Positions 1 to 64,000 of a DNA stretch of 64,000 nt are shown one piece after another. The DNA is taken from NCBI GenBank assembly GCA_017513325.1, contig JAFXGC010000182.1, positions 17,106 to 81,105 of the forward strand, written 5' to 3'. The number at the start of each line of letters is the position of its first letter. Within the stretch, counting starts at the first letter, position 1. Below the pieces are notes generated by a model. It had not been told where the DNA came from and ran no database searches. It saw only the letters and a list, made by a program, of their open reading frames with translations. The DNA comes from Clostridia bacterium. Its GTDB lineage: Bacteria; Bacillota; Clostridia; Oscillospirales; CAG-272. Made by a program: the position numbers and the translations under genes.

Positions 1-670
1 TCACAAGCTCAATATCGCGTGCGATCTGCGCCCATTCGCTCTCAGAGCAGATTCCTCTGTGTCCGTGAGCCTTTGCATATTCTCCGTCGTGAATATATCC
101 GCCTCGAAGAAGGTCATTGACCTCGCAATGGGCAACTATCATTTTGCCAAGCTCTTTTGCCTTTATCATTGCAGCTTCCATCATTGCGTCTGTCTGCACG
201 CCGCGTCCGTCGTCGCTGAAGGCGATAGCCTCGGGCATATCTGCCATATCGGAAAGTTCTTCGCCCATCTGCCCCTTTGTGATGGTTGCGTAGGGATAAA
301 CTCTGATTTTTGCATCGCGACCGATGATATCAAGCTGTACTTTCAGATTTTCCGCAGAATCGGGAGCAGGCTTAAGGTTTGGCATTGAGCAGACGTCTGT
401 ATATCCGCCTCTTGCCGCCGCTGCCGTGCCGCTTGCAATGGTTTCTTTGTATGAAAAACCCGGCTCTCGCAAATGCACATGTACATCAGCAAAGCCGGGA
501 AATATAAAACTACCATTCAAATCGAAAATAATAGCATCATCGGGGACAAAACCGCCACTGAAAGTGTCGGAAACAATACCGTTCTCAATAACAAGAGTGC
601 CGTATTCAAAGCCGTTTTCTGTATATATATTCGCGTTTTTGAGTACTGCGTTCAGCATACTGTCCTCCAT
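1..670 (-). CDS. pyrC: dihydroorotase, N-terminal ~223 codons (3' end lies beyond the window start)
   Basis: Not in the ORF track because it runs off the window. Manual reverse-strand translation from ATG 670-668 gives [20 protein letters not shown]...[47 protein letters not shown]. The HxH metal site and following motifs are typical of dihydroorotase. Confidence 0.8.
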
Positions 671-800
671 TATATTCATTTTCATAAGTATACCATATTC
701 CTCGATTTGTGTCAATATATAAAATACAGCAAAAAGATTTGTTCAGTGTGACTAATATTTAGATATATTACAGTCATTCGCAGTGTCCCTATGTGGAAAG

Positions 801-841
801 CAAAGAAAACTGCCCAACGTTCCATAAGGAAAGTTGGGCAG
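801..841 (-). terminator. rho-independent terminator after the GH13 gene
   Basis: Stem ctgcccaac (810-818) pairs with gttgggcag (833-841). It is followed on the minus strand by a U-rich run (complement of caaagaaaa, 801-809). Confidence 0.6.
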
Positions 842-851
842 GACTTAGTTT

Positions 852-2741
852 TTATTTATCTTCGTTCATATCGAAGCTTTTGATAACGATTGCTGATTCG
901 GGAGCGAGAGTTCCGTTGAAATACTCTCCTGTGAGCACGTTTCTGCCCACGATTCCGCAATTTGCGTTTGTTTTATTCACGTTTGCCGCGATTATGAGCT
1001 TTTCATCACCCTCTCCGCGCTCAAACATTATAAATCCGCGATTATATCTTATTACTTTGAAAAGACCGTCCTCAAGCACTTTTTCACGCTTACGCATAGC
1101 GCCAAGGCGTCTGTAGTGCTCAACAAGCTCCGCTTCTTCATTTCCCCAGGGGAACGTTGCGCGGCAGAAGGGATCGTGATAGCCTTCAACGCCCGCTTCA
1201 TCTCCGTAATAAACAGATGGCACGCCGTACACTGTATACTGAATGAGGGACGCGATCTTAAGCAGTTTTATTGCTCTTGCTCTGTTTTCGGGACTCATTT
1301 TACGAACAGAAAGCTCGCTGTTTGAAAGTCCCAAAGATTTATGAGAACAGTCGCCCAGCTCGGTCAGTATTCTGTCTGTATCGTGTGTTCCCACGATATT
1401 CATAAGGCAATCGCTGACACATTTGGGATAAGAAGCGTAAAGAGTTGTGAGAGTGTTTGCAAGGTCGGCAGAATTTCCGTTCAGGACAAAGTTCATAACG
1501 GAGGTTCTGAAGGGATAGTTCATAACGCTGTCAAGCTGACCGCCCTGAACGTATTTTCTGCGGCTTCCGTATGCCACCTTATCTGCTGCATTTTCCCAGA
1601 CTTCGCCGATAATTATTGCATCGGGATTTGCTTTTTTAACTGCAACTCTCAGCTCATCAAGGAAAATATCGCAAAGCTCGTCGGCAACGTCAAGTCGCCA
1701 TCCGCCGATATTTTTATTTACGTATTTAGCGCAGATACCATCGTCGGCAGTGAAATACTTTCTGCACTCCTCATTATTATGATTAAGTCTCGGCAGGATA
1801 TCTATTCCCCACCAGCTGTCGTATTTACCGTCGGGCTTGAAGCAATACCAATCGCGATAGGGAGAATCCTCACTTTGCCATGCTCCAAGGCTATCGTATT
1901 TACCTTTTTTATTGAAATAGATACTGTCATCACCCGTATGGTTGAAAACTCCGTCAAGAACAAGCTTGATGCCGTATTTTTCAGCCTCTGTGATAAGGTT
2001 ATCAAGAGCTTCGTCGCCGCCAAGGCATTCGTCCACACGGTTATAATCGCCCGTATCGTATCTATGGTTGGAATAGGCTTTAAAAATAGGGTTCAGGTAT
2101 ATAATAGTTACGCCCATTTCACGAAGATAGGGCAATTTTTCCGCAACTCCCCACAGGTCGCCGCCATAGAAAAGGTTGTTTTCAAGGTGCGCGCCGGGAT
2201 AGATGCTATACTGGGAAATTGGGGCTGACCAATCGCTTTCATAAACTGCGTCAACTCTGTCCTGCTTCACTTTTCCGCTTTTGCAGAATCTGTCAGGGAA
2301 TATCTGATACATAGTGCCGCCGCAAAACCACTTGGGAGTGGCAAAATCTTTATCATACACTGTGAGCATAAAGAATTTTCCGGGGCGCTTATCAAGATTG
2401 AAATGAACGTTATCATATGCGCAGGTATAGAGAATATCAAATCCGCGATGGAGCAGGAAGGTATAGTAATAAAGACCCACGCCAACCTTGGACATATCAA
2501 GCTCAAGCTCGTATGTTCCCTCCTCGGTCCAGCTGAGATCCATATCTATATCCGGCTGCCCGTCCTGATGAAGTCGCATTGTTACAGCTGTAACGCCGCT
2601 GCTTCTGTCGCAACGAACTGTCCATCTGATCTTTTCCGCCTCAGAAAAGGCGCCAAAAAGGTTTACGTCCTTTTCGCCGCAATGCTTTTCTATGGTGATT
2701 TCCGATTTTGCCGAAAACTGATCGGCCATTTTAATAAGCAT
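852..2741 (-). CDS. GH13 alpha-amylase-family glycosidase (neopullulanase/maltodextrin-hydrolase-like)
   Basis: 629-aa ORF with the GH13 conserved regions DGVFNHTG, GWRLDVADE, GEVWE and GTHDTDR. It is the last gene of the glycogen operon. Confidence 0.85.
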   Translation of the reverse strand: MLIKMADQFSAKSEITIEKHCGEKDVNLFGAFSEAEKIRWTVRCDRSSGVTAVTMRLHQDGQPDIDMDLSWTEEGTYELELDMSKVGVGLYYYTFLLHRGFDILYTCAYDNVHFNLDKRPGKFFMLTVYDKDFATPKWFCGGTMYQIFPDRFCKSGKVKQDRVDAVYESDWSAPISQYSIYPGAHLENNLFYGGDLWGVAEKLPYLREMGVTIIYLNPIFKAYSNHRYDTGDYNRVDECLGGDEALDNLITEAEKYGIKLVLDGVFNHTGDDSIYFNKKGKYDSLGAWQSEDSPYRDWYCFKPDGKYDSWWGIDILPRLNHNNEECRKYFTADDGICAKYVNKNIGGWRLDVADELCDIFLDELRVAVKKANPDAIIIGEVWENAADKVAYGSRRKYVQGGQLDSVMNYPFRTSVMNFVLNGNSADLANTLTTLYASYPKCVSDCLMNIVGTHDTDRILTELGDCSHKSLGLSNSELSVRKMSPENRARAIKLLKIASLIQYTVYGVPSVYYGDEAGVEGYHDPFCRATFPWGNEEAELVEHYRRLGAMRKREKVLEDGLFKVIRYNRGFIMFERGEGDEKLIIAANVNKTNANCGIVGRNVLTGEYFNGTLAPESAIVIKSFDMNEDK

Positions 2742-2769
2742 AAAAATCTATATCCTTAATTTAAGTTAT

Positions 2770-2815
2770 AAAACCCAAAAGGCAGGTCATGGCGGCAAAG
2801 TTACCGCCTGACCTG
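2770..2815 (-). terminator. hairpin/terminator between glgP and the GH13 gene
   Basis: caggtcatggcgg (2783-2795) pairs with ccgcctgacctg (2804-2815) with one bulge. A U-rich tract follows on the minus strand. Confidence 0.5.
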
Positions 2816-2842
2816 TCGTTATTACAGATTAATTATTTTTAA

Positions 2843-5266
2843 TTAACCCTTGATAAGTCTCTCGATATTCCAGATGCGGTCAGCATATTCCTTAATGCTT
2901 CTGTCAGCGGCAAACTTGCCTGCACCTGCACTATTATAAAGAGATCTCTTGTTCCATTCCTTCTGGTCTGCATATACGCGGGCAACTTCCTGCTGAGCCT
3001 TTCTGTAGGACTCAAAGTCTGCCATGCACATGAAGGGATCGGAGTGGAGCAGATATTCAGCGATGTGTGAGAAGGACTCGCCGTTATATCCTGCGCTGAG
3101 GCTGTTAACAACCTGCTGGAGCACCTGGTTCTCGTGATAGTACTTGGAGCTCTTATAGTCCATTGCATAAACGTACTGAGCTTCTTCTGCTGTGAGACCG
3201 AATGTGAACATATTTGCATCTCCTGCCTGTTCCTTCATCTCAATATTAGCACCGTCAAGAGTACCGATTGTGAGGGCACCGTTGATCATAAGCTTCATAC
3301 AGCCTGTACCGCTTGCTTCCTTACCTGCAAGAGAGATCTGCTCGGAAAGTTCTGCTGCGGGAACGAGAGCTTCTGCCATTGTTACGCAATAGTTCTCAAT
3401 GAATACAACGCGGAGTTTTTCGCTGATTTTCTTATCTTTCGCGATCTCCTGGCTCAGGCACCAAATAAGCTTGATGATCTCCTTAGCCATATGATATCCG
3501 GGAGCAGCCTTTGCACCGAAAATGAATGTTCTGGGCTGGATATCGAGATCGGGGTTTTCCTTGAGCATCTGATACATATGAATGATATTCATAGCATTCA
3601 TAAGCTGACGCTTATATTCGTGAAGACGCTTGATCTGAACGTCGAAGAGAGAATCTGTGTTGAGAACAACACCTGTCTTTTCCTTCATAAGCTTAGCAAA
3701 CTTCACCTTATTCTGAGCCTTGATCTTGCCCAGCTTCTCAAGAACTGCATCGTCATTGGCAAAATTGCGAAGGCCTGCAAGCACTGTGGGATCCTTCTTG
3801 AATCCGTCGCCAACACAATCTGTGATGAGCTTGGAAAGAGCGGGGTTGGAATAGCACAGCCATCTGCGGTGAGCGATACCGTTTGTTACGTTATCGAACT
3901 TTTCGGGCCAGAGGCGATAGAAATTCTTGAATGTGATATCGCGGAGAATACCGGAGTGGATCTCAGAAACGCCGTTTACGTGGTGAGAACCGATGATTGC
4001 AAGGTTAGCCATATGAACCTGGCCGTTTGAAACAACTGCCATTTCAGCAATTCTGTCCCAGTTGCCGGGGAACTTTTCCCAGATCTCGTGGCAGAAACGC
4101 TCGTTGATCTCTTTGATGATCATATAAAGTCTGGGCAGACGGAGACGGAAGATCTCTTCGCCCCACTTTTCAAGTGCTTCGGGAAGAACTGTATGGTTTG
4201 TATAGGAGCATGTGCGGCAAACGATATCCCATGCTGTATCCCAATCCATGCAATATTCATCAAGAAGGATACGCATAAGTTCGGGAACGCACATTGCAGG
4301 GTGTGTATCATTGATATGGATAGCAACCTTATCGGGAAGTGTTTCGATGTTGCCGTATACTGCCATATGGTCACGGATGATGCTCTGGCAGGATGCTGAT
4401 ACCATAAAGTACTGCTGTGTGAGACGGAGAACCTTACCGTCATAGTTATTATCAGCAGGATAAAGAAGCTTACAGATAATATCAGCAGCAAGAGACTTCT
4501 GCGCAACGTTATCGTTGTATCCGCCTGTATAGTCGCCGATAGCGAGGCGCTCGGGAGCTGCTGCTCTTGCCTTCCAAAGACGAAGCTGGGAAACTGCCTC
4601 AGAATCAGCGCCGCTCATCATCATATCATAAGGAACTGCTTCGATTGTTTCGCAGTTATCGTATGCAATAACGTGTCTGCCTTCGTCCCAGAGTTCTCTT
4701 ACCTGGCCGCCAAAGCGTACCTTATAAACTCTGTCCTCACGGGGTGTGAGCCAGATGCCGCCGCCGGGGAGCCAGTTATCGGGAAGCTCAACCTGGTGGC
4801 CATCTATGATTCTCTGCTTAAAGAGACCGTATTCATAGCAAAGGGAGAAACCTGTTGCGGGATAATCGAGAGAAGAAAGGGAGTCGATAAAGCAAGCTGC
4901 AAGGCGGCCGAGACCACCGTTACCAAGACCTGCATCGGGTTCGCAATCATAAAGATCGTCCAGCTTGTGGCCCATAGAAGAGATAGCCTTCTTATAAGTG
5001 TCATCAAGACCAAGGTTACAAAGGTTATTCTTGAGGCTGCGGCCTACAAGATATTCCATACACATATAATATACGCGCTTTGCGCCTTCTTCATTAACCT
5101 TTTTCTTAAATTCCTGACGCTTCGCTGAGAGAATATCGCGAACTGTGAGAGCTGCTGCTTTATACATCTGCTCCTTGGATGCTTCTTCAGGTGTGCATCC
5201 AAAATATCTGGAAAGTTTAGATTCAATGTTAGCCTTTACTTCGGCTGTATTAGGGGTATAATTCAT
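2843..5266 (-). CDS. glgP: glycogen/maltodextrin phosphorylase (GT35)
   Basis: 807-aa ORF. It has the PLP-site motif EASGTGCMKLMINGALTIGTLDGANIEM and the length typical of alpha-glucan phosphorylases. Confidence 0.95.
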   Translation of the reverse strand: MNYTPNTAEVKANIESKLSRYFGCTPEEASKEQMYKAAALTVRDILSAKRQEFKKKVNEEGAKRVYYMCMEYLVGRSLKNNLCNLGLDDTYKKAISSMGHKLDDLYDCEPDAGLGNGGLGRLAACFIDSLSSLDYPATGFSLCYEYGLFKQRIIDGHQVELPDNWLPGGGIWLTPREDRVYKVRFGGQVRELWDEGRHVIAYDNCETIEAVPYDMMMSGADSEAVSQLRLWKARAAAPERLAIGDYTGGYNDNVAQKSLAADIICKLLYPADNNYDGKVLRLTQQYFMVSASCQSIIRDHMAVYGNIETLPDKVAIHINDTHPAMCVPELMRILLDEYCMDWDTAWDIVCRTCSYTNHTVLPEALEKWGEEIFRLRLPRLYMIIKEINERFCHEIWEKFPGNWDRIAEMAVVSNGQVHMANLAIIGSHHVNGVSEIHSGILRDITFKNFYRLWPEKFDNVTNGIAHRRWLCYSNPALSKLITDCVGDGFKKDPTVLAGLRNFANDDAVLEKLGKIKAQNKVKFAKLMKEKTGVVLNTDSLFDVQIKRLHEYKRQLMNAMNIIHMYQMLKENPDLDIQPRTFIFGAKAAPGYHMAKEIIKLIWCLSQEIAKDKKISEKLRVVFIENYCVTMAEALVPAAELSEQISLAGKEASGTGCMKLMINGALTIGTLDGANIEMKEQAGDANMFTFGLTAEEAQYVYAMDYKSSKYYHENQVLQQVVNSLSAGYNGESFSHIAEYLLHSDPFMCMADFESYRKAQQEVARVYADQKEWNKRSLYNSAGAGKFAADRSIKEYADRIWNIERLIKG

Positions 5267-5355
5267 GGGTTTGTTTTTTCCTTCCGGGATTTAATATATA
5301 ATTCTATTTAAAATTTTAAATTCAAAATTTAAAAATTTTATTTTCAACGGTTTTT

Positions 5356-6789
5356 TCACATTTCCTCATACAGATCTGCATAAGCTTCTGCCGATCTTTT
5401 CCAGGAAAAGTCGATTTTCATAACGCGCTGCTGAAGTTTTCTCAATTCCGCCTGATCATCATAAAGCGATATTGCAAGCAGGAGTTTTTCATAAAACGCC
5501 TTTGATGAATACTGACTGAACGTGAGTCCGTTTCCGCTGATGATACCGTTATCGTTGCGATAATCCTTGATTGTATCATAAAGTCCGCCTGTCTGACGGG
5601 TTACGGGAACAGCTCCATAGCGTGATGCTATCATCTGCGCAAGGCCGCAGGGTTCGCTCTTTGAGGGCATAATGAAGAAATCGGATGCAGCATAAACTCT
5701 GCGTGAGAGGCTTCTGTCATAAGTGATAAGAGCTCTCATTTTATCGGGATATGCTTCTTCAAGCCATCTGAAAAAGCTTTCGTATTCATATTCACCTGTT
5801 CCAAGCACTACAAGCTGAACATCGTTTGAAAGCAGCATATGAGAAACTGCGTGAACAAGGTCGATACCCTTATGGGCTGCAAGGCGTGTTATCATTGAAA
5901 ACACAGGAACGTTCTTCTCAGGAAGAGAAAGTTCCTTCTGCAAGGCAGTTTTGTCAAATTTCTTATTGCTTATACTGCGCCACATATAATTTTTTGCAAT
6001 ATTTTCATCGGTATGAGGATCATAAAGCTCCTCATCTATACCGTTGACTATACCGCAAAGCTTATCTGCATTTTTTTGGAACATGGAATGAAGTCCGCAG
6101 CCATATTCCTCGGTTTTGATCTCTTCAGCATAGCGGGGGCTCACCGTCGTTACTTTATCCGCACATTCAATTGCAGCTTTCATAACGTTGAGCGCGCCGT
6201 CAAGCTCAACAAGCTCTGCATATTTCCAGGGGAGGGAGAAAAGGTCGTTAAGATTCTGCATACCGAATTTCCCCTGATATTCAACATTGTGAATAGTGAA
6301 CACGGTAGACACGTTCTTATATTTCTCATTTTCTTCGCTCATCTGCTGAACATACAGAACGCTGAGAGCGCTCTGCCAATCGTTTGCGTGAAGAACGTCG
6401 GGATAGTAGTCCATTTCAGACATCATCTGCGCCACTGCGCGAGAAAAGAACGCGAAGCGCTCTCCGTCGTCATAATGTCCGTAAAGCCCGTCACGCTTGA
6501 AATAAAACTCGTTATCAATAAAATAGAAAATCACACCGTTCAAGCTCAAACTGAGGATACCGCAATACTGATTGCGCCAACCAAGCTGCACGGTGAATAT
6601 TTTTTCAGTTTTCATCTGCTTTCGCCAATTTTCGCCAACACAGCCGTAAAGAGGCAGCGCAACTCTGATATCAGCGCCTGCGCCCATATATTCCTTAACA
6701 GCTTTGGGAAGGCTGCCCATAACGTCACCAAGACCTCCGCTTGAAGCAAAGGGGGTACATTCAGAGCCAACATAAAGAATTTTCTTCAT
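5356..6789 (-). CDS. glgA: glycogen synthase (ADP-glucose type, GT5)
   Basis: 477 aa. The N-terminus MKKILYVGSECTPFASSGGLGDV is the classic GlgA KxGGL-type motif. Confidence 0.95.
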   Translation of the reverse strand: MKKILYVGSECTPFASSGGLGDVMGSLPKAVKEYMGAGADIRVALPLYGCVGENWRKQMKTEKIFTVQLGWRNQYCGILSLSLNGVIFYFIDNEFYFKRDGLYGHYDDGERFAFFSRAVAQMMSEMDYYPDVLHANDWQSALSVLYVQQMSEENEKYKNVSTVFTIHNVEYQGKFGMQNLNDLFSLPWKYAELVELDGALNVMKAAIECADKVTTVSPRYAEEIKTEEYGCGLHSMFQKNADKLCGIVNGIDEELYDPHTDENIAKNYMWRSISNKKFDKTALQKELSLPEKNVPVFSMITRLAAHKGIDLVHAVSHMLLSNDVQLVVLGTGEYEYESFFRWLEEAYPDKMRALITYDRSLSRRVYAASDFFIMPSKSEPCGLAQMIASRYGAVPVTRQTGGLYDTIKDYRNDNGIISGNGLTFSQYSSKAFYEKLLLAISLYDDQAELRKLQQRVMKIDFSWKRSAEAYADLYEEM

Positions 6790-6927
6790 CGTTACCTACC
6801 ATTTATTTTAAACAAAGACGAGTTTTATAACTGAAACCGAGCAAAAAATCGGTAAAAATAAAATCACAAAGGGGCGCACAAGGAGCACGCCCCTTTGTTA
6901 GAATTTATGACTGATCTATATATTATA

Positions 6928-8067
6928 TCAGATCATTTTGCCTTTTGCAACATAAAAAGGCTGAGTTTCGTGACCGGAAAGGTTCACGTCATCTCTGATT
7001 GTTACGTTCTTATCTGTGATAACACAGTTAAGCTGAACGTTTTCTCCTGTGCAGGAGTCCTGCATCATAACGGAGTTCTTAACAACTGTGCCCTTGCGAA
7101 CTCTTACGCCGCGGAAGAGAACGGAGTTGATAACTGTTCCTTCGATAACACAGCCGTCAGCGATAACGGAATTCTTAACAACAGCGCCTTCAGCATACTT
7201 TGTGGGAGCTGTGTTACGAACCTTTGTATATACGGGGCGATCCTTTGTGTTGAAGAGCTCGTTACGAACGTCAGCACGGAGGATCTCCATATTAGCTGTG
7301 AAATACTTGGGAAGGCTGCCGATTTCTGCGTAGTAACCGTCGAAATCGAATGTCACATACTTGGAGGAAGCCATTGCAGCTGCGAGAGCCTGTGTATAGA
7401 AGTCCTTATAACCATAGGAAACTGATGTGTGAAGAGTGCTTACGAGGAAGCCTGTGTTGATAACAACGATGTTTGTGCAAACGTTGAATTCGCCCTTTGT
7501 CATGGGAGAGCAGTCAACGATCTCTGTTACGTTGCCTTCAGCATCAGCATTGATGATTGTATGGGAGCCTGCTTTACCGCCGTCAAGGTTCATCTTCTTT
7601 GTTACGAATGTAACGTCAGCGCCCTTTGCTTCGTGATAATCAAGAACTGCGCTAAGGTCGATGTTGCAGATATCGTCACAGTCAGAAAGAACTACAACTT
7701 CTTCATCGCAGTGGTTGATAAAGTCGATAGCGCCCAGCATTGCTTCAAGTCTGTTTGTATAGAGCTTGCCGCCGATGGGGCTGTCAGAGGAACTTACGTA
7801 GGGAGGGAGGATTCTGATACCGCCGCTTCTTCTTGCAAGGTCCCAGTCCTTACCGTTTCCGATATGGTCCATAAGAGAACGATAATTATTATGAGTGATA
7901 ATTCCAACTTTGTCAATACCCGAATTAACCATATTTGACAAAGTAAAGTCCACTAATCTGTATCTTCCGCCGAAAGGAATGGACGCCATTGTGCGTTCAG
8001 CTGTCATTTCGGGGATGCTTATATCATGAATATTAGAGAAAATAAGTCCTGCAGCAGTCATAATCAC
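6928..8067 (-). CDS. glgD: glucose-1-phosphate adenylyltransferase subunit GlgD
   Basis: 379-aa paralog of the upstream GlgC that lacks the GGxGxRL motif. It overlaps the glgC stop by 4 nt, the usual Firmicute glgC-glgD arrangement. Confidence 0.85.
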
Positions 8068-9263
8068 TTCTTATCCTTTCTGAGCTCGGGAATCATTACA
8101 CCGGCATCAATTTTTTCACCGTCGGCAATCACTGTGCCTTCGCCAAGAACTGTGATATCTTCAGCATTGCCAACTTCACCGCCAACGCGGCACTTTGCGC
8201 CGATTGTTACATCGGTGTCGATGAGAGCGTAGCTAAGCTCTGTGCCCTCGCCGATAACTGTTCCACTCATAACAACGCTGTCGCGAACAACCGCGCCGGG
8301 CATAACCTTTACGCCGGGGAACAGAACGGAATTCTTAACTGTGCCGTATACTTCGCAGCCTTCGGAAATGATTGAGTTTTCAATCTTACCGTCGCAGCCA
8401 ACGTACTGAGGAGGAAGTACCTGGTGACGTGTGTAGATTCTCCACTTTTCGTCAGCAAGGGAGAAAATGGGATTCTCGCCAAGGAGGTCCATATTTGCTT
8501 CCCAAAGACTGGAGATTGTTCCAACATCTTTCCAGTAGCCTTCGAATTCGTAAGCATACATTCTCTCGCCTGCCTTGAGCATATTGGGGATAATGTTCTT
8601 ACCGAAGTCGTTGGAGGATTCAGGATCAGCAGCATCAGCATTGAGATACTGTGCCAGCTTACTCTTTGTGAAAATGTAGATACCCATGGAAGCCTTTGTG
8701 GAATCGGGATTCTTGGGCTTTTCGGAGAATTTGAAGATCTTCTGCTCGTCATCTACGGAAAGGATACCGAAGCGGCTTGCTTCCTCGATCGGAACATCGA
8801 GAACTGCGATTGTACAGTCAGCGTTGTTCGCCTTGTGGAATTTAAGCATCTTAGCGTAGTCCATCTTATAGATGTGGTCGCCGGAGAGGATCAGAACGTA
8901 TTCAGCGTCATAACGATCGATGAACTGCATATTCTGATAGATAGCATTCGCTGTGCCCTTATACCAGTCTGCAGAATGTGTGCCCTGGTAGGGAGGCAGG
9001 ATCTTTACACCGCCGTATGTTCTGTCAAGGTCCCAAGGAAGACCGTTGCCGATATACTCGTTGAGGAGCATGGGCTGATACTGAGTGAGAACACCTACGG
9101 TGTCGATGCCGGAGTTAGTACAGTTAGAAAGGGGAAAGTCTATAATGCGGTATTTTCCACCGAAAGGAACCGCAGGCTTTGCAACTTTCTGTGTAAGTGC
9201 GTAAAGACGGCTTCCCTGCCCTCCTGCAAGCAGCATAGCCACGCACTCTTTCTTTTTGAACAC
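8064..9263 (-). CDS. glgC: glucose-1-phosphate adenylyltransferase
   Basis: 399 aa with [37 protein letters not shown] and a left-handed beta-helix C-terminus. Confidence 0.95.
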
Positions 9264-9350
9264 TTTGAAAATCCTCCTTATAGATTACATTAATATAAAT
9301 AATATTATATTTATAACTTTTTTAGCACTCCCGCTTTTATGTATCGCAAA

Positions 9351-11240
9351 TTATTTTGCAGACGTTTTCTTCACGCGCTTGAAAATACAGGCGCTGTATG
9401 CGGGGAGATTTATTTTCAGCGACTGATCAAAACCGCTTTGGCGGCAATTTGCGCTGCGCACTCTGCCGTTTAGCTTATTTGTTCCGCCATAGTGCCAATC
9501 GTCGCTTGCGAAAATTTCTTCATATATGCCTGCTGAGGGAACACCCAGCAAATAATCGTTTATATCATTGGGAGAAAAATTGAAAACAGCTATTATCTCT
9601 TTTCCTGCGGAATCGATTCTGCTATATGAAACAGTTTTTCTCTCGCTGTCATCTTTTTCTATCCATCTGAATCCTTCCCAGCTGCCGTCGTTTTCCCACA
9701 AAGCGGGGGTTTTCAGATACAGACTGTTGATCTCTGCGCAGAAAAGCTGATATCTGGCATGCTTTTCATAATCAAGCAAAAACCACTGAATGCTCCCTTT
9801 GGGGTCCCATTCATCAAACTGGGATATTTCATTTCCCATAAACGAGAGCTTTTTGCCGGGCTGAGTCATATAATAAGCCATAAACACGCGCATCTGAGCA
9901 AACTTTTCATCATAGCTTCCGTTCAGCTTTCGCACAAGGGAAAGATTTCCGAAGGAAACTCTCATATGTGAAAGAGGAAGGATATGACGCTGAGAATAGG
10001 ACGTATGCACGGGGGCGATTATTTTATTGTGAGAAGCTTCTCTTGCTTCGGGCTGAAGGCTTGCATAGCTTATAACGCTGTCCGTCCACGCTTTGTTCCA
10101 TTTAAGTGAAAATCCGAGACCGTTTGAACGGAAATCAGTTACGTCGCCACGGCTTCCCGAATCCTCTGCTATCATCAGCACGTCGGGATAATACTCAAGC
10201 ATCGTGCGATTGAGCTTGCGGAAGAAGTTCGCCGCTTCATAGGGAGCTCTGTCGATATATATATCGTAGCTGAATCTGCAGTCCTCTTCATTATAGTCAA
10301 GAGAAAGCATTGAGGAAATATCGTCAAATTTTATTCCGTCTATATGATAAATGTCTGCCCAATACACTGCATTAGAAATAAGGAAGCTTTGCACCTGGGG
10401 CTTGCATATATCAAAGCAAACTCCTTTTTTTCCGTTATCTTCTTCGCCCATATGGTATTCATAAACGTAGCCGCCGTCAAAGCGGGCAATTCCATGGCTT
10501 TCTTCGGGGAAGAAGGCGCAGTTCCATTCAAGGATAACTCCGATGCCTGCATTATGCATGGTATCAACGAATGCCATAAAATCCTTGGGATCGCCAAAAC
10601 GGGACGTGGGAGAGAAATATCCTGTAGTGTCGGAAACGATGGCTCCGCCCGAATAATACTCACAAACGGGCATCAGGGAAATATGTGTATATCCCATTTG
10701 AACCACATAGGGAGCCAGCTCCTCTGCAAGCTCTCCATAGGAAAGAAAAGAGCCGTTTTGGCGCTTTTTCCATGATTCGGGATGAACCTGATATATATTC
10801 ATAGGGTTGTTCATAACGTTTTCGCGGATGAATCTTCTCATTCTCGATTTAAGCCAACCCTCATCACGCCATTTATAACCTGAAAGATTGAAAAATCTTG
10901 ATCCGAATTTTGGATAAGATTCACTGTAAAACGCATAGGGGTCGCATTTATGTATCTCTTCGTTGCCCAGTTTGAATTTGTATTCATAAGCAAATCCGTT
11001 TCCAAACCGTTCAGATGAAATGCGCGCTTCCCATATACCTTTATCGTCAACTCTTTCCATAGGATCGTCCTCAGACCATCCGTTGAAAAGACCTGTTACA
11101 AAAGCTTCACTTGCATTGGGAGCCCAAACACGAAAAACATACTCCCTGCCTTCACGGTGAGCGCCGAAATACTCATACGCCTTGAAATTTGCGCCATCAT
11201 GAAAAAGTTGCGGAGCAATGTTCTTATTGTATCGCTTCAT
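9351..11240 (-). CDS. glgB: 1,4-alpha-glucan branching enzyme (GH13)
   Basis: 629 aa with an N-terminal CBM48-like region followed by a GH13 catalytic core. It is the first gene of the glg operon. Confidence 0.9.
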   Translation of the reverse strand: MKRYNKNIAPQLFHDGANFKAYEYFGAHREGREYVFRVWAPNASEAFVTGLFNGWSEDDPMERVDDKGIWEARISSERFGNGFAYEYKFKLGNEEIHKCDPYAFYSESYPKFGSRFFNLSGYKWRDEGWLKSRMRRFIRENVMNNPMNIYQVHPESWKKRQNGSFLSYGELAEELAPYVVQMGYTHISLMPVCEYYSGGAIVSDTTGYFSPTSRFGDPKDFMAFVDTMHNAGIGVILEWNCAFFPEESHGIARFDGGYVYEYHMGEEDNGKKGVCFDICKPQVQSFLISNAVYWADIYHIDGIKFDDISSMLSLDYNEEDCRFSYDIYIDRAPYEAANFFRKLNRTMLEYYPDVLMIAEDSGSRGDVTDFRSNGLGFSLKWNKAWTDSVISYASLQPEAREASHNKIIAPVHTSYSQRHILPLSHMRVSFGNLSLVRKLNGSYDEKFAQMRVFMAYYMTQPGKKLSFMGNEISQFDEWDPKGSIQWFLLDYEKHARYQLFCAEINSLYLKTPALWENDGSWEGFRWIEKDDSERKTVSYSRIDSAGKEIIAVFNFSPNDINDYLLGVPSAGIYEEIFASDDWHYGGTNKLNGRVRSANCRQSGFDQSLKINLPAYSACIFKRVKKTSAK

Positions 11241-11496
11241 ACACTTCTCCCATTTTGACTAATTAACATTTCTTCAATAATTATAACATCAGAAATTCCA
11301 CAATTCAATACATTTGTTTATATAAATTCTCCAATTAATTGAATTTTTTGTATTTTTTTCACTAAAAATCCGCTTTTTCAGCATTTTTCATCCGTTTTTC
11401 TACCTTTTTATTCCATAATTGATAGTTCTTATCATAAGAGTTTTGATTCTTTATTGCACTTTGCGCAAAAAAATGTTAAAAAAAACCGTTTTGCTA

Positions 11497-11525
11497 TTGA
11501 CAATAACCAACGTTTGTGTTATGGT
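11497..11525 (+). promoter_or_regulatory. sigma-A type promoter for the ABC importer operon
   Basis: TTGACA (11497-11502), a 17-nt spacer, then TATGGT (11520-11525) preceded by a TGn extended -10. Confidence 0.5.
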
Positions 11526-11643
11526 AGAAGCATCTTTTTTGTAATTTAGCGCAGAAAAGTGTTAAAGTAATTTTACGGACGAAAAGTCCGTTTCCCCATA
11601 GAGCAAAGGTTCAGCTCCCACGAGGGAAAGAAAGGAAACTCTT

Positions 11644-12612
11644 ATGAAAACTTTAAAGATTTTGGCATTGGTTCTCGCTTCTGTTATGATGCTCACAATG
11701 TTCGTTGGTTGTGACGTTGCAGATGACGGAAAATATCAGGTTGGTATCTGCCAGCTCACAGAGCACGTTGCGCTCGACGCTGCAACTCAGGGCTTCAAGG
11801 ATGCTCTCGTTGAGGCTCTCGGCGAAGAAAATGTTGAATTTAATTATCAGAGCGCTCAGGGCGACTCCAACACTTGCTCCACAATCTGCAACCAGTTCGT
11901 TTCTGACGGCGTAGACCTCATTCTTGCAAACGCAACTCCTGCTCTCCAGGCTGCGGCAGCTGCAACAAACGAGATCCCCGTTCTCGGCACATCCGTTACA
12001 GAATACGGTGTTGCTCTTGAGATTGAAAACTTCGACGGCACAGTTGGCGGAAACATCTCCGGCACAAGCGACCTCGCTCCTCTGGACAAGCAGGCTGATA
12101 TGATCACAGAGTGGTTCCCCAACGCAAAGAAGGTTGCTCTCCTTTACTGCTCCGCTGAAGCAAACTCCAAATATCAGGTTGACGAAGTTAAGAAGTATCT
12201 TGAAGCTAAGGATATCGAAGCTACTCTCTACTCCTTCTCCGACTCCAACGATATCTCCGCTGTTTGCACAAACGCTGCTAACGAAAACGACGTTATCTAC
12301 GTTCCCACAGATAATGCTGTTGCTGACAACACAGGTATCATCGACAACATCTGCCGTCCCATGAAGAAGCCCGTTATCGCAGGCGAAGAAGGCATCTGCA
12401 ACGGCTGCGGTGTTGCAACTCTCTCCATCAGCTATTACGACCTCGGTAAGACAACAGGCGAAATGGCAGCTAAGATCCTCCGCGGCGAAGCTGACATCGC
12501 TGATATGAAGATCGAATATACAGAAGTTACAAAGAAATATAACGCTGACATCTGCGAAGCTCTCGGCATCACTCCCGTTGAAGGCTATGTAGCAATCGAA
12601 GCAGCTGAATAA
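11644..12612 (+). CDS. ABC transporter substrate-binding lipoprotein (COG2984/BMP-like family), paralog 1
   Basis: 322 aa. It has a signal peptide with lipobox LTMFVGC and sits upstream of a matching permease and ATPase. Confidence 0.8.
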   Translation: MKTLKILALVLASVMMLTMFVGCDVADDGKYQVGICQLTEHVALDAATQGFKDALVEALGEENVEFNYQSAQGDSNTCSTICNQFVSDGVDLILANATPALQAAAAATNEIPVLGTSVTEYGVALEIENFDGTVGGNISGTSDLAPLDKQADMITEWFPNAKKVALLYCSAEANSKYQVDEVKKYLEAKDIEATLYSFSDSNDISAVCTNAANENDVIYVPTDNAVADNTGIIDNICRPMKKPVIAGEEGICNGCGVATLSISYYDLGKTTGEMAAKILRGEADIADMKIEYTEVTKKYNADICEALGITPVEGYVAIEAAE

Positions 12613-12650
12613 TCCCACTATATAAACAATTCTGTAAAAAACATAAACAA

Positions 12651-12687
12651 ATCGGGTGAGAGCTATTCCATTCTCACCCGATTTTTG
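12651..12687 (+). terminator. intra-operon hairpin/terminator between the two binding-protein genes
   Basis: atcgggtgaga (12651-12661) pairs with tctcacccgat (12672-12682), followed by TTTTT. Confidence 0.6.
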
Positions 12688-12738
12688 CTATAATATGCTA
12701 TATTTATAATTTCGCTTTCCAAATGAAAGGATTTTATT

Positions 12739-13689
12739 ATGAGAAAAGCTATAAAAATGTTTTCTCTCCTGCTGGCTTCGGTTTTGATCCTTCCTTTTGC
12801 AGGCTGCACAAACAGCCGCGCAGAATATGAGATAGGTATCTGCCAGTTGGTTGAGCATTCAGCTCACGATCAGGCAACGCAAGGCTTTATGGATGCCTTG
12901 AGCGAAGAACTGGGAGAAGAAAATATCCACTACGATATTCAGAGCGCCCAGAATGATATTTCAACCTGCACCTCTATTATCAACCAGTTCGTTTCCAACG
13001 ACGTGGACCTTATTCTTGCAAACGCAACTGCCGTTTTGCAGGCTGCCGCTTCTGCCACAAGCGATATCCCGATTCTTGGAACTTCCATCACAGAATACGG
13101 TGTTGCTCTTGATATTGAAGATTTCAACGGAACCGTTGGCGGCAATATTTCAGGCACAAGCGACCTCGCTCCCCTCAGTGAGCAGGCGAAAATGATCACA
13201 GAATGGGTGCCGGATGCCAAAAACGTTGCTCTCATCTATTGCTCCGCCGAAGCAAACTCCGACTATCAGGTCAAGGTTGTTGCCGAAGAGCTTGAAAAAA
13301 TGGATATCAAAGCAAATCTCTATCCCTTCGCTGACTCGAACGATCTTGCCGCAGTTTGCCAGAAAGCGGCTGAAGAAAACGATGCCGTATACGTTCCCAC
13401 AGACAACACCGTTGCAAGCAACGCAGGTATCATTGACAACATCTGCCGTCCCCTTAAAAAGGTTGTCATCGCAGGAGAGGAAGGAACCTCCTGCGGCGCG
13501 GCGGCTCTTTCCATCAGCTATTACGATATGGGTTATACTACAGGCAAAATGGCAGCTAAGATCCTCCGCGGTGAAGCTGATATTTCCGAAATGCCTGTTG
13601 AATATACAAACGCTGTTAAAAAATACAACAAAGAGCTTTGCGATGAACTGGGAATCACCGTTCCCGACGGGTATACACCCATAAACTAA
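12739..13689 (+). CDS. ABC transporter substrate-binding lipoprotein (COG2984/BMP-like family), paralog 2
   Basis: 316 aa with lipobox LPFAGC. It is collinear with paralog 1 over its full length and roughly two-thirds identical by eye. Confidence 0.8.
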   Translation: MRKAIKMFSLLLASVLILPFAGCTNSRAEYEIGICQLVEHSAHDQATQGFMDALSEELGEENIHYDIQSAQNDISTCTSIINQFVSNDVDLILANATAVLQAAASATSDIPILGTSITEYGVALDIEDFNGTVGGNISGTSDLAPLSEQAKMITEWVPDAKNVALIYCSAEANSDYQVKVVAEELEKMDIKANLYPFADSNDLAAVCQKAAEENDAVYVPTDNTVASNAGIIDNICRPLKKVVIAGEEGTSCGAAALSISYYDMGYTTGKMAAKILRGEADISEMPVEYTNAVKKYNKELCDELGITVPDGYTPIN

Positions 13690-13723
13690 GCATCTCTCCC
13701 ACAAGAAAGGATTTTATTTTCCC

Positions 13724-14671
13724 ATGGAATTGATTTCAACTCTTGCCAAAATCCCCGGCGCTCTGCCCGGCGCCTGCGCCCAGGGCCTCATCTGGGGTAT
13801 TATGGCTATCGGTCTTTACTTTACATACCGCATTCTTGAAGTTTCCGACCTGACAGTTGACGGCTCCTTCGCCACAGGCGGCGCAGTTTGTATCGTTCTT
13901 ATGCTCAACGGCTGGAACGTTTGGCTGGCACTCCTTATGGCTTTTATCGCCGGTATGCTCTGCGGCCTTGTTACAGGTCTTCTTCACACAACCTTCGGCA
14001 TCCCCGCAATTCTTGCAGGTATCCTGACTCAGCTTGCCCTTTATTCAATCAATCTGAAAATAATAGGCAAATCAAACCAGTCCATCAACGTTGACAAATA
14101 CGACCTTCTGGTTTCTCTGCGCTGGGTTAAAAAGCTTGCTCTCAACAACCCCCTTCTCACAGTTGTCGTTATCACGATAGTGCTCGTTGCGCTCTTCTAT
14201 TGGTTCTTCGGCACAGAAATGGGATGCAGCATACGTGCAACAGGCTCTAACCTTGCAATGAGCCGCGCTCTCGGTATCAACACTGACAGAAACAAGGTGC
14301 TTGGTATTATGGTTGCTAACGCCCTCGTTGCAACAAGCGGCGCGCTCCTGGCTCAGTATCAGGGATTTGCTGACGTTAATATGGGCCGCGGCGCTATCGT
14401 TATAGGCCTGGCTTCAATCATTATCGGAGAAGCCGTTTTCGGAAAAATATTCAAAAACTTCGCGCTGAAGCTGATCGCAGTTTCTCTTGGCGCAGTTATA
14501 TACTACATAGTTGTTCAGGTGGTTATCACTATCGGTCTCGATGCAAACCTCCTCAAGCTGCTCTCAGCTGCAGTTGTTGCTGTGTTCCTTGCTATTCCTC
14601 ATCTGAAGAGCAAATATTTCGCAAAACCCGTTAAAGTTGTTGAAGAAGAGGGGGAAATTGAAAATGCTTGA
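13724..14671 (+). CDS. ABC transporter permease (COG4120 type)
   Basis: 315 aa, polytopic and hydrophobic, located between the binding proteins and the ATPase. Confidence 0.85.
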   Translation: MELISTLAKIPGALPGACAQGLIWGIMAIGLYFTYRILEVSDLTVDGSFATGGAVCIVLMLNGWNVWLALLMAFIAGMLCGLVTGLLHTTFGIPAILAGILTQLALYSINLKIIGKSNQSINVDKYDLLVSLRWVKKLALNNPLLTVVVITIVLVALFYWFFGTEMGCSIRATGSNLAMSRALGINTDRNKVLGIMVANALVATSGALLAQYQGFADVNMGRGAIVIGLASIIIGEAVFGKIFKNFALKLIAVSLGAVIYYIVVQVVITIGLDANLLKLLSAAVVAVFLAIPHLKSKYFAKPVKVVEEEGEIENA

Positions 14672-15461
14672 CATCAGCAAAGTTTATAAAACCTTTAACG
14701 TTGGAACCGTTAACGAAAAAAGAGTTCTCAAAAATCTTAACCTTCACCTTAACAAGGGCGACTTCGTGACCGTTATCGGCGGCAACGGCGCAGGTAAATC
14801 CACTATGCTTAATATGGTTGCAGGCGTTTATCCCGTTGACAGCGGCTCTATCACAATAGACGGTATCGACGTTACCAAGCTCCCCGAACATAAAAGAGCT
14901 CAGTATATCGGCAGAGTTTTCCAGGACCCTATGACAGGTACTGCCGCTACTATGCAAATAGAAGAAAACCTTGCTCTCGCCGCTCGCCGCGGTAAACCCA
15001 GAGGGTTAAAAACAGGTATCTCCAAGGCTGAACGCGAAAGCTACCGCGAGCTTCTTAAAACTCTTGATCTGGGTCTTGAAGACAGACTTACCTCTAAGGT
15101 AGGCCTTCTCTCAGGCGGTCAGCGCCAGGCGCTTACTCTGCTTATGGCTACTATGAATAACCCTAAGCTCCTTCTCCTTGACGAGCATACTGCTGCCCTT
15201 GACCCCAAAACCGCTCTTAAGGTGCTTACCCTCTCCGCTAAAATCGTTGAGGAAAATAACCTCACTACCCTTATGATCACTCATAATATGAATGACGCTA
15301 TCAAATACGGTAACCGCCTTATTATGATGAGCAACGGTCGTATCGTATTCGATGTAAGCGGCGAGGAAAAACAAAAACTTACTAAGGCTGACCTCCTTGA
15401 AAAATTCAAGATCTCCGCAGGCGAAGAACTTGCAAGTGACAGAGTGCTCCTCTCTGAATAA
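14664..15461 (+). CDS. ABC transporter ATP-binding protein (COG1101 type)
   Basis: Walker A GGNGAGKST, signature LSGGQRQ and Walker B LLLLDEH. I prefer ATG 14664 (RBS gaagaggggg upstream, overlaps the permease stop) over the track's TTG 14637. Confidence 0.9.
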   Translation: MLDISKVYKTFNVGTVNEKRVLKNLNLHLNKGDFVTVIGGNGAGKSTMLNMVAGVYPVDSGSITIDGIDVTKLPEHKRAQYIGRVFQDPMTGTAATMQIEENLALAARRGKPRGLKTGISKAERESYRELLKTLDLGLEDRLTSKVGLLSGGQRQALTLLMATMNNPKLLLLDEHTAALDPKTALKVLTLSAKIVEENNLTTLMITHNMNDAIKYGNRLIMMSNGRIVFDVSGEEKQKLTKADLLEKFKISAGEELASDRVLLSE

Positions 15462-15733
15462 TAAATAATCCCCCATCTGTTTGGTTAAAATTAGTTTATA
15501 AGGATATTCAGGAGGGACCTTTTAAGGAAAGGTCTCCTCCCGAACCCTCCCCCAAACCTCTTTGTAAAAGATCCCCTTCCACCCCCACACAAGTGGGGGT
15601 GGAAGGGGATTTTCTGCGAAAAGGTTTTGAAGGGGGTCCAGGGGGAGAACTTTTCCTCAAAAAGTTTCCCCTTGGATATTCTTACAGATTAACTTAACCA
15701 AACAGATGGGGGATTACTTATTATTCAGAGAAG
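15450..15733. repeat. nested-palindrome intergenic element, family 1, long copy
   Basis: The outer inverted repeat is tctctgaataataaATAATCCCCCATCTGTTTGGTTAA (15450-15488) against its complement at 15694-15733, with 1 mismatch. The inner core has three hairpins, including a perfect 18-bp stem (15571-15588 / 15593-15610). The core recurs at 31.9 and 51.1 kb. Confidence 0.85.
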
Positions 15734-17249
15734 CGTACTCACAAATGAGTTTGTTATGAGCGGAGCGGAATTTGATGGGATCAAATTCCACATCAGTGAA
15801 GCTTCTGAAGCAGGATTCACAAATCTCATCAGCAAGGGGCTTGTTGTGAAGAGCGATAGCGCGCAGCATCTCGTAGTCCTCAGCGGACTCACGATGCATT
15901 TCGAAGCGAGCAGAGATATAGGGCTCATTGTCACCCGGATAAAGAAGCTTGTCATCACCTGCAGGGAGCACACTGCGGCTGCCTGCATTTATATGTCCGG
16001 GACAGCTTGCCCCGTAGGGATCAAGTCCGCCCTGATAATTGTTCACCGACCAATGGAGATAACCTGAGAGATCATACTTGTAGTTAGCCCAGTAAAGATA
16101 TCGTGTTGCAAGAAGGGGAATATCCATAAAACGATTGATATACCCATCGTCTCTCGGATAAAGACAAACATAGTGCCAGACCTCGTCGCCATCCTCCTTA
16201 AAGGTTTCAAAAGCCTCACGGTTTCTTTCAAATTCGTCAGCGCGGGGCACCCAGATGTCAATGGCACCGTAAACAGGGACGTAGGACACCGCATCGTAGA
16301 TCTTTATTTCAGGCAGATATCGCCTTACCATACAAGCAAGAGCTCTGTAGGTCAGCGCGTTGAAACGGTTTGGCTCGTCTGCAATGCCGATGCAGAACAT
16401 ATCATTCTCAAGCCAGCCGTTTTCACGAAGATTTTCCCTGAGCGCAGGGAGATATTTTCTCAAAAAATCATAAGCCTCGTAGGAAAGACCGTCCATTCCG
16501 TGAACGATTATCTCAGGTCCGTCCCAAGAGCGTCTGAAGCCAATGCCGTTTATGTGGAACCCGTTAAAGCCCAGCTCAAGGAGCTTGCGGACGCGGCGGT
16601 TGAAATGGCTGAAATCAAAATGCCACTGACCGTCCTTTTTCCAGATGTGCTCAGGCTCAAGGAAATATCTGTTCTGATGCATTTTGCGAAGCATACTGAG
16701 ATATTTCCCATCCACTTCAAAAAATTCTTCACGACGATCCCGTGGGTCAAGACCGTGCTTTTCTATAACCTGATGAATGCAATAACCCATAGCTATCTTA
16801 AGGGTTTCCTTGGGGAGCTTTCCCTTTACTGTGACTTCAACGGGAATACGCACTTCACTTACACCGTCACTTAATAATATTTCCGTGGAAATATTTTCGC
16901 TTTCTGCCCTAACGGCAAAATAAATCGATGTTACATCATTTTTCTTTTCTATTTTCTCACAGTACGGCTTCATACAGTCGTACACGGAAAAAGGCGCGAT
17001 CCTCTCGGGAAAATGAGGCAAAAAACCGTTTTCAAAATTGGGGTTTGCCTCAACGGGAATGGCAATTTCCTCATATATGTCAGCCCCATCAAGACTTACA
17101 GAGAGAGCATTGTCAAAACCTCTCACTATCACCCTGAATGTTGCATAGCTGCCCGAAAGGGCATAACCTTTATATCCGTCTGTTTCGGAAGCATAATCCC
17201 AAACGTCGGGATAAGTCCACTCACAGCTGTCTATAACTTTGTATTCCAT
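15714..17249 (-). CDS. DUF4091-type (GH123-like) glycoside-hydrolase-like protein
   Basis: 511-aa ORF. Its overall layout and the IGIADEP region resemble DUF4091 proteins. The assignment is from memory only. Confidence 0.5.
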   Translation of the reverse strand: MEYKVIDSCEWTYPDVWDYASETDGYKGYALSGSYATFRVIVRGFDNALSVSLDGADIYEEIAIPVEANPNFENGFLPHFPERIAPFSVYDCMKPYCEKIEKKNDVTSIYFAVRAESENISTEILLSDGVSEVRIPVEVTVKGKLPKETLKIAMGYCIHQVIEKHGLDPRDRREEFFEVDGKYLSMLRKMHQNRYFLEPEHIWKKDGQWHFDFSHFNRRVRKLLELGFNGFHINGIGFRRSWDGPEIIVHGMDGLSYEAYDFLRKYLPALRENLRENGWLENDMFCIGIADEPNRFNALTYRALACMVRRYLPEIKIYDAVSYVPVYGAIDIWVPRADEFERNREAFETFKEDGDEVWHYVCLYPRDDGYINRFMDIPLLATRYLYWANYKYDLSGYLHWSVNNYQGGLDPYGASCPGHINAGSRSVLPAGDDKLLYPGDNEPYISARFEMHRESAEDYEMLRAIALHNKPLADEICESCFRSFTDVEFDPIKFRSAHNKLICEYASLNNK

Positions 17250-17324
17250 AATATCTCCTGTTAACCGCGAACTAAAACAGTTGACATTATTTTACCATAT
17301 CACAAATTTTTTTACAACCCCGTT

Positions 17325-18386
17325 TTACGCCCTCACCAGCTGCCCTTCTCCCTCAAGAAGCTGACCGATTGCTTCAATATCACGAATTGCCAGCTGCTTC
17401 ATATCATCGCATCGGGCATCATACCCGGCCATATTCTCCATATACGCCCAAAGCTCATCGCTGTCAAAATCAAAAGCATCAAAAGCCTTCACATCTGACG
17501 CATAGCTGAGAACATTGTCCACCTTGGGATCATAGGAAAGTGCCGCAACGGGAATGCCTGCGCCTATAGCCGCAAGAAGAAAATGAAGTCTCATGCCGAT
17601 TGCAAAATCAGCATTCTTCTGAAGACCAAGAAGGATCGATGCATCAGTGGGAGTGACCACATACCCCCCCGTTATATCTGCCATTGCCGCAGATAATGCG
17701 AAATCGCAACTATCCTGCATTGAAACAAAAACGGGAACGTGCCCCTTGATAACGAAAGGAAGAAGCGCGTGCAATAAAGCATCCTCGTTTATCTGCCTGC
17801 TGCCCTTGCAGCGCCTGAGAGAAACCGTGAAATAATTTTCCTCGTAGATTCCGCGCTCAACAAGAAAGCGACGGACCTGGTTTTTGGGCGCAGGTTCAAT
17901 AAGAAAAAATGGGTCGGAAGAAAGAACAGCCTCAACAGAAAGCTCTTCCAGCGTCTGCTTTGAAATATTGTCCCTGACGCTTATCATATCACATACACTG
18001 AGTGCGGACAATGCAACGTTGCTTCGCTTCAAAGGGCCGATGCCGTTGGCATAGGCATAAACCTTTGCGCCCATATGCTTTGCCATTTTCATAAGATGAC
18101 AATAATACCTGAGACTGCGCGCGCTCGTTGCATCCTGAATAAGACTTCCGCCGCCACTAATATATAAATCAGCGCCGTAAAAACACCGCATGATAGCCGC
18201 CGCATCATATCTGTGAACGCACTTGACCCCATATTGCCTTTTCATTTTTCCGGGGGATGCCGAAAGCACCGTTATTTCACAATCGGAATATCTGTTTTTT
18301 ATTTCATTTATAAGTACGGAAAGCACCGCTTCGTCGCCAAGACTGCCATAACCGTAATATCCGCCTATAACTATTTTCTTTTTCAT
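17325..18386 (-). CDS. csaB: polysaccharide pyruvyl transferase CsaB
   Basis: 353 aa. The N-terminus KIVIGGYYGYGSLGDEAVL is typical of the CsaB/pyruvyl-transferase family. Confidence 0.8.
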   Translation of the reverse strand: MKKKIVIGGYYGYGSLGDEAVLSVLINEIKNRYSDCEITVLSASPGKMKRQYGVKCVHRYDAAAIMRCFYGADLYISGGGSLIQDATSARSLRYYCHLMKMAKHMGAKVYAYANGIGPLKRSNVALSALSVCDMISVRDNISKQTLEELSVEAVLSSDPFFLIEPAPKNQVRRFLVERGIYEENYFTVSLRRCKGSRQINEDALLHALLPFVIKGHVPVFVSMQDSCDFALSAAMADITGGYVVTPTDASILLGLQKNADFAIGMRLHFLLAAIGAGIPVAALSYDPKVDNVLSYASDVKAFDAFDFDSDELWAYMENMAGYDARCDDMKQLAIRDIEAIGQLLEGEGQLVRA

Positions 18387-18540
18387 TTTTCCCTTTTGCC
18401 TCCTGCAAGATATACCAAGTGTTGTCTAAAGTACAAATCCTTATTCACACTATTAATATTTACACCCAACTGCTTGAAAAAAATGAAATATTATGTTATA
18501 ATACCCCCAAATAATTATGCCAAAAAAGGAGATGTTCCCT

Positions 18541-19269
18541 ATGAAGCATTATACTGAAACTTTTGAATTCGCTACATACGATAAATGCGGCAAAACAGTG
18601 CCCTACAGAATCCACTATCCCGAACACCGCGATGAAAACGGAAAATGCCCCGCAGTGCTTTTCCTTCACGGCGCAGGCGAAAGAGGAACTGACAATCAGC
18701 TTCAGCTTAGAATCGGACTTGACGTTGCAATGAAAGACGAAGACAGCCCCCTTCACGACGCTCTTATAATCGCTCCTCAGGTTGAAATGGACGAGCACCA
18801 GAAAGAGCGCTGGGTTTATTCCGATTGGGGACTTGGCAACTATAATATGGACGAGCTTGAGGAAAGCGTTTGGGTCAAGAGTGCAGTTGCTATCCTTAAG
18901 GAAAAAATCGAAGAATGTAACGTTGACCCCGAAAGAGTTTATATTATGGGTATTTCCATGGGCGGCTTCGGCAGCTGGTATATTATGGCTAAATATCCCG
19001 AGCTTTTCGCTGCAGGCTTCCCCTGCTGCGGCGCAGGCGACCCCTCCAAAGCTGATATTCTCAAAAATATCCCTATTTTCACTTTCCACGGTGAAATTGA
19101 TGACGTTGTTCCCGTTTCAGGCACAAGAGAAATGGTTGCCGCAATAAAGGCAGCAGGCGGCGATAAAATATTCTATAAGGAATATCCCGGCGTTAACCAT
19201 TGGAGCTGGGACCTTGCTTACGGCGAAAAAGAAATCATCAAGGAAATGTTTGAAATCAAAAAGAACTGA
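18541..19269 (+). CDS. alpha/beta-hydrolase esterase (phospholipase/carboxylesterase-like)
   Basis: Nucleophile elbow GISMGGFGS and an LHGAGERG oxyanion-type motif. ATG 18541 follows RBS AAGGAG (18526-18531), so I prefer it over 18517. Confidence 0.7.
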   Translation: MKHYTETFEFATYDKCGKTVPYRIHYPEHRDENGKCPAVLFLHGAGERGTDNQLQLRIGLDVAMKDEDSPLHDALIIAPQVEMDEHQKERWVYSDWGLGNYNMDELEESVWVKSAVAILKEKIEECNVDPERVYIMGISMGGFGSWYIMAKYPELFAAGFPCCGAGDPSKADILKNIPIFTFHGEIDDVVPVSGTREMVAAIKAAGGDKIFYKEYPGVNHWSWDLAYGEKEIIKEMFEIKKN

Positions 19270-19319
19270 AAACTTTGCTAATAAAGGGAAAGCCCTGCTT
19301 TGCCTTTGAATTTAAAAAA

Positions 19320-20114
19320 ATGAAAAAATTTGTTTTAATTCTTATTCTCTGTATCCTCCTCTCAGGATGCCGCCCCATCGAGCTTCCCGAGACTGTGACC
19401 GAGCCTGAACCCGATATCAATATTGAATACGAAACCCAGGCTCCCGAAACGTTGTATAATAATAACGACGGCAGAAAGATAATCTGCGTTGACGCAGGTC
19501 ACGGTTTTGACGACGTTGGATGCGGACCTTATCTTATGGGCTGCTATGAAAAAGAAGTTACCATAAAAGCTGCAAAATATCTGAAAGTTGCCCTGGAAGA
19601 ACTGGGAGCTGAGGTTATCCTCACTCACGACGGCGAAACTTATCCCGATGAAAAAGATATTATTGCAGCAGCTGAAAGGCACGGAATAACCCTCAAAGAA
19701 GAAGGAATCAAAGAGAATAACATTTTCTCCGCCTACGAAAGAGGAATTTATGAAGAGATACTGGCAAGAGACGAAGCAATAGATTTCTTCATCTCCCTGC
19801 ACGTGAACAGCGTTGAAAATGCCAGCTACGTTGACGGATATGAGCTTTACTATTGCAAAGATAATCCCAACGGGATCCTGCTTTCGCAATTCGGACAGAA
19901 TCTTTCGGAAGTTCTTGATAACGACATTTCCGTGGAAGCAACAGCATACGAAGATTCTTATATAGTTACAAAGTATTCCAAAATACCGTCAGTGCTTCTT
20001 GAGATGGGCTACGCTACCAATCCTCAGGACGCAAAGAATATGACAAGTGACGCCTGGCTGCAAAACCTTGCCCGAACACTTGCGGCAGAAATTGTTAATA
20101 TAGTTGAAAATTGA
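19320..20114 (+). CDS. N-acetylmuramoyl-L-alanine amidase (Amidase_3) lipoprotein
   Basis: Motifs VDAGHG, ISLHVNS and LLEMGYATNPQD. The start at ATG 19320 gives MKKFVLILILCILLSGC, which carries a lipobox. Confidence 0.8.
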   Translation: MKKFVLILILCILLSGCRPIELPETVTEPEPDINIEYETQAPETLYNNNDGRKIICVDAGHGFDDVGCGPYLMGCYEKEVTIKAAKYLKVALEELGAEVILTHDGETYPDEKDIIAAAERHGITLKEEGIKENNIFSAYERGIYEEILARDEAIDFFISLHVNSVENASYVDGYELYYCKDNPNGILLSQFGQNLSEVLDNDISVEATAYEDSYIVTKYSKIPSVLLEMGYATNPQDAKNMTSDAWLQNLARTLAAEIVNIVEN

Positions 20115-20126
20115 TGGGAGTGTATT

Positions 20127-21872
20127 ATGATACCAAGACCTGAATATCCCCGCCCCCAGCTTGTGCGCGGAGAAGAAAGCTGGATAAACCTGAACGGCAA
20201 ATGGTTTTTCGAAATAGATAACGCTGAAAGCGGCGGACAGAGAGGCCTTTACAAAATGGATCGCTACGACAAAGAGATCCTGGTGCCCTTTGTTCCCGAA
20301 AGCGAAGCTTCAGGTATTGAAAATATAGACTTTATGACCCGCGTTTGGTATTGCCGCACCTTCACCCTGCCCGAAAGCTTTGACGGCACAAAGGGCAAAA
20401 TACTGCTCCACTTCGGCGCAATGAACTATGAAGGACAGGTGTGGATAAACGATTCCTTTATGGGCGAGCATAAGGGTGGCTACGTTCCTGCAACCTTTGA
20501 TATCACAACCGCAGTGCAGACAGGCGAAAATAGAATCAATGTCACCTGCAAAAATGAGGTGAGAAATCCTCTGCAGCCCTCGGGCAAACAGTGCTCCTCA
20601 TATGCAAACCACGGCTGCTTCTACACTCGCTGCACCGGCATATGGCAGACTGTCTGGATAGAATACGTTCCAAATACCTATATAGACAGCATCAAAATGC
20701 TCCCCGACGTTAAGGGCGAAAAGCTTGACGTTACGGTGTACCTTGCAGGCGGAAACGCTGATATTACGGCAAAGGTGTTCTACAAGGGCGAGTTTGTAAG
20801 CGAAGCAAAAGCCACGAGTAGCTGCAACACCGCAACGTTTTCCGTGAACGTGCCCAACCCTCACCTGTGGAACGTTGGCGCACCTGAACTTTACGATATT
20901 GAGATCACAGCAGGAGAAGATAAGATAACCTCCTATTTTGGCATGCGCAGCGTTGACATCGTTGGCAATAAATTTTTGCTCAATGGCAAAAGCGTTTTTA
21001 TGCGCCTCGTGCTTGATCAGGGATATTACGAAAAAGGTATCTACACCGCCCTCAGCGACGACGAATTCGTTCGCGATATAAAGCTTTCTATGGCGGCAGG
21101 CTTTAACGGCGCAAGAATGCATATGAAGGTGTTTGAGCCCCGATTTATCTATCACGCAGACAGAATGGGCTATCTCCTCTGGGATGAATTTCCCAACTGG
21201 GGACTTGATATTGCCCGTCCCGAAGCGATGAACTCCATGATCCCCGAATGGCTTCAGATCCTCCGCCGCGATGTGAACAGCCCCGCTGTAATCGGCTGGT
21301 GCGCTTTTAACGAGTCCTGGCCCGGCGGCTCCCCCACCCTTTATAACACAACGTATGATATAACAAAAATGTTTGATCCCACACGTCCCGTGATCGACAC
21401 TTCCGGCTGGATCCATCTGGGTAAAACAGATATATTTGACGTTCACGACTACGTTCAGCCCAAAGACGAGTTTGAAGGCCACTATAAAGGCCTTGTTGAC
21501 GGCAGCGACGTTTTCTATAACGGAGAAGGCGGCGGCCCCTCTGCACCTTACGACAGAAAAATGCCCTTTTTCGTTTCCGAATTCGGCGGAGCTTTTTGGG
21601 ATATAGATACAAAAGAAGAAAGTCACGGACAGGAATCGGGCAATCCCTGGGGATACGGCGACGCACCTAAAACAAAAGAAGAATTGCAGCAAAGAATGAT
21701 CGACCTTTGCACAGTGCTTCTTGATAACCCCGGAGTTTGCGGCTTCTGCTACACTCAGTTCACTGACGTTATGCAGGAAATGAACGGAGTTTTCTCCTTC
21801 GACCGACGCTCCAAAGTTGATCTTGAAAAACTTCACGCGGCTCTTTCACGCAAGGCTGCTATAGAAGATTAA
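20127..21872 (+). CDS. glycoside hydrolase family 2 protein
   Basis: 581 aa. The N-terminus RPEYPRPQLVRGEESWINLNGKWFFE, a sugar-binding jelly-roll and a TIM barrel with a WCAFNES acid/base region fit GH2. Confidence 0.8.
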   Translation: MIPRPEYPRPQLVRGEESWINLNGKWFFEIDNAESGGQRGLYKMDRYDKEILVPFVPESEASGIENIDFMTRVWYCRTFTLPESFDGTKGKILLHFGAMNYEGQVWINDSFMGEHKGGYVPATFDITTAVQTGENRINVTCKNEVRNPLQPSGKQCSSYANHGCFYTRCTGIWQTVWIEYVPNTYIDSIKMLPDVKGEKLDVTVYLAGGNADITAKVFYKGEFVSEAKATSSCNTATFSVNVPNPHLWNVGAPELYDIEITAGEDKITSYFGMRSVDIVGNKFLLNGKSVFMRLVLDQGYYEKGIYTALSDDEFVRDIKLSMAAGFNGARMHMKVFEPRFIYHADRMGYLLWDEFPNWGLDIARPEAMNSMIPEWLQILRRDVNSPAVIGWCAFNESWPGGSPTLYNTTYDITKMFDPTRPVIDTSGWIHLGKTDIFDVHDYVQPKDEFEGHYKGLVDGSDVFYNGEGGGPSAPYDRKMPFFVSEFGGAFWDIDTKEESHGQESGNPWGYGDAPKTKEELQQRMIDLCTVLLDNPGVCGFCYTQFTDVMQEMNGVFSFDRRSKVDLEKLHAALSRKAAIED

Positions 21873-21895
21873 AATATAAGGAAATTCAGCACTTA

Positions 21896-22837
21896 ATGAA
21901 TATAATGTTTTTTCTCGAAACGTGCCTGCATAACGGCTTGCACATCCTCGAACACACCCTGAAGGACACGGTCCTTATTATCCCGTTTATGTTTCTGGCA
22001 TATCTGCTCATCGGCGCTCTTGAGCGCGGCGGCGGACGCTTTATGATCCGTGCCATTGTGGGCGCAGGCAAGATCGGTCCCCTTATAGGAGGCGTTCTTG
22101 GCATGGCACCGTCCTGCGGTTTTTCTGCCGCTGCATCAAACCTATACGGAGCAGGTATACTTACAGCAGGAACGCTTATTTCGGTTTATCTTTCCACCTC
22201 TGATGAAATGCTGGCCGTTATGATCTCAAATCAGGCTCCCATAGCAACGATTTTGAAGATCCTGCTCTCAAAAGCACTCAGCGCTGTTATAGCAGGCTTT
22301 GCACTCGACTTTACCATCAGGTTGTTTTATAAGCTAAAATATCCCGAAGAATATGCAGAAAACGATTACGAAAACGACGGCGAGATCTCTGAAGAAGATC
22401 TTGAAGCCTGCAATTGCGGCTGCGGCGACAGCTTTTGCGCAGCAGAAGGAAACCTTTTTGTGTCTGCATTGGTCAGAACACTCAGAGTGTTCGCATTCAT
22501 TTTCGCCCTGTCTTTTTTGATCAACGTCGTTCTTGAGTTTTTCGATATTGCCGACGCCCTCAGAAGCCTTTCAGATATTCCCGTGGTTGGAAGCCTTGTG
22601 GCAGGACTAATCGGTCTTATTCCAAACTGCGCGGTTTCCGTTGCAGTGACGGAACTTTTCCTTGAAGGCATTATCGGCGCGCCCTTTATGCTCACCGCGC
22701 TTCTGGCAGGAGCAGGCAGCGGACTTCTGATTTTGTTCCGCGCAAACGACAATTTCAAAGAAAATCTGCTGGTTTGTGCTGAGGTTTACGGATTTTCCGT
22801 TGTTTTCGGCACCATTTTCGGACATATTTTATTTTGA
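21896..22837 (+). CDS. polytopic membrane protein, ArsP_2-like putative metal exporter
   Basis: 313 aa with about 10 predicted TM segments and an acidic, Cys-containing central loop (EEDLEACNCGCGDSFC). The family call is from memory. Confidence 0.45.
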   Translation: MNIMFFLETCLHNGLHILEHTLKDTVLIIPFMFLAYLLIGALERGGGRFMIRAIVGAGKIGPLIGGVLGMAPSCGFSAAASNLYGAGILTAGTLISVYLSTSDEMLAVMISNQAPIATILKILLSKALSAVIAGFALDFTIRLFYKLKYPEEYAENDYENDGEISEEDLEACNCGCGDSFCAAEGNLFVSALVRTLRVFAFIFALSFLINVVLEFFDIADALRSLSDIPVVGSLVAGLIGLIPNCAVSVAVTELFLEGIIGAPFMLTALLAGAGSGLLILFRANDNFKENLLVCAEVYGFSVVFGTIFGHILF

Positions 22838-22942
22838 TTTGGGAGATATTGGCTGAAACTATTGATTTTTTAAAAAAACAGTAGTACAATATTTGTAATT
22901 GACATAATAAAAATAATGATATCAAACAGGAGATAGATCACT

Positions 22943-24007
22943 ATGGCACAGCTTAAAAGAATAGGAGTTCTCACTTCCGGCGGTGACGCCCCCGGTATGA
23001 ACAGCGCGATTCGCGCCGTTACTCGTACAGCCCTTTCATACGGAGTAGAGGTATTCGGTATTCTGGGCGGCTACAGCGGCCTCGTAAACGATAAGGTAAG
23101 ACCTCTCACAGCAAGAGACGTTTCCGGTATCGAAAGCATCGGCGGCACAATTCTTTACACCGACAGATGTGATGAATTCAAAACAGAAGAAGGTATGGCA
23201 AAGGCAATTGAAACCTGCAAGAAATACCAGCTTGACGGTATCGTTGCCTGCGGCGGCGACGGAACATTCCGCGGCGCAACAGACCTTTCCAACAGAGGAA
23301 TCCCCACAATCGGTGTTCCCTGCACAATTGATAACGATATCGCATCCTCTGAATATTCAATTGGATATGATACAGCAATGAACACAGCAATCGAAGCAAT
23401 CGATAAACTTCGCGACACTTGCGAATCCCACGGCCGTTGCAACGTAGTTGAGGTTATGGGTAACAAAGCAGGCGGTATCGCTATTCAGTCTGCAATCGCG
23501 TGCGGCGCAGTTGGTTGCGTTATCGTTGAGCGCCCCTTCGATGAAGAAGCTCTCTACGAGAAGATGAAGCACCTGAGAGCTGACGGCAAGAGAGGCTTTA
23601 TCGTTGTTGTAAGTGAAATGATCCCCTTCTATGCATCCGAAGAATTTGCAAAGAAAGTTGAAGAAAGCACAGGCATCGAAACAAGATTTGCGCGCCTTGC
23701 TCACGTTGTTCGCGGCGGTAATCCCTCCCTCAGAGACAGAGTTACAGCAGCAAAGATGGGCTCCGAAGCAGTTAAAGAGCTTCTCTGCGGAAAAACAAAC
23801 CTTGTTATCTGCGAAAGAGACAATAAGATTCTTTCTCTTGATATCAACCTGGCTCAGACAGCAGACCGCATCTATAAGGGTAAGGACGATTTCAAGGCTA
23901 TGAATAAATATCCCGAAGAAGATAAGGCTCGCATCAGAAAGATCGTTGATGCAAAGAAGAAGTTCTTCAAGGATATGACAGTTCTTCTCGCTGACCTTAC
24001 TTGCTAA
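22943..24007 (+). CDS. pfkA: ATP-dependent 6-phosphofructokinase
   Basis: Motifs RIGVLTSGGDAPGMN, GGDGT and PCTIDND. Confidence 0.95.
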   Translation: MAQLKRIGVLTSGGDAPGMNSAIRAVTRTALSYGVEVFGILGGYSGLVNDKVRPLTARDVSGIESIGGTILYTDRCDEFKTEEGMAKAIETCKKYQLDGIVACGGDGTFRGATDLSNRGIPTIGVPCTIDNDIASSEYSIGYDTAMNTAIEAIDKLRDTCESHGRCNVVEVMGNKAGGIAIQSAIACGAVGCVIVERPFDEEALYEKMKHLRADGKRGFIVVVSEMIPFYASEEFAKKVEESTGIETRFARLAHVVRGGNPSLRDRVTAAKMGSEAVKELLCGKTNLVICERDNKILSLDINLAQTADRIYKGKDDFKAMNKYPEEDKARIRKIVDAKKKFFKDMTVLLADLTC

Positions 24008-24019
24008 AAACATAACTTT

Positions 24020-24047
24020 AAAAGCGGCGTTTTCGCCGCTTTTAGTT
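24020..24047 (+). terminator. pfkA terminator
   Basis: agcggcg (24022-24028) pairs with cgccgct (24034-24040), followed by a T run. Confidence 0.65.
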
Positions 24048-24062
24048 TGTTAAGGAGATTTT

Positions 24063-24260
24063 ATGGCTGCAAATAAAAAACTGAAAATGACAGATTGCGA
24101 ATCCTGTATGTACTACGACTACGACGAATATATGGAAGCCTACGTGTGCACTCTGGACCTTGATGAAGACGAAATGATCCGTTTTCTCGGCCATCCCTAT
24201 TCCAGCTGCCCATATTATAAGTTCTACGACGAGTATAAAACTGTCCAAAAACAGAACTAA
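24063..24260 (+). CDS. small acidic Cys-containing protein of unknown function
   Basis: 65 aa. RBS aaggag sits 6 nt upstream of the ATG. The composition is acidic and Tyr/Cys-rich (CESCMYYDYDEY...CTLDLDEDE...SSCPYY). Confidence 0.5.
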   Translation: MAANKKLKMTDCESCMYYDYDEYMEAYVCTLDLDEDEMIRFLGHPYSSCPYYKFYDEYKTVQKQN

Positions 24261-24320
24261 AGAAACTTTTTCTTAATTTTTTCTTTTCAAATTGATAACT
24301 TTTCAGAAAAAGTATATACA

Positions 24321-24349
24321 TTGACAATATTGCCGCTTTGTGTTAAAAT
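24321..24349 (+). promoter_or_regulatory. sigma-A promoter of abrB
   Basis: TTGACA (24321-24326), 17 nt, then TGtTAAAAT (extended -10, 24341-24349). Confidence 0.6.
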
Positions 24350-24438
24350 TTGTAAAAAGATGATGCAAAGAGGTTTTCTCTCACCCTCATAGCATTTTAA
24401 AACGACATTACGTTATTCCAGAAAGGTCAGGTAAATAT

Positions 24439-24678
24439 ATGAAATCCCTCGGCATTGTTAGAAAAGTTGACGAGCTCGGCAGAATCGTTCTCCCTAAAGA
24501 GATCAGAACATCCTTTGATCTTGAACCCGGCGACGGCGTTGAGATCTTCGTTGAAAAAGATAAGATCATCCTTCAGAAATATGCTCCCTGCTGCATTTTC
24601 TGCGGCGAAGCTGATGATATCGTTATGTTCAAAAACAAGCGCGTTTGCCGCACTTGCCTTGAAGAACTCAGCAAATAA
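24439..24678 (+). CDS. abrB: AbrB/SpoVT-family transition-state regulator with a C-terminal Cys cluster
   Basis: MKSLGIVRKVDELGRIVLPKEIR is the swapped-hairpin AbrB N-domain. The C-terminus carries CCIFCG...CRTC. Confidence 0.85.
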   Translation: MKSLGIVRKVDELGRIVLPKEIRTSFDLEPGDGVEIFVEKDKIILQKYAPCCIFCGEADDIVMFKNKRVCRTCLEELSK

Positions 24679-24695
24679 TCAATCGCAAAAAAATA

Positions 24696-24755
24696 ATTCC
24701 CCGCTTATTGCCCGTGTTAAATCGGGTTAAAACAAGCGGGGAATTTTTCTTTTTC
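24696..24755 (+). terminator. abrB terminator
   Basis: aattccccgctt (24696-24707) pairs with aagcggggaatt (24734-24745), followed by a T-rich run. Confidence 0.65.
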
Positions 24756-24829
24756 CCCTTTCCCGATGACTCAAAACAAAAAACAATAAAAAAAGCTATC
24801 CCCTTTGCGACTTCATTTTCCTCTCCATA

Positions 24830-27196
24830 ATGGGAAAATACCCATACAAAAAAGAAAGGAAATTAAAAGAAATGGATGTTTCAAAAATCAAAAAAACTCA
24901 GGCAGAGGGGATAGCTTCTATTTTAAAAAATCTTGAAGTTGTTCTTGAAAACAAATTCGTGAGCACCATAATAAAACCGCTTCTTTGGCTGATCTCAGCT
25001 CTTGCCCTTTCATCAACGGAGGCTATAATCGGAGTGACACCCTTCGGCGTTTCTCTTGTTTGCGCAGCAAACGGATTCATTTGCACGTCAGCCGCTATGT
25101 GCGGCGCTGTGCTCGGCTCTGCAAGCCTTGGACAAAGCGGACTTTGGCAAATATTCGTGTGCACGGGGGCATACGTTGTCAGATTGGCAGTTTCATTTAT
25201 TGAAAAAAGAAAGAATTTCACCTTGGATAAAGCGTTTACTGAAAAAACGCCTATGAGAATACTGACGGCTGCCATAGCATCCATTGCCGCAGGCTCGGCA
25301 ACCGTGCTTTACGGCGGAAATATGTATCTGGATATTTTCTCAGCCGTTTCGGGATTCGCCCTTTATCCTGCCTTTACATATGCCCTGTGCCTGTTGCTTT
25401 CAAAAAAAGAAAAGCAGAACGCACGCGTTTCAGGACTTTGCGCCGCAATATACGCCATAGCCCTCACTCTGCAGTCGTGGCATCTGCCTTTTAACGCAGG
25501 CGCAGTTTTCACACTGGCAGCCACACTTGTTTTCACGTATACCAATGGGGCACTTCAGGGCGCAGCCGTGGGAATTTTCGGCGGAATGGCACTGGAGGCT
25601 GCATACGCGCCAATGTTTCCCCTTGCCGCTTTTACAGCAGGCCTTATAAATAAATATTCCGCCTCGGGCGCTGTTATATGCTCGGGTGCCGTTGCTATGT
25701 GCTGGGCTTTTCGGGTTTCGGGATTCGGAGCAATGGGAGACCTGCTGGCAGAGATATTGTTCACATCAGCCGCCCTTGCGCCCATTGCCAATATGGGAAT
25801 CTTCCCCAAAAGAGAATTTTTTCAGCCGCAAAAAGAATTTGTTTTGCCACAAAGCCCTCCAAACCGTATGCTTGAAGAAAAAATGGGAAAACTATCCCTT
25901 TCCCTTGATGAAATCTCTGATCTGCTTACGGAAGTTTCCCATAAGGTGCAAAGGCCCACCTCGCAGGAGGCTGAGCGTATCTGCGCATCAGCCAAAGCCA
26001 AATTCTGCCGTGGCTGTGTTCACTATAATATCTGTACGGGAGTTGAAAAAAATGAAACGAACCGTTTCTTTCATACCCTGCAAAGCACGCTTGAGGAAAG
26101 CGGAGGAGCAGGGGCAGGAATAGTTCCGCAAAGACTTGCCTCCAGATGCCATAATATTGACAAAATCCTTGACTATACAAGTACATCTGCAAAAATCACA
26201 GGCAGACTTGCGGCAGAAAGCTGCAAAACCCGACTTTTTGCCTCGGATTATAAAGCCATAGCTTCCCTTCTTCGCCAGAGCGCCAAGCCCGATGAAGACG
26301 TTTGGGAAAGAGATTCCGAAAAAGAAATTGCCCTGATCAACAGTTTTTCCAATATGGGGGTTGATATAACGGGAGTGTCGGTTTACGGAAAACGATGCCG
26401 CAAAATATATTTCAGAGGAATAGGTATGCCCAATGCCGCAGGCGAAGATGATATCAGGCGCGAAAGCGAAAAAATAGTTGGCGGAAGGCTTTCTTCGCCC
26501 GATTTCACCATCGACGGAAAATGCGTTTCCGCATATATGCACACAGTTCCCAGATTTTCCATCGAATCGGGAAAATATTCATCCGCAGGCAAAAAAGATA
26601 ATTTCAGCGGCGACACGGTTTGTTCCTTCAATAACGACGAAGGTTATTATTATTCCCTTGTTTCCGACGGAATGGGAAGCGGAAAGGAAGCGGCGCTCAC
26701 AAGCGGTATTTCTGCCGTTTTCCTTGAAAAGCTGCTTCTTGCAGGAGCTCCCATGAAAAGCACTCTTGAACTACTTAACGCTTTCATTTGCGGCGGCGAG
26801 GGAGAATGCTTTACAACGGTTGACCTTATGGAAAGCGACCTCTATACCGGCAGAACAAGCTTTATAAAAAGCGGCGCCGCGCCATCATTCGTTCTCAGAA
26901 ACGGAAAGGTTTTCCGTCTTCATTCAAAAACCGTACCCATAGGAATCATCAGAGCCCTTGATGCAGAAAAAATCACTTTCGATATTATGCCGGGAGATAT
27001 GATAGTTATGCTTAGCGACGGAGTTACGGGAAGCTACGAAGCCTGCCCCTGGCTTTATGAATTGCTTGAAGGTAAAAATCTCCCTTCTCTCACTCCCAAA
27101 GAAGCGGCCAAAGTGATCGGACAAGCAGCAGAAAAAGCTACGGATAAGGAGGATGATATAACTGTTGCCGTTATGAAAGTTAAAGAATGTGCTTAG
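24830..27196 (+). CDS. spoIIE: stage II sporulation protein E (membrane PP2C phosphatase)
   Basis: 788 aa with an N-terminal ~10-TM region and a C-terminal PP2C domain (SGDTVCSF, VSDGMGSG, MLSDGV). The start could instead be ATG 24872. Confidence 0.85.
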   Translation: MGKYPYKKERKLKEMDVSKIKKTQAEGIASILKNLEVVLENKFVSTIIKPLLWLISALALSSTEAIIGVTPFGVSLVCAANGFICTSAAMCGAVLGSASLGQSGLWQIFVCTGAYVVRLAVSFIEKRKNFTLDKAFTEKTPMRILTAAIASIAAGSATVLYGGNMYLDIFSAVSGFALYPAFTYALCLLLSKKEKQNARVSGLCAAIYAIALTLQSWHLPFNAGAVFTLAATLVFTYTNGALQGAAVGIFGGMALEAAYAPMFPLAAFTAGLINKYSASGAVICSGAVAMCWAFRVSGFGAMGDLLAEILFTSAALAPIANMGIFPKREFFQPQKEFVLPQSPPNRMLEEKMGKLSLSLDEISDLLTEVSHKVQRPTSQEAERICASAKAKFCRGCVHYNICTGVEKNETNRFFHTLQSTLEESGGAGAGIVPQRLASRCHNIDKILDYTSTSAKITGRLAAESCKTRLFASDYKAIASLLRQSAKPDEDVWERDSEKEIALINSFSNMGVDITGVSVYGKRCRKIYFRGIGMPNAAGEDDIRRESEKIVGGRLSSPDFTIDGKCVSAYMHTVPRFSIESGKYSSAGKKDNFSGDTVCSFNNDEGYYYSLVSDGMGSGKEAALTSGISAVFLEKLLLAGAPMKSTLELLNAFICGGEGECFTTVDLMESDLYTGRTSFIKSGAAPSFVLRNGKVFRLHSKTVPIGIIRALDAEKITFDIMPGDMIVMLSDGVTGSYEACPWLYELLEGKNLPSLTPKEAAKVIGQAAEKATDKEDDITVAVMKVKECA

Positions 27197-27295
27197 TGTT
27201 GATATGAATAAAAAAATGTGGTAGAATAATATAAACAGCGTGAAAGTCATTCACATTTAATTCAGCACCGCGCAGTCGGATTTACGGAGATTCTT

Positions 27296-28069
27296 ATGAA
27301 AACTGTTGTTATTCTTGTTGACGGAATGCGTCCCGACGGACTTATGGACATTCCTTACGCTAAAACCATGAGCGAAATGGCATCATTCACAATGAATGCA
27401 AGTACTGTTTATCCATCAGTTACACTCCCTTGCCATATGTCACTCTTCCATAGCGTTGACCCCTCACGCCACGGAGTTACTACCAATACATACACCCCTC
27501 AGGTGCGCCCTGTCAAAGGCCTTTGCGAAGTGCTTAACGACAACGGAAAGTCCTGCGCCTTCTTCTATAACTGGGAAGAACTGCGCGACCTTTCACGCCC
27601 CGGTTCGCTTATTAAAAGCTACTACGTTTCTGAAAGAAAGCTTGGCTTTGAAGAAGCTAACCGCCTTGTGACTGATGCGGCTATCACCAGCCTTACAGAA
27701 GACGATCCCGACTTTATTTTCCTCTACCTTGGCTGGCCCGACCACGCAGGTCATTGGCACGGCTGGATGGGAGAGGAATATTTCCACTCCGTTCGTCGCT
27801 CCTGGGACGAAATTGAACGCTTTATGGGTGAGCTTGCAAAGAAAAATGAGGAATACACTGTTTTCATCACAGCCGACCACGGCGGACACGACAGAGGCCA
27901 CGGTGCTGATATTCCCGAAGATATGATAATCCCACTTTATATACTCGGAAAAGATTTTGAAGCAGGCAAAAATATTGAGGATGCTAATATTATGGATATT
28001 GCTCCCACTGTAACTAAGCTTTTTGATATCACTCCCCCTGCAGAATGGGAAGGTAAATCACTGATATAA
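27296..28069 (+). CDS. alkaline-phosphatase-superfamily phosphodiesterase/nucleotide pyrophosphatase-like protein
   Basis: 257 aa with MKTVVILVDGMRPD, YPSVTLPCH and TADHGGHDRGHG metal-ligand motifs. Confidence 0.7.
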   Translation: MKTVVILVDGMRPDGLMDIPYAKTMSEMASFTMNASTVYPSVTLPCHMSLFHSVDPSRHGVTTNTYTPQVRPVKGLCEVLNDNGKSCAFFYNWEELRDLSRPGSLIKSYYVSERKLGFEEANRLVTDAAITSLTEDDPDFIFLYLGWPDHAGHWHGWMGEEYFHSVRRSWDEIERFMGELAKKNEEYTVFITADHGGHDRGHGADIPEDMIIPLYILGKDFEAGKNIEDANIMDIAPTVTKLFDITPPAEWEGKSLI

Positions 28070-28089
28070 ACAAACGGAGGTGATCGCTT

Positions 28090-30057
28090 GTGGATAAATT
28101 CAAGCTACATTCAAAATACAAGCCAACGGGCGATCAGCCCCAGGCAATTGATAAGCTGACATCAGGTATTGAAGCAGGAATGAGAGCTCAGACGCTTCTT
28201 GGCGTTACAGGCTCGGGCAAAACCTTCACAATGGCAAACGTTATAGCCAATGTGAACCGTCCTACACTTGTTCTCGCTCACAATAAAACCCTTGCAGCCC
28301 AGCTTTGTTGCGAATTTCGCGAATTTTTCCCCGAAAATGCCGTTGAATACTTCGTTTCCTACTACGACTATTATCAGCCCGAAGCTTACGTGCCGGGCAA
28401 GGATATGTATATCGAAAAGGATTCATCCATCAACGACGAGATCGATAAACTGCGCCACAGCGCAACGTCCGCGCTTTTTGAAAGACGGGACGTTATAATC
28501 GTTGCCAGCGTTTCCTGCATATATTCTCTCGGCCCGCCGGAAGAATATCAATCACAAATGGTTGCCGTGCGACCCGGAATGATCATGGAACGTGACGAGC
28601 TTGCGGCACGCCTTATTGCCATCAGCTACGACCGCAACGACTTCAGCTTCACAAGAGGCAATTTCAGAATGAGGGGCGACACCCTTGAAATATTCCCTGC
28701 AAACCAGAACGAAAAAGCAATCAGAGTTGAATTTTTCGGCGATGAAATTGACAGGATCGCCGAGTTCGATCCTCTGACTGGAAGCGTTCTTCAATACGTG
28801 AACTACGCCGCAGTTTTCCCCGCCAACCACTATGTTGTTGCCCCAGAGGGCAGAGAAAATGCACTTAAAGAAATTGAACGTGAGATGGTTGAGCGAGTTG
28901 CGTATTTTCAGGAAAACGGCAAGCTGCTTGAAGCGCAGAGAATTGAAGAGCGCACGCGATACGATCTTGAAATGCTGCGCGAAATAGGTTTCTGTTCAGG
29001 AGTTGAAAACTATTCAAGAGTGCTCTCAGGCAGAGAGCCGGGCTCCACTCCCTATACCCTTCTTGACTACTTCCCAAAGGACTTCATAATGTTCGTGGAT
29101 GAATCCCACGTTACCTTGCCGCAGGTTCGCGGAATGTTCGGCGGAGACAGAGCAAGAAAGCAAAACCTTGTGGACTACGGCTTCCGCCTTCCCTCAGCTT
29201 ACGATAACAGACCCCTTAATTTCGGCGAATTTGAAGAAAAGATCAACCAGGTGATCATGGTTTCGGCTACCCCTGCGGAATACGAAAAAACACACTCTCT
29301 GCAGACCGTTGAGCAGATCATACGCCCCACGGGTCTGCTTGATCCTGAAATTGAAGTTCGCCCCGTTGAAACACAGATAGATGACCTGCTTACCGAAGTG
29401 AGAGCGAGAACAGCCAAGGGCGAAAGAGTTCTTGTGACAACGCTTACCAAAAAAATGGCTGAAGACCTGACGGAATATATGGATGAACAGGGTATCAGAG
29501 TTAAATATATACATCACAACGTTGAAACAATGGAGCGTAGCGAGCTTATCCGCGATCTTAGAATGGGACTGTTCGACGTGCTTGTGGGAATCAATTTGCT
29601 CAGAGAAGGAATCGATTTGCCCGAAGTTACCCTTGTTGCTATTCTTGATGCCGACAAAGAAGGTCTGCTGCGAAGTGAAACGTCACTTATTCAGACTATC
29701 GGACGAGCTGCCCGAAACGTTGGCGGTAAAGTTATTATGTATGCAGATAATATAACCCGTTCAATGGATGCGGCAATAAAAGAAACCAACCGACGCCGAG
29801 CAATTCAGCAGAAATATAACGAAGAAAACGGTATCACACCGCAGACCATCAAAAAAGAGATCGGCGAGCTTATTAAGATCGGCACCACAGGCGGAAAACG
29901 CGGTAAGGTCGATAAGAAAAAGCTTTCCGCAACGGAAAAGGCGGCTGAAATCGAGCGCCTGAGAGCAGAAATGAAGAAAGCCGCTTCCGAGCTCAGGTTT
30001 GAAGAAGCCGCTTATCTCAGAGATAAGATCAAAAGCCTTGAAATAGAAAAGAAATGA
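28090..30057 (+). CDS. uvrB: excinuclease ABC subunit B
   Basis: 655 aa with [12 protein letters not shown], helicase motifs and a C-terminal UVR domain. GTG start with RBS ggaggtg. Confidence 0.95.
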
Positions 30058-30104
30058 GGCTTTTCCTTTGTCTTGCATAAGTGGCCCCAATATATGTTTT
30101 CCCC

Positions 30105-30133
30105 TTGACAAAAATTGATTATATGTATAAAAT
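30105..30133 (+). promoter_or_regulatory. sigma-A promoter upstream of the DUF1292 gene
   Basis: TTGACA (30105-30110), 17 nt, then TAAAAT (30128-30133). Confidence 0.55.
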
Positions 30134-30176
30134 AGTAGTATGTAAGCATACTATTATTACAGAAGGAGATAAATCC

Positions 30177-30479
30177 ATGGCAGACGAAATTTTCGAAACT
30201 GAAATCTATACTCTCACAGACGACGAAGGCGTTGAAAGCGATTTCGAGCTTATCGGCACAGTTGAACTTGAGGGTGTAACATATTACGCACTCGTTCCTT
30301 ACACAGAAGACGAAAACGCTGAAATCGATGAATACATCGTGCTCCGCGGCGAAAAGGACGAAAACGGCGAAGATGTTCTCGTTTCCATCGAAGACGACGA
30401 AGAATTCGATCGCGTTGCTGATATTTTCGACGACGAATTCGCTGATGTTGACTTTGAAGAAGCAGCTGACGAAGAGTAA
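30177..30479 (+). CDS. DUF1292 family protein
   Basis: MADEIFETEIYTLTDDEGVESDFELIGTVELEGVTYYALVPY followed by an acidic tail. ATG 30177 follows RBS aaggag, so the track's upstream start at 30081 is unlikely. Confidence 0.75.
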   Translation: MADEIFETEIYTLTDDEGVESDFELIGTVELEGVTYYALVPYTEDENAEIDEYIVLRGEKDENGEDVLVSIEDDEEFDRVADIFDDEFADVDFEEAADEE

Positions 30480-30494
30480 TTTATAATAATTACG

Positions 30495-30712
30495 CTTTTT
30501 TCCTGCAGTGTTTCGTGATAGGGTTGCTAATTGAACCCACAGTTGATTAATGGAGTGAACACTCCGCGTAGGAATGCAGGCCTCCCGACCGCCTCTCTTT
30601 TGACAGACGAATCGGACGTTGGAAGCACAAAGCGCGGACGACGCACACCACCTTGCATGAGCAGGGTTTCACATTGTGACTTTACACGGCACTGCGGGAT
30701 CTTTTCTTTTTT
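30495..30712 (+). ncRNA. ssrS: probable 6S RNA (SsrS)
   Basis: An ORF-free ~215-nt stretch. A closing stem pairs CCUGCAGUG (30502-30510) with CACUGCGGG (30690-30698) and is followed by a U tract. Internal segments CUCCGCGUAGG and GGACGACGCACACCACCUUG...AGGGUU resemble, from memory, E. coli 6S segments CUCCGCGGUUGG and GACGACACAUUCACCUUG...AGGGUU. Confidence 0.6.
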
Positions 30713-30753
30713 CAGAAAACCCGGATACTCCGGGAAAACTGTGAATACAACAA

Positions 30754-30793
30754 AACCTGCAAACAAAAATGTTTGCAGGTTTTTTGTTTTTTT
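30754..30793 (+). terminator. rho-independent terminator
   Basis: aacctgcaaac (30754-30764) pairs with gtttgcaggtt (30771-30781), followed by a T run. Confidence 0.75.
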
Positions 30794-30796
30794 ATC

Positions 30797-30825
30797 TTGA
30801 CAAGAAGATTTGCCTGTGCTATACT
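30797..30825 (+). promoter_or_regulatory. sigma-A promoter of the sdpR/sdpI-like pair
   Basis: TTGACA (30797-30802), 17 nt, then TATACT (30820-30825). Confidence 0.6.
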
Positions 30826-30862
30826 TTATTTAACATTTAAGTTAAATGTTAAAGGAGGATAT

Positions 30863-31135
30863 ATGGGACTTCAAAACACTCTGAAAGCTCTATCCGATCC
30901 CATTCGCCGCGAAATACTTAATATGCTCAAAAACGGACGAATGGCGGCAGGAGAAATCACAGACAGATTTGATATCACGGGTGCGGCAATATCCCGCCAT
31001 CTGTCAGTGCTCAAAGAAGCGGATCTTATTCGCGACAAAAGAGAAGGCAAATTTATATTCTATGAGCTTAACGCCTCAGTTCTTGAGGAAATAATGCTCT
31101 GGATCCACGATCTGAAAGGAGATAACCATGATTAA
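30863..31135 (+). CDS. ArsR/SdpR-family transcriptional repressor
   Basis: MGLQNTLKALSDPIRREILNML is a winged-helix ArsR signature. ATG 30863 follows RBS aaaggagga. Confidence 0.85.
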   Translation: MGLQNTLKALSDPIRREILNMLKNGRMAAGEITDRFDITGAAISRHLSVLKEADLIRDKREGKFIFYELNASVLEEIMLWIHDLKGDNHD

Positions 31136-31766
31136 GAAAAACCTTCCTATGTTGATCATAACATCAATTATAATCCTTATTCCCATTATAGTGGGACTGA
31201 TTCTCTGGAATATGCTTCCTGATAAAATAGCAACCCATTGGAACGTGGAAGGTATCGCCGACGGATTTTCAAGCAAAACCTTTGCCGTTTTCGGCCTTCC
31301 TGCAATTCTTGTTGCCATTCACTGGCTGTGCACATTCATAACAAGTATGGATCCCAAAAGCAAAAATATCGACAGCAAGCCAATGACTCTTGTTTTGTGG
31401 ATATGCCCTGTTATGTCCCTGCTCATAGGCTCTTTGATCTATGCAACTGCTCTCGGATATAGCATTAGCGTTGAAATAATCATGCCTCTTGTAATGGGCG
31501 TTCTGTTTGTGATAGTGGGCAACTATATGCCTAAATGCAAGCAAAATTACTCTATTGGCATAAAAGTGCCGTGGGCTCTTGAAAATGAGGATAACTGGAA
31601 CAAAACTCACCGTTTTGCCGGAATTCTCTGGGTTATTGGCGGAATCATCGTTATGGCAACTGCATTTCTCGGATCATTTTATATCATGCTTCCCATCGTT
31701 TTCATTATGACTTTTGCACCTATGATCTATTCCTATTGCTATTATAAGAAAAACGGTAGTAAATGA
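31128..31766 (+). CDS. SdpI/YhfL-family membrane protein (DUF1648 + SdpI domains)
   Basis: 212 aa and polytopic, translationally coupled to the ArsR-type gene as in sdpR-sdpI. Confidence 0.7.
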   Translation: MIKKNLPMLIITSIIILIPIIVGLILWNMLPDKIATHWNVEGIADGFSSKTFAVFGLPAILVAIHWLCTFITSMDPKSKNIDSKPMTLVLWICPVMSLLIGSLIYATALGYSISVEIIMPLVMGVLFVIVGNYMPKCKQNYSIGIKVPWALENEDNWNKTHRFAGILWVIGGIIVMATAFLGSFYIMLPIVFIMTFAPMIYSYCYYKKNGSK

Positions 31767-31784
31767 AAAACTGCAGTTTGCAGG

Positions 31785-31955
31785 AATAATCGGGGGAACT
31801 TTTTGAGGAAAAGTTTCCCCCCGTACCCCCTCAAAACCTCTTTGCAAAAGATCCCCTTCCATTCCCACAAAAGTGGGGTTGGAAGGGGATTTTCTACGAA
31901 AAGGTTTAGGGAGGGTTTGGGAGGGACCTTTCCTTAAAAGGTCCTCCCAAGTATC
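31785..31955. repeat. nested-palindrome intergenic element, family 1, copy 2 (inverted relative to copies 1 and 3)
   Basis: Its reverse complement aligns with the cores at 15505-15680 and 51050-51215. Central hairpin: atccccttccattcccac / gtggggttggaaggggat (31851-31890). Confidence 0.8.
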
Positions 31956-31973
31956 CCCATAAATTACAATTTA

Positions 31974-33338
31974 TCACTTACCAACGCAGAATCTGGCAAA
32001 TACCTGACTGACGATATCCTCGCAAACGCCGCGTCCGTCAAGCTCACCCATTGAAGAGAGCGCGCTTTCAACCATAGTGCAAGCCGCATCTGCAGGAGCG
32101 CCAAGTCTGAGTGCATCTGCCGCCGCAGTGAGGAGGTCAAGAGAAGATTCAAGAGAAGCTTTCTGGCGGGCGTTCCAGATAACCGCATCGCTGGAAAGGG
32201 ATATTTTTTCGCTGCCCCAAAGCTCAGCAATTGCATCTGTCAGAGCTTCAGCGCCCTCGCCTGTCATTGCAGACATATAAACTGTTTTGTCAAAAACGTT
32301 TTCGGGAATAAGACTGTCGTAAAGCCCAAGGTCCTTTTTGTTGATAACGGCGATCTTTGCCGCTTCAAGCTCCTTGATTTCGGAAATAAGATCTTTTTCC
32401 TCATCTGTCAGAGCGCGGCTTCCGTCGCAAACGAAAATAATAAGCTCAGCCTCTGCCATCTTATCTCTCGCGCGGTCGATACCAACCTTTTCAACCTCGT
32501 CGTCCGCCTCGCGAAGTCCTGCCGTGTCAGCAAGACGAAGTGTTATGCCGCCTGCATCAACAGTTTCCTCAAGAGTATCTCTCGTGGTGCCCGCAATGCT
32601 GGTTACAATAGCCTTCTCCGCGCCGCAAAGACGGTTATACAGAGAGCTCTTGCCGCTGTTAGGGGCTCCGCAGATAACGGTTTTGACACCGTCAGCTACA
32701 GCGTGTCCCGTTTTATATGTGGAAAGAAGCGCTTTAACTTCAGCCGCTCCTTTTTCGATCGTGGGTAGCAGGGTTGTTTCGCCCTCGTCGCCAATATCCT
32801 CGTCGGGATAGTCGATTGCAGCATAAAGCGCAGCAAGCACACCCACAAGGGAATCTCTTATCTCCCCTGTTTTTCTTGCAAGGCTTCCGCCTGCAGCAGA
32901 TGCCGCCAGTTTTCTTCTGCTTTCTGTGTCCGCATCAATAAGTCTGCCAACGGCTTCAGCCTCCGTCAAAGTGAGCCTGCCGTTTACAAACGCGCGGCGT
33001 GTAAATTCACCTGCTTCAGCAAGTCTGGCGCCTGCCCACAGAGCAGCCTCAAGCACCGCCGCAGTTACTGCAATACCGCCGTGGCAGGTTATTTCTGCCG
33101 TTGGCTCGCCTGTATATGAATGACCTTCAGCAAAATAGGTTGCAAGACCTGTGTCCACAACTTCGCCACGCATCACTATTTTTCCGTATACAGCCTTTCT
33201 TTCAGGGAATCCCCCGTTATACATAGGCTGAAATATTTTCTCAAGGCAAGCAAGTGCTTCATCACCGCTGATTCTTATAAGCGCAACTCCGCCCTTTCCT
33301 CTGGGGGTGGAAACTGCCGCGATAGTTTCTCCAAACAT
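31974..33338 (-). CDS. mnmE: tRNA uridine-5-carboxymethylaminomethyl modification GTPase MnmE
   Basis: G1 motif GAPNSGKSS and C-terminal CVGK. I prefer the start at ATG 33338 (MFGETIAAVSTP...) over the track's 33392. Confidence 0.9.
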   Translation of the reverse strand: MFGETIAAVSTPRGKGGVALIRISGDEALACLEKIFQPMYNGGFPERKAVYGKIVMRGEVVDTGLATYFAEGHSYTGEPTAEITCHGGIAVTAAVLEAALWAGARLAEAGEFTRRAFVNGRLTLTEAEAVGRLIDADTESRRKLAASAAGGSLARKTGEIRDSLVGVLAALYAAIDYPDEDIGDEGETTLLPTIEKGAAEVKALLSTYKTGHAVADGVKTVICGAPNSGKSSLYNRLCGAEKAIVTSIAGTTRDTLEETVDAGGITLRLADTAGLREADDEVEKVGIDRARDKMAEAELIIFVCDGSRALTDEEKDLISEIKELEAAKIAVINKKDLGLYDSLIPENVFDKTVYMSAMTGEGAEALTDAIAELWGSEKISLSSDAVIWNARQKASLESSLDLLTAAADALRLGAPADAACTMVESALSSMGELDGRGVCEDIVSQVFARFCVGK

Positions 33339-33408
33339 AGTTATTATTCTATAGGGAGAGGTCTTTTTATACTTCTCCTCAAAACTCCTCAAAATCCTTT
33401 TAGTCGGT

Positions 33409-33452
33409 TGGTTTAGGGGGTGCGGGTGACCTTTTCTAAAAGGTCACCTGCG
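33409..33452. repeat. solo arm of the family 1 element
   Basis: GGTTTAGGGGGTGCGGGTGACCTTTTCTAAAAGGTCACCTGC resembles the arm GGTTTAGGGAGGGTTTGGGAGGGACCTTTCCTTAAAAGGTCCTCCC of copy 2. Confidence 0.55.
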
Positions 33453-33486
33453 AAAAAAACTAAGGCAGGCACGCCGTGCCTGCCTT
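33452..33486 (-). terminator. terminator after jag
   Basis: aaggcaggcac (33462-33472) pairs with gtgcctgcctt (33476-33486). A U run follows on the minus strand (complement of gaaaaaaac). Confidence 0.65.
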
Positions 33487-33493
33487 GAAAGTT

Positions 33494-34495
33494 TTAGTTG
33501 TTCTTGTTTCTGGGTCTGCTGCGACGGGGAGCCTTGTCAGCGCCTTCGTAGCAAACAACGATCTTTCTGTTTTCATCGCTGCCAACAGAATGAGTTGAAA
33601 CATTTTCCATGCCCTGAATTTCAGAGTGGATGATTCTTCTTTCGAAGGGATTCATAGGCTCAAGCACAACGTTTCTCTTATACTTCTGAGCCTTTGCCGC
33701 CATTCTTCTTGCAAGAGAACGAAGAGTTTCTTCTCTCTTGCGGCGATAGTCCTCAATATCAACAACTATCTTAACGAAGTCCTTGGAATTTCCATCGCCC
33801 TTTCTGTGAGCGCAGAGATTTACAAGATACTGAATAGCGTCAAGTGTTTCGCCGTGATGACCGATGAGAATGCCTGCGCCCTCGCCGGAGATCACGATCT
33901 TGGGATATGTGTTGCCGCCAACACCGGATGTTTCGCTGCCGCAGAATTCTGCCCTGGCATCAACACCCATATTGCAAAGCAGAGTGTTTGCGAAGTCAAG
34001 AGCGCACTGCTTTTCAAGCTCAGTTACCTCAATAACTCTGGGTTCCTTGACCTTTACTTCGGCTTTTTGAGGAGCCTTTACAGGCGCAGGAGCTTCTTCT
34101 TTTGCAGGAGCTTCTTCCTTTTTCTCAGGAGCCTTTTCGGGCTTCTGAGGAGCTTTTTCTGCTTTCTTTTCTTTCTTTTCCTTGGGAGGCTTTGCTTCTG
34201 CCTTGGGCTTTGCCTCAGCTTTAGGCTTTTCCTCAACCTTTTCGCCGTCGCCGCCCTTGTTTGTGGAAACCTTCAGGCCCTTGATGGAAGCAACGATGCT
34301 GGAAAGATCTGCATCGTCTTCTTCGGGCTCGTTGATGATAACCTTGATTTTAGCAGGGGAAGCGCCGATTCCGAAAATACCGCGACGGGGCATTTCCAGA
34401 ATTTCATACTGTACATTTTCTCCGGGATACTTGCTCTGAGCTTCTGCCATTGCAGCCTCAAAGGTTTTACCGGATATGATGATTTCTTCTGCCAT
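33494..34495 (-). CDS. jag: Jag/KhpB RNA-binding protein (Jag_N, KH, R3H)
   Basis: KH-like GILIGHHGETLDAIQYL and R3H FERRIIHSEIQ motifs, plus an internal K/E/A/P low-complexity insert. Confidence 0.85.
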   Translation of the reverse strand: MAEEIIISGKTFEAAMAEAQSKYPGENVQYEILEMPRRGIFGIGASPAKIKVIINEPEEDDADLSSIVASIKGLKVSTNKGGDGEKVEEKPKAEAKPKAEAKPPKEKKEKKAEKAPQKPEKAPEKKEEAPAKEEAPAPVKAPQKAEVKVKEPRVIEVTELEKQCALDFANTLLCNMGVDARAEFCGSETSGVGGNTYPKIVISGEGAGILIGHHGETLDAIQYLVNLCAHRKGDGNSKDFVKIVVDIEDYRRKREETLRSLARRMAAKAQKYKRNVVLEPMNPFERRIIHSEIQGMENVSTHSVGSDENRKIVVCYEGADKAPRRSRPRNKNN

Positions 34496-34519
34496 TACCG
34501 GATTTTCTCCTTATTCGGA

Positions 34520-35782
34520 TTACTTCTTCTTATAATGAGATCCCTTGTCATCCTTCATTACGGGAGCTTCCTTTACAAGAGAAGAGGGTTCCTTTTCTTC
34601 GGCTACAGCCTCTTCAAGCTCTTCTTCCGTTCTTGCCGCCTTAACAGGTGCAGGAGCAGGAGCTTCGTCCTCATCATCTATGTGATGGAGAGAACGCTTT
34701 TTGGGAGCGTTAGGATCTCTAGGAGTTGTGTTTTTCTTTTTCTTGTTTTTATCCTTGCCTGAAATCTCTCTTTCAGCTGCCTTATAGTCCTCTTCAGTAA
34801 ACTTCGGAGGGGGAATAAGTGCATAAAGGATGATCTGCTGAACAGTTGCCACTACAGAACGGTATACCCAGTATACGCCTACTGCTGCAGGAAGGGAGAA
34901 TGAAATGACTGCAGAAAGAAGGGGCATGGAGTATGTCATAAACTTCATTGTGCCGTTATTCTGCTGTTCCTTCATCATAGGATCCTGATATGTGAACTTT
35001 CTCATAATGTTCTGGCTGAGGATCATTGTTACAACGATGAGCACAGGAACTAAGATGAGAGGCCAGATCTGGCCGAAATCACTTGCATTGGGATAGGGAG
35101 GATTCAATGAAAAATCCAGACCAAAGGCGTTATAGTTGGGGAGAATAGTTTCAGCTGTGAGGTTTTCGGAAACGCCGTAAGCAATTTCTTCAAGCTTCTC
35201 TGTTGCTCCGCTTTCTCTCCACTTATTTACAATGTTGATAACCTCTGTCTGCGCAACTCGCGCATTGGTAATATTCTTTTCTGTGAACTCTGTAACCTTC
35301 TCTGTGATAATATTCTTTGTTGCAGCATCTGAAAGAAGACCTGCATCAAGGAATTTATTGAGAAGAGTTGCAACCTCTGCCTTTGTGAGCATAAGCATAT
35401 GCTGGAGAGGAGCAACAATAACGTTATAGAGCGCCATAATGATGGGAAGCTGGATGAGCATGGGGAGGCATCCGCCAAGCTGGTTATAACCGTGAGCCTG
35501 GTAGAGAGCCTGTGTCTCTTCCTGCATCTTCATCATTGTCTGCTGGTCGTTACGACCTGCATACTTTTTACGGATAGCCGCAACCTTGGGAGCAAGAGTT
35601 GCCTGCTTTACAGAGTTTTTCTGCTGTTTGATACCGAAAAGCAAGCAAAGAAGCAGCTGGATGATAATAGTGAAAAAGATCAGAGCAACAAGATAGTTAT
35701 TGTTAGGACTGATCTTAAGGCAAAACTCCATCAGATAACCAAAGGGTTTTGCGATCAAATCAAACAAAGCGTTCATTTTCAA
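34520..35782 (-). CDS. yidC: YidC/Oxa1-family membrane protein insertase
   Basis: 420 aa and polytopic, with a basic C-terminal tail. It sits in the canonical position between yidD and jag. Confidence 0.85.
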   Translation of the reverse strand: MKMNALFDLIAKPFGYLMEFCLKISPNNNYLVALIFFTIIIQLLLCLLFGIKQQKNSVKQATLAPKVAAIRKKYAGRNDQQTMMKMQEETQALYQAHGYNQLGGCLPMLIQLPIIMALYNVIVAPLQHMLMLTKAEVATLLNKFLDAGLLSDAATKNIITEKVTEFTEKNITNARVAQTEVINIVNKWRESGATEKLEEIAYGVSENLTAETILPNYNAFGLDFSLNPPYPNASDFGQIWPLILVPVLIVVTMILSQNIMRKFTYQDPMMKEQQNNGTMKFMTYSMPLLSAVISFSLPAAVGVYWVYRSVVATVQQIILYALIPPPKFTEEDYKAAEREISGKDKNKKKKNTTPRDPNAPKKRSLHHIDDEDEAPAPAPVKAARTEEELEEAVAEEKEPSSLVKEAPVMKDDKGSHYKKK

Positions 35783-35796
35783 TCTTTTTCTTTCGT

Positions 35797-36033
35797 TTAT
35801 TTTTTTCTCGGATTTTCGGGCGGATAATCAATGCCGCCGCGGCTCCATGGATTGCATCGGAGAATTCTCCATATTCCAAGGAAAACGCCGAGAATGCCCC
35901 ATTCTTCCACCGCCAATATAAAATACTCAGAGCAACTGGGTGTAAACCGGCAGCATGGGGGCTTGAGGGGTGAGATGAAACGGCGATAAAAATACACCGG
36001 GGCGCACAAAATGTGCTTCATCACGTTTTTCAT
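35797..36033 (-). CDS. yidD: membrane protein insertion efficiency factor YidD
   Basis: The motif [22 protein letters not shown] is diagnostic. Confidence 0.9.
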
Positions 36034-36419
36034 TCTTCTTTTCGTGTTTCGAGCAGGTCAAGTTTTGTCAGGCAATACTGCATGTCACGTTTAACGTCCT
36101 GCATTTTACAAACTGTGCTTTCTTCTCTTGCGCTGATGACCACAAGATATCCTTTTTTAACACCTATTTCCGCGTCTGTTAGTCTGTATGCCTCGCGTAT
36201 AACACGCTTGGCACGGTTTCTTTGCACAGCGCCTCCGATCTTCTTTGAGGCTGCGATACCTACACGATTGACCTTTTCTTTTTTAGGGTTTGCTTTTTGC
36301 AATTGGGCGCTTTTGCGGTCACGCAATACATAAACTGCCACCGTTTTCGTGACAGCGCGTTTTCCGCCCGCATACGCCTTGCGGTACAAATGATTTTCGC
36401 AGATAGCAAGCTGTTTCAA
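36030..36419 (-). CDS. rnpA: ribonuclease P protein component
   Basis: 129 aa and basic, with the RNR motif region [25 protein letters not shown] start with RBS gggagga. Confidence 0.85.
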
Positions 36420-36552
36420 GCCGAGTTCCTCCCGTTTTGATATGAGGATTCAAATTAAAAACCTCCGTATAGACCCGTTTGGAGCCACGCGGAGGTATAT
36501 GGTCTGATTTAAAAAGACCTAAACGGCTGTTTTAGTGCAAATAAGCACAAAC

Positions 36553-36687
36553 TTAGTGAGTCAGTCTTGCTCTGCCCTTTGCGCGACGTCTCTTGAGTAC
36601 TTTTCTGCCGTCAGCTGTTCTCATTCTCTTTCTGAAGCCGTGCTCCTTCTTTCTCTGGCGCTTTTTGGGCTGATATGTTCTAAGCAT
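36553..36687 (-). CDS. rpmH: 50S ribosomal protein L34
   Basis: Not in the ORF track (44 aa). Manual translation gives [47 protein letters not shown] aaggagg lies upstream. Confidence 0.95.
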
Positions 36688-36773
36688 ATTCGCACCTCCT
36701 TACAGTTTTATAGGTAATAATTATTATCAGTTTTCTGTTGCACAGACGCTTTTTCTATGCATAGGCACCGTTT

Positions 36774-36803
36774 ATTATACAGTACTCACACTGTTTTTGT
36801 CAA
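36774..36803 (-). promoter_or_regulatory. sigma-A promoter of rpmH
   Basis: On the minus strand: TTGACA (36803-36798), 18 nt, then TATAAT (36779-36774). Confidence 0.6.
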
Positions 36804-36924
36804 GTGTTTTTTTCAATATTTTCGCTTGCAAAAGGCTGTTTTCGCCCTGCCCCACGATATATTGTAAATTTCAGATTTCAACAACAAGCTATTGTATAAA
36901 AAGCCAATAATTTTTTGAAAAAAT

Positions 36925-36964
36925 TACAAAAAAAAGAATGGCCGATCATTAAAAATCAGCCATT
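36925..36964 (-). terminator. terminator downstream of the extended alaS frame
   Basis: aatggc (36937-36942) pairs with gccatt (36959-36964). On the minus strand it is followed by a long U run (complement of the A run at 36927-36935). Confidence 0.55.
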
Positions 36965-36979
36965 TCTTATTGTCTTTAA

Positions 36980-37123
36980 TTACTTAAGCATACCGCGAAG
37001 GATGTTTTCGGACTCAGCGAGAGCATCAGCGATCTTTGTGAGGTCCTTTGCGCCGCTCATCGCAGAATCGGGACGTCCGCCGCCCTTACCGCCGCAAACT
37101 GCAGCAACAGCGCCCATAAGCTT
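36980..37123 (-). other. alaS: in-frame continuation of alaS after an internal TGA (47 codons encoding the conserved AlaS C-terminus)
   Basis: Same frame as the 824-codon ORF. It translates to KLMGAVAAVCGGKGGGRPDSAMSGAKDLTKIADALAESENILRGMLK*. GGKGGGRPD is the hallmark C-terminal AlaS motif. Confidence 0.8.
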
Positions 37124-39598
37124 TCATGCGTGCGCGCCTGCCTTAACTGCTTCGGGAGCAGCCATACCAACGAAGTTCAGCTTTTCGCCATCGTGGATAG
37201 CAAGAACTGCAACTGCGTTTGCATACTTATCCTTGATCTTATCGCAAAGATCACGGGCTGCATCCACTGTTACAGCGCCCATATCTGCGCGAACGAGCAG
37301 AACACTGCCAACCTCAGTTGCGCCTGCAAGCATATCGTCAAGCTTGCCTGCCGCCATCTTGGAGTTGAGAGCGTCAAGCTCACGCTTGAGTCTTGCGATC
37401 TCAGCCTGAGAATGAACTGCCTTGTTTGCTATATCGTGAACGTTTGCGCTCTTGAGAGCAGCTGCTGTGTCGGAAATAAGCTTGTCCTTTTCAGCCATAA
37501 GAGAAAGAACACCCATACCGCAAACTGCTTCAATTCTGCGGACACCTGCCGCAACGGATGTTTCGGAAATGATCTTGAAAAGACCAAGGTTACCTGTGGA
37601 CTTAGCATGTGTACCGCCGCAAAGCTCTGTGGAATAATCGCCCATCTTAACAACGCGTACAGTTTTGCCGTACTTTTCGCCAAAGAGAGCCATAGCGCCC
37701 ATTTTTCTTGCGGACTCGATATCTGTTTCAACAGTTTCAATTTCAACTGCTGACATGATCTCCTCATTTACCATTGCTTCAACCTTTGCAAGCTCTTCGG
37801 GAGTTACAGCCGCAAAGTGAGAGAAGTCAAAGCGGAGACGGGATGCGTCAACGTAGGAACCTGCCTGCTCAACGTGAGTGCCAAGCACTGCGCGAAGAGC
37901 GCCCTGAAGAAGATGCACGCCTGAGTGGTTGCGCATAATGGCACGTCTGTTGCAGGAGTCAACCTTTGCCACAACCTTATCGCCAACAGAAACGGAACCG
38001 TCAGTCAGCTCGCAAACGTGGATATATACGCCATCAACCTTCTTTGTGTCAACAACAGTTACAGTTGTGTCGCCACAGCAGATAACACCAACGTCACCTA
38101 CCTGACCGCCGCCCTCTCCGTAGAAAGGAGTTCTGTCAAGAATAAGGCTGAAGGAGCCTTCTGTGATCGTGTTGGGCTTATCCTCATCAGCGATAATAGC
38201 AACAACAGTTGCCTGACTTTCAAGCTCGCTGTAGCCTGTAAATTCTGTTTTAGCGATACCTTCAAGAGCATCATTGCCGGCGCTTTCCCAGCTGGAAAGA
38301 TCAGCTCTTGCGTTTCTTGCTCTTTCCTTCTGAGCCTTCATAAGAGCTGTGAAGCCTTCTTCATCAATAGCAATGCCCTTTTCCTCAGCGATCTCACGAG
38401 TGAGGTCAATGGGGAAGCCGAATGTGTCGTAAAGCTTGAATACGTCTTCACCGGCAAGAACCTTATCAGCGTTTTCAAGCATACCGGAAAGAATGTTCAG
38501 ACCTGCGTCGATGGTTGCCTCAAAGCGGTCCTCTTCCATAGAGATAACCTTTTTGATATAGTCGTGCTTTTCGGAAAGCTCAGGATATGCTCCGCAGCTT
38601 TCGCCCACAACAACGTCGCAAAGATTGCCAAGGAATGCGCCTTCAATACCGAGAAGCTTGCCGTGACGAGCCGCGCGGCGAAGGAGGCGGCGAAGAACGT
38701 AGCCTCTGCCTTCGTTTGAGGGGATAACGCCATCGCTTATCATAAATGTGGAGCTTCTGATGTGGTCTGTGATAACGCGGATAGAAACGTCATTGTTTGC
38801 ATCAGCACCGTATGTCTTGCCTGAAAGAGCGCAAACTGTGTCAAGGATCTTTCTGATGGTGTCAACTTCGAAAAGGTTGCCAACGCCCTGCATTACGCAA
38901 GCAAGACGCTCAAGACCCATACCTGTGTCAATATTCTTTGTTTCAAGCTCTGTGTAGTTACCCTCGCCATCGTTGGAGAACTGGCTGAATACGTTGTTCC
39001 AGATTTCAATAAATCTGTCGCATTCGCATCCGGGATAGCAATCAGGGCTGCCGCAACCGTGCTCAATGCCGCGGTCAAAATAGATCTCAGAGCAAGGACC
39101 GCAGGGACCGCTGCCGTGCTCCCAGAAGTTGTCTGCCTTGCCCATACGAACAATACGCTCAGCGGGAACGCCGATCATTTTGTTCCAAAGTTCAAAAGCC
39201 TCGTCATCCTGCTCGTAAACGGAAGGATAAAGAAGATCTTCGGGAATTTCAAGAACCTTTGTGAGATATTCCCAGCTCCATGTGATAGCTTCTGTTTTAA
39301 AGTAGTCACCAAAGGAGAAGTTACCAAGCATTTCAAAGAAAGTACCGTGGCGCGCTGTTTTACCAACGTTGTCAATATCGCCTGTACGGATACACTTCTG
39401 GCAAGTGCAAACGCGATCACGGGGAGGCTCTTCCTCGCGGGTGAAATACTTCTTCATAGGCGCCATACCTGAGTTGATAAGAAGCAGGGATTTATCGTTT
39501 ATAGGAATAAGTGAAAAACTGGGGAGACGAAGATGCTCCTTGGACTCAAAGAAAGCGAGAAAAGATTCGCGCAGATCGTTGAGAGATGTCCATTTCAT
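37124..39598 (-). CDS. alaS: alanine--tRNA ligase (ORF ends at in-frame TGA 37126-37124; the full-length frame would be 36980..39598)
   Basis: 824 aa with a class II aaRS core, the editing-domain HxxxH/CxxxH region (HSGVHLL, LCGGTH) and the start of the DHHA1 domain. Confidence 0.9.
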   Translation of the reverse strand: MKWTSLNDLRESFLAFFESKEHLRLPSFSLIPINDKSLLLINSGMAPMKKYFTREEEPPRDRVCTCQKCIRTGDIDNVGKTARHGTFFEMLGNFSFGDYFKTEAITWSWEYLTKVLEIPEDLLYPSVYEQDDEAFELWNKMIGVPAERIVRMGKADNFWEHGSGPCGPCSEIYFDRGIEHGCGSPDCYPGCECDRFIEIWNNVFSQFSNDGEGNYTELETKNIDTGMGLERLACVMQGVGNLFEVDTIRKILDTVCALSGKTYGADANNDVSIRVITDHIRSSTFMISDGVIPSNEGRGYVLRRLLRRAARHGKLLGIEGAFLGNLCDVVVGESCGAYPELSEKHDYIKKVISMEEDRFEATIDAGLNILSGMLENADKVLAGEDVFKLYDTFGFPIDLTREIAEEKGIAIDEEGFTALMKAQKERARNARADLSSWESAGNDALEGIAKTEFTGYSELESQATVVAIIADEDKPNTITEGSFSLILDRTPFYGEGGGQVGDVGVICCGDTTVTVVDTKKVDGVYIHVCELTDGSVSVGDKVVAKVDSCNRRAIMRNHSGVHLLQGALRAVLGTHVEQAGSYVDASRLRFDFSHFAAVTPEELAKVEAMVNEEIMSAVEIETVETDIESARKMGAMALFGEKYGKTVRVVKMGDYSTELCGGTHAKSTGNLGLFKIISETSVAAGVRRIEAVCGMGVLSLMAEKDKLISDTAAALKSANVHDIANKAVHSQAEIARLKRELDALNSKMAAGKLDDMLAGATEVGSVLLVRADMGAVTVDAARDLCDKIKDKYANAVAVLAIHDGEKLNFVGMAAPEAVKAGAHA

Positions 39599-39637
39599 AG
39601 TAAACTACCTCATTATATAAAAATACCTAATAAAAGA

Positions 39638-39666
39638 ATTATATCACCGAAAAATCCTTTAGTCAA
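39638..39666 (-). promoter_or_regulatory. sigma-A promoter of alaS
   Basis: On the minus strand: TTGACT (39666-39661), 17 nt, then TATAAT (39643-39638). No T-box leader is visible in the ~40-nt leader. Confidence 0.6.
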
Positions 39667-39692
39667 TAACTATTTATCCAAACATAATTAAT

Positions 39693-39716
39693 AAGCCTTC
39701 CCTAAGGGGAAGGCCT
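39693..39716 (-). terminator. terminator after the sortase gene
   Basis: gccttccc (39695-39702) pairs with gggaaggc (39707-39714). A U-rich flank follows on the minus strand. Confidence 0.55.
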
Positions 39717-39720
39717 GATA

Positions 39721-40485
39721 TTATTCAACTGTTTCCACAAGCTTTGCCATAACGAGATAGCGATAGGTTGAGCTTCCGCTGAAGCATGTGGACAAAACTA
39801 TCACTTTATCCTCGGGCGAAAGCGAACACTCCTTATCCGTTACAACGTAGTTTCCGCTTCGGGCAATGATGCCGCTGAAAAAGCGATTGTATGTATCGGC
39901 ATTGGTAAAATCGTTATAGTAAAGAAGATGATGATCACTATAAACAAGGGCTGCAAAAACCTTATATCTCAGCTCCTTTTCGGGAAGATATACAACGATT
40001 TCGTCGCACTCGGTGATGTTATCCTTATATATCTTCTGCAAATCGCCAAACATAAGTCCGTTTGACGTATGGTGCCCGTACAACACGGTTACGGGATCAT
40101 TGAAATCTGTGGAATTATAATCAACCTCTGTGAAAATACAGCCGTACACAGAATAGTTTTTATCAAGATCTCTTCTGTTATAAAAATCCTTATCCGTGGG
40201 ATGCTGCAAAACCGGCTGGCTCACAGAGCTGCCGGGAATATCTATCCATGCGTAAATATGATCGTTTTGCTCCCGGAATGAAGCAAAGTCTATGGGACTT
40301 TCATACACGGGGACCGTTGTTTCGGGGGCTTCTGTTTCCGTTTCGGGCTCCGTTGTCGTTTCTACGGTCGTTTCTTCAGGAATATTTTCTTTTACAACAA
40401 ATCTGGAAGCAAAAACTATATCCGCAACGATGCACAGCGCGATCACAAGAACTGTAAAAACTATTATAAGGTGCTCTTTTTTCAC
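39721..40485 (-). CDS. srtB: class B-like sortase
   Basis: TM anchor followed by IYAWIDIPGSSVSQPVLQ, VLYGHH and the catalytic VLSTCF...R motifs. I prefer GTG 40485 (RBS aggggg) because the track's first 20 codons simply translate a hairpin at 40514-40539. Confidence 0.75.
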   Translation of the reverse strand: MKKEHLIIVFTVLVIALCIVADIVFASRFVVKENIPEETTVETTTEPETETEAPETTVPVYESPIDFASFREQNDHIYAWIDIPGSSVSQPVLQHPTDKDFYNRRDLDKNYSVYGCIFTEVDYNSTDFNDPVTVLYGHHTSNGLMFGDLQKIYKDNITECDEIVVYLPEKELRYKVFAALVYSDHHLLYYNDFTNADTYNRFFSGIIARSGNYVVTDKECSLSPEDKVIVLSTCFSGSSTYRYLVMAKLVETVE

Positions 40486-40654
40486 AAAAATCCCCCTTTC
40501 TTTCAATATTAGTAACAGCCTTCCATGTGGAAGGCTGTTTTTCATTCTATATCATTTTTTCTCTTATTTCAAGATATTGTTATAAATTCTCTGATAATTT
40601 ACAAATTCAGCCAACCGTCAGCGGCTTTTGGTTACTGTATTGGTGAAAGGATCC

Positions 40655-41260
40655 TTAGCTTATAATATCACTGATTATATGAAGAATACTGTCGTATAAT
40701 GCGGCGTCAATATAATAAATTTCCTCTTCACAAATCAGAGCATTGCCGGCTATGCTGTAGTTTGCAACGGTGTTATTACCAAAATGGATAGAGATATTAT
40801 ACTGGCCTGCAGTTGTTTTCTGGCAAGGAATTGCCCCATCAACCACCTCATTTATAAGCTTATCGAGCTCACTTGCAAGAACTGCATCATTAATATGGCT
40901 GACTATTTCGTTTTCGGAACTCTCCACAGTTACGGCAACAGGGCCTTGGGATGTTGAGCCCGAATAACCGTTTTCTTTTATACCGCCAAGTTCTGGAGCT
41001 GCTTCAGGAGCTGCAGTATCACACTCTTCAAAAATGGAAAAATTATTGTTCACATCAAACATACCGTCGCTTGATCCGTCAAGCCTCTCGTTATTTGCCT
41101 TTATGCCCCCATTCATTGTAAGGGCCAAAATGCCAATGAAGGAGCACAGCAAAACAGGAACACAGCACATAACGACGCGGTTGATTCTTTTTCTTCTTTT
41201 AATTATTTTATCCGATCTTGCAAAGATCTCAGCCTTGAATTCTTCGTTTGTTCTTTTCAT
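40655..41260 (-). CDS. membrane-anchored putative anti-sigma factor
   Basis: 201 aa. It overlaps the stop of the ECF sigma gene by 4 nt. The layout is a short cytoplasmic N-terminus, one TM segment (VVMCCVPVLLCSFIGILALTM) and an extracytoplasmic domain. Confidence 0.55.
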   Translation of the reverse strand: MKRTNEEFKAEIFARSDKIIKRRKRINRVVMCCVPVLLCSFIGILALTMNGGIKANNERLDGSSDGMFDVNNNFSIFEECDTAAPEAAPELGGIKENGYSGSTSQGPVAVTVESSENEIVSHINDAVLASELDKLINEVVDGAIPCQKTTAGQYNISIHFGNNTVANYSIAGNALICEEEIYYIDAALYDSILHIISDIIS

Positions 41261-41802
41261 AACGCACTGCCCTCCTCTCCCAGTTTTTCGCGAAGCACTT
41301 TTTTTGCGCGATATAAAAGATTATCCACCTGCTTGCGCGTTTTCTTCATAACCTTTGCTATGTCCTCATAGGAAAGCTCTTCGAAATAGAAAAGAAGAAC
41401 TGCCTCCTGCATATCCTTGGGAAGCGAAGAAACTGCTTCCATCACAGCCTTTCTTCTCTCATCACGCATCAGCTCCTCTTCGGGACCTTCATCGGCTTCA
41501 ACCGACTCTGCTTCCGTGAGGGCTGTGAACACTATTCTTTTTTTGCGCCTGAGATAGTCCAGTGCGCGGCTTCTTCCAAGCATAAAAAGATAGGTCTTCA
41601 GCTGAACCTTAAAATTATAGTGATGCCTATTGACTGTGAGGAAAGTGAATACGTCGATCGCAATATCCTCGGCCGCCCACATATCGTGAACATAGCGGTT
41701 TATGAAAAGAGTCAGAATCTGGCGATATTCTGTAAGAATATCGTCAAAAGCGGACTGATCACCGTCAAGAAAACGGCGGTAGCTACTTGCACCGTTATCC
41801 AT
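41257..41802 (-). CDS. ECF-type RNA polymerase sigma-70 family factor
   Basis: 181 aa. Region 2 is FDDILTEYRQILTLFINRYV and the region 4 HTH is LSYEDIAKVMKKTRKQVDNLLYRAKKVL. Confidence 0.85.
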   Translation of the reverse strand: MDNGASSYRRFLDGDQSAFDDILTEYRQILTLFINRYVHDMWAAEDIAIDVFTFLTVNRHHYNFKVQLKTYLFMLGRSRALDYLRRKKRIVFTALTEAESVEADEGPEEELMRDERRKAVMEAVSSLPKDMQEAVLLFYFEELSYEDIAKVMKKTRKQVDNLLYRAKKVLREKLGEEGSAL

Positions 41803-42008
41803 TATGTATACGCCTTTCTGTTTCTTTCATCTGTTATACGAACGAAAGAAACACAATTCCTTATTATTTTCAGTATAACACAAGTTTTTTATAAAAGCAA
41901 TTAAACTGTTCGTTGAATCTAACTATCTGTTTATGCGCTGTTAATACGATCTTCCGGAAGATATCATATTATTAAGCAAATATTATAAACCAAAAAGGAG
42001 ATAACAAA

Positions 42009-42461
42009 ATGAAACTTGCAGGCATAGAACTAACTAAAAAAACAATTATAATTGCCCTTTTGACGATCGTTTTTCTGGGAATGCTCATATATTTTTTCTA
42101 TCCCAGAAATCTGGGGGACATTTGCCATTGCCCATCAAAAATTGAGAAAATAGATATCACCGACAACCATCTTGCTTCAGCCGAAGATACAGATGCTGTC
42201 AATCTCTACACTGATGATGCAGGAAAACTTATAAATGCTATAAACAACACCAGAGTTTATAAAAATCCCCTATACAAAAAGCTTGATGACGTAGGAAATG
42301 AATCTGTCAACCTCTACATACATTTCAAAACCAAAGGTCACGTTATGAAAGTACCCTTGAAAATCCATGTGCTCACAGATAACATCCTTGTCGTTGACGG
42401 CGTTCAATACAGAATATACGGCAGCAATTTTATAGAAGTTTTCAATTCACTGATTTCATAA
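42009..42461 (+). CDS. membrane-anchored hypothetical protein
   Basis: 150 aa with an N-terminal TM segment, RBS aaaggag, and its own terminator. Its C-terminal domain resembles that of the anti-sigma candidate (see findings). Confidence 0.55.
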   Translation: MKLAGIELTKKTIIIALLTIVFLGMLIYFFYPRNLGDICHCPSKIEKIDITDNHLASAEDTDAVNLYTDDAGKLINAINNTRVYKNPLYKKLDDVGNESVNLYIHFKTKGHVMKVPLKIHVLTDNILVVDGVQYRIYGSNFIEVFNSLIS

Positions 42462-42474
42462 CCTCCATATAAAA

Positions 42475-42512
42475 AACGGATATATCCGCAATTTTCGGGA
42501 TATCCGTTTTTT
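42475..42512 (+). terminator. terminator of the 42009 gene
   Basis: aacggatat (42475-42483) pairs with atatccgtt (42500-42508), followed by TTTT. Confidence 0.6.
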
Positions 42513-42524
42513 GCTATGAAATAA

Positions 42525-42734
42525 ACATTTCCTTATTTCAAGCTGAATTTCACCATTCCCGAAAATCTCATTTCTGCAATTATCCTTATTATTATAACTC
42601 TTATCACCAGCACCCTTACCACAAAAGTGAGAAACTGGGAAAACCTGCGTGTTGAAACAGAAAAGGAGAAAATGCGCGCAAATATATTGACGAAAGACTT
42701 CTTGCAGCTCCCCCCGTTGCTCTCGCTCAGGTAA
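42525..42734 (+). pseudogene. remnant of a DUF4118-type (KdpD-like) sensor histidine kinase
   Basis: An open frame with no start codon translates to TFPYFKLNFTIPENLISAIILIIITLITSTLTTKVRNWENLRVETEKEKMRANIL..., which resembles the last TM segment plus linker just before the H-box. The H-box and ATPase domains are absent. Confidence 0.4.
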
Positions 42735-42746
42735 AAAAGGAACCTC

Positions 42747-42790
42747 GCAGGGAGACACTTCGTAAAGAAATGTCTCCCTGCTTCTTTTTA
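42747..42790 (+). terminator. terminator-like hairpin after the kinase remnant
   Basis: gcagggagaca (42747-42757) pairs with tgtctccctgc (42771-42781), followed by a T-rich run. Confidence 0.55.
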
Positions 42791-42801
42791 TATAAAAATT
42801 A

Positions 42802-43052
42802 ACACTTTCAGAACGAAAGTGTCATAGTGAGTTACATTTTTGAAACACCATCTCAAAAACAAGAATAATAAGTGATATTGTGAGACAGGTCTCACAGTGA
42901 TATTTTACCTATCGGCAAAGTGGTATTGAAACTTGCAGTTTCAGTGATATTATATTCGCATCCAAAACTGTCCGAAGGACAATATCACTGCGTATCAATA
43001 TCACTCGCCGAAGGCGAATATAACTGAGGCACCTCCGTAAGGAAGGTGCCTC
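42802..43052 (+). repeat. phased 9-mer / variable-hairpin array, copy A
   Basis: GTGATAT-type cores start at 42827 (degenerate), 42872, 42897, 42920 (GTGGTAT) and 42944. Reverse-complement cores ATATCAC are at 42982 and 42998, and ATATAAC at 43018. Small perfect hairpins lie between cores, and a closing hairpin with a GUAA loop spans 43026-43052. Confidence 0.85.
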
Positions 43053-43075
43053 CGGGTTCCTTGTTTATTTAAAGA

Positions 43076-43106
43076 ATCAAAAAAGGGACTGCAAATTGCA
43101 GTCCCT
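43076..43106 (-). terminator. rny terminator
   Basis: gggactgca (43085-43093) pairs with tgcagtccc (43098-43106). A U run follows on the minus strand. Confidence 0.7.
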
Positions 43107-43178
43107 GATTGTTTCCGTTATAGCTCTATAATAAATATATATATAATGCTTTCGCACGGAATTGTAAGCTGCGCCAGC

Positions 43179-44738
43179 TTACTTTGCATAATCTACGGAG
43201 CGACTCTCTCTAATGATATTAACCTTGATCTGTCCGGGATATTCAAGCTCCTCTTCGATCTTCTTTACGATATCGCGTGCAACAAAAGGCATCTTATCAT
43301 CTGTGATGATCTCAGGCTTAACCATAATACGAACTTCGCGGCCTGCCTGGATAGCAAATGATTTTTCAACACCTTCAAAGCTCTTTGCGATTTCTTCAAG
43401 CTTTGTGAGTCGTTTAATATAATTTTCAAGATTTTCGCGTCTTGCGCCGGGTCTTGCTGCAGAAATTGCATCTGCTGCCTGAACGATCATTGCAATGATC
43501 GTCTGAGGCTCAACATCGCCGTGGTGCGCTTCAATAGCGTGAAGAACTTCTTTGCCTTCTTTATACTTTCTGGCTGTGTCAACACCAAGCTGAACGTGTG
43601 AACCTTCAAGCTCTGCTGTCAGTGCCTTACCGATATCGTGGAGAAGACCTGCGCGCTTAGCAAGTGTGCTGTCTACGCCAAGCTCGTCCGCAATGATACC
43701 GGAGAGAAGGGATACTTCGATAGAGTGACGGAGAACGTTCTGACCGTAACTTGTTCTGTACTTCAGGCGGCCAAGCAGCTTAACAAGCTCGTTGTTGAGA
43801 CCGTGGATGCCTGTTTCGAATGTTGCGGCGTCTCCTGCCTTTTTGATTGAAACCTCAACCTCGTGGCGAGCCTTTTCAACCATTTCTTCGATACGTGTGG
43901 GATGGATTCTACCGTCAGAGATAAGCTTTTCAAGAGCGAGCCTTGCAACTTCTCTTCTGATAGGATCAAAGCTGGAAATTGTGATTGCTTCAGGTGTGTC
44001 GTCGATAATAAGATCAACGCCTGTAAGTGTTTCGATCGTGCGGATATTTCTACCTTCACGGCCGATAATTCGTCCCTTCATATCTTCGCTGGGGAGAGAT
44101 ACTGTGGAAACTGTGATTTCGGCAACGTGGTCTGCTGCGCAACGCTGGATCGCAAGGGAAATTATATTTCTCGCTTTATCGTCTGCTGCGTCCTTGAATT
44201 CTTCTTCAAGTTCAACCATTCTCTTTGCCTGTTCGTGACGAACCTCATCAACCATATCGTCAATAAGCTTCTGTCTTGCCTGCTCTGCTGTCATTCCGGA
44301 TATACGCTGAAGCGCCATTCTTGCTTCAGTTTTGAGATTCTGCAGCTCTTCTTTTGTTTCGTCGTTTTCCTGAATCTTCTTCTGGAGAACTTCGTCTTTC
44401 TTTTCAAGAGCTTCTGTCTTCTTATCCAGATTTTCTTCCTTCTGCTGAACCCTACGTTCCTGTCTGGAGAGCTCGCTGCGGCGTTCTTTGATTTCCTGTT
44501 CGAATTCGTTCTTACTTCTGAGCATTTCTTCTTTTGCTTCAATAAGAACTTCCTTCTTTGCCGCTGCCGCATCAGCTTTCGCCTGGTTCAGACCGTCTGC
44601 AATAATCTTTTTAGCCTGGAGCTCCGCGCTTCCGATAGCCGCCTCGGCAACCTTCTTGCGATATACGATTCCGCAAGGAAGACCGATAATAACGCCTACG
44701 ATAAGAGCAATTGCCCCTGTTATTACATATGGTAGCAT
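43179..44738 (-). CDS. rny: ribonuclease Y
   Basis: 519 aa with an N-terminal TM segment, a K/E-rich coiled coil, a KH domain ([12 protein letters not shown]) and an HD domain (LLHDIGK). Confidence 0.95.
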
Positions 44739-45350
44739 GCAATACCTCCTTATCTTTATGAAATAAAATGATTAAAAGCATATTTAACCATATCTCCGGA
44801 GATACTGACCGACTTATATTATTAAATTTTCAAAAGTGCAATTCAATCTATATAAATCCGACAGTTAAGCCGGAGTATGAGCATACACATACGGTTATTT
44901 TATAACAATTATTAATTTATGTCAATAGTATTTCAAAAAACGCCCCGTTTTTAGGGGATTTTTTTTGCACTTTTACTATATTTACAAGATGACTCTTTTG
45001 TTACAAAATATGCGTATATTGTCGAATTTTGAAGATTAAGAAAACTCCGGCTTCCCCTTTATACAAAACGCTTCCTGCTGTCAAAAAGTGTTTTGTTTGT
45101 TCATTTTTTGCAAAATTCACAATGCGGTATTTTCGGCATTTATAAAAAATAAGTCGAACTAATTGTGATTATGGTATATAGTGTTGTCGTTACGTGTAAA
45201 AAAATCAACATCTTGCATTCATAATGATGAAAAATAACGGGTGATTTTTTTGATTGCAAAAGACGACAAAATATTCTTAATATTCAAATCATATATGTTC
45301 GTATAATCAATCCACCGTGAGCGCAGCGCATAAAAACTGACAAAGAAAGT

Positions 45351-45671
45351 GTGACAGCTATGGCCCATCTCATAAAACAAAAAAGAGAGCCTTATGTAAC
45401 AAAGCTCTCTATTAAGCATCTCACAGGGGATATCATCCTGTTATACCGTCTGACAGAGGAAAGGTTATTCTACTACAACGGCATTTACGGAACTGTTTAC
45501 TCCATATCTGTAACCAAAATCGACAATGGCGGCAGAAGGAGAGAGGTGAGTCGTGTTTACGACGTTTCACGATGCGAATCGGAAGCCCTCAGAATATTCC
45601 GCCTTATAAGCCGCGGCAGAGTCACTCCCTGCTGTCTGCACGAAATGGTTGAGGAGCTTATATCATATTAG
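45351..45671 (+). CDS. small conserved hypothetical protein (DUF6514-like)
   Basis: 106-aa ORF. The ...YGTVYSISVTK...VTPCCLHEMVEELI pattern recalls a Clostridial DUF family. The start is uncertain (GTG 45351 or ATG 45360). Confidence 0.4.
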   Translation: MTAMAHLIKQKREPYVTKLSIKHLTGDIILLYRLTEERLFYYNGIYGTVYSISVTKIDNGGRRREVSRVYDVSRCESEALRIFRLISRGRVTPCCLHEMVEELISY

Positions 45672-46522
45672 CCCTCGATATATCTTTCATAATAAAACAG
45701 ATATTGCTGCGCTATTCCCGCTTCGTTTCCGAAAACCGACTTATCAAGCCCGTTGGGAAAACGCTTTTCTATAACCTTTTTTATCCATACGTCGATAGGG
45801 AAAGCATCCGTTCTTCCAAACCCGAAAAGAAGGGTGCAGGCGGCAACCTTTGGGCCAACGCCCGAAACACTCATCAGCATTTCAGCCGCTTCTTCATAAG
45901 TTGCGGCAGAAGCCACTTTATTCAGATCCAGCTCACCTGTGTGAACTTTTTTTGCAGCATCAAATATGTATTTTGCTCTGAAACCCGTTCTGAGAGCGAA
46001 AATTTCAGCTTCTCCCGCTTCAAAAAGCGATTTTGCCGTTGGAAAAGTGTAAACACTGCCAATGTTTTCCCCGTATTTTTCACTCATAGCGGAAATGATC
46101 TTTTTTATTCTTGGGATATTATTATTCTGTGAAACTATAAACGAGCACAGCGCTTCCCAAGGGTCCTGACGGAGAATTCTGATGCCGCTGCCTGTTTCAA
46201 CTGCAAGCCTCATATGGCTTTGATCGGACAAAGGAAGAGACTCAACGATTTTTTTATCTATAGCCTTATAGTCAACTTCAAGCTGAAGATAGTTTTTCCA
46301 GATGTTGTTGAAATCTTCTTCATCCGAGCGAACAAAAAGGTCTCCTTCTTTTTCAGCAAAGCTGACGCTGCGGCCAAATGCAACGCCGTCAACTCTGTGG
46401 TCAAAATTCGCATCTTCTACGGGATCAAAACGAAAGCACTGACCGCAATCGAAGGTTTTGAAAACGGAAAAACCATCTGTTTTAATACGGAGCCAGCCGT
46501 TTTCATTTGATAATATTTCCAT
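45668..46522 (-). CDS. ogg: 8-oxoguanine DNA glycosylase/AP lyase (Ogg, HhH-GPD)
   Basis: 284 aa. The N-terminal FDCGQCFRF motif and the HhH-GPD motif VSGVGPKVAACTLLFGFGRTDAFPIDVW are present. Confidence 0.85.
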   Translation of the reverse strand: MEILSNENGWLRIKTDGFSVFKTFDCGQCFRFDPVEDANFDHRVDGVAFGRSVSFAEKEGDLFVRSDEEDFNNIWKNYLQLEVDYKAIDKKIVESLPLSDQSHMRLAVETGSGIRILRQDPWEALCSFIVSQNNNIPRIKKIISAMSEKYGENIGSVYTFPTAKSLFEAGEAEIFALRTGFRAKYIFDAAKKVHTGELDLNKVASAATYEEAAEMLMSVSGVGPKVAACTLLFGFGRTDAFPIDVWIKKVIEKRFPNGLDKSVFGNEAGIAQQYLFYYERYIEG

Positions 46523-46584
46523 ACTTGCGCCTCCGCAGTTATTGTTGTATAATGTTTATATAATGAATTGTTCGCGAGGTTATT

Positions 46585-47283
46585 ATGGAGCAGATTTACA
46601 CCATACCCGTCAACGAAGCCTTTGAAAAATGCGCCATAGAGGGCGGTTGTCCCTTTTGCACTCTTGAAAAGCAGCTTGAGGACAACGAAATTGAGCTCAT
46701 CCTGGGCGCCTCTATGATGGAGCCCGACGTACGCCGGAAGACCAACGAAATGGGCTTTTGCAGAAATCATTTTAAAATAATGTTTTCTGCAGGCAAAAAG
46801 CTGCCTCTTGCTCTCATTCTTGAAAGCCATCTGAAAGAGGTTGGCGACAGCCTTTCAAAACCGGGACTTATGCCCGCCATTTCAGGCGCGTCCACAGCCA
46901 AAAAGCTTTCAAACGTCAGCGACTCTTGCTATGTTTGCTCAAGAATCGAATATAATTTCACCCGTATGGTTGACACCGCTGCTTATCTGTGGGAAACTGA
47001 CGAAGATTTTCGCCGCAAATGCAAAAAGCAGGAAGGATTTTGTATTCCCCACGCAGCTGAATATCTCACAGCGGCAAAAGCGAGAATGAAAGGAAAGGTT
47101 TTTGCTGAATTTTACGGCAAGATCTATGACGTTCAGTCAAAGCATATGGAAGGGATTTCCGAAAAGCTCTCCCGCTTTGTCAAAAGCTTCGACTATCGCT
47201 ATGCCAACGTTCCGATCGACGATGCGCGCGATGCCGTTGAAAAAACTATTGAGCTTATTTGCGGAGAATACCCGAAACGATAA
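46585..47283 (+). CDS. DUF6062 family Cys-rich protein
   Basis: 232 aa. MEQIYTIPVNEAFEK...CPFC...ILGASMMEPDVRRKTNEMGFCRNH...CYVC matches my memory of DUF6062. Confidence 0.65.
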   Translation: MEQIYTIPVNEAFEKCAIEGGCPFCTLEKQLEDNEIELILGASMMEPDVRRKTNEMGFCRNHFKIMFSAGKKLPLALILESHLKEVGDSLSKPGLMPAISGASTAKKLSNVSDSCYVCSRIEYNFTRMVDTAAYLWETDEDFRRKCKKQEGFCIPHAAEYLTAAKARMKGKVFAEFYGKIYDVQSKHMEGISEKLSRFVKSFDYRYANVPIDDARDAVEKTIELICGEYPKR

Positions 47284-47287
47284 TACC

Positions 47288-47322
47288 AAGGCTTCCCTTC
47301 CATAAGGGAAGCCTTATTTTTA
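47288..47322. terminator. bidirectional terminator (DUF6062 gene / ygiQ)
   Basis: aaggcttccctt (47288-47299) pairs with aagggaagcctt (47304-47315), flanked by A/T runs. Confidence 0.65.
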
Positions 47323-49335
47323 TCTCAATCTCTTTTTCTTCGGCTTGGGTTTTGCCCAGCCCTTAGGCCTGTTGCCTGCGGTTTGTGCAGGTTTGGACTG
47401 CTTTTTGGGGCTGTTATCGTTTTTTTGTGTGTTTTTAGGGTTCTTGCCTTCTGTTTTCTTTTTACTCTGCCCCTCAGGTTTCTTTTCTTTACTATCGGGG
47501 GCAAAATGTCTTGTGTCGGGACGAACAAGGCAGTCTTTATCAAAGCCGATAAGGTCTTCTCTACCGCACTTTTTAAGTGCCTCGCGAACCATATTTCTGT
47601 TTTCCGGGCGGCGATACTGAAGCAGTGCTCTCTGCATCTGCTTTTCTCTGTAATCGGTGGGGCAATATATTTCCTTATCCGTCATAGGATTGATGCCCGT
47701 ATAGAACATAACGGTAGACGCTGTTCCCGGGGTGGGATAATAATCCTGCACCTGTTCGGGATTGAGTCCTATTTCCTTTGTATAGAGGGCAAGCTCAACC
47801 GCATCTTCAAGTCGTGAACCCGGGTGGCTTGACATAAGATAAGGAACGAGGAACTGATTGAGTCCCGCTTCGTCGCAAAGCTTGAAATATTTTTCACGGA
47901 ATGCATCGTAAACACTTACGTCCGGCTTACCCATGCAGGAAAGTACGTGGGATGAGCAATGCTCGGGCGCAACCTTCAACTGACCGCTGACATGATCACG
48001 GACAAGCTTTCTGAAAAATGCATCACTTTTATCTGCCATAAGATAGTCAAAGCGGATGCCGGAACGGATAAACACTTTTTTAACTCCGGGCACGGCTTCA
48101 ACTGCCTTTAGAAGCTCAATATATTCCGTGTGGTCTGCAACAAGGTTTTTGCAGGGTGTGGGCACAAGGCACTGTCTGTTTCTGCAAACACCGCTTTTGA
48201 GCTGCTTTTCGCAGGCAGGCTTTCTGAAGTTTGCGGTGGGGCCGCCAACATCGTGGATATATCCTTTGAAATCTGGCATTTTTGCGATTATCTCCGCTTC
48301 GCGCACAACGCTTTCAATGCTGCGTGAGCGCACGCTTCTTCCCTGATGGAAGGCAAGGGCGCAGAAATTGCAGCCGCCAAAGCAACCTCTGTTATGAGTG
48401 ATAGAGAATTTAACCTCGGCAATGGCAGGAATACCGCCATCCTTATCATACATAGGGTGCCAGTTTCTCACATATGGCAGCGCGTAAACCTTATCAAGCT
48501 CCTCTCGCTCCAGAGGAGGCTGAGGAGGATTCTGCACAAGCATTCGATCTCCATAGTATTCAACAACGGCTTTTCCGCTGATAGCGTCGTTGTTCTTATA
48601 CTGTGTTGCAAAGGCTTTGGCGTATATTCTTTTATCTGTTTTTAGTTCGTCATAATCATATCCCACAGGCTCGCCGTCAACTTCTCCGTCAGATGTGGGG
48701 AAGTTGACCTTTTCTCCGCGCTTGCACAGATATGACGTGCCGCGCACGTCGCGAATCTTCTTGACAGGAATACCTTTATCAAGGAGCTGAGCCACGCGCA
48801 CGATGGACTTTTCGCCCATACCGTAGGAGAGAATATCGGCGCGGCTATCCACAAGGATACTGCGGCGCACCTTATTATCCCAATAATCGTAGTGAGCAAA
48901 GCGGCGAAGTGAGGCTTCAAGTCCGCCGATAATGATGGGCACGTCGCCGTATGCTTCTCTGATTCTGTTGCAATAAACTATAACGGCGCGGTCAGGTCTG
49001 TATCCTGCTTTTCCGCCCGGAGAATAATAATCGGAGCTTCTTTTCTTTTTTGCCGCCGTATAGTGGCAAACCATGGAGTCGATATTACCGCCCGAAACAA
49101 GGAAACCAAGACGTGGACGTCCGAATTTCTTCATTGCTTCGCAGCTTTTATAATCGGGCTGGGGCAGAATTGCAACAACGAAACCTGCCGCTTCAAGCAC
49201 TCTTGAAATGATGGCGCAGCCAAAAGAGGGATGGTCAACATAAGCATCCCCGCAAACGTATACAAAATCTGGCACGTCACGCCCAAGGGCTTTCACCTCT
49301 TCCGGCGTTACAGGCAAAAATTTATTTTCACTCAT
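47320..49335 (-). CDS. ygiQ: YgiQ-family (UPF0313) radical SAM protein
   Basis: 671 aa with the radical SAM cluster CFGGCNFC, YgiQ-type N- and C-domains, and a long Lys-rich C-terminal tail. Confidence 0.85.
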
Positions 49336-49350
49336 CGTTTTCTCCGTTTG

Positions 49351-49956
49351 TCACTTTTCCCACAGACTTTCCGCTGCAGAGAAAAAACCGTTTTTATCTG
49401 TTAAAAGATTAAGTGCGCCAAGCAGCGCATTGGGCGTCATATCAGAAGGAAGGCCGAAATATTCTGCCATTTCATTTCTTCGCTTCACGCTTCCGTCAGA
49501 GCCCGTCATTCCAACTTCAAAAAAGTCGGCTTTTGTGATGCCGCCAACGTTGCGGCTGTCACCACCAAATATATGTTTATCCGCAAAATCGCTGAAAAGG
49601 TTATAGAGAAGGTCTGTTTCCATTCCTTCAACGCCAAGTGTACCTTCCTTTGATGCGGTTTTCTTTCTTTTTTCTTTTCCCTCAATTTTGGGAATGTACA
49701 GGTTAAATACTTTATCTTTGGGCAGGGCGCTTTTAAGGTGTCCTCTTATAACGCCGCCTGCGCCGTCACTGTCGGTGAGCACAACGACACCGTTTTCGCT
49801 GAGCCTTTTTATAAGCGCCAGTTTTTCCTTGTGATTGAAAATGCTGAATCCGTTTGTTGCGATTATCTGGCAATCGAGAAATTCCGCAAGCTTGGATTTA
49901 TCGTATCTTCCCTCAACGATAACGGGGATGGGAAGCTTTATCTTTTCTCTTGTCAT
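49351..49956 (-). CDS. Toprim domain protein (RNase M5-like, DUF4093-type C-terminus)
   Basis: Toprim acidic motifs PVIVEGRYDK...VVVLTDSDGAGGVIRGHL. It overlaps the holA stop by 4 nt. Confidence 0.6.
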   Translation of the reverse strand: MTREKIKLPIPVIVEGRYDKSKLAEFLDCQIIATNGFSIFNHKEKLALIKRLSENGVVVLTDSDGAGGVIRGHLKSALPKDKVFNLYIPKIEGKEKRKKTASKEGTLGVEGMETDLLYNLFSDFADKHIFGGDSRNVGGITKADFFEVGMTGSDGSVKRRNEMAEYFGLPSDMTPNALLGALNLLTDKNGFFSAAESLWEK

Positions 49957-51005
49957 TTTCTCTTTGCTCCCGTTTTTGAAGGAATGGTGCAGATAAGGCG
50001 CTCAAGCGCGATATAATCAAGACGTGATGTTTTCATGAGCACGTCTGCCTCACGGCAACGGTCTGCTGCGGCACGAAGTCTTGCAGTTTCCGTGTTTCGC
50101 ACAGCGTCCATATAAAGCCCTGCGCGATATTCGTGTATCCTGAGTTTTTTGGCAATTTCTGATTTATCGCATCCGTTTGTCATAAGCAATGAAACGTTGA
50201 GCATATCACACATCGCTTTTGAAACGCTGCCAAGCACCATAGGCGCTTTCTCCTGTCTGCGCTTACAGGCTGCAAGCTCTGAAAGAGCTTTTCTTCTGTC
50301 TACGTTCATAATCGCGTTTGCAAGGGCAAAAGCATTGTCCTCATCGTTTGCAATGGTTATTTCCGAAACAAGATCGTACGTTACACTTCCTAGATTTCTT
50401 GAAAGTGCAGCGGATGCCAGCTTATCAAGCTCTCCCGAAAGGCTGAACATATCCTTTCCGCAGCGCTCGATTATATATTCGGAGGTGCTGTTGTCTATAG
50501 AAATATTGTCACGCGAAAATCTTCTGGTTATCCATTTTTTTAGCTCAGATGGAGTCTGGGCGCAAAAATCAACGGGACTAAATATATTGGAATATATCTT
50601 ATATCCTTCGGAGGCTTTGTTTCTTGCATAATTGCCGGCGTCAAAGCTGTCTCCCGTGGCAACAAGAAGAAATACTGTGCTTTCTGCATCAAAAGATGAA
50701 AAAAGATCGGCAAACTCTCTGTGATCCTTGATCTTTTTGAAATCACAGTAAAGCTCAACGAGTGTTTTATCTGCCATCATTGGAACTGACGCAAGGGCGC
50801 TCTCCAGTTCTTCTACACTGCATTCGCCCCATTTCAGCACGTAATGGTTGAATGCTGCCATCGTTTCATCTTCTCCAAGCACTGCCCGTCGCACTCGTCC
50901 AATATAGAATTTTATAAGATATTCTTCACTGCCAAAAAAGAAATAACTGCCGCTTATCCCTTTCTTTAACTCTGAAACAAATTCGTTGACCGTCATCACC
51001 TTCAC
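49953..51005 (-). CDS. holA: DNA polymerase III subunit delta
   Basis: 350 aa. The N-terminal YFFFGSEEYLI pattern and the length are typical of HolA. Confidence 0.75.
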   Translation of the reverse strand: MKVMTVNEFVSELKKGISGSYFFFGSEEYLIKFYIGRVRRAVLGEDETMAAFNHYVLKWGECSVEELESALASVPMMADKTLVELYCDFKKIKDHREFADLFSSFDAESTVFLLVATGDSFDAGNYARNKASEGYKIYSNIFSPVDFCAQTPSELKKWITRRFSRDNISIDNSTSEYIIERCGKDMFSLSGELDKLASAALSRNLGSVTYDLVSEITIANDEDNAFALANAIMNVDRRKALSELAACKRRQEKAPMVLGSVSKAMCDMLNVSLLMTNGCDKSEIAKKLRIHEYRAGLYMDAVRNTETARLRAAADRCREADVLMKTSRLDYIALERLICTIPSKTGAKRK

Positions 51006-51031
51006 CTCCTGATTTCAAGAATAGATATAAG

Positions 51032-51233
51032 TGATAATCTATCAAGAGATACTCGGGAGGACCTTTTGAGGAAAGGTCCCTCCCGAACCCTCCCCAAACC
51101 TTTTCGCAGAAAATCATTTTCCACCCCTTTTTATAGGGGTGGGAAAATGATCCTGTGCAAAGAGGTTTTGAGGGGGTCCAGGGGGAACTTTTCCTTAAAA
51201 AGTTCCCCTTGGGGATCCCTTGATAAATTATCA
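51032..51233. repeat. nested-palindrome intergenic element, family 1, copy 3
   Basis: Outer inverted repeat TGATAATCTATCAAGAGAT (51032-51050) against ATCCCTTGATAAATTATCA (51215-51233). The arm hairpins and central hairpin (51114-51150) are homologous to copies 1 and 2. Confidence 0.8.
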
Positions 51234-51234
51234 T

Positions 51235-51786
51235 TTATCTTTTTTTGACATTGAATGTCATTTTAGTTCTTTGGGCGGTCATACCTTTAAGTTCGACTGC
51301 GTAATCGAGGGCAATAGAGCCGCCGTTTTCTGTCATATTATTAACAACTTTAATACCGCGCACGCACATTTCCAGGGGGCCATAAGGAGTTCTGTAAACA
51401 CTATAGTGGCGCACGCCTTCTTCGATAACGAAGGAATGGCTCATCTGGCCGTATCTGATAATGGACACGATACCTTTCTGATCATTATCAAAGGAAACGG
51501 AAGTGAGCCAGGGAGGTAGCCCTTCAGCGCCCTCCATATATCTGACGTCGGTTCTTCCGTTTGAAACGGATATTTCACCCTCGCATATCATTTCAAAGCT
51601 TTCATCATTTGACTGCGGCTGAGGCTCCATATCATTTTCAACTGCAAGTGTTTCGAAGAAAGCATCAAAGAGGCTGTCATCGCCCTCAGTTGCATCAAAC
51701 TGAGCGGAGCTTATTTTAATGATAGCGTTAGGGGATATATTATTATCCATTCTGGGTTCATATTCATAGTTAGGCATAAAAATCAA
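51235..51786 (-). CDS. DUF1934 (YwiB-like beta-barrel) protein
   Basis: 183 aa with a C-terminal pattern YRTPYGPLEMCVRGIKV...GGSIALDYAVEL typical of DUF1934. Confidence 0.65.
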   Translation of the reverse strand: MIFMPNYEYEPRMDNNISPNAIIKISSAQFDATEGDDSLFDAFFETLAVENDMEPQPQSNDESFEMICEGEISVSNGRTDVRYMEGAEGLPPWLTSVSFDNDQKGIVSIIRYGQMSHSFVIEEGVRHYSVYRTPYGPLEMCVRGIKVVNNMTENGGSIALDYAVELKGMTAQRTKMTFNVKKR

Positions 51787-51850
51787 CTTATCCTTTTATT
51801 TAAAGAAGCAGCCGGAGGTGAAACCGCCGGCTGCCGCAGCTTTTTAGAGA

Positions 51851-52609
51851 TTATTTCTCAAAGAAATCAAGCTCGTCATCAGAAACGAACTGATCGCCAA
51901 CGCAGGGAGCATAGTTGATCTTCTGATAACCTGTTTCCTTGGGAGCAGCCCAACGGATAGCATTTGCAAGAATCTTCTGAACGTACTTGTTATAGAATGT
52001 AGGAACTGTTTCGTGACCGGGCTGGAAGTAGAATACCTTACCGAAGCCGCGTGTCCAGCAGCAGCCGCTGCGGAATACGAAACCTGTTTCGTACCAGCCC
52101 TGGAATACCTGTTCTTCAGGCTGAGGGATCTGGAAGGGCTCAGAGTAGATTTCTTCAGCATCAAGCTTGAAGTGAGAAGGGATACCTTCTGCGATGGGGT
52201 GAGTGGGGTTGATGTTCCAGATGATCTCCTTAACATTTGCACCCCAGAGGAGGTTACCTGTTGTGCCAACAACTCTCTGGAAAACCTTGGAGTAGTGGCC
52301 GGAGTGCATAACGATAAGACCCATACCCATATAAACTCTTTCGCGAACCTTTTCAACGATATCATCGTTTACTTCGTGATGAGCCATATGTCCCCACCAC
52401 ATAAGAACGTCTGTGTTGTTAAGAACATCGTCTGTGAGGCCGTGCTCAGGGCCATCGTCAAGAGCTGCAAGAGTGATCTTCACTTCGTCGCATTCAAGAA
52501 CGCTCTTAAGATATGCGTGAAGTCCGTCAGGATAAAGTGCTTTAACTTCGTCAACTGTTTTTTCGTGTCTGAATTCGTTCCAGATAGTTACATTAATAAC
52601 CTTGCTCAT
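51851..52609 (-). CDS. ThuA-domain (trehalose utilisation-like) protein
   Basis: 252 aa with VTIWNEFRHEK...VLMWWGHMAHHEV...GWYETGFVFRSG, as in ThuA family proteins. Confidence 0.75.
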   Translation of the reverse strand: MSKVINVTIWNEFRHEKTVDEVKALYPDGLHAYLKSVLECDEVKITLAALDDGPEHGLTDDVLNNTDVLMWWGHMAHHEVNDDIVEKVRERVYMGMGLIVMHSGHYSKVFQRVVGTTGNLLWGANVKEIIWNINPTHPIAEGIPSHFKLDAEEIYSEPFQIPQPEEQVFQGWYETGFVFRSGCCWTRGFGKVFYFQPGHETVPTFYNKYVQKILANAIRWAAPKETGYQKINYAPCVGDQFVSDDELDFFEK

Positions 52610-52742
52610 TGGTGAATCCTCCGTTTATGTAGCCATATCGGCATTATTTTCTACGTTAATGATATCACAAGCCCGTTGCTTTTTCAATAGGTAAATTAAT
52701 CAGATAAGGCATTTTTCTTATGAGAATACACAGAATATTAAT

Positions 52743-52771
52743 TTGACAAAAGCATATAGCGGTGTTATACT
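52743..52771 (+). promoter_or_regulatory. sigma-A promoter of glf
   Basis: TTGACA (52743-52748), 17 nt, then TATACT (52766-52771). Confidence 0.6.
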
Positions 52772-52798
52772 TTTATTAATGAAAGGAAGGGCTTTTTT

Positions 52799-53896
52799 AT
52801 GTACGACTATCTGATTGTTGGCGCGGGACTTTTCGGCGCCGTTTTTGCAAGAGAAGCAACTGACCACGGCAAAAAATGTCTTGTTATAGACAAAAGAGAC
52901 CATATCGGCGGAAATATCTACACAAAGGAGATCGAGGGCATAAACGTTCATATGTACGGCGCCCATATTTTCCACACTTCAAACAAAAAGGTTTGGGACT
53001 ATGTGAACCGTTTTGCAACCTTTAACCGTTATACAAACAGTCCCGTTGCATATTATAAGGGCGAGGTATACAATATGCCCTTCAACATGAACACCTTCAG
53101 CCGTCTTTGGGGTGTTTTCACTCCCGCCGAGGCAAAAGCTAAAATCGAAGAACAGGTGAGAGAAGCTGGCATAACCGAACCTCAGAATCTTGAAGAACAG
53201 GCTATATCCCTCGTTGGCCGCGACATTTATGAAAAGCTTGTTTGCGGATATACTGAAAAGCAGTGGGGCAGAAGAGCGAAGGAGCTTCCATCCTTTATCA
53301 TCAAGCGTCTTCCCGTGCGTTTCACTTATGACAATAACTATTTCAACGATAAATATCAGGGCATTCCCGAAGGCGGATATACAAAAATGGTTGAGGCACT
53401 GCTTGAAGGCATAGACGTTCAGCTTTCCTGCGACTATTTCAGCGACCGTGAAAAGTTTAATTCTATGGCAAAAAAAGTGCTTTTCACAGGTATGATCGAC
53501 GAATATTATAACTATGTGTACGGTGAGCTTGAATACAGAAGTCTCCGCTTTGAAAGCGAAGTGCTTGACTGCGATAACTATCAGGGCAACGCCGTTGTGA
53601 ACTACACAGAATATGAAGTGCCTTACACAAGAATCATCGAGCATAAGCATTTTGAATTCGGCACTCAGGAGAAAACCGTTATCACACGCGAATATCCCGC
53701 AACGTGGAAAAAGGGCGACGAGCCTTATTACCCCATGAACGATGATAAGAACAACGAACTCTACAAAAAATACAAAGCTTTGGGTGATAGCGAAGAAAAC
53801 GTTATTTTCGGCGGTAGACTTGGTATGTATAAATATTTTGATATGCACCATATCGTCGATGAAGCGCTGAAGCTGGCAGAAAATGAATTGGAATAA
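52799..53896 (+). CDS. glf: UDP-galactopyranose mutase
   Basis: 365 aa with the FAD fold YDYLIVGAGLFGAVFA and a length typical of Glf. Confidence 0.9.
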   Translation: MYDYLIVGAGLFGAVFAREATDHGKKCLVIDKRDHIGGNIYTKEIEGINVHMYGAHIFHTSNKKVWDYVNRFATFNRYTNSPVAYYKGEVYNMPFNMNTFSRLWGVFTPAEAKAKIEEQVREAGITEPQNLEEQAISLVGRDIYEKLVCGYTEKQWGRRAKELPSFIIKRLPVRFTYDNNYFNDKYQGIPEGGYTKMVEALLEGIDVQLSCDYFSDREKFNSMAKKVLFTGMIDEYYNYVYGELEYRSLRFESEVLDCDNYQGNAVVNYTEYEVPYTRIIEHKHFEFGTQEKTVITREYPATWKKGDEPYYPMNDDKNNELYKKYKALGDSEENVIFGGRLGMYKYFDMHHIVDEALKLAENELE

Positions 53897-53898
53897 AT

Positions 53899-54597
53899 AT
53901 GGAAAACAGATGTGAGGAATTTTTAAACCTGTATCGTGACCTTGAGGAGCATCTTGCCGCCCAGGCAGGAGGCAGCCGTTCAGGTCTTGTGCAGGATTTT
54001 GCCGCAAAAGAAGGCAGCAGATATCGTGAGGAGCTGGACGTTTTCAGAGAGACACGAAATCTGCTTTCTCACCATGGAAAAATCGGCGGAGAATATATAG
54101 TTGAGCCTTCCGAGGCGGCAATTGCAAAGCTTGCCGAAATTCTGGAATTTGCAAAAAATCCTCCCGCAGCAATGGAGGCGGCTGTTCCCACCAGAGAGCT
54201 TTTCTGCGCAGATTATAACGACAGCGTTGCAAAAATTGCGGAAATTATGGAAAAACGCGGATTTTCCCACGTTCCCGTGCTGGACGGAAGAGGAATACTT
54301 GTGGGCGTTTTCAGCGTAGGCACCCTTTTCACGTTTCTCAGAAGTGGAGAGTCAAAGGATGCAAGGCAGCTGAAAATAGGCGATCTGAAAGAATTTATCC
54401 GCCCGGAGCGCCATTCAACCGAACAGTTTGCCTTTGTGGACAGAAATGCAACCTGCCATAAGATAAAAGAATTATTTAATCACGAAGGCCCCGAGGTACG
54501 TCGAGTTGCAGCTGTTTTCGTTACTCAAAACGGCAAAAAAAACACTGCTCTGCTTGGCATGATAACCCCTTGGGATATAATGAAAATATCAAAATGA
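53899..54597 (+). CDS. CBS-pair protein with an N-terminal HEPN-like (RNxxxH) helical domain
   Basis: 232 aa. The C-terminal half has two CBS repeats (VAKIAEIMEKRGFSHVPVLD..., ...LLGMITPWDIMK). The N-terminal ~95 aa are helical and carry FRETRNLLSHH. Confidence 0.6.
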   Translation: MENRCEEFLNLYRDLEEHLAAQAGGSRSGLVQDFAAKEGSRYREELDVFRETRNLLSHHGKIGGEYIVEPSEAAIAKLAEILEFAKNPPAAMEAAVPTRELFCADYNDSVAKIAEIMEKRGFSHVPVLDGRGILVGVFSVGTLFTFLRSGESKDARQLKIGDLKEFIRPERHSTEQFAFVDRNATCHKIKELFNHEGPEVRRVAAVFVTQNGKKNTALLGMITPWDIMKISK

Positions 54598-55127
54598 ACA
54601 AATCTAAAACTTTAAAACAAACAGTAAGAGCTGCGCTTTGCGCAGCTCTTATAGCAGTTTCTTCTTTTATAATCATTCCCCTGTCAGCCGTACCTGTGAC
54701 GTTGCAGACTTTCACCGTTTGCGTCACTGCCGCGCTTCTGGGACTAAAATGGGGAGTTGTTTCCGTTTCGGTCTATATACTTCTCGGTGCGGCAGGACTT
54801 CCCGTTTTTTCGGGATTCGGCGGAGGAATCGGCGTGCTTATGGGTGCCGGCGGCGGATTTATATGGGGATTTTTAATTATGGCAGTTATAGTGGGATTTG
54901 TTTCCGACAAATTTGGCTCTGACATAATTAAAATGATAATAGCAATGGCTGTGGGAACAGTTGGTTGCTATATCGCAGGAATTTTGTGGTATATTTTGGT
55001 GTATTCAGGAGGAGAGGGCATAATGGCGGTACTTTCTGTCTGCGTTTTTCCCTTCATCCTGCCCGATGCTGTAAAAATAATCGCCGCCGCAACTATTGTT
55101 TCAAGATTGAAGAAAAGATTGAATTGA
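54594..55127 (+). CDS. bioY: biotin transporter BioY (ECF S-component)
   Basis: Typical BioY pattern IPLSAVPVTLQTF...GLPVFSGFGGGIGVLMGAGGGFIWGF. ATG 54594 overlaps the previous stop. Confidence 0.85.
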   Translation: MNKSKTLKQTVRAALCAALIAVSSFIIIPLSAVPVTLQTFTVCVTAALLGLKWGVVSVSVYILLGAAGLPVFSGFGGGIGVLMGAGGGFIWGFLIMAVIVGFVSDKFGSDIIKMIIAMAVGTVGCYIAGILWYILVYSGGEGIMAVLSVCVFPFILPDAVKIIAAATIVSRLKKRLN

Positions 55128-55138
55128 TTAGGAATAAA

Positions 55139-55326
55139 AACCTTCCCCAGCGGGGAAGGGGGACCGCTTGCGGTGGATGAGGAGAGCATTTATCGATATA
55201 TTCCATCTTGTTGTATCGAATGATGACAATAATATATGTAACAAACAAGCTATCAACCTTCGCATAAACTTATAAGTGTCCTCCTCATCCACCGCAAGCG
55301 GTCCCCCTTCTCCGCTGGAGAAGGTT
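55139..55326. repeat. 188-bp element with 46-bp terminal inverted repeats (MITE-like)
   Basis: AACCTTCCCCAGCGGGGAAGGGGGACCGCTTGCGGTGGATGAGGAG (55139-55184) matches the complement of 55281-55326 with two mismatches. The 96-bp core is AT-rich. ATAAA lies directly outside both ends. Confidence 0.8.
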
Positions 55327-55362
55327 ATAAAAAAGAGCTATCGCGCGATAGCTCTTTTTTTT
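55327..55362 (-). terminator. bidirectional terminator (aroF side)
   Basis: agagctatcgc (55334-55344) pairs with gcgatagctct (55345-55355), with an A run upstream and a T run downstream. Confidence 0.7.
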
Positions 55363-55369
55363 ACAATAA

Positions 55370-56401
55370 TTAAATAAGGTCTGCAATATCGAGAACGAGA
55401 CGTTCTGTCTTTTCCCAGCCGATGCAGGGGTCGGTGATGGATTTTCCGTAAACACCTTCGCCGATCTTCTGATTTCCGTCTTCAATATAGGATTCGATCA
55501 TAAAGCCCTTAACGTAGCTCTTGATATCAGCGCTGTGGCGGCAAGCATGGAGAACTTCTTTACAGATTCTCTCCTGCTCATTATATTTCTTGCCGGAGTT
55601 TGCATGGTTGGAGTCCACGATAAGTGCCATATTTGCAAGACCCTTTGCCTTATATGCCGTGTAGAGATTTGCAAGGTCTTCATAGTGGTAATTAGGCAGA
55701 GAATGACCGTAGTTATCAACATATCCTCTGAGGATGGCGTGGGCAAGCTCGTTACCCTCTGTTTCAACTTCCCAACCTCTGTAGATAAATGAATGTTTAT
55801 GCTGAGCAGCCATAATGGAGTTGAGCATAACGGAAACATCTCCGCAAGGGGGATTTGTCATACCAACGGGGATGTCGATACCGCTGGACGTGAGTCTGTG
55901 CTCCTGATTTTCAACACTGCGCGCGCCGATTGCAACGTAGGAGAGCAAATCGGAAAGATATCTGTAGTTATCGGGATAGAGCATTTCATCAGCTGTTGAA
56001 AGTCCTGTTTCCTTGAGCACTGTTGTGTGTAGGCGTCTTATTGCGATGATTCCTTCAAGAATATCAGGCTCTGCCTCGGGATCGGGCTGATGAACCATTC
56101 CCTTATATCCGTCGCCTGTGGTTCGGGGCTTGTTTGTATAAACTCGGGGAATGATCACAATTTTATCTGCAACCTTTTCCTGCAGTTTTGCAAGACGGGA
56201 TGAATAATCAAGAACTGCATCTTCTCTGTCAGCAGAGCAGGGGCCGATAACAAGCACCATTTTATCAATTTCGCTTTTAAACACCTTAGCGATCTCTTCA
56301 TCGCGTGCTGCTTTTATCTTAGCAAGCTCTTCCGTTACGGGATACTGTTCCTTGATCTCCTTTGGAACAGGAAGTTTTCTCTTGAAGTTCATATTTTTCA
56401 T
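55370..56401 (-). CDS. aroF: 3-deoxy-7-phosphoheptulose (DAHP) synthase
   Basis: 343 aa. Motifs LVIGPCS, KPRT and the DxxHxN-type region VDSNHANSGK are typical of class I DAHP synthases. Confidence 0.85.
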   Translation of the reverse strand: MKNMNFKRKLPVPKEIKEQYPVTEELAKIKAARDEEIAKVFKSEIDKMVLVIGPCSADREDAVLDYSSRLAKLQEKVADKIVIIPRVYTNKPRTTGDGYKGMVHQPDPEAEPDILEGIIAIRRLHTTVLKETGLSTADEMLYPDNYRYLSDLLSYVAIGARSVENQEHRLTSSGIDIPVGMTNPPCGDVSVMLNSIMAAQHKHSFIYRGWEVETEGNELAHAILRGYVDNYGHSLPNYHYEDLANLYTAYKAKGLANMALIVDSNHANSGKKYNEQERICKEVLHACRHSADIKSYVKGFMIESYIEDGNQKIGEGVYGKSITDPCIGWEKTERLVLDIADLI

Positions 56402-56600
56402 TGTTTGTGACCAAGCCTTTCTTATAGGGGATGTGCTATATATACGCGTATAGAATATTCATCCGATTTTAGAATGAATTTGGATTTATTATACTCGCTT
56501 TTTGCCTTTAAAACAATAAAGCGACCGCAAAAAAACTATTTTTGTAACATCCGTCAAAATATGAACATCTCACTTGGCACAAATAACAAATAAAAAATCC

Positions 56601-56810
56601 GCCGAACGGCGACCTGCGGTAAAGCAGGTCAGCCGAACGATGTTTGCCCTTGCGGGCAAGTGATGTTGCCTGCGCAGTGATGTTTACTGCGTAAGTGATG
56701 TTACGCCTGACGGCGTAGTGGGCAAACATCACATCACCGGCGACCAACGGACGCAGCATCACTATGAGCAAAGCGAATAACATCACTTTTGCGTAAGCAA
56801 AAACATCACT
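56601..56810 (+). repeat. phased 9-mer / variable-hairpin array, copy B (GTGATGT variant)
   Basis: AGTGATGTT at 56659, 56676 and 56694. Its complement AACATCAC(T) is at 56725, 56779 and 56802, plus shorter ATCAC copies. Small hairpins lie between them. An 11-bp long-range complement pairs gatgtttgccc (56639-56649) with gggcaaacatc (56720-56730). Confidence 0.8.
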
Positions 56811-56872
56811 CATTTATTACCCGAACGTAAAATATGGTATACCACACTATACCGTGAATGCAAAATAACGTG

Positions 56873-56899
56873 TAAAAAAGGACGAGAAACTCTCGTCCT
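56873..56899 (-). terminator. lysA terminator
   Basis: aggacgaga (56879-56887) pairs with tctcgtcct (56891-56899). A U run follows on the minus strand. Confidence 0.7.
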
Positions 56900-56952
56900 T
56901 TTGACTTTTTTATAATACTGCTTTATGAAAGGTGTCTCAAACGGATTTTTTA

Positions 56953-58263
56953 TTACATATCGTTTCTGCAAAGATCTTCATACGTTTCGCGTCTGACAGC
57001 AACATAGCTTTCACCATCCTTGACCATAACAACGGCAGGTCGGGGAAGACGGTTATAATTTGACGCCATGGAATAGTTATACGCACCTGTTACAAGCACG
57101 GCCATTGTGTCTCCGCGCTGAGCCTTGGGAAGCTTAACGTCTTCCTGAATAAGATCTCCGCTTTCGCAGCAGCGGCCTGCAACTGTTGCTGTGATCTCTG
57201 CTTTATCTGCCGCCTTGTTTGCAAGGAGAACGGAATAGTCGGATTCATAGAGCGCATATCTGGGATTATCGGGCATTCCGCCGTCGATTGAAACGTAGCT
57301 CTTATATCCCGTGATGGTTTTAACAGAGCCAACAGTATAGAGTGTAAGTCCGCTGTCGGCAACGATGCTTCTACCCGGCTCCATAAGGATGCAGGGCTGA
57401 TTGATGCCAAGCTCTGCGCACATTTTCTTTATTTCACCTGCAAGGCCCTTGATGTTTGCCTCGTAGTCGATTTGAGGATCGCTTTCAACGTAGCGAACAC
57501 CGAATCCGCCGCCAAGATTGAGAACGGGAACCTCATATCCACATTCATCCTTAACAGCTTTGATAAAACGGAGCATAATTTCTGCCGCATCGGAGAAGGA
57601 TTCATATTCAAAGATCTGTGAGCCTATGTGGCAATGGAAGCCTTCAAGCTCTATATTGGCAAGAGACAAAGTGTACTTAACTATCTCCATCGCCTGACCT
57701 GTTTCAATAGCTGTTCCGAACTTGGAATCCACTTTGCCTGTGGAGATCTTTGCCTGAGTGTGAGGGTCAATTCCGGGAGTGAGACGGAGAATAACCTTCT
57801 GGCAAATCCCCTTTTCCCCTGCAATTCTCGAAATAGCATCAAGCTCCTCACGGTTATCTGCAATAAAATGGCCCACTCCGGAGTCTATAGCAAACTCTAT
57901 ATCCGCATCAGTTTTATTATTTCCGTGGAAATAAGAGTTTTCAAGGGGGAAGCCTGCCATTTTTGCTGTGTAAAGTTCTCCGGGAGAAACAAGGTCGGTC
58001 GCCATACCTTCTTCAGCGATTATGGAATAAAGGCGTTTGAAGCAGCAAGCCTTGCTGGCAAAGAGGGGACGTGAAATCTCTCCCATATATTTTTTCATTG
58101 CATTGATATACACTCTTGCATTATGGCGGATCCTCTCCTCGTCCATAACGTAAAGAGGAGTTCCGTATTTTTCTGCAAGAGAAACTGTGTCCACCCCTGC
58201 AATTTCAAGATGGTTTTTTTCGTTTATTGAAAGATTTTCGTGAAGCATATTATAAACTTCCAA
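56953..58263 (-). CDS. lysA: diaminopimelate decarboxylase
   Basis: 436 aa with the fold-III PLP decarboxylase motifs FASKAC, HCHIGSQ, GGGFGV and CESGD. Confidence 0.95.
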   Translation of the reverse strand: MEVYNMLHENLSINEKNHLEIAGVDTVSLAEKYGTPLYVMDEERIRHNARVYINAMKKYMGEISRPLFASKACCFKRLYSIIAEEGMATDLVSPGELYTAKMAGFPLENSYFHGNNKTDADIEFAIDSGVGHFIADNREELDAISRIAGEKGICQKVILRLTPGIDPHTQAKISTGKVDSKFGTAIETGQAMEIVKYTLSLANIELEGFHCHIGSQIFEYESFSDAAEIMLRFIKAVKDECGYEVPVLNLGGGFGVRYVESDPQIDYEANIKGLAGEIKKMCAELGINQPCILMEPGRSIVADSGLTLYTVGSVKTITGYKSYVSIDGGMPDNPRYALYESDYSVLLANKAADKAEITATVAGRCCESGDLIQEDVKLPKAQRGDTMAVLVTGAYNYSMASNYNRLPRPAVVMVKDGESYVAVRRETYEDLCRNDM

Positions 58264-58269
58264 TCAGTT

Positions 58270-59025
58270 TTATTTCAGAACGTCGGAAAGCATTGTTTCC
58301 ATATTATAGAGACCGGGCTCACGGCCAATAATGTATTTTGCAGCAACGATTGCGCCGTCAGCAAAAACAGAACGGGATTCTGCCTGATGCTGCAAAGTGA
58401 GAGTCTGTGAATCTGTTGCGATTATAACCTGATGCATACCGGGATTATTGCCAAGACGGAGAGCGTGTATACCGATCTCATTCTTTTCTCTCTTGTGCAT
58501 ACCGTTTCTGCCATATACAAGTTCAGCCTCGGGGCGAACTTCGCAAAGCGCTTCTGCAAGCATTTTTGCAGTTCCGCTGGGAGCATCAGCTTTTCTGTTA
58601 TGATGAGCCTCAACTATTTCAATATCCGCATCGGGAAAAAGAGCTGCCGCTTTTTTAGCAAGGTTTACAAGCACTGCAACACCAAGGGAAAGATTAGCTG
58701 TGAAGAAAACAGGAATACTCTTTGCAGCCTCGGCAATAAGAGCTTTTTCCTCGTCCGTATGCCCTGTGGGAGCAATAACAACGGGAAGTCTTCTTGCAAC
58801 TGCATAGGAGATTATTTCATTTGTTGCGCTGTGGTGAGAAAAATCAATAACAACGTCAGCTTCGCCTGTGTAATCAGCAAGCTTTTTGTAGGGAACGGAA
58901 GCAACGTTTTTATCAACTGCTGCAGCAAGTATAGCATCGCCCTCTCCGTCAAGCAGGATCTCTTCAACCTCGCGGCCCATTCTGCCGCCTGCGCCGTTAA
59001 GAATAACATTTATCATAAAACTCAA
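58270..59025 (-). CDS. dapB: 4-hydroxy-tetrahydrodipicolinate reductase
   Basis: 251 aa with the N-terminal NAD(P) motif VILNGAGGRMG and the EAHHNRKADAPSGTA motif. Confidence 0.9.
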   Translation of the reverse strand: MSFMINVILNGAGGRMGREVEEILLDGEGDAILAAAVDKNVASVPYKKLADYTGEADVVIDFSHHSATNEIISYAVARRLPVVIAPTGHTDEEKALIAEAAKSIPVFFTANLSLGVAVLVNLAKKAAALFPDADIEIVEAHHNRKADAPSGTAKMLAEALCEVRPEAELVYGRNGMHKREKNEIGIHALRLGNNPGMHQVIIATDSQTLTLQHQAESRSVFADGAIVAAKYIIGREPGLYNMETMLSDVLK

Positions 59026-59031
59026 AACCTC

Positions 59032-59919
59032 TTATTTGATAAGTCCGTGGCCTCTCATAATTTCAAACATCTTTTCTGCCTTAGCTTCATCCATTTCTGT
59101 AAGGGGAAGGCGGAGATTGTTCTGACAAAAGCCCATTTTTGCCATAGCAGCCTTAACGGGAATGGGGTTTACTTCTGAGAACAGAGCGTCGATGAGGGAG
59201 TGGTATTTATACTGAAGCTTAGCTGCGCCTTCAATATCACCTGCAAAGTATTTTCTTGTGATCTCGCAAGTTTCTTTGGGCATAATGTTTGAAAGCACGG
59301 AGATCGCTCCGATACCGCCAAGTGACATAAGAGGAACGATCTGGTCATCGTTGCCGGAATAGAGATCGAGCTTATCGTGAACGTAGCTCATTGTTTCAAC
59401 GATCTTGGAAAGATTGCCGTTTGCTTCCTTGATACCAACGATGTTTTCGTGGTCAGCAAGAACCTTATATGTGGAAGGCTCGATATTAACGCCCGTTCTG
59501 GATGGAACGTTATAAAGGATAACGGGAGCAGTGGACATATCAGCAATGTCTGTGAACATATTGATAAGGCCCTTCTGTGTTGCCTTGTTATAATAAGGTG
59601 TTACAACGAGAACTGCATCAGCACCTGCTTCGCAAGCGCATCTTGTAAGGTCCTTTGCATAGCCTGTATCGTTTGAACCTGTGCCTGCAATGATCGGAAC
59701 TCTCTTTGCCGCTCTCTTTGCCGCAAATGCAATAGCATCTCTATGCTCATCGTCTGTGAGAGTGGATGCTTCGCCTGTTGTTCCGCAGATAACAAGGGCA
59801 TCGATGCCTGAATCTATCTGCCAATCAATAATATTGCCGAACTGCTCGTAGTCGATTCCTTCCTCGTTGAAGGGTGTAATGAGGGCGGTTGCAATACCGC
59901 GGAAAATAGTCTTTTTCAT
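59032..59919 (-). CDS. dapA: 4-hydroxy-tetrahydrodipicolinate synthase
   Basis: MKKTIFRGIATALITPF..., GTTGE, and YNVPSRTG with the active-site Lys region. I prefer ATG 59919 because the track's longer ORF runs into the riboswitch terminator. Confidence 0.9.
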   Translation of the reverse strand: MKKTIFRGIATALITPFNEEGIDYEQFGNIIDWQIDSGIDALVICGTTGEASTLTDDEHRDAIAFAAKRAAKRVPIIAGTGSNDTGYAKDLTRCACEAGADAVLVVTPYYNKATQKGLINMFTDIADMSTAPVILYNVPSRTGVNIEPSTYKVLADHENIVGIKEANGNLSKIVETMSYVHDKLDLYSGNDDQIVPLMSLGGIGAISVLSNIMPKETCEITRKYFAGDIEGAAKLQYKYHSLIDALFSEVNPIPVKAAMAKMGFCQNNLRLPLTEMDEAKAEKMFEIMRGHGLIK

Positions 59920-59945
59920 AGATAAAATACTCCTACAAATATAAA

Positions 59946-59967
59946 AAGTCGACCACGGTCGACCTTG
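59946..59967 (-). terminator. expression-platform terminator of the lysine riboswitch
   Basis: On the minus strand, GTCGACC-GT-GGTCGAC is followed by TTTTTAT, immediately upstream of the dapA RBS. Confidence 0.65.
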
Positions 59968-60003
59968 CAAAAAAGCTTTTGTCAATAAACAAAAAGGGCA
60001 TTT

Positions 60004-60172
60004 CACCCGGATAGCTCTCCGCAAAAGCGACAGTCGGAGTGATATTATTCACTCAAACCGGTTCAGCCCCGCACCAAAGGCTGCCCTCGGCACCTGCACC
60101 TTTAACTCAGGCAACGGGCGGTCACCCCTTTAACATCTGAGCTACTCATTGCAAAATGCACCTCTACCGTGT
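60004..60172 (-). promoter_or_regulatory. lysine riboswitch (L-box) controlling dapA-dapB-lysA
   Basis: The minus strand reads GGTAGAGGTGC...GAGTAGC...AAAGGGGTGACCGCC...GGTGCCGAGGG...GGGGCTGAAC...ACTGTCGC...GGAGAGCTATCCGGGTG. The order and spelling match conserved L-box segments. Confidence 0.85.
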
Positions 60173-60323
60173 AGCACAAGTATAGCACACCTTCAAAATC
60201 GTGTCAATATATATTTTTTATATGTAGATAATTTAAACGTTTATTTACCAAAACTATTGTAAAAATTATTTTTATGCTTTAAAATAAAATAAATAATACT
60301 GACCGAAAGGAAAGGTAAATTAT

Positions 60324-61457
60324 ATGAAATATATTGTTCCCGAAGCCGAACACGGCAGAGTTAACAATCTCAAAGACACTTGCTTTAAGTATAACGGATG
60401 GCCAAGCGTTTGCCGCGATGATCGCGGCGTTCTCTATGCTGTTGCATCCTCCATGCGTATGGCACACGTGGACCCCACGGGAAAGAACTGTATGTATATC
60501 AGCTTCAACGAAGGCAAAACATGGACTCCTCCCATCGTTGTAAACGATTCCTATGCTGACGACCGCGATATGGGTATCGTTTATCTGGGAAACGGAAAAA
60601 TGGTTATCAGCTGGTTCACTGAAGCACCTGAAGACTATATGGAGCCCATCCAGGGTTACGATTGGTTCCCTGCTCCCGATAAGGCTATTGCCGGCGGATT
60701 TACAAATGCTTGGAAGGCTCTCCCCGAAGACGTTTACAAATCCTGCAACGCAGCTTTTGTAAAAGTTTCCGAAGACTATGGCGTTACATGGACAGATCCT
60801 ATCAGAGTTCCCGTAACAGCGCCCCACGGCCCCTCCCTTTGCGCTGACGGCACTCTCGTTTATATGGGCAAGGAAATAGATCCCGATTATCTTGCTCCCA
60901 ATCCCATTCTCGTTTATTCCAGCCACGACGGCGGATACAACTGGGAATATACAGGCACAGTTCAGCCCGGTGAAGGATGCACAAACGAAAATATGCACGA
61001 GCCCCACGTTATAGAACTTCCTAACGGTCGTCTTCTGGGCGCTATCAGAGTTCACGGATTGATCGGCGACAGCACGGAATGTGCCGAAACAGTTTATACA
61101 ACATTCTCCGACGACAAGGGTAAAACCTGGTCCGATCCCGTTCCCACAGGAGTTGAAGGTCTTCCTCCTCACCTTATGGTGCACTCTAGCGGCGCAGTTA
61201 TCCTTTCCTACGGTTGCCGCGTGAACGGAAAGAGAGCAGAGAGAGCACTGGTTAGCTACGACAACGGTGAAACATGGACAGAAGACTATATGCTCAATGA
61301 CAAGCTTGACTTCTTCTGCGATATGGGTTACCCCTGCACAGTTGAGCTTTCCGACGGCTCACTTATGACAGTTTACTATCAGAAATGGCCCGGCGAATGG
61401 TGGACAAGCGTGCTCTACACCAAGTGGCGCCTTGGCGACAATACAGAAAACAATTAA
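60324..61457 (+). CDS. BNR/Asp-box repeat sialidase-family (GH33-like) protein, no signal peptide
   Basis: 377 aa with five Asp-box-like repeats: SFNEGKTW, SEDYGVTW, SHDGGYNW, SDDKGKTW and SYDNGETW. Confidence 0.75.
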   Translation: MKYIVPEAEHGRVNNLKDTCFKYNGWPSVCRDDRGVLYAVASSMRMAHVDPTGKNCMYISFNEGKTWTPPIVVNDSYADDRDMGIVYLGNGKMVISWFTEAPEDYMEPIQGYDWFPAPDKAIAGGFTNAWKALPEDVYKSCNAAFVKVSEDYGVTWTDPIRVPVTAPHGPSLCADGTLVYMGKEIDPDYLAPNPILVYSSHDGGYNWEYTGTVQPGEGCTNENMHEPHVIELPNGRLLGAIRVHGLIGDSTECAETVYTTFSDDKGKTWSDPVPTGVEGLPPHLMVHSSGAVILSYGCRVNGKRAERALVSYDNGETWTEDYMLNDKLDFFCDMGYPCTVELSDGSLMTVYYQKWPGEWWTSVLYTKWRLGDNTENN

Positions 61458-61490
61458 ATCAATACTTAATAAAAAGGATGGTATAAACCA

Positions 61491-62588
61491 ATGGCTAATA
61501 TTCTTATCAGCCCTTCCAAGTATGTGCAGGGCGCAGGCGAGCTTAAGAAGCTCGGTTCTTATGCTGAAAAATACGGCAAAAAAGCTCTTATAGTTATCAC
61601 AGCTTCCGGCTACAAAAGAGTAGGCGCAATGATCGAAGACAGCTTCAAGGAAACAGGCTGTGAGATCGTTTTTGATTATTTCAACGGCGAATGTTCCAAA
61701 ACAGAGATCAACCGCCTTGTAGCGATCGTAGAAGCTAACGGATGCGATATGGTTATCGGCGTTGGCGGCGGTAAGATCCTTGATACATGTAAAGCGGTTG
61801 CTTATTACAAAGCGATTCCCGTTCTTATCTGCCCCACAATCGCTTCAACCGACGCTCCCTGCAGCGCCCTCTCCGTTATCTACACAGACGAAGGCGTTTT
61901 CGAAGAATACCTTTTCCTCCCTGCAAACCCCAATATGGTTCTTATGGACACAGAGGTTATAACAAAATCTCCCGTTCGCCTCACAGTTTCCGGCATGGGT
62001 GACGCTCTTGCTACATATTTTGAGGCCAGAGCAACAAAGAACAGCGACGGAACAACATGCGCAGGCGGCAAGGTTACAACAGCTGCTATGGCACTTGCTG
62101 AGCTTTGCTTCAACACACTTATGGAAGAAGGCGTTAAGGCTAAGCTTGCCCTTGAAGCAGGCGTTTGCACAACTGCAGTTGAAAAGGTTATTGAAGCAAA
62201 CACACTTCTCAGCGGTATCGGCTTTGAAAGCGGCGGACTTGCAGGCGCGCACGCTATCCATAACGGCTTCACAGTTCTTGAAGAATGCCACCATATGTAC
62301 CACGGCGAAAAAGTTGCTTTCGGTACTATCACACAGCTTGTTCTTGAAAACGTTCCCGAAGAAGAACTTGTTGACGTTATCTCATGGTGCATTGAGCTTG
62401 GTCTTCCCGTAACACTGGCTGAGCTTGGTGCCGGCAACGTTACAGATGAACAACTTATGGAAGTTGCAAAGGCTGCTTCTGTGGAAAGCGAAACGATCCA
62501 TAATATGCCCTTCGAGGTTACTGCTGAAAAGGTATTTGCGGCAATCAAGGCTGCAGACGCTTACGGACGCTATTATCTTTGCGATTAA
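61491..62588 (+). CDS. gldA: glycerol dehydrogenase (iron-containing ADH family)
   Basis: 365 aa with GVGGGKILDTCKAVA, PTIASTDAP and metal-ligand His residues (HAIHNG, HGEKVAFG). Confidence 0.9.
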   Translation: MANILISPSKYVQGAGELKKLGSYAEKYGKKALIVITASGYKRVGAMIEDSFKETGCEIVFDYFNGECSKTEINRLVAIVEANGCDMVIGVGGGKILDTCKAVAYYKAIPVLICPTIASTDAPCSALSVIYTDEGVFEEYLFLPANPNMVLMDTEVITKSPVRLTVSGMGDALATYFEARATKNSDGTTCAGGKVTTAAMALAELCFNTLMEEGVKAKLALEAGVCTTAVEKVIEANTLLSGIGFESGGLAGAHAIHNGFTVLEECHHMYHGEKVAFGTITQLVLENVPEEELVDVISWCIELGLPVTLAELGAGNVTDEQLMEVAKAASVESETIHNMPFEVTAEKVFAAIKAADAYGRYYLCD

Positions 62589-62699
62589 TTCGAATATAAA
62601 CACCCGCAGACCAAAGAACAGGGTTGCTAAGGACAGTTATCTTTGATGAAAACGGAATTTGGCACACGAATTCCCTGCTTGTGACAGTATAAGACAAAA

Positions 62700-62748
62700 C
62701 TACCCGAAGAAGAGAAAACAAACCTCTTTTTCGGGTAGTAATTTTTAT
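62700..62748 (+). terminator. gldA terminator
   Basis: ctacccgaa (62700-62708) pairs with ttcgggtag (62730-62738), followed by a T-rich run. Confidence 0.55.
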
Positions 62749-62960
62749 ATAGTGATATTCTTTGCTGCGCAAAGAGTGATATGATTGCCAACGGCAATCG
62801 TGATATTAAAACCTGCGGTTTTAGTGATATTTTATTCGCCTTTTAAAACTCGCAAAGCGAATAACACTCGGCGTTAGCCGAATATCACTGCGTAGCAATA
62901 TCACTCGCCGCAAGGCGAATAAAACTGCCCAAGTGTTCTTAAGGACACTTGGGCAAAATC
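62747..62960 (+). repeat. phased 9-mer / variable-hairpin array, copy C (best-formed copy)
   Basis: GTGATAT starts at 62752, 62776, 62800 and 62824, exactly 24 bp apart. Each 17-nt interval is a different perfect hairpin. Reverse-complement cores are at 62861, 62882, 62898 and 62919. The closing hairpin spans 62926-62955. Confidence 0.9.
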
Positions 62961-62983
62961 TGCGGGTTTTGTTATATTTGAAA

Positions 62984-63817
62984 TCAAATCAATCTGAACT
63001 TTTTTGCAATCAACTCTCCATCAACTTTGATAAAGCTGCGAGGAGTTTCGTCCATACCTGCTTCTACAAGATGACCGTCTATAACAGTCTGCAGTGTGTG
63101 AGGAGGTTCAACAAGCATTTCAACCTGGGCATACACCCATCCGTTTATAATAAGCTGATTCATTCTTTTAACCCTGCGATAGCAGATGTGATATCCAAGG
63201 GAATCAGCTTCAAGCAAAACTCTGTGCTTAACATCCTCTTCTGCGCGGCAGATGGGCTGAGAATTTCTGATAGTTACATTGTCAGTTTCAACTTCGCCTT
63301 CTGCTTCAAGCTCATCATATGTTATGTAGTCTTTAACCTCAATGGGTTCCTTTTCTTCTTCAGGCGCATCCTTCAGTTGCTTTCCGCTTTTTACACCGAT
63401 AATGAGATAATAAAGCACCCAAACGTGGATCACTACGTCAAGAACACCGGAAAACTCTCCCGCCGCAAGATACATAAGGACCATTGATACCGTGTCTATA
63501 GCAAACATAACAAGCGCGCCTATCATCCAGCCAAAATGCCTTTTGCTCATAAACCAGCAAAGAAAATATATGAGCAAAATCGCAACGGCAAAACAAACGG
63601 AAACGGCTATCATTACATCTATCTGAGTGGCCATACCCACAACAACCGCAAAATAGGGAACCGTTGCTGAGAAAAGAAGCATATATTCTGCATTGGTGAA
63701 AAGAAAAACTATGTTCACCGCCGTGAGAATTATCATCAGAAGAAGGTTCGCCCTTGCGCTCTGATACTTGGTTTTCATAATGCCATGCTGAGAGTTGTTC
63801 GCATCACTTGTCATCAT
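62984..63817 (-). CDS. hypothetical membrane protein (4-5 TM N-domain plus soluble C-domain)
   Basis: 277-aa ORF with a hydrophobic N-terminal half, an acidic linker and a ~100-aa C-terminal domain. I recognise no family. Confidence 0.5.
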   Translation of the reverse strand: MMTSDANNSQHGIMKTKYQSARANLLLMIILTAVNIVFLFTNAEYMLLFSATVPYFAVVVGMATQIDVMIAVSVCFAVAILLIYFLCWFMSKRHFGWMIGALVMFAIDTVSMVLMYLAAGEFSGVLDVVIHVWVLYYLIIGVKSGKQLKDAPEEEKEPIEVKDYITYDELEAEGEVETDNVTIRNSQPICRAEEDVKHRVLLEADSLGYHICYRRVKRMNQLIINGWVYAQVEMLVEPPHTLQTVIDGHLVEAGMDETPRSFIKVDGELIAKKFRLI

Positions 63818-64000
63818 TATATCCTCCGATTTTTCCTTAATCTATTTTGACATATTTTCACTGATTTGTCAACAAGGGTTTGCTTTTGGAAAAATATGAC
63901 GCATTGCCACAGCAAAAGTTTGCCGCTAACTGTTGTAAAGCAAAAGATTTGCTGATATAATTATATTGACTAAATATGTGCGAGGTTTATTATGGACGCA

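Follow-up and report, generated by a model that had tools for sequence, protein, structure and literature searches.

A repeated hairpin array of gut Clostridia contains the Gut-1 RNA motif as one arm of a larger, terminator-associated two-armed unit

The stretch of Clostridia DNA analysed here, 64,000 nucleotides long and referred to as the window, carries at 62747-62960 an array of short constant motifs separated by hairpins whose sequence changes from one interval to the next. What kind of element is this: does it act as RNA, as a structure in DNA or as a set of protein-binding sites, and does it belong to a family that has already been described?

In this element, called copy C below, the motif GTGATAT starts at 62752, 62776, 62800 and 62824 on the (+) strand, an exact 24-nt period, and its complement ATATCAC lies at 62882 and 62898, together with the degenerate forms ATAACAC (62861) and ATAAAAC (62919). 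The linker motif is matched 27 times in the window where 5.9 matches were expected, a number reached by no shuffle, and the phased form GTGADAT-N14-20-GTGADAT occurs in it 4 times against an expectation of 0.07. The three 17-nt intervals between the left motifs are perfect hairpins, exactly as the first-pass annotation had described them; the small hairpins that it listed between the right motifs (tcggc-GTTA-gccga, tgc-GTA-gca and tcgcc-GCAA-ggcga) are present, and an inverted-repeat search recovered its central hairpin (62832-62864) and its closing hairpin (62926-62955). What had been missed is that 62830-62842 is perfectly complementary to 62912-62924 over 13 nt; the left arm of the “central hairpin” pairs better with this distant segment than it does locally. 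Copy C and its surroundings are made up as follows.

61491-62588, + strand: gldA-like gene
62699-62739, no strand assigned: 16-bp hairpin with A-rich/T-rich flanks, bidirectional terminator-like, between the gldA-like gene and copy C
62750-62833, + strand: long arm, with four AGTGATATT linkers at a 24-nt period and three 17-nt perfect hairpins
62830-62842 with 62912-62924, no strand assigned: long-range helix P0 (13/13 pairs), which encloses the short arm
62856-62927, - strand: short arm, which is Gut-1 proper (RF01706), in the order L0 62919-25, hairpin A 62905-18, L1 62898-904, hairpin 1, L2 62882-88, hairpin 2 62868-81, L3 62861-67
62926-62955, - strand: closing hairpin H0/T1, an inverted repeat followed by TTTTATT, terminator-like for gene 62984-63817 (-)

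On the canonical (-) strand the linkers of the long arm read AATATCACT, and the loops between them are GCA, GTT and GCA. The long-range helix, which is the one that the family conserves, competes both with the local hairpin A and with the “central hairpin” at 62832-62864. The closing hairpin of copy C has the form of an intrinsic terminator, a G+C-rich stem-loop followed by a T run; the terminator scan placed it at 62956-62925 (-), with 12 pairs and the tail TTTTATTCGC / TTTTATTC. Copy C lies behind gene 62984-63817 (-) and faces the gldA-like gene, and the hairpin at 62699-62739 is conserved alongside it in L124 as well as in strains L001-L004. Evidence on copy C was also sought in gldA-locus orthologues (86-95% protein identity), which were dropped; they are uninformative about it because the downstream synteny differs.

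The initial count of three copies in the 64-kb window, at about 42870-43053, 56630-56812 and 62747-62960, was upheld. The other two are the following.

42870-43053, - strand: copy B, with closing hairpin 43026-43053, short arm 42959-43026 and long arm 42870-42951
56607-56941, + strand: copy A, a 335-nt block with short arm 56635-56706, a partly decayed long arm to about 56812, its own terminator-like hairpin and a closing hairpin

Copy B is downstream of the RNase Y gene 43179-44738 (-). Copy A, whose linker is GTGATGT/ACATCAC, sits in the loop of the terminator behind a 436-aa ORF, 56953-58263 (-), which encodes an Orn/DAP decarboxylase (lysA-like); it is inverted, between the lysA-like gene and the DAHP synthase gene.

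When all Rfam families were searched for (cmscan), the right arm of copy C, 62856-62927 (-), matched RF01706, the Gut-1 RNA, at 52.9 bits against a gathering score of 50 (E=1e-9), in an alignment that spans the full model, positions 1-77. The other arms of the window fell below this cut-off, with sub-threshold matches to RF01706 for the long arm of copy C (62750-62833, +; 33.8 bits), for copy B (42959-43026, -; 42.5 bits) and for copy A (56635-56706, +; 34.9 bits). In 19 related canonical loci the short arm scores 54-88 bits for the same model, and in 4/19 of these the gathering score is reached by the long arm as well, on the opposite strand. The characters that define Gut-1 are likewise present: three hairpins and GUGAAAU-like single-stranded linkers with covarying stems, as judged from the model alignment and the family pair counts, and an origin in the gut, the contigs identical to the window being ruminant gut metagenome assemblies. 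The element of the window is a member of the Gut-1 family (RF01706). The first-pass annotation had called it unrecognised and matched to no Rfam family, and had made this novelty depend on there being no clean hit to a described RNA family; since the match lies above the gathering score, the claim is wrong by that same standard.

Gut-1 was described by Weinberg et al. 2010 (PMC2864571), who worked from 43 sequences of human-gut metagenomes and rated it “RNA: Y”, a probable non-coding RNA and non-cis-regulatory, without organism or function, and listed it as “human gut only, no sequenced organism” (PMC2864571). The elements studied here share with the published motif the three short hairpins, the GUGAAAU/GUGAUAU linkers, the gut metagenome source and a layout in which tRNA, terminator, Gut-1 and inverted arm follow one another. 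The inverted second arm and the upstream tRNA and terminator are already visible in the flanks of the Weinberg Stockholm file, one locus of whose alignment was re-found as MT835815; the inverted arm and the tRNA-terminator flanks were neither modelled nor discussed in 2010 (PMC2864571). No paper after 2010 that mentions Gut-1 was found in the searchable literature and, as far as could be found, the composite architecture, the link to terminators and tRNA genes, the strain dynamics and the DNA-type loop signature set out below are absent from it. It is clear that Gut-1 as modelled is a single arm of a larger modular two-armed unit: the model covers 77 nt, whereas the real unit extends over ~180-260 nt and takes in, besides, a complementary second arm, a helix that encloses the modelled arm and a terminator hairpin that closes the unit. 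Its hosts, given in 2010 as human gut, are now gut Clostridia genome assemblies from ruminants, chickens, horses and humans. Furthermore, it was then classed as a stand-alone non-coding RNA, whereas the context and polymorphism described here argue for a terminator-associated repeat.

The extent of the family was assessed by a pattern scan with one genome per species, which returned at least 120 loci. Approximately 80 of the loci listed have palindromic spacers, and nearly all come from gut Clostridia genome assemblies; among the matches listed, the hosts are Acutalibacteraceae, Oscillospiraceae, Ruminococcaceae, Christensenellaceae and “Eubacteriales” of ruminants, humans, chickens and horses. 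The closest named relative of the window is an Acutalibacteraceae genome assembly with 92% identity in an intergenic flank. The idea, first raised by the three copies in the window, that these are members of a dispersed family is confirmed by the related elements found across gut Clostridia genome assemblies. The genome loci compared cover ~8 kb per genome; beyond the copy through which each was ascertained, 5 extra copies were present in 526 kb of related genomes (~1 per 100 kb) as against 3 in the 64-kb window, a density that would amount to tens of copies per genome. An origin from phages or plasmids was considered and rejected, ~5 of 120 viral-contig matches being real, and the plasmid scan returned no match to the element. 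The single “phage” match is an unverified faecal scaffold with tRNA-Arg, a terminator and Gut-1. That the array is not a CRISPR, as had been stated at the outset, is also borne out: its repeats are 7-9 nt long and its spacers palindromic, in place of direct repeats of 24-48 nt with unique non-palindromic spacers, and the best model, CRISPR-DR18, reached 14.6 bits against a gathering score of 50.

About 34 canonical complete elements were parsed from gut Clostridia genome assemblies and oriented on the Rfam strand, and their parts follow one order. The first is the closing hairpin, usually an A-tract/T-tract bidirectional intrinsic terminator; a hairpin abuts the element upstream in 32/34 family members, mostly as a terminator of this A-tract/T-tract type. 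It is followed by a degenerate linker, L0, and hairpin A, and then by three GUGAWAU linkers alternating with 9-13-nt hairpins, which together are the part captured by the Gut-1 model. Counted with L0 and hairpin A, this short arm has four GUGAWAU-type linkers and three to four hairpins. The segment 3' to it is the reverse complement of L0 and the 5' arm of hairpin A, with which it forms an enclosing helix of ~10 bp that is perfect at 9/9 positions in 24/32 elements and has at least nine sequence variants. The long arm then brings four AUWUCAC linkers alternating with three 15-18-nt hairpins, and it is often followed by another terminator, or immediately by the promoter that serves the next gene. 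Since both arms fit Gut-1 on opposite strands, the unit has an approximate two-fold symmetry, and either strand reads 5'-(GTGAWAT arm)-(ATWTCAC arm)-3'.

A selected fold with constant linkers and covarying stems had been proposed from copy C, and pair counts, shuffles and compensatory changes in the family support it. The pair counts were anchored on the linkers, with stem pairs numbered inward, and were set against 1000 partner shuffles. The outer five stem pairs are canonical in 92-96.5% of cases versus 48-52% with shuffled partners (maximum 0.75 in 1000), and 3-6 pair types occur at each stem position; 186/231 distinct spacer hairpins are perfect, and 1331/1390 stem pairs (96%) are Watson-Crick. 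In a MAFFT alignment of the long arm, RNAalifold found compensatory changes at 6/6 pairs of hairpin 3, and it recovered this hairpin alone because the variable stem lengths misalign in MAFFT. Comparison with the orthologous copy C in L124 gave changes at 8/52 loop, 5/138 stem and 1/56 linker positions (loop versus stem p=0.008); the contrast between this copy and its flanks is no more than suggestive when the unalignable right flank is set aside. In L033 and L147, the stems of the orthologous copy B have changed on both sides, in a compensatory way, at several pairs. The pattern at the orthologous loci of copies B and C is one of purifying selection on pairing.

It had also been suggested that the left and right linkers pair with each other as a ladder. 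Such pairing does appear in single-sequence minimum-energy folds, but it conflicts topologically with the enclosing helix that is conserved across the family. Where an element contains a deviant linker, the deviation is compensated in L081 (GTGAAGT/ACTTCAC) and not in L032, L095, L099 or copy B.

The first-pass annotation took GNRA-type loops as pointing to RNA. This argument is weak, as 57% of the loops are triloops, mostly c-GNA-g, and 20/46 of the GNNA tetraloops (43%) are GNYA and not GNRA. Read on the ATWTCAC strand of each arm, c-GNA-g accounts for 79/123 triloops and c-GNNA-g for 46/74 tetraloops, with a C-G closing pair in 190/216 hairpins; in the short arm this bias falls on the complement of the strand modelled in Rfam. 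Loops of these two types are those of an extraordinarily stable kind of DNA mini-hairpin (PMC13037366, PMC3201870). G-T wobbles make up 2.5% of the stem pairs of the family hairpins, and they show no strand preference in the Gut-1 arm (4 versus 3, as G-U versus A-C) and a modest one for the canonical strand in the long arm (20 versus 8, p=0.036). The two strands of the unit fold equally well, whether as RNA or as DNA (minimum-energy z = -8.7, -10.1 and -9.9). Taken together, the rarity of wobble pairs, the loops on the opposite strand and the equal folding of both strands argue against a simple small RNA on the Rfam strand; the data fit a structure needed on both strands or in DNA, and are compatible with RNA too.

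All copies are intergenic. For 15 of the 40 complete elements, a tRNA gene on the same strand ends 53-85 nt upstream, with 11 tRNA identities represented; all of these (15/15) are co-directional with the upstream tRNA, and one element is found behind a 23S-5S-tRNA operon. With gene calls made as crude stop-to-stop ORFs, the upstream unit is co-directional in 25/29 resolved cases (15 being the tRNA genes), while in the remaining 4/29, copy A among them, the element and its upstream gene do not share a direction. On the downstream side, 18 of 30 genes run the same way as the element and 12 converge on it. A convincing promoter was not found in or beside the element, where one weak consensus match lies downstream of the closing hairpin. 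Indirect signs of whether the modelled strand acts as a transcribed non-coding RNA are mixed, namely the loop bias on its complement, the terminator upstream and the co-directional orientation.

The copies are also subject to turnover, and all three of those in the window differ among strains whose flanks are 95-100% identical. An empty site, which the first-pass annotation had advised looking for, does exist: L002 and L003 have an intact terminator, AAAAAATCCGC-CGAA-GCGGATTTTTT, where the window carries copy A. Neither a target-site duplication nor terminal inverted repeats were found at this one filled/empty pair, which shares CGG only; a MITE has inverted ends and a target-site duplication, and on account of both the assignment of copy A to that class fails. 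Copy B has one 20-nt linker-plus-hairpin unit fewer than its counterparts in three other assemblies of sister strains. In L002 and L003 exactly the 69 nt of copy C that are enclosed by the long-range helix have been deleted, between two TCGCC repeats, and in L124 a longer perfect palindrome stands in place of one hairpin. Two copies share a contig in L046 and again in L085, with identities of 95.5% (247 nt) and 96.8% (218 nt) respectively; these paired copies, each with its upstream terminator, flank small blocks of accessory genes beside a tRNA gene, and the terminator loop is inverted between the two L085 copies. Reading of the ORF translations in the flanked blocks gave histidine-phosphatase-like, pyrophosphatase-like, methyltransferase-like and leucine-rich-repeat-like products, with no transposase or integrase. 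Linker variants differ between species at what is apparently the same locus (L045 versus L057, with ~70 nt of shared downstream flank). A search for cross-species empty sites among the 120 genome loci listed found no pair in which both flanks are shared.

The explanation that we prefer, and to which we would give an even chance of being right, is that the element is a REP/BIME- or BOX-like, terminator-associated modular intergenic repeat that acts in cis. It would be a moderately repeated extragenic element of gut Oscillospirales-type Clostridia, situated at the 3' ends of transcription units and especially of tRNA/rRNA operons, where its dense hairpins may act in cis, on read-through transcripts or on the DNA around it, and form a 3'-end barrier or insulator that works from both sides. 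This role is suggested by the equal folding of the two strands, the avoidance of G-T pairs and the approximate two-fold symmetry of the unit. The element would probably be transcribed by read-through only. New copies may arise by insertion at or into terminator hairpins, and the linkers and hairpin arms, being repeated, may recombine with one another and so reshape existing copies. Several observations sit less easily with this account. The terminator directly upstream would normally let little RNA of the element be made. The stems vary while the linkers are conserved, unlike REP, and the loops, on the AUWUCAC strand of each arm, fit DNA mini-hairpins better than RNA (PMC13037366). Further, the density outside the window is modest, the four elements that are not co-directional run against the trend and there is no duplication at the insertion junction.

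REP/BIME elements of Enterobacteria and Pseudomonas are extragenic, occur at 3' ends or between convergent genes and are built of mosaic palindromes in alternating orientation with short linkers; they have species-specific variants and a copy and unit number that varies between strains, and roles in termination and in the protection of mRNA 3' ends have been proposed for them. The Gut-1 units share this location, being intergenic, in 25/29 cases behind a co-directional unit and in 12/30 facing a convergent gene, with arms that are inverted relative to each other. A conserved palindrome, however, they do not have: the hairpins differ between units and between copies, and the 7-9-nt linkers alone are conserved. 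The lack of conserved stems excludes the Gut-1 units from REP proper; the copy number also appears lower here than for REP/BIME, and the hosts are of a different phylum. The pneumococcal BOX element (boxA-(boxB)n-boxC) is a modular intergenic repeat with variable internal units, a strong predicted fold and suspected non-autonomous mobility. Its modules are conserved sequences of 45-60 nt, whereas here 7-9-nt linkers alternate with variable mini-hairpins. The relation is one of working like REP/BIME or BOX, and not of being a member of either.

It is possible, though in our judgement unlikely, that the element instead gives rise to a trans-acting non-coding RNA through terminator read-through, perhaps as an external spacer at the 3' end of tRNA operons, and that its 7-9-nt linkers titrate an RNA-binding protein or a small RNA as a sponge. 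Repeated identical single-stranded motifs are typical of sponge RNAs such as CsrB and the leuZ 3' external transcribed spacer, and the linker array resembles these. An RNA of this kind would account for the invariable co-directionality with upstream tRNA genes (15/15), and the greater tolerance of G-T pairs on the canonical strand of the long arm (20 versus 8, p=0.036) would be consistent with it, as would the original rating of “RNA: Y” and non-cis-regulatory (PMC2864571). The same strand analysis also speaks against it, since wobble pairs are held to 2.5%, the Gut-1 arm has no G-U versus A-C asymmetry (4 versus 3) and the biased loops are on the strand complementary to the Rfam model. No promoter was found for such an RNA, and a strong bidirectional terminator stands directly upstream. 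Furthermore, the three copies of the window are polymorphic among near-identical strains, one of them being dispensable, and tens of divergent copies per genome would be unusual for a small-RNA gene.

Another suggestion is that this is a single-stranded-DNA element, whose hairpins would form where DNA strands part, on the lagging-strand template or within transcription bubbles, or else in strands being transferred. The linker-plus-hairpin units would be recognised by a trans-encoded enzyme such as a RAYT/IS200-like HUH transposase or a recombinase. The enzyme would mobilise the unit into terminator hairpins or recombine copies with each other, capturing the genes between them. We regard this as doubtful. 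It is favoured by the c-GNA-g/c-GNNA-g loops with their C-G closing pairs (190/216), among which GNYA is nearly as common as GNRA (PMC13037366, PMC3201870), and by the great rarity of G-T pairs. Insertion of copy A into a terminator loop of which the intact empty site survives would fit a mobile unit, and so would the terminator-plus-element direct repeats that flank accessory genes beside tRNA genes in L085 and L046; the palindrome replacement and the inverted terminator loop have the signature of template switching at the DNA level, and the difference in linker variants at the apparently shared locus of L045 and L057 is also in its favour. Yet a transposase or recombinase gene was found beside no copy, there is neither target duplication nor any defined end, and ~5/120 matches on viral contigs were real, with none on plasmids. 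The orientation bias relative to transcription is not something that the model requires, and different species have kept copies B and C at orthologous loci, with purifying selection on their stems.

The dominant loop type of the family is shared with the DNA mini-hairpins d(GCGNAGC)/d(GCGNNAGC) (PMC13037366; PMC3201870). Mini-hairpins of the d(GCGNAGC) type are motifs of physical chemistry that also occur at phage origins. We know of no repeat family that is built from them. A precedent for the choice between the two nucleic acids is the STAXI motif, for which single-stranded DNA was weighed against RNA by the identity of the loops (PMC2864571). STAXI is, like Gut-1, a tandemly repeated small structure, but it has pseudoknots and UUCG loops, which favour RNA, and lies near DNA-handling genes, whereas Gut-1 has GNA loops and lies behind terminators. 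In its strongest form the argument for single-stranded DNA would make Gut-1 the visible half of a new hairpin-array DNA element and not a small-RNA gene: c-GNA-g mini-hairpins and a 9-nt recognition word would be read in single-stranded DNA, a trans-acting enzyme would insert units into terminator hairpins behind tRNA and other genes, and pairs of units would capture small cassettes of accessory genes. This is an improbable proposal as matters stand but, if it were true, the “RNA covariation” of the family would be made or kept in the DNA itself, for example when quasi-palindromes are repaired by template switching.

An array of protein sites in duplex DNA, first direct and then inverted, as in Tn7-/Mu-like transposon ends, the arm-type integrase sites of a tRNA-adjacent attachment site or nucleoid/partition sites, would suit the four plus four 9-mers with their inverted orientation and arm-specific spacing, the closeness to tRNA 3' ends and the inserted genes flanked by direct repeats, but it is very improbable because it leaves unexplained the near-perfect palindromic spacers of variable sequence with biased loops, and moreover the spacings of 24 nt and 16-20 nt are not multiples of the helical phase and terminal TG...CA ends and duplications are absent.

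The element of the window belongs to a known family and is not a discovery in itself; its interest is moderate, and its architecture and context open an old question to testing. Gut-1, which has been in Rfam since 2010, is now placed in the Acutalibacteraceae, Oscillospiraceae, Ruminococcaceae and Christensenellaceae, and what was an “unknown small RNA” becomes a choice among testable readings, as a barrier at 3' ends, as a sponge RNA or as an element of single-stranded DNA. The family warns against concluding from covariation alone that there is an RNA gene, and its loop chemistry and scarce wobble pairs raise the possibility that it functions at the level of DNA.

At the orthologous copy C carried by the relative L124, the 14-nt hairpin tcggcGTTAgccga (window 62868-62881) is replaced by a palindrome of about 42 nt, tcttttggaaatatttcgccgttggcgaagtattccaaaaga (L124, about 260-305), both of whose arms are lengthened relative to the hairpin in the window. 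This symmetric lengthening, as read from the two sequences, suggests that the hairpin was altered by a template switch or by replacement of a cassette, not by point mutation. The elements of two species, L045 and L057, have a downstream flank in common (taaaaacgaacggttat...) but differ in their linkers, one having GTGATAT throughout and the other GTGAAAT. It therefore appears, from this comparison, that the eight linkers have all undergone a concerted change, or else that the element itself has been replaced.

At two related loci, small blocks of accessory genes directly 3' of a tRNA gene, tRNA-Ala in L085 and tRNA-Asn in L046, are enclosed by direct repeats, each of which comprises the upstream terminator and a complete element:

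L085, region 4259-5189: direct repeat of 218 bp, 96.8% identical
L046, region 171-3156: direct repeat of 247 bp, 95.5% identical

Judged from ORF translations alone, the L085 block appears to encode a 134-aa leucine-rich-repeat-like protein and the L046 block phosphatase-like, pyrophosphatase-like and methyltransferase-like proteins. The terminator loop in L085 reads TTAC in one copy versus GTAA in its partner; downstream of the second copy lies a tRNA-like 3' fragment.

Around copy C in the window, a perfect 9-bp inverted repeat, ACCCGCAGA / TCTGCGGGT (62602-62610 and 62959-62967), encloses the entire intergenic block, that is, the element and both terminator-like hairpins. By a rough estimate chance alone would give some 0.5 repeats of this kind per 500 bp, so this one is probably not meaningful. 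Several metagenome contigs with the gldA-like gene terminate within the element or shortly before it, one (L004) at a GTGATAT linker and two (L005 and L006) at the terminator hairpin; these ends are consistent with a repeat that disrupts short-read assembly.

Two RNAs were also found in the window, the first of which lies on the upstream side of a minus-strand diaminopimelate-lysine cluster (DHDPS/DapB/lysA-like):

60004-60174, minus strand: lysine riboswitch (RF00168, 70.5 bits)
30497-30704, plus strand: 6S/SsrS RNA gene (RF00013, 54.5 bits; gathering score 46.4)

One related locus is a scaffold from human faeces labelled ‘UNVERIFIED: Bacteriophage sp.’:

MT835815.1 (L258), 1390-1680: tRNA-Arg, terminator, Gut-1 arm and decayed second arm

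The alignment of Weinberg (2010) already contains this locus, as BAAZ01025322, which makes the viral label doubtful.

Arrays of GTGAAAT linkers and palindromic hairpins are also present in Akkermansia/Akkermansiaceae assemblies (Verrucomicrobia):

L009, 2314-3400: GTGAAAT-linker hairpin array
L013, 6985-7200: GTGAAAT-linker hairpin array

Here a second array follows that uses a different linker, CGAGATTG, and not the complement. In L009, 439 bp separate two near-identical units, and a third array, which has diverged more, lies about 500 bp beyond them. The Verrucomicrobia arrays could result from binning contamination, or could represent a related but distinct family.
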